From: Acidimicrobiia bacterium
GTDB lineage: Bacteria > Actinomycetota > Acidimicrobiia > Spongiisociales > JAENVV01
Assembly (NCBI GenBank): GCA_041577335.1
Contig: JBFGJH010000007.1
Location: forward strand, 54,858 to 74,857
Direction of reading: 5' to 3'
DNA length: 20,000 bases
Shown here: piece after piece, positions 1 through 20,000 of the stretch
Layout of the letters: each line of letters starts with the position of its first letter
Position numbering within the stretch: position 1 is the stretch's first letter
The notes under the pieces: generated by a model
Seen by the model: the letters and a program-made list of their open reading frames with translations, nothing else
Database searches by the model: none
Told to the model about the DNA's origin: nothing
Translations under genes and position numbers: made by a program

Positions 1-2
1 TG

Positions 3-812
3 GTGGGTGGCGCCGTCCTCTATGGCCTCGGGGCAGTAACCGTGCCAGGTGCCGGACCGGGGCTCTACCTCCTCGGGCAGGCCTTGGTGTCGGCGGCGCA
101 GCTGACTGCCCACTATGTCAACGAATACGCCGATTTCGAAGCTGACCGAGGCGTGTTCAATCGAACGATATTCAGCGGTGGCAGCGGTGTGCTCGCCTCG
201 GGCGCGCTGCATCGGAGGGTCGCCCTTCGCGCTGCCATTGTGACGAGCGCCAGCACCCTCGTTTTGGCAGCATTGGTCGCACCTTCTTCGAGGACGGCTG
301 CGATTCTGGGATTGCTCGCTCTGGCGTCTGCTTGGGGATACTCCATGCCGCCGCTTCGGATCCTCAACACGGGTTGGGGTGAAGTCGTGGCATCCCTGGT
401 TGTTGCTGTGCTCGTGCCCGTGACCGGAGCAGCCGTCAACGGGGGTACCGTGACGACGCCGCTGGCTTGGACAGTTGTCAGCCTCTTCTTCATCCACATG
501 GCGATGCTCCTCGCCTTCGAGCTCCCCGACCTCGACAGTGACGCCGAGGCTGCCAAGACCGTGCTGGCCGTTCGGCTGGGCCGGACACGCACGAGGCAGG
601 TGATGGTCGCGGCAATCTGTGCGGCCGGGGTACTCAGTGTTTTGGCCATCGCCAGAGGGTCCACCAGCTTCTGGCCGACGGCGCTGAGCATCCTCCCAGC
701 GGCCGTTACGGTCATCTCCGCGTACCAGGATGCTTATCGGTATTTAACGATGGCTGCCGTGACAACACTCATGACATTCGCGGTAGCCAGTCTCATTACA
801 CTCGCCCCATAG
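3..812 (+). CDS. UbiA-family prenyltransferase, MenA-like (1,4-dihydroxy-2-naphthoate polyprenyltransferase); 5' end truncated by the window
   Basis: Multi-TM protein with [24 protein letters not shown] and PDLDSD..K...AVRLG motifs typical of MenA/UbiA proteins. Confidence 0.8.
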
Positions 813-831
813 AAACGAAATGAGGCCACAA

Positions 832-3570
832 ATGACCAATGACGCCTTCGGCGCTCGGGCAACCCTCTCAACTCCGCTCGGCGATCGTACGATCTATCGA
901 CTCGATGCGCTTCGAGAAATCGGCGACATCGACACGATTCCCTACTCCATCAAGGTGCTGCTCGAGTCGGTGCTCAGGAACTACGACGGCCACATCGTTC
1001 AAGACGAAGATGTCCGAGCGCTGGCGTCGTACAACGCCTCCAAGGTGGGCGAAACCGAAATCCCTTTCACGCCTGGCCGAGTCGTGCTCCAGGATTTCAC
1101 AGGTGTTCCGGCCGTCGTCGATCTCGCTGCCATGCGGTCTGCGGTCGTCAGAATGACGGGCGACACCGCCAACGCTGCCAAAGTGAATCCTCAGGTGCAA
1201 TGTGACCTGGTGATCGATCACTCGGTTCAGGTCGATGCCTTCAACTCGGGCATGGCACTTCGCATCAACGCCCAAATGGAGTTCGAGCGAAATCGCGAAC
1301 GGTACGAGTTCCTCAAGTGGGGCCAGAGCGCTTTCTCCAACTTCAGAGTGGTGCCGCCGGCAACCGGCATCGTCCACCAGGTGAACTTGGAGTACCTCGC
1401 CAAGGTGGTCTGGGACAACGGAACCGAGCTCTATCCCGACAGCCTGGTCGGGACGGACTCACACACGACGATGATCAATGGAATCGGAGTCGTCGGTTGG
1501 GGCGTCGGCGGCATCGAAGCCGAAGCAGTGATGGTGGGTCAGCCCATCTACATGCTCATTCCTGAGGTTGTCGGCTTCAAGCTCACGGGCCAGCTCGCCG
1601 ATGGCGCTACCGCCACGGACATGGTCTTGGCCGTCACCCAGCTGCTGCGTGAGCACGGCGTCGTCGGGAAGTTCGTCGAGTTCCATGGCCCCGGCCTCGC
1701 CGACATGCCGCTCGCCAACCGGGCAACCATCGCCAACATGGCCCCCGAATATGGCGCAACGGTGGGCTTCTTTCCCGTGGATGAGCAGACGTTGACCTAC
1801 TTGCGCTTGACCGGCCGCGATGATGCGCTCGTCGACACCGTCGAGCAGTACTACAAAGAGCAGGGCCTCTGGCGCGACGACGCTCGCCAGATCACATATT
1901 CATCGAATCTCGAGCTCGACCTCTCAACGGTGCTCCCAGCGCTGGCCGGGCCGAAACGCCCCCAAGATCGGATCCTTCTCTCGGGCATGAAGGCCCAATG
2001 GGATCAAGACCTGGTCAACACGTTCCACAAGCCCAGTCCGGCCGCGTCTGGGACGATCCAGGAGATGGCAGACGAGGGTGGCCCGGCTCTGAACGGCGTC
2101 GACAGCGGCCCCCATCGGGTGGCCGTTGCCTACGAGGGGGCCAAGTTCGAGCTCGCCCATGGCGCTGTCGCCATCGCCGCCATCACCTCCTGCACGAACA
2201 CCTCAAACCCTTCGGTGATGGTGGGCGCCGGTCTGGTCGCCAGAAAAGCACGCGAGAAGGGTCTCAACCGGAAACCGTGGGTGAAGACATCTCTGGCTCC
2301 CGGATCGAAGGTCGTGACCGAATATCTCGATGCGGCCGACCTGACCAAGGACCTCGAGGGTGTCGGCTTCTTCAACGTCGGGTACGGATGCACGACGTGC
2401 ATCGGCAACTCCGGCCCTCTACCGGAACCGATCGCCACCGCTGTGGAAGCCAACGACCTCGTGGTGGCATCGGTCCTGTCCGGCAACCGGAACTTCGAAG
2501 GCCGGATCTCTCCACTTGTCAAAGCCAACTACCTGGCGTCACCCCCACTCGTGGTCGCGTACGCCCTGGCCGGAACAGTCGACATCGATCTCACCACCGA
2601 GCCGCTGGGCGTCGGAAGCGACGGCAGTCCTGTCTACCTCAGGGACATCTGGCCGAGCCAGTCGGAGATCGATGAGGTCGTCCGCGTCGCGGTCAATCGC
2701 GAGCAGTTCGTGGAGCAATACAGCAACGTGTTCGAAGGGCCCGAGGAATGGCAAGCGATCGAGACCACAGGGGACGTTCTCTACAACTGGAACCCGGCAT
2801 CCACGTATGTTCAGGAGCCTCCCTTCTTCGAGGGCCTCACCGCAGAGCCGGGCACGATTGGGCCCATCGAAGGCGCCCGCGTGCTCGTCAAGGTTGGCGG
2901 ATCGGTCACCACCGATCACATCTCACCTGCCGGATCGATAGCCGAGACGTCCCCTGCCGGGGAATACCTGCTTGCCCAGGGGGTCGAGAAGAGACTGTTC
3001 AACTCGTATGGTTCCCGACGCGGCAACGATCGAGTTATGACGCGTGGGACATTCGCGAATGTCCGGGTACGCAACCATTTGGCTCCGAACACCGAAGGCG
3101 GATGGACGACCGATTTCACCGACGGACAAGTCAAAACGATCTACGACGCCAGCCTTTCCTACCAGGCGGCGGGCATCCCGCTGATCGTGCTCGCCGGCAG
3201 CGACTACGGGATGGGGTCATCCCGCGATTGGGCTGCCAAAGGCACGTACCTGCTCGGAGCGCGCGCCGTGATCGCCGAATCGTACGAGCGGATCCATCGG
3301 TCGAATCTCATCGGAATGGGTGTTCTGCCTCTGCAATACGCCGGCGGCGCAACCGCTGAGTCGCTCGGTCTCGACGGGACCGAAACATTCGACATCCGGG
3401 TCGACGACGGCCTGTTGCCTCGTCAGGACGTCGTGGTACGGGCCACTCGTGACGACGGTTCGGTGGTGGAATTCACGGCCACATGTCGGATCGATACACC
3501 CGTCGAGGTGGACTACTACCGCAACGGCGGGATTCTCCACACCGTATTGAAGTCGATGGCGTCATCCTGA
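832..3570 (+). CDS. acnA: Aconitate hydratase A
   Basis: ~910 aa; [70 protein letters not shown] at 822-825 favours ATG 832 over 820. Confidence 0.97.
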
Positions 3571-4397
3571 CCGCTGAAGACCTCACGGATCGTGGGATCG
3601 AAGGGTCGATCCATGACATCGGGCACGGGTCGCTCTCCCAACCAATGCGAGGCTGACAAAGCCCAGTCACCAGGACGGTCGGCTTTCTCGTCGGGAAGCA
3701 CTCCCGCTCGATCGAGACTGCTGCGTCCGAAGACTTGCGCACGGGCGCTCACCGAGAAACAGTCGGCTCCGTTGGAGCTGATTATGACGCCTCGGTGGGA
3801 CGGCAGTTCGTACCAGCCTTCGTCTCCACCGGAATACTCCCAACCGATGAACTCGTTCAGGCATGCAGCCATGGAGCCAGGCATCAACTGATCCCCGTCC
3901 AACTCATCGATCCCGAACGTTCTTTCTTCGTAGTGCAGATGCGGGGTTGACGATGCGCCGGAGTTCCCAGACAGGCCCACCACGTCGCCGGCCTTCACCG
4001 GGCCGTCGGCGATGTGTACCTCGGACATATGGGCGAGGAGATAGTTGCGAGAACCGTCGGCCGCACTGATCTGCACCCAGTTCCCGTAGCCGTGGCCGCA
4101 GCCGCTCGGATGGTTGCCACAGTCCGAGCTCACGGCTGTCACGAAGCCATCCACCGGCGCGACCAACGGCGTGCCGGTGGGCATCAGGAAGTCGATGGCG
4201 TCGTAATCGTGGTGGCCATTGCAAACCGGCCCGCCACTGCCTCGAGTGCACCCCAACTCCGCTGAGCCGACAAACGGAACGACCGAGGGGGGATCGTCGG
4301 AGGCAGAGAGGGCGCGGGGCGCTGCTCCTGTGATGAGAACAAGGAGGACTGCGGCAATGACGACGAGCCGCGGCGAACGCGTGTAGCTGTGAGACAT
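3516..4397 (-). CDS. Secreted M23-family metallopeptidase with Cys-containing loops and an unassigned C-terminal tail
   Basis: N-terminal hydrophobic signal; HDYDAIDF (HxxxD-type), [24 protein letters not shown] (HxH). Confidence 0.85.
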
Positions 4398-4415
4398 GAA
4401 TACGGGGAAGATGCC

Positions 4416-4443
4416 TTATCGGCAACAAAAGGGATCGCCTTGA
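4416..4443 (-). promoter_or_regulatory. Sigma28 (FliA/WhiG)-type promoter for the M23 gene
   Basis: Minus strand reads TCAAG-N15-GCCGATAA, 18 nt upstream of the ATG at 4397; the -10 element is a perfect sigma28 consensus. Confidence 0.65.
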
Positions 4444-4573
4444 GGCGACCCGACAAGAAAGCTAGTGGAGTTGCGCACCGACACCAAGCCATCGTTTGCC
4501 AGTTATTGCCAGGCATGGGGATCGCTTCCACCCGGGAACACCCCCAGCCGGCCCTCACGACTACCGTGGCCGG

Positions 4574-5140
4574 ATGGCATTGATCGACCCCCTCGCATGG
4601 ATCGACTTGGAGATGACGGGCCTGGACCCTGGCTCTGACGTCATCGTGGAAATCGCAGTGATCCTCACCGACGGCCAGTTGGCACAGACGATCGAGGGAC
4701 CCGATTTGGTCATTGCCGCCCCACCCGACGCCCTGGCTCGGATGGCGCCGATCGTCCGCACGATGCACACAGAATCGGGCCTACTCGACCGGATCCGCAA
4801 TTCCGCGATGTCGGTCGCCCAGGCTGAGGAATCGGTGATGGCCTTCCTCAGTTCCAATATCGCGGAGGGACAAGAGGTGTTGCTGGCCGGCAACAGCGTC
4901 CATACCGATCGCAGCTTCATCCAGGCGCACATGCCGACGCTCGATGGATTCCTGCACTACCGCCACCTGGACGTGAGCACGCTCAAAGAGATCGCCAGGC
5001 GGTGGTACCCGGAGGCGCTCGCAACGGCTCCGCGCAAGAGTGGCGGCCACCGAGCGCTCGCCGACATCAGAGAGTCCATCAAAGAGCTCCGCCATTATCG
5101 ACAGACCTTGTTTGTGGAGAGGGCTCAGGAGCCCCAGTAG
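4574..5140 (+). CDS. orn: Oligoribonuclease
   Basis: WIDLEMTGLD, LAGNSVHTDR, HYRHLDVSTLKE, HRALADIRESIKEL; TACCGT -10 lies 6 nt before the ATG (probably leaderless). Confidence 0.95.
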   Translation: MALIDPLAWIDLEMTGLDPGSDVIVEIAVILTDGQLAQTIEGPDLVIAAPPDALARMAPIVRTMHTESGLLDRIRNSAMSVAQAEESVMAFLSSNIAEGQEVLLAGNSVHTDRSFIQAHMPTLDGFLHYRHLDVSTLKEIARRWYPEALATAPRKSGGHRALADIRESIKELRHYRQTLFVERAQEPQ

Positions 5141-5733
5141 CGCTGCTCCCGGAACGGGTCGCCGTACATGTGGTAGCCATTTCGTTCCCAGAACCCGGCG
5201 ACATCATGATCGAGGAAACGGAAGCTCCGAACCCACTTCACCGACTTCCAGAAGTAGAGATGCGGGACAACGAGCCGAAGTGGCCAGCCGTGCTCCAGTT
5301 CGAGAGGTTCGCCGTCGAACGACCATGCCAAGAGGTTCTCGGGGCGCAGGAAGTCATCGAGCGGGAGGTTGGCCGTGTAGCCGTGCTCCGCTTGCACGAG
5401 CACATGGCTGGCTTCGTCATTGAGTGCCACGCCGCTCATGAAGTCGGTGATTCGAACACCCTGCCACCGGGTGTCCAGCTTCGACCATTTGGTGACGCAA
5501 TGGATGTCGACAACCTGGTCGGTGGACGGCATTGCCGTGATCTCATCGAGGGTCCACGATTGCTCTGTCGCGACAAGGCCCATGATCTTGAAATCCCATG
5601 TTGCCAGGTCGATGTCGGGCACCACTCCTGCATGCAGCACCGGAAACCGGTCGGTGACGTATTGGCCCGGAGGTACCCGAGACGGGTCGACGCCATCTCC
5701 TCCTGGCGGCTGTTTGCCTCCTCCGAACCTCAT
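5125..5733 (-). CDS. Sulfite oxidase-like molybdopterin-dependent oxidoreductase
   Basis: RVPPGQY, FPVLH, DIHCVTKWS, EHGWPLRLVVPHLYFWKSVKW, GFWERNGYH..GDP; start MRFGGG at 5733 with TACACT 7 nt upstream. Confidence 0.9.
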   Translation of the reverse strand: MRFGGGKQPPGGDGVDPSRVPPGQYVTDRFPVLHAGVVPDIDLATWDFKIMGLVATEQSWTLDEITAMPSTDQVVDIHCVTKWSKLDTRWQGVRITDFMSGVALNDEASHVLVQAEHGYTANLPLDDFLRPENLLAWSFDGEPLELEHGWPLRLVVPHLYFWKSVKWVRSFRFLDHDVAGFWERNGYHMYGDPFREQRYWGS

Positions 5734-5740
5734 GCGGGCG

Positions 5741-5767
5741 AGTGTAACGACGCGCACCCGGTAACAT
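5741..5767. promoter_or_regulatory. Back-to-back -10 elements for two divergent, probably leaderless genes
   Basis: TACACT (minus, 5741-5746) is 7 nt before ATG 5733; TAACAT (plus, 5762-5767) is 6 nt before ATG 5774; no SD sequence. Confidence 0.6.
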
Positions 5768-5773
5768 CCTGAA

Positions 5774-6352
5774 ATGGATTCGGACAGCTCCGATGGTCCA
5801 CTCCCCCGAAGAACGGGCCGACTCACGGCGATCTTCATAGGTGTGATCGCTATTGCCCTGATCGCCGCCGCGGTGTGGCCTGGCCAGGACTCGACCCCGC
5901 TCGCCGAGGCGGGCGCCCTCGGCGTCGTCGGTAACGAAGATCCCGCCCCGGACTTCACGGTTCGCCTTTTCGACGGCTCCACCTTCACGCTTTCGGAGCA
6001 CCTGGTGACGGACGGCAGGCCAGTTGTCCTGAATTTCTGGGCTTCGTGGTGCGCTCCGTGTCGAGCCGAAATGCCCGACTTCGACGCGGTGGCAGCCGAA
6101 AAGCCGGGCCTCTTGGTTCTAGGGGTGGCCGTACAGGACTCCGAGGCCAACGCTCGCGAGTTTGCTGAAGAAGTAGGAGTTTCGTACCCGCTGGGCATTG
6201 ATAGCGACGAAACGGTGGCCGCGGCATATCGCTACCTGGGATTGCCTGCGACGTGGCTCATCTCTACGGACGGAACGATCGCCCGCCAGATCAACGGGCA
6301 GGTCGATGCAGATGCGCTGCGAGAGATGGTGGCAGGCAGTTTCGGCTTCTGA
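5774..6352 (+). CDS. Membrane-anchored TlpA/ResA-family thiol-disulfide oxidoreductase
   Basis: N-terminal TM, APDFT, VVLNFWASWCAPCRAEMP, GLPAT cis-Pro motif. Confidence 0.92.
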   Translation: MDSDSSDGPLPRRTGRLTAIFIGVIAIALIAAAVWPGQDSTPLAEAGALGVVGNEDPAPDFTVRLFDGSTFTLSEHLVTDGRPVVLNFWASWCAPCRAEMPDFDAVAAEKPGLLVLGVAVQDSEANAREFAEEVGVSYPLGIDSDETVAAAYRYLGLPATWLISTDGTIARQINGQVDADALREMVAGSFGF

Positions 6353-6495
6353 CGCGAATCCGCCCCCGGGCCGGCACCCGAAGTCCCACACGAGGCGGCG
6401 AGATCGAGGCGGGCAACATATTGACAGGCCGCCCCGCGCGGGTATCAGTTCAACGACGACAGCCTCGGTCAGGTTCCCGCAGTCGGCTCGACTCG

Positions 6496-6645
6496 CTACT
6501 GAATCACTCCACCGTTGTCGATGAGATCGCCCGCCCGCTCGAACGCGAGAGCGAGTGCCATGAGCGCCAACACCAGCAGGACCACCATGACTCCTGCCCG
6601 CACGGGCGGCGGACCGGGAAGACCGTTGTATATCCGTTTCAGCAT
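6496..6645 (-). CDS. 49-aa single-TM membrane protein coupled to the sortase gene (not in ORF track)
   Basis: MLKRIYNGLPGPPPVRAGVMVVLLVLALMALALAFERAGDLIDNGGVIQ; its ATG overlaps the sortase TGA (TGATG); the LPGP + TM pattern resembles small proteins found after actinobacterial class E sortases. Confidence 0.75.
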   Translation of the reverse strand: MLKRIYNGLPGPPPVRAGVMVVLLVLALMALALAFERAGDLIDNGGVIQ

Positions 6646-7373
6646 CAGCCGACTCCGACGCTATCAGAGCCGTCGGCCGTGTCAGACGCTCCGTAGAGAT
6701 ATTCGAAATTCGGACCGTCGACGAGCTCGGCGAACACCACGAGGCGCTGGCGAGCCGATCGCCTGGGATGACAAGTCGTGAGCGTGAGCCACGAACCTTC
6801 CCGGGGCTCGGTCACCCACACGTCGGTGGGCTCGACAATCAAGACTTCCCGAACCGTGTAGATGTGGGCGCCGGTCGCCGTCTGGACCGTGATCTCGTCG
6901 CCGTCTTCGAGTAGATCGAGATCAGCAAACGGAGCTTCATATGTGGTGCGATGACCGCTGATCACGGCGTTGCCGGGCTGGCCGGGCAGCGGGGTCCACG
7001 GCATGTGCCCCGGGCCCTTCTTCAGGTCGTCTCGGCGCACGCCCTCGAAAACAATGTGGTCGACCTCCGCCTTTTCGCTGATGATGCGCGCGAATGGATT
7101 GCCCTCATCGACCGCGAACTCCGGGTAGAGCACCGGGGCGGTTTCGTCGGATCCTTGATCGGGAGCGGTCCCCACAACGGCTGGAGCCACCGGGAGCCCG
7201 GCTTCCTGAATCTGATCGATCGTGTTGTCAAAGATGCTCTCGAGCTGAGACTCGGCGTCGGCCTGCGCCTGCGCTGTGATGAACCCCGTTCCCCACAGCT
7301 GATAGGCGAGAAACGCCAGGATGAGTCCCCCGGACCAGATCATGGCCCACCCGAGAATGCGGACGACCTTCAC
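6645..7373 (-). CDS. Class E sortase
   Basis: N-terminal TM (AFLAYQLWGTG), LKKGPGH, PGQPGNAVISGHRTTY, LTLTTCHP...RL catalytic His/Cys/Arg; AGAGAGG RBS before GTG 7373. Confidence 0.92.
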   Translation of the reverse strand: MKVVRILGWAMIWSGGLILAFLAYQLWGTGFITAQAQADAESQLESIFDNTIDQIQEAGLPVAPAVVGTAPDQGSDETAPVLYPEFAVDEGNPFARIISEKAEVDHIVFEGVRRDDLKKGPGHMPWTPLPGQPGNAVISGHRTTYEAPFADLDLLEDGDEITVQTATGAHIYTVREVLIVEPTDVWVTEPREGSWLTLTTCHPRRSARQRLVVFAELVDGPNFEYLYGASDTADGSDSVGVG

Positions 7374-7422
7374 CCACACACCTCTCTTTCGAGTGGTCAG
7401 CGTATCAGTGTCTCGGCGCTTC

Positions 7423-8184
7423 TCAACGTCCCTTGAACTCGGGTGTCCGCTTCCCGACAAAGGCAGCCAGCCCCTCGCGAGCATCCTCGGTCATCGCCAC
7501 CGAGGTGAGACCCACAGCGAGATGGTCGAGAGCCGCATCGAAGGCCAGATCTTGGACTGCATAGAAGCTGTGTTTGCCCATGGCCAGCACAGCCCGACTC
7601 TTGCTCATGAGCTCAGCAACGAGCTCGTCGACCGCGGCGTCGAGCTCTTCCGGAGCGACCACTCGGGACAGGGCACCGATCCGCAAGGCCTCGGCGGCCC
7701 CGATCCGCCGACCGCTCATGACCAAGTCGAGGGCCACCTTGGGCGGAAGGCTCCGCTGAATCACTGTGGAGATCATCATCGGGAACAGGCCGACCGTCAC
7801 CTCGGGCGCTCCAAACGATGCCATGTCGACGCCGATTGCCATATCGCACGCCAGCATCAACCCGAAGCCGCCGGCTAGCGCATGTCCGTTGACGCGGGCC
7901 ACAACCGGCTGATCGCAGCGCCGCATCAATCGAAACAGCTCAGCAAGTCGGCTCCGTTCTCGGTGAGTGGCAAGCGGCTCATCGAAAAATCCACCGCTGA
8001 GGTCCCCGCCTGCGCAAAACGCCTTGTCGCCTGCCCCGGTGATGATTACAACCCGGATCTGGTCTGGCATCGTGTTGAACCCACTGATCAAGCCGGCAAC
8101 GACATCGTCGGTCAGCGGGTTGCGGCGATCAGGGTCGTCGATGGTGAATGTGAGCCGTCCCGCAGAAACTTCGGTTCGGAGCAT
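7423..8184 (-). CDS. Enoyl-CoA hydratase/isomerase (crotonase) family protein
   Basis: RRNPL, AFCAGGDL, ARVNGHALAGGFGL, FGAPEVTVGLFP, DAREGLAAFVGKRTPEFKGR; AGGAG RBS. Confidence 0.92.
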   Translation of the reverse strand: MLRTEVSAGRLTFTIDDPDRRNPLTDDVVAGLISGFNTMPDQIRVVIITGAGDKAFCAGGDLSGGFFDEPLATHRERSRLAELFRLMRRCDQPVVARVNGHALAGGFGLMLACDMAIGVDMASFGAPEVTVGLFPMMISTVIQRSLPPKVALDLVMSGRRIGAAEALRIGALSRVVAPEELDAAVDELVAELMSKSRAVLAMGKHSFYAVQDLAFDAALDHLAVGLTSVAMTEDAREGLAAFVGKRTPEFKGR

Positions 8185-8251
8185 GATTCTCCTGGATATC
8201 GTTGGCGAAACATAGTCGATTGGCCCCCCACCCTGGTACGGTCGAAACGCA

Positions 8252-8839
8252 ATGCTGTGGCTCCTCCTCGTCCTATTCATAGCGATCTTCATTGCCGTGC
8301 TGCGTGGTGGCCGGTTGGGCAACCTGGCGGAGATCGAACTGAAGCTGTGGTACCTGTTGGTGCTTGGCTTCGTCATGCAGGGCGTCACCGAATTCTTCCC
8401 AGATGATGCGTCCTGGTCACGGCCAGCTGGCGTGTCTTTGGTGCTGCTGTCCTATCTGCCGATCCTCGCCACGATTGCGGCCAACCGCGCCAAGCCGGGG
8501 ATGTGGCTGGCCGGAATCGGGATTCTGATGAACTTCACCGTCATCGCTTCCAACGGTGGCATGCCGGTGATGCAGGAAGCTGCCCAGGTGGCGGCGTCCA
8601 CCGACGCAATCGTCCTCGTCGCCGACCACAAGCACGTGGTGCTCGATGCGGCAACCCGCCTTCCCTTCCTGGCTGATGTGATTCCCCTTCGTTTTCTCGG
8701 GGAGGGCAACGTGTTGTCGCTGGGCGATGTGTTCCTGGCGGTCGGTCTCGGCCGGTTCCTCGAGGCTGAGCTCAGGCGTCCGGTCCGTTGGTTCAAACAC
8801 AGGGCGGCATCGGAATCAGGGAGCGCAGAACGCGGCTAG
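8252..8839 (+). CDS. DUF5317-family membrane protein
   Basis: RGGRLGNL N-terminus, G..MN..VIASNGGMPV, KH, TRLPFLADVIP, LSLGDV; recognised from memory of the family; extended -10 TGgTACGGT upstream. Confidence 0.8.
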   Translation: MLWLLLVLFIAIFIAVLRGGRLGNLAEIELKLWYLLVLGFVMQGVTEFFPDDASWSRPAGVSLVLLSYLPILATIAANRAKPGMWLAGIGILMNFTVIASNGGMPVMQEAAQVAASTDAIVLVADHKHVVLDAATRLPFLADVIPLRFLGEGNVLSLGDVFLAVGLGRFLEAELRRPVRWFKHRAASESGSAERG

Positions 8840-8849
8840 CGAGCAGGCT

Positions 8850-10079
8850 TCACCGAACTGCTGCTGTGTTGACAAGCCCCAAGTCGACGACCGTGCGCAC
8901 CGCCTCGACGACATCAGGGTCGTAGTCATAGGCAGCTCCCCGGTGCATCACCTCGAGGGCTTCGAGTGGTGAGAAACCCATCTCGTTGATTGCGTGGTCG
9001 AACGCGCTCGATGCCCTGATGACCTTCGAAGCAAGAGGAACGTTGGGATCCTTCTGCTCTCCAGGCCGACGATACGGTTGATGTTGGAGGCGAACGAGCG
9101 TGGCCACGTTGCTGAGGTAGCGGGCCTCGGAGATGATCTCGCTCCCCCAGCGCGCAATGTCATCTTCGCTGAACCCTGCTTTGAGAATGTTCGGCTCATT
9201 GAGGGTTATGCGGCCGATGTCATGCATGCGAGAGGCGTATTCGAGGTCCTGGATCTCGTGGGGGGTCATTCCGAGCTCTTGCCCGATCGCGACCGCCATG
9301 GCGGCAGTCCTATCCGAATGGCCGTCGGGCGATAGGCCGGCAACCTCGGGGATCCGCGACAGGGCTCGGATCGTCTGGTCGTAGGTGGATTGTGCCTCGG
9401 CGGTCCGCTGGAACGCTATGTAAGCGAATGCGAATGGAGGAAGAGCGACGAGGAGCGTCCACCAGCGAAGAGCGCTCCACGAGAATCCAGCCAGAGCGCC
9501 CACGATGTACAGGCTGAACGAGACAGGCCAGTCATCGAATGCCAGGATGGCCAGGTAACTGAGAGAGAGCCGGTCGCGGCCATACGAGGTCAACGCCCAT
9601 GCGCCCATCTCGAACACGAACCAGACGACCGCGGCGAGCGCAAACGCCACCAGCGGGCCCGACTCCCATCCTTGCATCGAGGCAGACAACCCGTCGAAGG
9701 TGAAGGCGTACAAGCCGGCACCGAGCGAATTGCGGATCGCCGCGCTGTCGATGGCGTGGCCTTCCCTGCCTCCAATTCGGGCGAGCATCCATCCGCCGAG
9801 ATAGCCGGCTGAGTACACGCAGAAGACGGCGGCGAGATCGGCTCCTCCGCCGCCGCCGACGACAACAGGCACTGCGACGGCCACGGCAAATGCGAAGGAC
9901 AGGCGATTGCCACTCTTGGCGGGTACCTCAAACAAGCTAGCGATCGCGAGGATCGTGGCCCACACGAGTATTCCACCGATTCCGTAGTCGGTCACGCCGA
10001 TCGACATGAAGAAGATCGAGACCATGCCTATGGCCCATAGGACCGGCTGAAGCTGATCGCGTGCAGAGATCTCAGCCAT
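8850..10079 (-). CDS. Membrane protein with a degenerate HD-GYP domain
   Basis: ~7-8 TM N-terminus; GHSDR and MHDIGR are retained, but HH..GYP is replaced by QHQPYRRPG and ADxFD by SSAFD; ends YDPDVVEA. Confidence 0.85.
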   Translation of the reverse strand: MAEISARDQLQPVLWAIGMVSIFFMSIGVTDYGIGGILVWATILAIASLFEVPAKSGNRLSFAFAVAVAVPVVVGGGGGADLAAVFCVYSAGYLGGWMLARIGGREGHAIDSAAIRNSLGAGLYAFTFDGLSASMQGWESGPLVAFALAAVVWFVFEMGAWALTSYGRDRLSLSYLAILAFDDWPVSFSLYIVGALAGFSWSALRWWTLLVALPPFAFAYIAFQRTAEAQSTYDQTIRALSRIPEVAGLSPDGHSDRTAAMAVAIGQELGMTPHEIQDLEYASRMHDIGRITLNEPNILKAGFSEDDIARWGSEIISEARYLSNVATLVRLQHQPYRRPGEQKDPNVPLASKVIRASSAFDHAINEMGFSPLEALEVMHRGAAYDYDPDVVEAVRTVVDLGLVNTAAVR

Positions 10080-11421
10080 GATGAGCCTCTATTCCCGCCC
10101 GTCCTTCGGCAACCATTCTCGCCAGGACATCCGAGTCCATCGACGGCGACCCATATCGCTCACCGGTGCGGGCAAGTCCACGTACCAACGCGTCGACGAC
10201 CTCGGGGTCGAACTGCGTCCCCGCATGGGAGCGCAGCTCTTGGAGTGCGTATTCTTGCGTCAGAGCCATCCGGTACGACCGGGTCGACGTCATTGCGTCG
10301 AACGAATCGGCGACGGCCAGGATGCAGGCCTCGGGCGACGGCGGCTCGCCGGCGGTGTGACCGGTGCCGCCATACCCCGTTCCGTCGTAACGTGAATGAT
10401 GGCCCGAGGCGATCTGAACCATCGGTCGGAGGAACTCCACCTCGGCGAGGATGTCCTCGACCATATGGGCGTGACGCTGCAGTTCTTCGTACTCGCCGTC
10501 ATCGAGCCGCCCGCGCTTGCGAATGAGTTCCCCGGGCACAGCCAGCTTGCCGACGTCGTGAATGAGGGCGGCCCAACGAAGCCTTTCCAGCGCGGTTCCT
10601 CGGTAACTGAGCTCCTCCCCGATGAGTTGCGCGAAATAGGCGACCCTCTCGGTATGGCCCCGGGTGTATAAGTCTTTGGCTTCCAACGCCTTGATGAAGC
10701 CGCGCAAGGTGCCTTCATGGGCATCGCGCAGTTTGCTATAGCTGCCTATCCCGACGTATCCGACGACGAGGAGGCCGAAGACCAACGGCAACACATTCGG
10801 CTCGACGTGATAGGTCGCTCCAACCAGCCCACCCATGAATCCCAGCAGAATCGAAGATGGAACCATCGACCCCATGCGAGACCACGGGCGGATATTCCTT
10901 TGCTGATAGATGACTCTGACAGCCAGGTTCACGCTGCCCAGGTTGACTGCGTTGTAGACCAAGCTCGCCAATGCCGCTCCCGAGGCAGCCAGGCCAAAAT
11001 CGCCGACCGTCCAGTTGCTCCATTCGTTGTTGGCCGGCAGAAACGGCTCGAGCACGAAGGCAGCAACCACGGCCGAGGTGACCAATTGACCGAGGTTCAC
11101 GAGTGGCACAACCACTCGCCTTTCCCTGAAATCAACTGGGCGGAACGGGGCGAGGAGCGCAATGACGCCGACTCCCAGCGCAGCTGTTTCGGGGCCGAAC
11201 GCCACCGCGGCCGCCAGTATGGCCATGACGCTGGGGCTGCTGATGAGGTGGTCGTTGATCTCGAACGATCGCCACTCGAGAAAGACCACCACGAGGGCGA
11301 ATGGCAGCCACGGCATCAACGGGGGGAACGAGTGTGTCAGGGCAGCAATGAGCAAGACCCCTAGACCTACCCCGGTGTAAAGGGCTGCGAGCAACACTCG
11401 TGCCCTTGTCTGCGCTTTCAA
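10072..11421 (-). CDS. Membrane-bound HD-GYP cyclic dinucleotide phosphodiesterase
   Basis: Multi-TM sensor region; KDLYTRGHTERV, IHDVGK, HHSRYDGTGYG, VADSFDAMTSTRSYR, GTQFDP; TTG start with GGAGGG RBS; overlaps the next gene by 8 nt. Confidence 0.9.
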   Translation of the reverse strand: MKAQTRARVLLAALYTGVGLGVLLIAALTHSFPPLMPWLPFALVVVFLEWRSFEINDHLISSPSVMAILAAAVAFGPETAALGVGVIALLAPFRPVDFRERRVVVPLVNLGQLVTSAVVAAFVLEPFLPANNEWSNWTVGDFGLAASGAALASLVYNAVNLGSVNLAVRVIYQQRNIRPWSRMGSMVPSSILLGFMGGLVGATYHVEPNVLPLVFGLLVVGYVGIGSYSKLRDAHEGTLRGFIKALEAKDLYTRGHTERVAYFAQLIGEELSYRGTALERLRWAALIHDVGKLAVPGELIRKRGRLDDGEYEELQRHAHMVEDILAEVEFLRPMVQIASGHHSRYDGTGYGGTGHTAGEPPSPEACILAVADSFDAMTSTRSYRMALTQEYALQELRSHAGTQFDPEVVDALVRGLARTGERYGSPSMDSDVLARMVAEGRAGIEAHHG

Positions 11422-11466
11422 TTTACTTGTCCCTCCGGAGGAAGAAGGGCTCAGACCGATTCTCGA

Positions 11467-11556
11467 TCAACCAACCTTGAAGCTTGCGCCGCCCGCAAAA
11501 AGCGCGGCAGCCAGGCTTGCTGTCACCGCCATGAGGCGGATCAGGCGTGTACGCAT
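11467..11556 (-). CDS. 29-aa signal-peptide-like small protein, putative signalling peptide precursor (not in ORF track)
   Basis: MRTRLIRLMAVTASLAAALFAGGASFKVG*; GGGTGAT anti-SD-complementary site 6 nt upstream; stop is 45 nt before the HD-GYP start on the same strand. Confidence 0.75.
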   Translation of the reverse strand: MRTRLIRLMAVTASLAAALFAGGASFKVG

Positions 11557-11623
11557 ATACGTATCACCCAGTTCTATGTGAATTGACCCGGTGTCTGTGC
11601 CCCGGGCCGGTTCGATTCGCTCC

Positions 11624-11804
11624 GCTGGGGATGGTGCGTGATTGGACTTTCGGCCTGAGCCCGTTCTCCTTCTCTCGTGAGAGAGACCTCAGAACGCGAC
11701 AGGCGCGCTCAGGACTCCCTCCCAACCGTACAACTACGGTGTCCGATCCAGAGCTCCCAGCCGCCCATTCTGCACGGACTCGGTATCAGCGCGATACCGG
11801 TGCA
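11624..11804. ncRNA. Candidate structured RNA (multi-stem), probably the leader of the peptide/HD-GYP operon; family unassigned
   Basis: Nested complementary segments: 11624-29/11756-61, 11640-47/11741-48, 11654-60/11707-13, 11662-67/11691-96, 11671-76/11681-86, 11725-30/11735-40, 11781-87/11793-99, 11771-75/11800-04. Confidence 0.55.
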
Positions 11805-11835
11805 TGTGCAAAGATAGCGACAACTAGGTACCGAC

Positions 11836-11863
11836 TCAACCACTCGACGTGGTTTCGCGATCA
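11836..11863 (+). promoter_or_regulatory. Possible sigma28-like promoter overlapped by a palindromic operator
   Basis: TCAAC-N15-CGCGATCA, with inverted repeat AACCAC-tcgac-GTGGTT at 11838-11854. Confidence 0.35.
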
Positions 11864-11891
11864 CCCAACCCAAGCTCAGAAGGGACTACAT

Positions 11892-12518
11892 TTGAGCCAG
11901 ATGAAGTACTCAGACCTGGAAGAGACGTTGTGTCGACTCACCACTGTCGACGCGGTGCGAGTGATCGGCGACAACGGTGCGATCTCTGAGGTCCACGTGC
12001 TCGCCTCACCGGGCAAGGTGCCGAAGCAGGTCGTCCGCGACGTGCAGTCTTTGGCGATGGCATCGTTCGGCATCTCGATCGACCGCCGGGTGGTGTCGGT
12101 CGTTCAGATCGAGAACGAGGAGCTCCTGCGCTCCGATCGTCCCGCTGTCACCGAGATCACCGAGACTCCCGACGGATCTCGTAGCAAGGTGAGCGTCTCT
12201 CTGACCTGGAAGAACGAACTGTTCGTCGGTGAGGCCGTCGGGCCGAGCGGCCCGACGAGTCGCGTGCGCCTGGTTGGTGAAGCGACCCTGGCTGCTCTGG
12301 AGCGATCGATCAGCGACGACACAGCATTCGCCCTGGCGTCGCTCGAATTGCCCCGTGTCGGGAGCCGAGATGTGGCAGTCGCCCAGATCGTGATGGTCTC
12401 GGGTGGCGAGGAGCGATTCCTGGTTGGGTGTGCCCTGGCGGGCGGGGATCCCGCCCAGGCGGCGGTGCGCAGCGTTCTCGACGCCGTCAACCGGGTTGTG
12501 CCGCAGCTGAAGAGATAG
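11892..12518 (+). CDS. Hypothetical protein with a C-terminal region resembling the LeuA/CimA regulatory (dimerisation) domain
   Basis: N-domain EVHVLASPGKVPKQVVRDVQS..IDRRVVSVVQ; C-domain ends LVGCA..GD..QAAVRSVLDAVNR; AGAAGGGA RBS before TTG 11892 (alternative ATG 11901). Confidence 0.75.
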   Translation: MSQMKYSDLEETLCRLTTVDAVRVIGDNGAISEVHVLASPGKVPKQVVRDVQSLAMASFGISIDRRVVSVVQIENEELLRSDRPAVTEITETPDGSRSKVSVSLTWKNELFVGEAVGPSGPTSRVRLVGEATLAALERSISDDTAFALASLELPRVGSRDVAVAQIVMVSGGEERFLVGCALAGGDPAQAAVRSVLDAVNRVVPQLKR

Positions 12519-12543
12519 GTCTGGGTGCCCCACAAGCTCCACG

Positions 12544-14106
12544 ATGATTGAACGATCGACGTTCGGCGCCGTTGCGGTCACCGCTCACCATCTCGCCTCG
12601 TCCACAGCAATCGATGTCCTCCGGACGGGTGGCAACGCCGTCGATGCCGCGATCGCCGCCAACGCCGTCATGGGCGTCATCGCGCCTGAGACGTGCGGGA
12701 TCGGCGGCGACCTTTTCGCGCTGGTCCACCAACCAGGGGAGCCGGCGCCGAGCGCTCTGAACGCCTCCGGCCGCGCCGGATCCGGCTGGGACCGCTCACG
12801 AGTTGCCGACTTGGAAACACTGCCCCTGGATCACCCGTTGACGGTGACCATCCCCGGATGCGTTGATGGATGGGCAGCACTCTCGTCGGAATTCGGCTCC
12901 CTCCCCTGGGCGGACCTCCTGGCACCTGCCGTCGAGATCGCCGCCGGTGGGTTCCCCGCATCTCCCGAGCTGTCCGAGGCTTTGCAGGGGCGGTACGAAC
13001 AACTGCGGACCGAAAACGCTGCGGAAGATCTGTACCCGGACGGCAAACCTCCCCGCACCCGCCAACGTTTGATTCGGCCTCGCCTCGCCGCCACGATCCA
13101 ACGAATCGCCGCAGAGGGACGCTCGGGCTTCTACCGCGGGACCGTCGGTCAGGCAATATCGGCGGCAACCCACTCCGCGGTCGTCGCCGCTGACCTCGCC
13201 GAGGTGCAAGCGGACTGGGTCACACCGCTTTCGGCAACCGTGTTCGGGTTGACCGGCTGGACGATTCCACCCAACAGCCAGGGCTACCTGACGCTGGCTG
13301 CCGCTCAGATCCTCGATCACTGCGAGCACCCGTCGGATCCCATGGATCCCGAATTCGTTCACCTCGCTATCGAGGCATACCGAGCGGTTGCCTGGGAACG
13401 AGATGAAGTGGTCGCCGACCCCGACGCTGCCATCCCACCGACGGCATGGTTGCTCGATCCCGACCGCCTCGCTACGCGGGCGGCACAGATCTCGCCGAAG
13501 GCCGCTTCGGACTGGCCCGCTCCGCGACCTCAGATCGGCGGAACCACCTACCTGTGCGTGGTCGACGAGCACGGGTTGGGTGTCTCACTGATCCAGTCGA
13601 ACTTCCACGGAATCGGCAGTGGCATCGGCGTGGATGGCCATGGATTCCTACTCCACAACCGCGGCGCCGGCTTCTCACTCGTTCCCGGTCACCCCAACGA
13701 GCTCCGTACGGGGCGGCGGCCCCTTCACACATTGTCGCCAACGCTCTGGACGCGCAATGGCGATCTCGCGCTGCTCTTGGGCACCCGGGGCGGCCATCAA
13801 CAACCGCAGCTGCTCCTGCAACTGGCATCCCAGATCTTGGGGACGGGCGCCGAGCCCGCTGTCGCTCAGGAGTTGCCCCGCTGGGCGATGACGCATTTCT
13901 CGCCAGGCGCCCCCTCGCAGGTGCGGATCGAGAGTCGCATGAGCCCCGAGGTCGCAGCCGGCCTGGAAGAGCGAGGGCATCACGTAACGAAGGAGATGCC
14001 ATGGATGCCGGGATGGGGGCCGGCGGCCGTAATCCAGATCACCGCCGAAGGGCTCCGCATCGGAGCGGCCGACCCACGCGTGATGACCTCCTCGGCTGTC
14101 ACCTAG
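12544..14106 (+). CDS. ggt: Gamma-glutamyltransferase family (Ntn hydrolase)
   Basis: GGNAVDAAIA, GIGGDLF, TIPGCVDGW, PPNSQG, nucleophile T in GTTYLCVVD, LHNRGAGF, RPLHTLSP, GGHQQPQ, AADPR. Confidence 0.92.
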   Translation: MIERSTFGAVAVTAHHLASSTAIDVLRTGGNAVDAAIAANAVMGVIAPETCGIGGDLFALVHQPGEPAPSALNASGRAGSGWDRSRVADLETLPLDHPLTVTIPGCVDGWAALSSEFGSLPWADLLAPAVEIAAGGFPASPELSEALQGRYEQLRTENAAEDLYPDGKPPRTRQRLIRPRLAATIQRIAAEGRSGFYRGTVGQAISAATHSAVVAADLAEVQADWVTPLSATVFGLTGWTIPPNSQGYLTLAAAQILDHCEHPSDPMDPEFVHLAIEAYRAVAWERDEVVADPDAAIPPTAWLLDPDRLATRAAQISPKAASDWPAPRPQIGGTTYLCVVDEHGLGVSLIQSNFHGIGSGIGVDGHGFLLHNRGAGFSLVPGHPNELRTGRRPLHTLSPTLWTRNGDLALLLGTRGGHQQPQLLLQLASQILGTGAEPAVAQELPRWAMTHFSPGAPSQVRIESRMSPEVAAGLEERGHHVTKEMPWMPGWGPAAVIQITAEGLRIGAADPRVMTSSAVT

Positions 14107-14230
14107 TGTGCCAGATTCTTCCAGGTTCGGCTTGCATCGAGTGGACCGGTTCTTCTAGGGTTCTCCCGTCCCCGACGCTCCACGCTGGCAGCGATCGGCG
14201 ATATTCATCGAGGCGGAGATTTCATAGTCC

Positions 14231-14992
14231 ATGCGTTTCAATCGGTTCGGCGCGCTCCTCGCGTGGCTGGCCATGGTTTCCTTTGCAATAGCGGGTTTCG
14301 CCGCGTTCTCGGCTACGAGCCCGGCTGACGTGGCGTCGAGCCCTGGGGAGGCCGGGGCGAATGCTGCAGACCCGGTCACGACCGTGACGCCGACCGCGCT
14401 CGGCAACGCAGCCGGCCGAGTCGCAGCCATGGCGCTCGCCCCAGGTGACAGCACCTCGACTCCGGACGCTTTTCGCCCTGCCTTGGCTCAGAAAGATGCC
14501 CTCACCAATGCGGTCGCCATGGTCGAAGTGACCACGACCACTCAAGCCCCCACCACCACGGCGGCCCCGCCGACGACCGAGGCCCCGCCGACCACGGAAG
14601 CACCCGCCACGACTGAGCCATCCGTGGAGACTCCGCCTACGACGGAGGCGCCGCCCGTGACCGAGCCACCCGTGGAGACTTCGTACATACCACCGGGAAC
14701 CGAGCCGTGGGTCGGGCTCGTCGAGGCGAGCTTCGCTTCCGGCGATGTCGGTCAAGCGCTCATGGTCATATGGTGCGAGAGCAAGGGAGACCCTTCCGCC
14801 ACCAACGGATCGTCCGGGGCAGCCGGTCTGTTCCAGCACCTCCCCAAATACTGGGCCGAACGCTCGGCGGCTGCCGGCTGGGAAGGCGCAGACATCTACG
14901 ACCCGGCCGCCAACATCGCCGTTGCTGCATGGCTCGTGTACGAGGGTGGCGGTTGGAGCCATTGGGGACCATCGGCGGGGTGCTGGGGCTAG
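14231..14992 (+). CDS. Secreted lytic transglycosylase (SLT/lysozyme-like) with a Thr/Pro-rich linker
   Basis: Signal/TM, TTEAPP repeats, CESKGDP (catalytic Glu), GAAGLFQH, IYDPAANIAVAAWL, GWSHW. Confidence 0.85.
   Translation: MRFNRFGALLAWLAMVSFAIAGFAAFSATSPADVASSPGEAGANAADPVTTVTPTALGNAAGRVAAMALAPGDSTSTPDAFRPALAQKDALTNAVAMVEVTTTTQAPTTTAAPPTTEAPPTTEAPATTEPSVETPPTTEAPPVTEPPVETSYIPPGTEPWVGLVEASFASGDVGQALMVIWCESKGDPSATNGSSGAAGLFQHLPKYWAERSAAAGWEGADIYDPAANIAVAAWLVYEGGGWSHWGPSAGCWG
14530..14685 (+). repeat. Degenerate tandem repeat encoding (TTEAPP)-like units
   Basis: TTTTQAPTTTAAPPTTEAPPTTEAPATTEPSVETPPTTEAPPVTEPPVET. Confidence 0.8.
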
Positions 14993-15061
14993 CCACCGGT
15001 CGCGAAAGGTGAATCCACCAGTCCGGTGCCCATCTTTCTTAGAGTGTCTCTCGAACGCTTC

Positions 15062-15595
15062 ATGCATCAAACCAGATTCACCGTGCCGTCGCCTCCCAGC
15101 GCCATTCGTGTAGCTCTCATCTGGCTGAGCTTGAGTGTCGCATCCCTGGCAGGCTTCGCTTCGGCCAAGCCCACAATCGCCGCTACCGAACCTCCTCCCT
15201 CAGCAGAGTCTCCGGTTTTGGGTGCGCAGTCCGGTCTCCTCGCCGGCGAGTTCGTCGGCGCCCAGCCTCACCAGCTTCCAATCGGAACGAGTCGTTGGTC
15301 TGAATTGGTCGCTGACTACTTCACGCCCAGCGACGTGAACCTCGCTCTCCGAGTCATGCATTGCGAGAGCTCAGGTCGTCCCGATGCCGTCAACGCAGCA
15401 TCGGGCGCAGCCGGTCTCTTCCAGCACCTGCCCAGCTACTGGGAGGATCGAGCCCTCCGGGCCGATGTGGAAGCGTCGATATTCGACGCAGAAGCCAACG
15501 TCGCCGTCGCCTCGTGGCTCGTGTACGAAGGCGGCGGTTGGCGCCACTGGAACGCCTCCCGCCATTGCTGGAGCGAGCGCTCCCCACTGCGGTAG
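15062..15595 (+). CDS. Second secreted lytic transglycosylase (SLT-like), paralog of the upstream gene; start uncertain
   Basis: CESSGRP, GAAGLFQHLPSYW, IFDAEANVAVASWLVYEGGGWRHW. Confidence 0.82.
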   Translation: MHQTRFTVPSPPSAIRVALIWLSLSVASLAGFASAKPTIAATEPPPSAESPVLGAQSGLLAGEFVGAQPHQLPIGTSRWSELVADYFTPSDVNLALRVMHCESSGRPDAVNAASGAAGLFQHLPSYWEDRALRADVEASIFDAEANVAVASWLVYEGGGWRHWNASRHCWSERSPLR

Positions 15596-15606
15596 GCTCC
15601 TGGCAC

Positions 15607-15978
15607 ATGGGACGACTTTCCAAACTGGCACGATGGGTCGGCATCCTCGGAGGCATCGGTGGTGCTGCGTGGCTCGTGCGGGATCGCTTCATCTCCTTGA
15701 CGCTGCCTCGTGAGCCAGAGCCGCCGACGTTCCGAACGGCCCCGACGTCGCCGTCGACGTCAGCCCGACCGAAGGCCGGGGACGACTTGACTGCCATCGC
15801 CGGAATCGGCCCGGTTTTCGCCGATCGTCTCGCAGCCGCCTCCATCATGTCCTGGCGCGGACTCGCCGAACGGTCCGCAACGGAGATCGCCGAGATAACC
15901 GGCGCCAGCGAGTCACGCGCCACCGGCTGGATTGCCGAAGCTGCCCATCGAGCGTCCGCTGAACAGCCGGAAGGCTAG
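15607..15978 (+). CDS. Small membrane-anchored helix-hairpin-helix domain protein
   Basis: N-terminal TM, Pro-rich linker, DDLTAIAGIGPVFADRL HhH motif, ..WIAEA. Confidence 0.75.
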   Translation: MGRLSKLARWVGILGGIGGAAWLVRDRFISLTLPREPEPPTFRTAPTSPSTSARPKAGDDLTAIAGIGPVFADRLAAASIMSWRGLAERSATEIAEITGASESRATGWIAEAAHRASAEQPEG

Positions 15979-17351
15979 AGGCGCACCCTCGACACGACGT
16001 CGCTCTGGGCGATTCGCAAACGCCCGATCGACCAGTACGCCACACCAGTGGCAGCCATGCTGACAAGAACAGCGGGCACGGTATCCGACCACGATCCAGC
16101 GAATGGCATGGCCACTTCAACACCGGTCAGGAAGACTTCCGGGCCAAGGGGGTCGATGACGTATCCGACGAACAGTCCGACGACGTATGCGAAGAATCCG
16201 ATGAGGTTCACGCCGCCGTATTCGCCGCGACGGTCGTACATCTCGTCGACGAGGTATTGCTTTTTCCGCACGAGGAAATAGTCCACGATCACGACCACAA
16301 ACGCAGGAGCGAGAACAAACGCCGCTACATCGGCCACCGGAAAGAGCTGAGCCTCATTGAACACGATGGCCATGAACCCTGCTGCACCAACCATGAACAG
16401 GCTCAGAATGCGAGGGGGTCGCCGGAGGAAGACCGCGCCGGTGGCATTGGCTGCCGAGTACAGAAAGCCATACGGTTGCGCGACCTCAGCGGCCAAGACC
16501 CATCCAATGACGCCGGCGGCCGCGACCACCGTCCCAGACGTCAGTACTGCCTGCCCCAACCCCTCCACCGTAGGGGCGGTACCCGCTGCTCCCAGGACCG
16601 CTCCAAAAGACAACGAGCCGCCGAAGGTGAACATGAAGGCGACTCCGGTGGACGAGACGGCAAAGTTCGAACGACCTGCAAATCGGGACGTATCGGCAAC
16701 GAGCGGCAGAAAGATCACGGTATACAGAAGGATTTCTTGAGCTGCCAACAGCAGCATGCCGGCGGACGCCCGGTCGGTGGAGAGCACGAGGCCTTGCTGA
16801 GCCAGCCAGAGAATCGCCACTCCGAATAGACCGAACGAAATCCAAATCAAGACTGGTTGCACGATCCCAATTGCAAATCTCCGCAGGCCCACGTACGAGA
16901 GGATTCCCACGATGACCCCGACAAGCACGATGGGGATCTGAATGCCAACGTCGAGTCCACCGATATCCAATGCCGATGTGAGGATCTGGCCCGAGACGCG
17001 AAACTCGAGCGCCATCCAGATGATGTAGCCGGCGGCGACGATGGCGGACACCAGCCAGGAGCCGGCGAGGCCGAACGACGGACGAAACAGCATCCCCGCG
17101 TTGAGCCCACTCTCGAAGGCAGTTTTTGAGACCAACGCGACGAGCAGCCCCGCTATGAGAATCGCCGGTGGGGCGATCAACGCGTATTGACTGATGCTGA
17201 GCCCCATGCCGCCGAACCCGCGAGCCGACGTCAGGCGCAGGCCGACCAGAACCGCCAACATCGAAAAACCCCACTCGGCCCAGAGAGCACCAAAGACCGT
17301 CGACGAGAAATGCCGTTCGAAGTCAGCAACAGGATCGAGCACTTTTGACAC
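15975..17351 (-). CDS. NCS1-family (purine-cytosine permease-like) transporter
   Basis: ~12 TM; RPSFG..GS, PLVADTSRF, YSA, VDYFLVRK, Y.GVN..G motifs; GTG start 7 nt after a TAAACT -10. Confidence 0.8.
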   Translation of the reverse strand: MSKVLDPVADFERHFSSTVFGALWAEWGFSMLAVLVGLRLTSARGFGGMGLSISQYALIAPPAILIAGLLVALVSKTAFESGLNAGMLFRPSFGLAGSWLVSAIVAAGYIIWMALEFRVSGQILTSALDIGGLDVGIQIPIVLVGVIVGILSYVGLRRFAIGIVQPVLIWISFGLFGVAILWLAQQGLVLSTDRASAGMLLLAAQEILLYTVIFLPLVADTSRFAGRSNFAVSSTGVAFMFTFGGSLSFGAVLGAAGTAPTVEGLGQAVLTSGTVVAAAGVIGWVLAAEVAQPYGFLYSAANATGAVFLRRPPRILSLFMVGAAGFMAIVFNEAQLFPVADVAAFVLAPAFVVVIVDYFLVRKKQYLVDEMYDRRGEYGGVNLIGFFAYVVGLFVGYVIDPLGPEVFLTGVEVAMPFAGSWSDTVPAVLVSMAATGVAYWSIGRLRIAQSDVVSRVRL

Positions 17352-17411
17352 GAGGGGGAGTTTACGGGCTGCGCCGGGCCGAAATCCTCCTGCGGCGTAA
17401 CATACAGACCA

Positions 17412-18488
17412 ATGCCCTACCTGGCCCATCCCGATTCGCTCGCGGACCTGCTGCCCAACGAACCGAAGTTCCGTGGGGATCAGCTGCGCGACTGGTTGTA
17501 TCGCATGCCCGTCCTCGACGCGGCCGGCATGACGAACCTCCCTGCGCCGGTACGGGACAGGCTCGCCAGCCGCTTGTGGCCCTTCGAAGTCGAGCGCGAC
17601 CTCACCGCCGACGACGGGACCACCAAGAAGTGGCTCTTCCGGGCGCCAGATGGCGCTGCATACGAGGCAGTGCTGATGGGGTACCCGCGCCGGGTGACAC
17701 TATGCATCTCGTCCCAGGCCGGTTGCGCCCTCGGATGCACGTTCTGCGCCACTGGCCAGTTCGGATTCGAGCGCCACCTCCACGAAGGTGAGATCTACGC
17801 GCAGGTTGCCTATGCGGCTGCCTATCTCAGAAGCCACGGCCTGCCCGGCTCGCCCTCGCGACTCAGCAACGTGGTCTTCATGGGAATGGGCGAGCCCCTC
17901 GCCAACTACCCAAGGGTGAAGGAGGCGCTTCGGCGGATGATCGAGGTGCAGGGGATGTCTGCCAGGTCGCTCACCGTCTCCACGGTAGGAGTGGTGCCGG
18001 GCATCATGAGGCTGGCCGAGGAGCCGTGGCCGGTGCGGCTCGCCGTGAGCTTGCATGCGGCCGACGACGACCTTCGCTCGACCCTGGTCCCTCTCAATCA
18101 GCGCTACCCCATCGAGGCGTTGATACAGGCAGCCGAGGCCTACTTCGCCGCCAAGGGACGCCGAGTTTCGCTCGAATGGACTTTGATGGACGGAGTCAAC
18201 GACACTGCCGATCAGGCGACCAAGCTCGCCCACATCGCTCTGCGCCTGGGTGCGCACATCAACCTCATCGCCATGAACCCGACGCCCCGCTCCGACGACA
18301 GACCTTCTCGTCCGAGACAGATCGCTGAATTCATGTCGATCTTGCAGACGAAGGGCGCCAATGCCACTCTGCGTCACATGCGTGGGCAGACCATCGACGC
18401 AGCGTGCGGCCAGCTCAGGGTGAGCGCTGATGGAAGCTCGACCTCCGCGAAAAAAACCACTACAGTGCCCATGCCTCGTCGTCGATGA
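17412..18488 (+). CDS. rlmN: 23S rRNA m2A2503 / tRNA methyltransferase RlmN (radical SAM)
   Basis: CISSQAGCALGCTFCATG, VFMGMGEPLAN, LAVSLHA, RGQTIDAACGQL. Confidence 0.95.
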   Translation: MPYLAHPDSLADLLPNEPKFRGDQLRDWLYRMPVLDAAGMTNLPAPVRDRLASRLWPFEVERDLTADDGTTKKWLFRAPDGAAYEAVLMGYPRRVTLCISSQAGCALGCTFCATGQFGFERHLHEGEIYAQVAYAAAYLRSHGLPGSPSRLSNVVFMGMGEPLANYPRVKEALRRMIEVQGMSARSLTVSTVGVVPGIMRLAEEPWPVRLAVSLHAADDDLRSTLVPLNQRYPIEALIQAAEAYFAAKGRRVSLEWTLMDGVNDTADQATKLAHIALRLGAHINLIAMNPTPRSDDRPSRPRQIAEFMSILQTKGANATLRHMRGQTIDAACGQLRVSADGSSTSAKKTTTVPMPRRR

Positions 18489-18578
18489 GGCATCGACCCG
18501 TCAATCGCTGGCGACGGGCCCACGACAGGGAACTACGGGAAACGCATCACCGGGCGGAGCTTCAACGGAGAGAGAAGC

Positions 18579-19556
18579 ATGCCCAAAAGCCAGCGTCGTC
18601 GGGGATTCGTCGTATTCGCAGTGATTGCCCTCGTGTTGACCACAGCCATGTCGCACTACACGGTGAAACCGGGTGACACGCTTTCGGAAATCGCGGCCTC
18701 AAACGATCTAGCCGTGGCCGATCTCATGGCCAGCAACGGCATCTCGAATCCAGATCTGATCTTCGCCGGGCAGCAGCTCGACATTCACGGAGGGACAGCC
18801 GACTCGTCCGTGATTGCCCCGCTCCTGCCCACCTCGGTGACTCACATCGTGGCGCCCGGCGAGACGCTCGCCTCGATCGCCGGCCGTTACTCCACGACGA
18901 GCGCGGCACTCATGGCGCTCAACGGCATCACCAACCCGAATCTCATCTTCGCCGGGACACAGCTCATCATTCAGGGTTCGGTGCCGATATCGCTGCCGAA
19001 TGCGGATACTCCTGGGCCCGGTACTCACACGGTTCAACCAGGCGAGACGATCAGCGAGATCGCTGCCCGGTATGGCGTGTCGATAGCCGACATCGTCGCC
19101 GCCAACGGGCTGAGCAACGCCGACTTCGTTCGAGCGGGTGACAAGCTCACCATCGCCGGGGCAGGAGGCGGATTCCGATGCCCCGTCGAAGGAAGAGCGT
19201 CGTTCTTCAACGACTATGGCTTCCCCCGGTCGGGCGGCCGGTTCCACGAGGGCAACGACCTGTTCGCTCCGCGGGGCACCCCCGTCGTTGCTCCCGTCAG
19301 CGGCTTCGTGCACCACCTTGTCGGCGTCGTGGGAGGCAAGCAATACCGTCTCGATGGCAATGACGGACACCGATACATCGGGACCCATATGGACTCATTC
19401 GGAATCGACGGCCAAGTGCAGGCGGGTGACGTCATTGGGTTCGTCGGCGACTCAGGCAACGCAGCCGGCTCCGATCCCCACCTCCATTTCGAGATCCATT
19501 TGAACAGGGTCGATCCAACGAATCCCTATCCGATGCTCGCTCAAGCGTGCCGCTGA
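18579..19556 (+). CDS. Secreted 3xLysM + M23 peptidoglycan endopeptidase
   Basis: Three LysM repeats (YTVKPGDTLSEIA, HIVAPGETLASIA, HTVQPGETISEIA); HEGND and PHLHFE; GGAGAG RBS. Confidence 0.92.
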   Translation: MPKSQRRRGFVVFAVIALVLTTAMSHYTVKPGDTLSEIAASNDLAVADLMASNGISNPDLIFAGQQLDIHGGTADSSVIAPLLPTSVTHIVAPGETLASIAGRYSTTSAALMALNGITNPNLIFAGTQLIIQGSVPISLPNADTPGPGTHTVQPGETISEIAARYGVSIADIVAANGLSNADFVRAGDKLTIAGAGGGFRCPVEGRASFFNDYGFPRSGGRFHEGNDLFAPRGTPVVAPVSGFVHHLVGVVGGKQYRLDGNDGHRYIGTHMDSFGIDGQVQAGDVIGFVGDSGNAAGSDPHLHFEIHLNRVDPTNPYPMLAQACR

Positions 19557-19572
19557 CGGCTGCACCTGCTCG

Positions 19573-20000
19573 TCAGCTGCCGAGCACGATCTCGCGCAGG
19601 TGATCCAACCCGACCGGGCCGGATCCGAGCACGTCCCCGTGAAAAGCCTTGAGATCGAAATCTCTGGCCTCGGAACGGGCTTCCCGCAGATCGAGAATCG
19701 CCTGCTCTCCCAGTTTGTAGCTGATGGCCTGGCCGGGCCAACCGAGATACCGGGTGACTTCTGACTCGGCGTAGTCACGCTCGAGAAAGGCGTGGCTCCG
19801 AAGCAGTGACACGGCCTTGTCGAAGGTCCAGCGATCACCGGCGACGATATCCGATTCGATTTCCAGATCGAGGTGCATTCCGATGTCGATGACGATCCGA
19901 CAGGCGCGCAGCAATTGGGAGGCGACCAGGCCGAGTTCATAATCCGGTTTCTCGAAATAGCCCAACTCATCCATGAGGCCCTCGGCGTAGAGCGCCCACC
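19573..20000 (-). CDS. DUF885-family protein, C-terminal part (extends beyond the window)
   Basis: GWALYAE at the window edge, RACRIVIDIGMH, EVTRYLGWPGQAISYKLG, FDLKAFH..VL..G. Confidence 0.88.
   Translation of the reverse strand, partial: WALYAEGLMDELGYFEKPDYELGLVASQLLRACRIVIDIGMHLDLEIESDIVAGDRWTFDKAVSLLRSHAFLERDYAESEVTRYLGWPGQAISYKLGEQAILDLREARSEARDFDLKAFHGDVLGSGPVGLDHLREIVLGS

Follow-up and report, generated by a model that had tools for sequence, protein, structure and literature searches.

The window, a stretch of 20,000 nucleotides from an Acidimicrobiia bacterium, carries a compact group of membrane-protein genes around a very small ORF. Every part that a preliminary description had named in this DNA was present where it had been placed. 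The features are as follows.

8252..8839, + strand: DUF5317 membrane protein of 195 aa (PF17248, E 1.5e-30)
8850..10079, − strand: hdgB-like gene; protein of 409 aa with a multi-pass membrane domain and a degenerate HD-GYP domain (HD_5, E 5.4e-7)
10072..11421, − strand: hdgA-like gene with a TTG start; protein of 449 aa with a MASE9-type membrane domain and a largely intact HD-GYP domain (HD_5, E 7.9e-32)
11467..11556, − strand: 29-codon ORF for the 29-residue peptide MRTRLIRLMAVTASLAAALFAGGASFKVG (listed ORF, coding signature, homologues)
11553..11796, − strand: structured RNA leader at the 5′ end of the peptide-hdgA-hdgB transcript (match to model R3, covariation)
11901..12518, + strand: divergent gene; cytoplasmic protein of 205 aa, family unnamed (homologues, AF2 model, Foldseek)

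The stop codons of the DUF5317 gene and the converging hdgB-like gene are 10 nt apart, which is the gap reported in the preliminary description. The HD genes share 8 nt, the start of the 409-aa gene lying over the stop of its upstream neighbor. The stop of the small ORF is separated by 45 nt from the TTG with which the 449-aa gene begins, and the hdgA Shine–Dalgarno (SD) sequence falls within a small hairpin directly after the small ORF. The divergent ORF spans 11547–12518 (+), and its conserved part begins at the ATG at 11901, giving 205 aa.

The peptide has a basic N-terminus, continues as an Ala/Leu-rich helix, and ends in G-G-A plus a short, basic tail. Sequence evidence marks the 29-codon ORF as a genuine gene, as its first description as a peptide gene implied, and places it under purifying selection. 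In the two alternative frames pN/pS was 1.03 and 1.61, against 0.43 in the frame of the ORF, the length was exactly 29 codons in 37 of 39 copies, and the peptide profile, run genome-wide against 43,146 small ORFs, gave a single match, the sole one at E < 0.9. Homologues were found in other classes and in metagenome loci; among 14 phylum loci outside the profile building, six had a peptide match at E ≤ 0.01, the neighbor being a histidine kinase in five of them and a GGDEF-EAL gene in the other. In 87 distinct peptides, the best-conserved positions included residues of the hydrophobic helix (R, with R or K in 83; S, 65; L, 68; A, 64; A, 61; G, 72) as well as the G-[GS]-A motif, whose Ala after the Gly pair was kept in 85; the tail beyond this motif was 2 to 7 residues long. 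A micropeptide that resides in the membrane accounts for the conservation pattern and the short tail no less well than a cleaved pheromone does. The peptide also resembles a signal peptide, and its G-x-A suits a signal-peptidase site, so it may be cleaved and released. The hydrophobic stretch was not kept in 7 of 45 Acidimicrobiia loci, and most of these variant peptides still terminate in [KR]-[IV]-G, a pattern that sits oddly with a role purely as membrane anchor.

The distinction drawn earlier between an intact and a degenerate membrane HD-GYP protein was confirmed by the catalytic-type motifs. The 449-aa protein and its relatives (17 homologues) keep H..HD.GK, HH, DG.GY, and D..DA...RSYR, whereas the 409-aa protein retains HD and is without the HHE and DGxGYP blocks (19 aligned homologues); its HD_5 match is a weak one, 30 bits where the cut-off stands at 27.2. 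The canonical HD-GYP motifs are HHE and GYP. At these sites, the 449-aa protein and its relatives have HHS and GYG, so activity of the hdgA-like protein is not assured. For the membrane domain, 8 of 18 full-length aligned hdgA-like homologues matched MASE9 (PF20972), and the window's own hdgA-like protein gave no match to this Pfam family at E ≤ 0.05. In 14 control genomes, MASE9 matches were found in Thermus thermophilus, Thermotoga maritima, and Sulfolobus acidocaldarius, two of the three over its cut-off. A homologue of the 409-aa protein adjoined DUF5317 in 19 of 20 loci and in 74 of 80 loci.

The HD-GYP pair itself is already known, since it has the published hdgA/hdgB layout. In Streptomyces, this operon encodes an intact and a degenerate HD-GYP protein, both membrane-bound and with no known signal, and strains deleted for hdgA or hdgB showed no phenotype on standard medium (PMC6205966). 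In S. venezuelae (vnz24090/vnz24095), the two are adjacent co-directional membrane proteins, the first with a conserved HD-GYP domain and the second degenerate, without GYP; the published passages considered mention no upstream micropeptide, DUF5317, divergent 205-aa gene, or leader RNA. The N-terminal domain of HdgA is of the MASE9 type; this domain was delineated on HdgA-type proteins, and ligand binding inside the membrane was proposed for it (bioRxiv 10.1101/2021.11.05.467447). The window's pair, with HHS and GYG in its HdgA-like protein in place of the canonical motifs, is likened to the Streptomyces genes by layout. The earlier statement that the architecture has no characterized parallel does not extend to the HD-GYP pair; the module as a whole looks undescribed.

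A 20-sequence alignment of DUF5317 showed invariant polar motifs (N-R, NGGMPV-like, K-H, D-V-I-P, and S-L-G-D), and the AF2 model (pLDDT 72) has five long helices. Members of the family turned up in 37 of the 41 related genomes and, across the phylum, in 121 of 301; among the 14 control genomes, T. thermophilus and T. maritima gave matches too. Twelve of the 13 longer homologues were fused to MFS transporters (“secretion effector” type), the sole fusions found. The proposal that DUF5317 is the protease that matures the peptide gained no support: Pfam gave no family besides PF17248, no solved structure related by sequence was found, and the fold search with the model returned no match above background.

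The divergent gene, previously noted as hypothetical, belongs to a large unnamed family. A 50%-identity library held 3,875 representatives at E ≤ 0.001, and each source-given name among the 120 matches listed was “hypothetical protein.” Homologues were present in 14 of 20 loci and also in other classes. The window's protein had no Pfam match at E ≤ 1 and no PDB relative detectable by sequence. Its AF2 model (pLDDT 87) predicts an N-terminal alpha/beta unit followed, at residues about 80–200, by a domain like the C-terminal regulatory domain of LeuA/citramalate synthase (PF08502; PDB 1sr9, 3fig, 3f6h); the best Foldseek matches were the LeuA and LiCMS regulatory domain (E 7e-6, probability 1.0), with a TM of 0.57 to the isolated domain 3f6h. 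Weak Pfam matches to the LeuA-type regulatory domain in 8 of 19 homologues agree with this prediction. Unlike LeuA, the protein stands alone, without the catalytic TIM barrel and with the extra N-terminal unit.

In the 3′ domain of the leader (11553–11645), a long helix pairs an upstream segment with the SD region of the peptide; inside this helix lie a hairpin and the invariant sequence AGCGRAGCG. Alignment alone served to place the 5′ domain (about 11646–11796). The structured leader of the preliminary description was not convincing from the window alone, where single-sequence folding gave z-scores of −0.76 and −1.96, but it was confirmed by covariation in 41 sequences. In this alignment, 83.9% of cells were paired compared with 56.9% after shuffling, and changes on both sides were seen in 10/10 SD-helix pairs and 7/7 inner-hairpin pairs. 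Model R3 matched the window at 11553–11645 (−) with E 3.3e-7; the 5′-domain model R1 found 19 on-site loci, the window not among them. The leader was found only in divergent-type loci, namely in Acidimicrobiia and three high-G+C metagenome loci, and the leader model had no match in seven phylum loci of other lineages. The long covarying helix that ties an upstream segment to the ribosome-binding site around an invariant unpaired stretch is like that of SD-sequestering riboswitch and leader elements; unlike the known ones, this leader matches no Rfam 15 family.

A gene-neighborhood survey, suggested by the preliminary description, found conserved linkage of DUF5317, the peptide, and membrane sensors in other genomes. 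Among 80 loci seeded only with diverse homologues of the divergent gene, 49 showed the gene set, with a G+C content of 0.34 to 0.74; 20 were co-directional (205-aa gene, peptide, HD, (HD), DUF5317) and 29 divergent as in the window. The joint recurrence in two gene orders and over this range of G+C supports, at the sequence level, a functional linkage of the five genes beyond mere neighborhood, and the recurrence in dozens of genomes rules out chance for the arrangement. With DUF5317 as the only seed, 20 loci were collected from other lineages of the phylum; in 16 of them a membrane signaling gene (HD-GYP, histidine kinase, or GGDEF-EAL) directly adjoined DUF5317, and in 7 of those 16 this neighbor matched Pfam MASE9. 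Among the 30 independent metagenome loci in which peptide and DUF5317 were both judgeable, the two were concordant in 27 (18 both present, 9 both absent) and discordant in 3, which supports their being gained and lost together, although kinship among the compared genomes means that such counts overstate independence. Where both were present, DUF5317 lay just past the HD genes in 16 of the 18 loci and elsewhere in the locus in 2.

The peptide and DUF5317 pair adjoins sensors with three outputs, HD-GYP, histidine kinase, and GGDEF-EAL. The c-di-GMP output envisaged in the preliminary description agrees with the HD-GYP-type partner in the window and with the GGDEF genes of the host genome; as a defining output of the module it is not supported, because the same pair also stands beside histidine kinases and GGDEF-EAL proteins.

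Given their recurring company across many Actinomycetota, the micropeptide, DUF5317, the membrane HD-GYP pair, the small cytoplasmic protein, and the folded leader RNA look like one previously undescribed signaling unit. Gene presence, conservation, co-occurrence, coding signature, RNA covariation, and fold resemblance are direct observations on this module. With moderate confidence, we propose that the window holds one copy of a widespread actinobacterial membrane signaling module in which the peptide is a membrane-resident subunit that acts together with DUF5317 and the sensor domain. The sensory core would comprise three membrane components, a single-helix micropeptide of 24–29 residues, DUF5317, and a MASE9-type multi-pass sensor domain, borne in the window by the HdgA-like HD-GYP protein, a probable c-di-GMP phosphodiesterase. 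The degenerate HdgB-like paralogue, translationally coupled to it, may be its regulatory partner. The peptide would insert with its N-terminus inside and remain in the membrane, where its conserved small-residue face may pack on DUF5317 and/or the sensor domain and so set or relay the state of the sensor. The 205-aa protein, specific to the HD-GYP version and predicted to fold like an amino-acid-binding regulatory domain, could provide a cytoplasmic input or act downstream, and the long helix of the leader, by sequestering the ribosome-binding site of the peptide, could gate the peptide and, through it, hdgA-hdgB expression. In this proposal, we infer physical contacts, peptide topology and stability, enzymatic activity, ligand, and direction of regulation.

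In MgrB/PhoQ, SafA/PhoQ, and AcrZ/AcrB, a small membrane protein modulates a sensor kinase or a transporter. By description, these small proteins resemble the peptide in having a few dozen residues, one hydrophobic helix, and a gene beside or co-regulated with that of a polytopic partner; they differ in that the peptide studied here has a second dedicated membrane protein, DUF5317, and serves sensors with three different output domains.

The Agr cassette, with the AgrD peptide, the AgrB membrane peptidase, and the AgrC polytopic receptor kinase, offers a different comparison. An autoinducer system of this kind, in which DUF5317 processes or exports the small-ORF precursor and the MASE9-type domains sense a released C-terminal peptide of 2–7 residues outside the cell, is possible but less likely. 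The N-terminal part of the precursor would be a signal or leader, and the output would be c-di-GMP turnover in the window and, where the system is linked to kinases, phosphorylation. As in Agr, a short precursor recurs with a multi-pass protein about 190 aa long and a polytopic receptor, here with interchangeable outputs, and peptide and DUF5317 co-occur. The basic N-terminus, Ala-rich hydrophobic core, and near-invariant G-[GS]-A, with Ala in 85/87 as expected at −3 and −1 of a signal-peptidase site and a conserved [KR]-[IVW] thereafter, would suit this reading, as would the C-terminal [KR]-[IV]-G retained in lineages without the core, the MFS “secretion effector” fusions (12/13), and the two invariant Asp of DUF5317, one within S-L-G-D. 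However, DUF5317 matches PF17248 and neither an AgrB family nor any Pfam protease family; its fold search stayed at background, a result that points neither way. A signal peptide that is discarded after use seldom shows sequence-specific conservation within its hydrophobic segment, cleavage would leave a mature part of only 2–3 residues in some members, and AgrD is twice as long as the whole peptide. The Pfam-annotated loci showed neither a dedicated response regulator nor an RRNPP-type receptor, and the outputs, unlike those of Agr, include HD-GYP and GGDEF-EAL.

The small ORF could also act mainly in cis, its RNA-gated translation opening downstream structure to control hdgA-hdgB while the product has no job of its own. 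The almost fixed length, the position 45 nt upstream of hdgA with the hairpin between them, the sequestered ribosome-binding site, and the variant lineages that change the middle of the ORF and retain its ends are in keeping with this, but we consider it unlikely, since purifying selection acts at the amino acid level over the whole ORF and the peptide family is conserved across lineages of very different nucleotide composition. Moreover, the leader model matched 0/7 of the other-lineage loci searched, the peptide lies on the strand opposite to the adjacent kinase in two loci, and it tracks a protein, DUF5317, rather than any particular downstream gene. It is very improbable that DUF5317 and the divergent gene are mere neighbors of an hdgA/hdgB operon, held there by synteny in the lineage. 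The whole Acidimicrobiia region is indeed syntenic, including unrelated enoyl-CoA hydratase, sortase-like, and gamma-glutamyltranspeptidase genes, and 5 of 80 Acidimicrobiia loci keep DUF5317 without the peptide, both HD genes, and the divergent-gene homologue (in one such genome, 78% complete, a match to the latter is absent genome-wide). Against this, the flanking metabolic genes vary by lineage (SecA, UvrA/B, and others instead), and DUF5317, peptide, and membrane sensor remain together even as their relative orientation changes.

The peptide ORF and its leader were also covered by contigs from three RNA libraries, which were 90–95% alike.

The genes ascribed to this region in the preliminary description, namely DUF5317 (PF17248), two membrane HD genes, a 29-codon ORF and a divergent ORF, were all found in the window and are arranged as follows.

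Genes of the module in the window
8252-8839, + strand: DUF5317 gene (PF17248, E 1.5e-30)
8850-10079, − strand: HdgB-like 409-aa membrane protein with a weak HD_5 match (E 5.4e-7), converging on DUF5317
10072-11421, − strand: HdgA-like 449-aa membrane protein (HD_5, E 7.9e-32), TTG start
11467-11556, − strand: 29-codon small ORF (the peptide)
conserved part from 11901, + strand: divergent ORF, encoding a 205-aa cytoplasmic protein

The convergent DUF5317 and 409-aa genes are 10 nt apart, as described previously, the HD genes share an 8-nt overlap, and the small ORF stops 45 nt short of the TTG codon at which the 449-aa gene begins. Signaling by c-di-GMP is plausible in the window genome because three GGDEF and five HD_5 matches were found there.

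The same kind of peptide is encoded in 13 of 15 aligned intergenic regions and in 38 of 45 further loci (34 under a strict criterion, plus 4 recognized by eye). For 34 distinct 29-codon copies, pN/pS was 0.43 in frame, whereas the shifted frames gave 1.03 and 1.61. Third codon positions were the most variable among the peptide copies, and the length was exactly 29 codons in 37 of 39. When the peptide profile was compared with the 43,146 small ORFs of the window genome, the window's own copy was the single match (E 1e-11; next best 0.97). The coding constraint, fixed length and profile specificity bear out the small peptide of the preliminary description as a coding gene, and show, at the level of sequence conservation, that the small ORF is a conserved gene with a coding signature. 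The peptide had no Pfam match at E ≤0.01 and no NCBIfam match. In lineages outside Acidimicrobiia, homologues precede hdgA-type genes. Six phylum loci outside the profile set also gave matches, the neighbor being a histidine kinase in five of them and a GGDEF-EAL gene in the sixth.

Across 87 distinct peptides, the N-terminus is basic, with R or K at the Arg position in 83, and the predicted helix holds a conserved S-L-A-A-L, each residue being kept in 61 to 68 peptides. After the helix come G (72/87), a position held by G or S, and an Ala that hardly varies (85/87), and the tail comprises 2-7 residues, usually [KR] and then I, W or V. At nine loci (L051, L052, L074, L084, L108, L114, L117, L021, and L036), the small ORF has 25-28 codons, and polar sequence takes the place of its hydrophobic middle; most of these ORFs keep a C-terminal [KR]-[IV]-G, and no reading accounts well for them. 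Tandem peptide genes upstream of one sensor gene were observed in L156 (5731-5820 and 6114-6203) and in L160 (3192-3269 and 3403-3480). The L160 pair may be an assembly effect because a masked N run separates two identical copies.

Of 41 related genomes, 37 carry DUF5317, a tally that includes the unpublished genomes G025 and G036, on which no locus-level claim rests; loci within the order were chosen with unpublished genomes avoided. In the 20 fetched loci of the order, the HdgB-like gene adjoins DUF5317 in 19, the HdgA-like gene is present in 18, and the divergent gene is present in 14, with four of the six remaining loci reaching the contig edge first. Among 80 Acidimicrobiia loci from a species collection, the HdgB-like gene lies beside DUF5317 in 74, and one locus was too short to judge. 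DUF5317 can persist without its usual partners, because five Acidimicrobiia loci (L085, L087, L099, L104, and L106) keep it while the block made up of the HD gene pair, the small ORF and the divergent gene is missing as a unit. A gamma-glutamyltranspeptidase gene lies within 0.7 kb after DUF5317 in these five loci. In one such genome, G039 (78% complete), the divergent gene had no homologue anywhere.

In the phylum as a whole, 121 of 301 genomes carry DUF5317 (the unpublished genomes G157, G184, G057, G086, G210, G126, G274, G262, and G041 are counted here, and no locus-level claim rests on them). A membrane signaling gene stands directly beside DUF5317 in 16 of 20 phylum loci from other lineages, and these neighbors encode histidine kinases, GGDEF-EAL proteins, or HD-GYP proteins, the last singly or in pairs; in 7 of the 20 loci, the neighbor matches MASE9, the N-terminal domain type of HdgA. 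Homologues of the divergent gene were confined to HD-GYP loci (5/5 matches in the same 20 loci), and in three of the five they are co-directional and upstream of hdgA. The flanking housekeeping genes vary between lineages, for example, SecA or UvrA/UvrB, and therefore plain synteny does not explain the linkage. These results show gene linkage beyond the lineage of the window, so that the grouping of DUF5317 with membrane signaling genes reported from a single stretch is a recurrent one. The c-di-GMP output proposed for the system is not its defining one, because the peptide-DUF5317 pair also neighbors histidine kinases and GGDEF-EAL proteins. Because this core serves kinases and GGDEF-EAL proteins alike, it would be a general sensory device rather than an accessory of one enzyme. 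DUF5317 and MASE9 are also both present in Thermotoga and Thermus, where presence and not gene context was compared. In two loci of other phylum lineages (L166 and L168), the module has the divergent layout of the window and is flanked by genes for a PdtaS-type histidine kinase and a BldD-like regulator; BldD is described as a c-di-GMP-binding regulator in the passages on Streptomyces in PMC6205966.

A metagenome scan, for which the divergent protein alone (30 diverse homologues) served as seed, yielded 80 loci, mostly on short contigs. An HD gene adjoins the seed in 49 of them, in 20 co-directionally (divergent-type gene, peptide, HD, a second HD in some, DUF5317) and in 29 divergently as in the window, and a peptide profile match lies between the two genes in 35 of the 49. 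Peptide and DUF5317 could both be judged in 30 loci; the counts below show a pattern and not a probability, since the loci are non-independent samples.

Peptide and DUF5317 in 30 metagenome loci
Peptide present, DUF5317 present just beyond the HD genes: 16 loci
Peptide present, DUF5317 present elsewhere in the locus: 2 loci
Peptide absent, DUF5317 absent: 9 loci
Peptide absent, DUF5317 present: 2 loci
Peptide present, DUF5317 absent (only 748 nt of room): 1 locus

Loci L206, L211, L219, L223-L226, L236, and L246 have the HD-GYP genes and the divergent gene without peptide and DUF5317, and ~0.5-1.5 kb of sequence separates the divergent gene from what precedes it. The first HD protein of L223 carries HHE and GYP in their canonical form, and downstream lies an ORF that, by eye from its translation, encodes a PilT-like ATPase.

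The canonical motifs of HD-GYP domains are HHE and GYP. Membership among HD-GYP c-di-GMP phosphodiesterases was judged by an HD_5/HD domain together with the motifs H..HD, HHE, DGxGYP, and D..DA...R. A C-terminal alignment of 17 HdgA-like proteins showed that the 449-aa clade keeps H..HD.GK, HH, DG.GY, and D..DA...RSYR and reads HHS/HHA for HHE and GYG for GYP. Among 19 aligned HdgB-like homologues, the HD is kept, the DGxGYP block is absent, and one His of HHE is left; by these catalytic motifs, the domain of the 409-aa protein is degenerate, like that of HdgB. The alignment is consistent with the pair of an intact and a degenerate HD-GYP protein that had been recognized in the window, with the HHS/HHA and GYG deviations on the intact side; the 449-aa protein is a candidate c-di-GMP phosphodiesterase.

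This pair is an already-known architecture. In the passages of PMC6205966 and PMC13232838 on Streptomyces venezuelae, hdgA encodes a 6TM-HD-GYP protein and hdgB a 6TM-degenerate HD-GYP protein, the two genes probably form one operon, both proteins were found in the membrane fraction, expression was poor, and the deletions had no phenotype on standard medium. Compared with the published description of vnz24090/vnz24095, the window has the same layout of adjacent, co-directional genes for membrane proteins, intact and then degenerate. The N-terminal domain of the HdgA type has been named MASE9, and intramembrane ligand binding was proposed for it (section 12 of bioRxiv 10.1101/2021.11.05.467447). 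MASE9 (PF20972) was not matched by the 449-aa protein at E ≤0.05 or by anything in the window genome at E ≤0.1. Of 18 full-length aligned HdgA-like homologues, eight match it (best E 1.3e-8), and the MASE9-matching homologues of other lineages align with the 449-aa protein from about residue 40.

The divergent protein was modeled confidently (pLDDT 87), and the C-terminal two-thirds of the model resemble the leucine-/isoleucine-binding regulatory domain of LeuA and citramalate synthase (LiCMS; probability 1.0), suggesting a putative ligand-binding protein. The LeuA allosteric domain PF08502 was not hit by the window's protein at E ≤1 and was weakly matched by 8 of 19 homologues (best E 1.7e-4); a sequence search found no PDB relative at E ≤1. 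The family has 3,875 representatives at E ≤0.001, and every source-given name among the 120 homologues listed is "hypothetical protein"; Bacillota and Actinomycetota contribute the most look-alike clusters. The window genome contains a second, partial profile match (contig C3, 100285-100659, + strand; E 3.2e-27) in a 159-aa open frame that covers the LeuA-regulatory-like part alone (positions 78-203).

An invariant AGCGRAGCG-type stretch lies ~60-70 nt before the peptide start in 47 of 47 aligned leaders. RNAalifold predicted 0 pairs on the plain MAFFT alignment of these leaders, because variable loops broke that alignment. The structure was therefore drawn by hand on an eight-sequence clade, and covariance models aligned the rest, with one iteration. 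The models gave 40 on-site matches at E ≤0.1 in 100 sources and one off-site match, from a seed, and they matched the window at 11553-11645 (− strand; E 3.3e-7). In the resulting alignment, 83.9% of cells were paired, compared with 56.9% for shuffles and 29-40% for slid partners, a pairing level that is somewhat inflated by fitting the alignments to the structure. Changes on both sides occur in all 10 pairs of the helix between an upstream segment and the Shine-Dalgarno region of the peptide, and likewise in each of the 7 pairs that form an inner hairpin. A 5' domain seen in 19 loci comprises a UUGACA-loop hairpin followed by a strongly covarying hairpin (6 of 7 pairs changed on both sides); the window was not matched by the model of this domain. 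The structured leader of the preliminary description was unremarkable in single-sequence folding of the window (z +0.42, −0.76, and −1.96), whereas covariation and the window match speak for it. Rfam 15 gave 0 matches in the whole window at gathering scores, and a permissive scan of 11400-11950 gave a single chance-level hit (E 9.5); by covariation, the leader is shown to be an RNA structure absent from Rfam 15. The leader model found no match in the seven other-lineage phylum loci and in most of the co-directional metagenome loci searched, and no promoter or terminator signal in the scans exceeded that of shuffles.

By eye, one clade shows a possible three-segment switch, in which an upstream copy of the Shine-Dalgarno-side sequence competes for the anti-Shine-Dalgarno segment. 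The GGAGGG Shine-Dalgarno sequence of the 449-aa gene is the 3' arm of a small hairpin after the peptide stop (11412-11472, − strand), whose folding energy is no better than that of shuffles (z +0.42); the hairpin could couple hdgA translation to peptide translation. Three RNA libraries contain short contigs of relatives (90-95% alike) that span the peptide ORF and the leader, which indicates presence in the libraries only; the contigs do not reach hdgA or the divergent gene, and one has a loose end at 11466.

DUF5317 scored 106.7 bits against a PF17248 gathering cut-off of 25, over model positions 1-149 of 151. The protein is mostly helical with invariant polar residues, including two invariant Asp, one of them in an S-L-G-D motif. 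The AF2 model has a pLDDT of 72, falling to 55-69 around the invariant Asp residues. Foldseek found no match in the PDB at E ≤0.001 (best E 1.8), VIA-align wide returned generic helical matches only (best Z 8.3), a PDB profile search gave one chance match (E 0.32), and the Atlas search returned nothing but DUF5317 clusters. GxGD-type intramembrane aspartyl proteases, which share a fold and two catalytic Asp residues in membrane helices, were considered for DUF5317; the two invariant Asp, these generic fold scores and the low local pLDDT bear on that candidate relationship. Of 13 longer homologues, 12 are MFS transporter fusions and none is fused to HD-GYP or GGDEF, an absence that is weak evidence because scoring was limited to the 8,000 candidates with the most words in common. 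In L154, a DUF5317-MFS fusion with C-terminal HEAT repeats (2989-5580, − strand) stands in divergent orientation to a MASE9 histidine kinase and a peptide gene; the homologues P0002-P0013 are likewise fused to MFS. A full-text literature search, with subscription journals and supplements outside its scope, returned no paper on DUF5317 or PF17248; to the extent of that search and of the passages on MASE9 and hdgA, the DUF5317 link is not in print.

We propose that the peptide, DUF5317 and the MASE9-type domain would form a membrane sensory core, with HdgA as the enzymatic output and HdgB as a degenerate regulatory partner; the 205-aa protein would supply a cytoplasmic input, and the leader RNA would gate translation. 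For the peptide itself, we favor residence in the membrane, a choice held at about even confidence, because the helix residues are conserved across lineages and the tail is very short. The preliminary description had DUF5317 maturing a pheromone in the manner of Agr. The G-x-A motif and conserved basic tail of the peptide, the MFS fusions of DUF5317, and the lineages in which only the C-terminal peptide motif is left are consistent with an Agr-like set of peptide, DUF5317 and sensor. Membership of the Agr families themselves did not hold: in contrast to the AgrB peptidase and AgrD precursor, DUF5317 returned PF17248 alone in Pfam at E ≤0.01 and nothing in NCBIfam, and the peptide was assigned to neither family. 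An Agr-like function is a possibility that we consider doubtful. That the small ORF is purely cis-regulatory appears quite improbable.

HdgA/HdgB-type proteins and MASE9, an orphan system without a known signal, gain an entry point in this module: the orphan sensors travel with a micropeptide, DUF5317, a putative ligand-binding cytoplasmic protein and, in one class, a regulatory RNA, which offer experimental handles. The module also gives a first functional context to DUF5317, a "hypothetical" family of ~3,900 representatives, an unannotated micropeptide family and an RNA motif absent from Rfam. By analogy, the peptide, DUF5317 and MASE9-type set might be a new, widespread Agr-analogous cassette of Actinomycetota and possibly Bacillota, in which a released C-terminal oligopeptide would be the MASE9 ligand; we regard this as unlikely. 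In that case, DUF5317 would represent a novel type of membrane protein for processing or export, and the output domain would set the wiring to c-di-GMP hydrolysis, synthesis or phosphorelay.

Three further ORFs of the window were judged by eye from their translations. A thioredoxin-like protein with a WCAPC motif is encoded at 5774-6352 (+ strand), and a secreted-looking protein with a Thr/Pro-rich linker is encoded at 14231-14992 (+ strand). A sortase-like ORF at 6645-7484 (− strand) is syntenic in relatives and shares ~39% identity with a Pfam-confirmed sortase ORF of another fetched locus (L162).

Follow-up and report, generated by a model that had tools for sequence, protein, structure and literature searches.

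Most known regulatory leader peptides belong to amino-acid operons, resistance genes or Sec/YidC components; TnaC, from the tna operon, acts at UGA with RF2. MgrB-PhoQ, SafA and KdpF are small single-pass membrane regulators, and in Bacillus the Phr peptides are pentapeptide signals cut from short precursors. To our knowledge, the input to membrane HD-GYP phosphodiesterases is largely unknown. Upstream ORFs that encode monitoring substrates, as described in PMC10987492, combine an N-terminal localisation signal with a conserved C-terminal arrest motif, and in some of them the stop codon occupies the A site of the stalled ribosome. For SecM, another report (PMC7897499) gives an arrest core of ...GIRAGP in which the Arg lies two residues before the P-site Gly, and searches for monitoring substrates as outlined there demand more than 40 residues after the signal so that the signal leaves the tunnel. 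PepNL of E. coli blocks release at its own stop codon (PMC11890864) and acts at UGA with RF2. In the metE and ppe2 B12 riboswitches of Mycobacterium tuberculosis, according to PMC11260477, a structured sensor controls a short translated ORF and thereby sets downstream expression. Here we analyzed a 20,000-nt stretch of Acidimicrobiia DNA (the window), in which a first-pass annotation had described a 29-codon ORF ahead of an HD-GYP operon as a signal peptide whose cleavage would release a pheromone-sized tail. In our analysis the features of this ORF point less to a pheromone precursor than to a regulatory leader mini-gene of a membrane HD-GYP-type operon.

The locus resembles the monitoring substrates (SecM, MifM, VemP, ApdA/ApcA/ApdP and the newer Sec/YidC classes) in several ways. 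In its long form (83 of 107 loci) the ORF has an N-terminal secretion or transmembrane segment, which is absent in 18 tail-only loci; its C-terminal sequence is conserved among homologues; and a structured intergenic region adjoins the downstream Shine-Dalgarno (SD) sequence. The Arg-to-Gly spacing of SecM equals that in the (K/R)-(I/V)-G-stop ending found here. Unlike in those systems, however, the downstream gene is HD_5/HD, of HD-GYP type, and not sec or yidC. The whole ORF comprises 26-29 codons and its hydrophobic stretch ends 5 residues before the stop, with no spacer of more than 40 residues, so that force-dependent release in the known way is impossible. In addition, the hydrophobic part is dispensable in several lineages, and arrest at this ORF is putative. 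TnaC and PepNL are likewise short leader ORFs that regulate downstream expression and whose conserved C-terminal residues abut the stop codon, but they have no sequence similarity to the present ORF, which is enclosed by a long-range helix. Nor does the dependence of TnaC and PepNL on a single stop extend to this family: TGA, TAA and TAG are all used (23, 24 and 21 times, respectively, over 68 distinct loci), and any termination effect would therefore not be release-factor specific. The riboswitch-controlled ORFs of M. tuberculosis offer a further parallel, an actinobacterial leader RNA with a short ORF before the regulated gene, but the B12 aptamer belongs to a known class whereas our leader had no Rfam 15 match, and here the peptide sequence itself is conserved.

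The ORF lies at 11467-11556 on the minus strand (ATG at 11556-11554, TGA at 11469-11467) and its 29 codons encode MRTRLIRLMAVTASLAAALFAGGASFKVG, an assignment based on the sequence, homologues, coding pattern and column conservation. Frame, strand and translation were identical to those first reported. The proposed ribosome-binding site, the SD-like GGGTGAT at 11563-11569 (minus strand), is present 6 nt 5′ of the ATG and is kept in the alignments of relatives as AACTGGGTGAT or another SD variant. The source genome has a single copy of the ORF. As 80 ORFs of at least 25 aa were counted in 6 kb, a 29-codon ORF in GC-rich DNA would by itself be weak evidence; it is conservation in relatives that places this one above chance. 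Scans of 11350-11950 returned no sigma-70 promoter and no intrinsic terminator, and searches with five peptides at E values up to 10 gave no Pfam or NCBIfam profile match, except DUF4148 at E 0.42 for one of them.

Consistent with the first position in the HD operon that had been claimed for it, the ORF leads its strand and the HD genes follow. Its stop codon is 45 nt from the TTG start (11421, same strand) of a gene for a membrane HD-GYP-type protein of 449 aa (10072-11421, minus strand), which matches Pfam HD_5 at 7.9e-32 (domain 243-408). The N-terminal ~235 aa of this protein are polytopic membrane sequence, and its motif HD...HHSRYDGTGYG carries GYG and not the GYP of the HHE..DG.GYP signature. 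A second gene, encoding a membrane HD-like protein of 409 aa with a weak HD_5 match and no HHE..DG.GYP motif (8850-10079, minus strand), overlaps the stop of the first by 8 nt. The N-terminal membrane domains of both proteins had no Pfam match at E up to 1. Convergent with this pair is a gene for a DUF5317 membrane protein (8252-8839, plus strand), and most of the 37 relatives having DUF5317 likewise carry its gene beside the HD genes, on the same contig and within ~2 kb. On the other side, a divergent conserved gene of 205 aa (11901-12518, plus strand) has a ~480-nt intergenic region in common with the leader. Its product had no Pfam, NCBIfam or PDB match, and its synteny extends to the related locus L005 and, as tblastn fragments, to other loci.

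Judged by its substitution pattern and by its homologues at HD orthologues, the 29-codon frame is a real gene, as had been proposed, conserved across one order of uncultured Acidimicrobiia. Our set comprised 107 fetched loci in which the HD orthologue is full-length, some places being represented twice. The long ORF stands directly 5′ of the orthologous HD gene in 83 of these, with the position of the stop codon fixed; 18 others have an ORF ending in (K/R)(I/V)(G/S/T/N/D)-stop within 200 nt upstream of the HD gene, five have less than 150 nt of upstream DNA, and one (L105) is without an ORF. All full-length homologues with flanking DNA (53 loci), both second copies included, have a same-strand HD gene 31-101 nt downstream. 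These 53 loci provided 38 distinct 78-nt cores for a coding test. None of the 38 contains an in-frame stop, as against 34 and seven in the two shifted frames, and column entropy at codon positions 1, 2 and 3 is 1.05, 0.64 and 1.68. For the pooled sequences pN/pS comes to 0.51 (pS is saturated, at 0.71), and the median dN/dS over 398 unsaturated pairs is 0.29. In the set of 63 distinct peptides described below, the lowest pN/pS (0.23) falls in the AGxA block. In the first set, all 23 loci with a full-length ORF have 26-29 codons. These patterns indicate that the ORF is under protein-level selection 5′ of this HD gene. The first-pass annotation had suggested looking for codon-level conservation (dN/dS < 1) upstream of HD homologues, which the median of 0.29 provides.

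The encoded peptides have a consistent layout. Among 63 distinct peptides, position 2 is K or R in 55 and position 7 is R or K in all, residues 8-24 are made solely of A, L, G, S, I, V, T, M and F, and the conserved motif at the C-terminus is A-G-x-A-x-(F/L/I/M)-(K/R)-(I/V)-G, directly before the stop. The part of the ORF that is most widely retained in the comparison is the C-terminal (K/R)-(I/V)-G with its stop codon, which persists in the other 18 loci, where the ORF lacks a hydrophobic segment. In the family designated f10, all six genomes (six genera) carry a mini-ORF of 6-7 codons, M-x-W-(R/K)-(I/V)-G-stop, in which six R/K codons (CGT, CGA, CGG, AGA, AGG and AAG), three Gly codons and all three stops are used. 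The tail alone is kept, in ORFs of 6-15 codons, in f10 and in part of f4, while at L075, L081 and L022/L082 we found 29-codon variants with charged N-terminal halves in which AGxA and the tail are kept. At least five switches between hydrophobic and non-hydrophobic ORF forms are needed on a FastTree phylogeny of the HD proteins. In f10 and in a subgroup of 11 sequences the tail codons are themselves paired in the RNA, and RNA constraints may therefore add to the conservation of the tail.

According to the folding models, the ORF sits inside a conserved, folded leader RNA of ~300 nt, a structure that the earlier description had missed. Its elements all lie on the minus strand and are given here in 5′ to 3′ order. 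The window MFE fold begins with a leader hairpin, GAGGGAG / CUCUCUC (11679-11721); relatives have a covarying GGUUUCC...GGGAA hairpin just 5′ of the purine-rich strand described next. This strand, GGAGAA.GGGCUCAGGCCGA (11650-11669), is the predicted 5′ side of a long-range helix, recognized from the window fold, the same architecture in L005 and duplex controls, and its purine-rich part pairs with the pyrimidine tract adjoining the SD of the HD gene. It is followed at 11616-11633 by an anti-SD flank, CAUCCCCA (11633-11626), joined to a near-invariant motif, AGCGGAGCGAA (11626-11616), both supported by alignments and a duplex test. The motif has the family consensus AGCG[GA]AGCGGA and is found 55-79 nt before the ORF start. 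In the window MFE fold, CUGG (11571-11568) pairs with CCAG (11628-11625), and the consensus fold of 11 sequences has the corresponding CUCCAG:CUGGAG pairing. Duplexes between the flank and the SD of the same sequence averaged -6.53 kcal/mol versus -5.26 for other pairs, and none of 10,000 permutations was as low. Between the motif and the SD is a local hairpin, GGCCCGG / CCGGGUC (11585-11608; MFE helix of 7 bp), for which relatives have a hairpin in the same place with changed stems, the pair types being AU/GC and CG/UA at two positions (consensus of 11). The 3′ side of the long-range helix, UCGGUCUGAGCCC UUCUUC (11441-11459; 13 + 6 bp plus 4 + 4 bp in the MFE fold), begins in the window 8 nt past the ORF stop, and additional short helices involve the last codons as well as the stop (UGGU at 11473-11470 and UGAU at 11469-11466). 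The sequence then continues with a CUCC tract and the SD of the HD gene, GGAGGG (11436-11431), 9 nt before the TTG (both within 11431-11440). With the long-range helix formed, the window folds pair the first G of this SD and leave five of its six bases unpaired; in an alternative local fold the pyrimidine tract pairs with the SD.

Across lineages, the predicted long-range helix is covarying, has 17-30 bp and encloses the ORF. The gap between the stop and the paired stretch of this helix is 0-9 nt in 48 of 49 lineages and 16 nt in L023; for L019 and L076, no helix better than shuffles was recovered. Duplexes with the lineage's own partner averaged -38.4 kcal/mol versus -29.1 with other partners over the 49 lineages, the own partner ranking first in 11 and among the top four in 30. 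Against shuffled 3′ strands the median z was -3.7, with 74 of 1960 shuffles as good. All 16 tail-only or charged-variant loci checked keep the helix, and they also keep AGCGRAGCG, except that it was not found in L143. RNAalifold predicted no pairs on a 47-sequence MAFFT alignment, and hand-picked pair columns of the MAFFT alignment were only 60-90% paired; the case for covariation thus rests on the per-sequence duplex tests and not on alignment columns. Of 17 lineages that were folded, only ~7 have a clear local hairpin hiding the SD or start codon of the HD gene. A thermodynamic model of the window has this SD free and the pyrimidine tract paired with the leader, with or without a ribosome on the ORF or at its stop. 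At gathering score there were no Rfam 15 matches in the window, where two chance-level matches appeared at E up to 10, and eight related loci gave only two chance-level matches, both elsewhere in those loci. As in a leader-ORF RNA switch, then, a short SD-led ORF lies within a conserved structure that touches the downstream ribosome-binding region.

We consider the best reading to be that the ORF is a leader acting in cis, part of a new RNA switch by which translation of the HD gene is controlled, and we assign it a probability of about one half. Pairing with the flank next to the invariant motif would sequester the SD of the ORF, and the motif region would act as a switch, responding to a ligand or a protein, that opens or closes this ribosome-binding site. 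Ribosomes translating the ORF would end at the fixed stop with a specific nascent C-terminus, which may act within the ribosome through slow termination or arrest. A ribosome stalled there would keep the long-range helix from closing at its top, thereby altering access to the ribosome-binding site of the HD gene, with either activation or repression as the outcome. In most lineages the released peptide would also be a hydrophobic, signal-anchor-like 29-mer, for which a second role in the membrane may exist. A purely cis-acting role does not account for the strictly hydrophobic or small residues 8-24 or for the low pN/pS of AGxA. Also counting against this reading are the use of all three stop codons, the window model in which the HD SD is free with or without a ribosome, the small share of lineages with an SD-hiding hairpin, the pairing of tail codons in f10 and the subgroup of 11, the lack of column-based covariation, and the f10 genomes in which DUF5317 was not found.

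Alternatively, the 29-mer may be a trans-acting small membrane protein, a single helix with its N-terminus inside that works with the polytopic HD-GYP proteins and/or DUF5317 in the manner of MgrB, the RNA merely coordinating synthesis. We regard this as possible but unlikely. The basic n-region and the restricted composition of residues 8-24 in all 63 peptides would suit such a protein, as would the linkage of the ORF to a membrane HD gene wherever flanking sequence is present and the proximity of DUF5317 in most relatives that have it. A membrane partnership is also hinted at by the searches for DUF5317, which did not find it in any of the six f10 genomes; these have lost the hydrophobic part and retain the 6-7-codon ORF only, although this is a single lineage event. 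However, some genomes without the membrane segment (G022, G024 and G035) still have DUF5317, and the tail and stop have been kept without that segment, the HD tree requiring at least five switches. A sum of hydrophobicity values made by hand rates the segment as no more than marginally hydrophobic. We also looked for conservation of one helix face, and this was rejected, as there was no periodicity (power at 95-105 degrees, permutation p = 0.89). The likeness to MgrB-PhoQ, SafA and KdpF thus extends to a hydrophobic peptide of fewer than 50 aa whose gene adjoins that of a membrane sensor or enzyme; in contrast to these regulators, the conserved core here is the C-terminal tail with its stop, not a helix face, and the membrane segment has repeatedly been lost while the tail was kept.

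We think it improbable that the ORF encodes a secreted pentapeptide, that is, a Sec signal peptide cut after A-G-x-A by signal peptidase I to release an extracellular signal (SFKVG in the window) sensed by the membrane HD-GYP protein. The classic n/h/c layout and the small residues at -3 and -1 do fit a Sec signal peptide. A24, at -1 of the proposed site, is present in 63 of 63 peptides, position 22 (-3) is G in 60, A in two and S in one, and position 25 (+1) is S, N, T, G, Q, D or E and never Pro; moreover, AGxA is the most constrained block and the last five residues are conserved as a class. This part of the original proposal is borne out, but pheromone release as a general function is not, since the tail and stop are kept without a hydrophobic segment. 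In a Sec substrate the cleavage motif would matter only in an exported precursor, whereas here AGxA with the tail is kept in the charged 29-codon variants and the tail alone in ORFs of 6-15 codons, none of which has an h-region and which are therefore not exportable by Sec. The case warns against presuming secretion from a mini-ORF whose signal peptide looks perfect. The tail is not hypervariable between species and varies little within genera, being identical in all seven complete sequences of the g2 group. The suggested likeness to a lipobox does not hold, as no column of the 63 peptides contains Cys, and a double-glycine site finds no support either: position 23 is G, giving GG at 22-23, in just two of the 63, and there was no ABC exporter among the six neighbouring proteins scanned. 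With the Phr pentapeptides of Bacillus the ORF shares the signal peptide, the shortness of the precursor and a C-terminal unit of five residues; unlike them, it has no pro-region and its tail is kept in ORFs without a signal peptide, and the scan of the six neighbouring genes revealed no Rap/TPR receptor, no Opp-type import system and no dedicated peptide exporter.

It is still less probable that the frame is untranslated and owes its lack of stops solely to its place within a conserved, structured non-coding RNA. In favour of this, the region folds strongly (z = -2.9 for the window and -2.7 for L005), compensatory changes occur in helices inside the ORF (pairs 216/240 and 222/234), and the tail codons of f10 pair with upstream arms. 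Against this, variability is highest at third and lowest at second codon positions, stops are confined to the shifted frames of the 38 cores, the length is held at 26-29 codons, the SD and start codon are conserved, and the K/R position is encoded by codons without a common base (AAG versus CGT). Readthrough of the stop codon, which would make the ORF an N-terminal helix of the HD protein and for which the shared frame without a further stop in the window, a congener and the g2 group might speak, can be dismissed, since it fails across relatives: the frame offsets are divided 26 / 26 / 16 over the 68 distinct loci, four of the 26 in-frame loci carry a further stop and all three stop codons occur.

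What sets the locus apart is that a peptide gene without a Pfam or NCBIfam family and an RNA without an Rfam family stand together before an HD-GYP-type enzyme. The element occurs throughout an order of uncultured Acidimicrobiia that are abundant in water and sediment, with clear signatures of selection on both peptide and RNA. Should the cis-regulatory reading be true, the control of cyclic-dinucleotide signalling would gain an RNA switch and an arrest-type motif, both of them new, and a defined construct of ~330 nt would be available for reporter, toeprinting and ligand-probing work. A broader and more speculative reading, which we hold to be doubtful as a whole, joins these elements into an as yet undescribed, cross-phylum class of leader-peptide RNA switches gating membrane HD-GYP (and DUF5317) modules. 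In such a class, the AGCGRAGCGGA core would sense a ligand or protein and open the ribosome-binding site of a tunnel-length 29-codon ORF; A-G-x-A-x-hydrophobic-(K/R)-(I/V)-G would arrest termination at the mouth of the helix, setting translation of the putative cyclic-dinucleotide phosphodiesterase; and the signal-anchor-like body would add membrane targeting or a role in trans. If true, 'monitoring' peptides would no longer be confined to Sec/YidC, and this one would be of a new kind.

When other orders were searched with a profile HMM, 24 of 224 genomes had weak matches (E 1e-6 to 0.009), mostly to model positions 1-25, and we assume that these are generic signal-peptide look-alikes. In three RNA-library runs, the contigs of which were compared with a 1.1-kb stretch whose uncovered parts carry no evidential weight, we observed one contig each, 90-95% alike, on 11466-11789, which corresponds to the leader plus the ORF; X16 is probably DNA. 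This lends weak support to the cis-acting reading.

The 29-codon upstream ORF runs on the minus strand from an ATG at 11556 to a TGA at 11469-11467 and encodes MRTRLIRLMAVTASLAAALFAGGASFKVG. A GGGTGAT Shine-Dalgarno (SD) sequence (11569-11563, minus strand) stands 6 nt ahead of the ATG, and 45 nt downstream of the ORF a TTG at 11421 opens the minus-strand gene for a 449-aa membrane HD protein, an arrangement that agrees with the first-pass annotation. Residues 243-408 of this protein match HD_5 at 7.9e-32; the ~235 residues at its N-terminus form a polytopic membrane region and match nothing in Pfam. An ORF of 29 codons is trivial in GC-rich DNA, where 80 ORFs of at least 25 aa were listed within 6 kb, and we therefore compared the orthologous HD loci of relatives. 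The gene was sought in 40 relatives and 30 loci were obtained, 23 of which had a homologous 26-29-aa ORF directly upstream; one more ORF was cut by a contig end and two loci had no upstream DNA. In a second set of 80 loci, the ORF was present in 35 of 51 Acidimicrobiia-type loci and in none of the 29 from other phyla, where the match is to the HD domain alone. A profile of the peptide detected a single copy in the window's own genome and matches in 48 of the 77 genomes from its order; outside that order, 24 of 224 genomes gave matches, all weak and mostly to model positions 1-25. In every full-length match with flanking sequence, both second copies included, a gap of 31-101 nt separates the ORF from the HD gene, which follows it in the same orientation. 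The records of related loci are all metagenome-assembled genomes, and the rows counted include L014 and L016, loci from unpublished genomes (G036 and G025), on neither of which the conclusions depend.

The coding signal was assessed on 38 distinct cores, none of which has an in-frame stop; stops occur in the two shifted frames of 34 and 7 of them. Across the three codon positions, column entropy runs 1.05 / 0.64 / 1.68, pooled pN/pS is 0.51 with pS saturated, and median dN/dS over 398 unsaturated pairs is 0.29. The codon-level conservation upstream of HD orthologues that the first-pass annotation had proposed as a check was found, and the upstream ORF is a real gene.

The 63 distinct peptide sequences have K or R at positions 2 (in 55 of 63), 4 and 7, residues 8-24 restricted to A, L, G, S, I, V, T, M and F, near-invariant L15-A16 and A21-G22-x-A24, and an end after A24 of the form x-(F/L/I/M)-(K/R)-(I/V)-G followed by the stop. 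By region, pN/pS is 0.66 (n-region), 0.58 (h-region), 0.23 (AGxA) and 0.51 (tail), and no helical periodicity of conservation was detected (p = 0.89). The ORF had been read at first pass as almost entirely a signal peptide, cleavage of which would release a tail of pheromone size (SFKVG or ASFKVG). Its resemblance to a Sec signal peptide extends to all 63 sequences, with a basic n-region, a hydrophobic stretch and small residues at -3 and -1. The suggested lipobox and double-glycine site did not survive the comparison: none of the 63 peptides supplies the Cys, and position 23 is G in only two.

Loci without a profile match nonetheless have, ahead of the HD gene, an ORF that finishes with the tail, (K/R)-(I/V)-G and a stop. 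Among 107 loci with a full-length HD orthologue, a count in which some places were fetched twice, 83 have the long ORF with a hydrophobic body, 18 a tail-only ORF, one (L105) none, and five too little upstream DNA. All six genomes of family f10 (six genera) have a mini-ORF alone, 28-42 nt ahead of the HD gene: M-T-W-R-I-G, M-S-W-R-V-G (twice), M-D-C-W-R-I-G, (V)N-W-R-I-G and M-S-W-K-V-G. Between them these mini-ORFs employ six different codons for the R/K residue, three for Gly and every one of the three stop codons. In three of these genomes, as read by eye, the conserved SD leads a short ORF that terminates at the mini-ORF start or next to it; stop and start either overlap (ATGA or GTGA) or lie 3 nt apart. 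In part of family f4 the ORFs lack hydrophobic character and end in NSRIG, NTKIG, SSRIG, GSKIG, SLKIG or a duplicated NTKIGNTKIG, and at L075, L081 and L022/L082 the 29-codon length, AGxA and tail are kept and the N-terminal halves are charged. The hydrophobic or non-hydrophobic label changes at least five times on a FastTree tree of 82 HD proteins, which has a midpoint root only and places L152 and L108 on long branches. Neither a six-residue peptide nor one with a charged body can be a Sec precursor, so whatever function all family members share must reside in the C-terminus and stop codon. The pheromone proposal finds partial support for its form, the signal-peptide pattern, and is not supported as to function, as the tail is retained in ORFs without a signal peptide.

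Several individual loci deserve mention. At four f10 loci (L029, L143, L144 and L146) the conserved SD GGUAGGUGA serves a different short ORF, M-W-x-T-V-G... in three genomes, and a covarying hairpin (CCGAUACG/CGUAUCGG, CCGAUCCU/AGGAUCGG) draws its 3′ arm from the 3′ codons of the mini-ORF. The upstream ORF of L024 (genome G035), MAGNTKIGNTKIG, lies 85 nt ahead of the HD gene and has its five-residue tail tandemly duplicated. At L151 (G161:C1:777770-779080) the HD orthologue contains two in-frame TGA codons, perhaps through an error of assembly or because the gene is broken; the upstream ORF still ends SSRIG-stop.

The ~200 nt ahead of the ORF (11585-11721, minus strand, in the window; the same place in L002-L113) contain a conserved folded leader with covarying hairpins. 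A long-range helix of 17-30 bp pairs a leader segment with the stretch after the ORF stop in every long-ORF lineage and is present in all 16 tail-only or charged-variant loci tested. Its 5′ strand ends ~80-95 nt ahead of the ORF start, and its 3′ strand in most lineages begins 0-9 nt past the stop (an insert in L019 and L076 moves it beyond the 32-nt test window) and extends into the pyrimidine tract adjoining the HD gene's SD. Helix sequences vary between lineages, being GGAGAA.GGGCUCAGGCCGA / UCGGUCUGAGCCC.UUCUUC in the window and ...GGAGUCUGCUGCCCAAGC / GCUUGGGCAGCGGACCUUC... in the related locus L005. Duplex energy averaged -38.4 kcal/mol with a strand's own partner versus -29.1 kcal/mol with those of other lineages; the own partner ranked first in 11 of 49 cases and in the top four in 30 of 49, and 40 shuffles per 3′ strand gave a median z of -3.7, with 74 of 1960 shuffles equally good. 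Independent MFE folds recovered this architecture in both the window (z = -2.9) and L005 (z = -2.7). The motif AGCG(G/A)AGCGGA, near-invariant, lies 55-79 nt ahead of the ORF start; directly 5′ of it stand bases that pair with the SD of the ORF itself and change together with that SD (CAUCCCCA with CUGGGUGAU; ACUCCA with CUGGAG; CACC with GGUG; AACCUCA with GAGGUU). Own flank-SD pairs averaged -6.53 kcal/mol versus -5.26 for other pairs, with 0 of 10000 permutations as low, and a consensus fold of 11 sequences contains CUCCAG:CUGGAG, tests of a kind that relatedness inflates. No Rfam 15 match was found for the window and eight related loci. Three estuary RNA-library runs (X18, X19 and X20) each yielded one short contig (188-285 nt), 90-95% alike, on 11466-11789, covering the leader and ORF of a relative and in one case ending at the ORF stop codon; these contigs show presence in RNA libraries rather than transcription as such.

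A conserved, SD-led ORF lies inside a conserved fold, with its stop at the mouth of the long-range helix. Our best reading, to which we assign a probability of about one half, is that it is a regulatory leader ORF within an undescribed RNA switch, control by leader ORF and RNA switch being in itself of a known kind. The invariant-motif region would gate the ORF's ribosome-binding site; ribosomes would then arrive at a fixed stop with a particular C-terminus that slows release, and slow release would keep the upper helix open and make the ribosome-binding site of the HD gene either more or less accessible. Some observations stand against this mechanism. When the window is modeled energetically, the HD SD is free with or without a ribosome placed at the ORF stop, and of 17 lineages folded, only ~7 have a clear local hairpin that would occlude the SD or start codon of the HD gene. 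TGA, TAA and TAG all serve as stop across 68 loci (23, 24 and 21, respectively), and the upstream ORF has no spacer of >40 residues, a requirement of force-sensing (PMC7897499). Stop-codon readthrough producing a fusion to the HD protein was excluded by frame counts of 26 / 26 / 16 at 68 loci. There are precedents: Sec/YidC monitoring substrates have a signal at the N-terminus and a conserved arrest motif at the C-terminus, and stalling of some of them occurs at the stop codon (PMC10987492); PepNL acts at its own stop to block release (PMC11890864), and M. tuberculosis B12 riboswitches work via uORFs (PMC11260477). The core of SecM reads GIRAGP (PMC7897499).

The strict hydrophobicity of the long form is beyond explanation by a purely cis-acting role, and a second role of the peptide in the membrane is possible. 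That the product is instead a trans-acting small membrane protein is a less likely alternative, which would account for the body's hydrophobicity and for the ORF's constant association with both the membrane HD gene and the DUF5317 gene (8252..8839, plus strand, convergent with the HD pair). DUF5317 is single-copy, and most of the 37 relatives having it carry it adjacent to the HD pair; it was not found in any of the six f10 genomes (95-98% complete), the family with the 6-7-codon upstream ORF. Retention of the tail without the membrane part would go unexplained, even where DUF5317 persists (genomes G022, G024 and G035). A secreted pentapeptide cut from a precursor seems improbable: it agrees with the statistics of the cleavage site but breaks down in lineages whose ORF has no signal peptide. 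We give hardly any credence to the frame being untranslated RNA, which the codon pattern contradicts.

Of the neighboring genes, a second HD-like membrane protein (10079..8850, minus strand) has an HD_5 match of just 30 bits and no HHE..DG.GYP signature; its start and the stop of the first HD gene overlap by 8 nt. It is probably the degenerate partner of the first HD protein, a paralogue without catalytic activity. The divergent upstream gene (11901..12518, plus strand), with which the leader shares its intergenic region, encodes a 205-aa product with no match in Pfam, NCBIfam or PDB that might be a candidate factor binding the invariant motif; the gene is kept in synteny, e.g., at 3281-3898 of L005. 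Finally, the upstream ORF begins with ATG, GTG or TTG, except in two lineages (L013/L008 and L019/L076) where a CTG behind a good SD is probably a near-cognate start codon.
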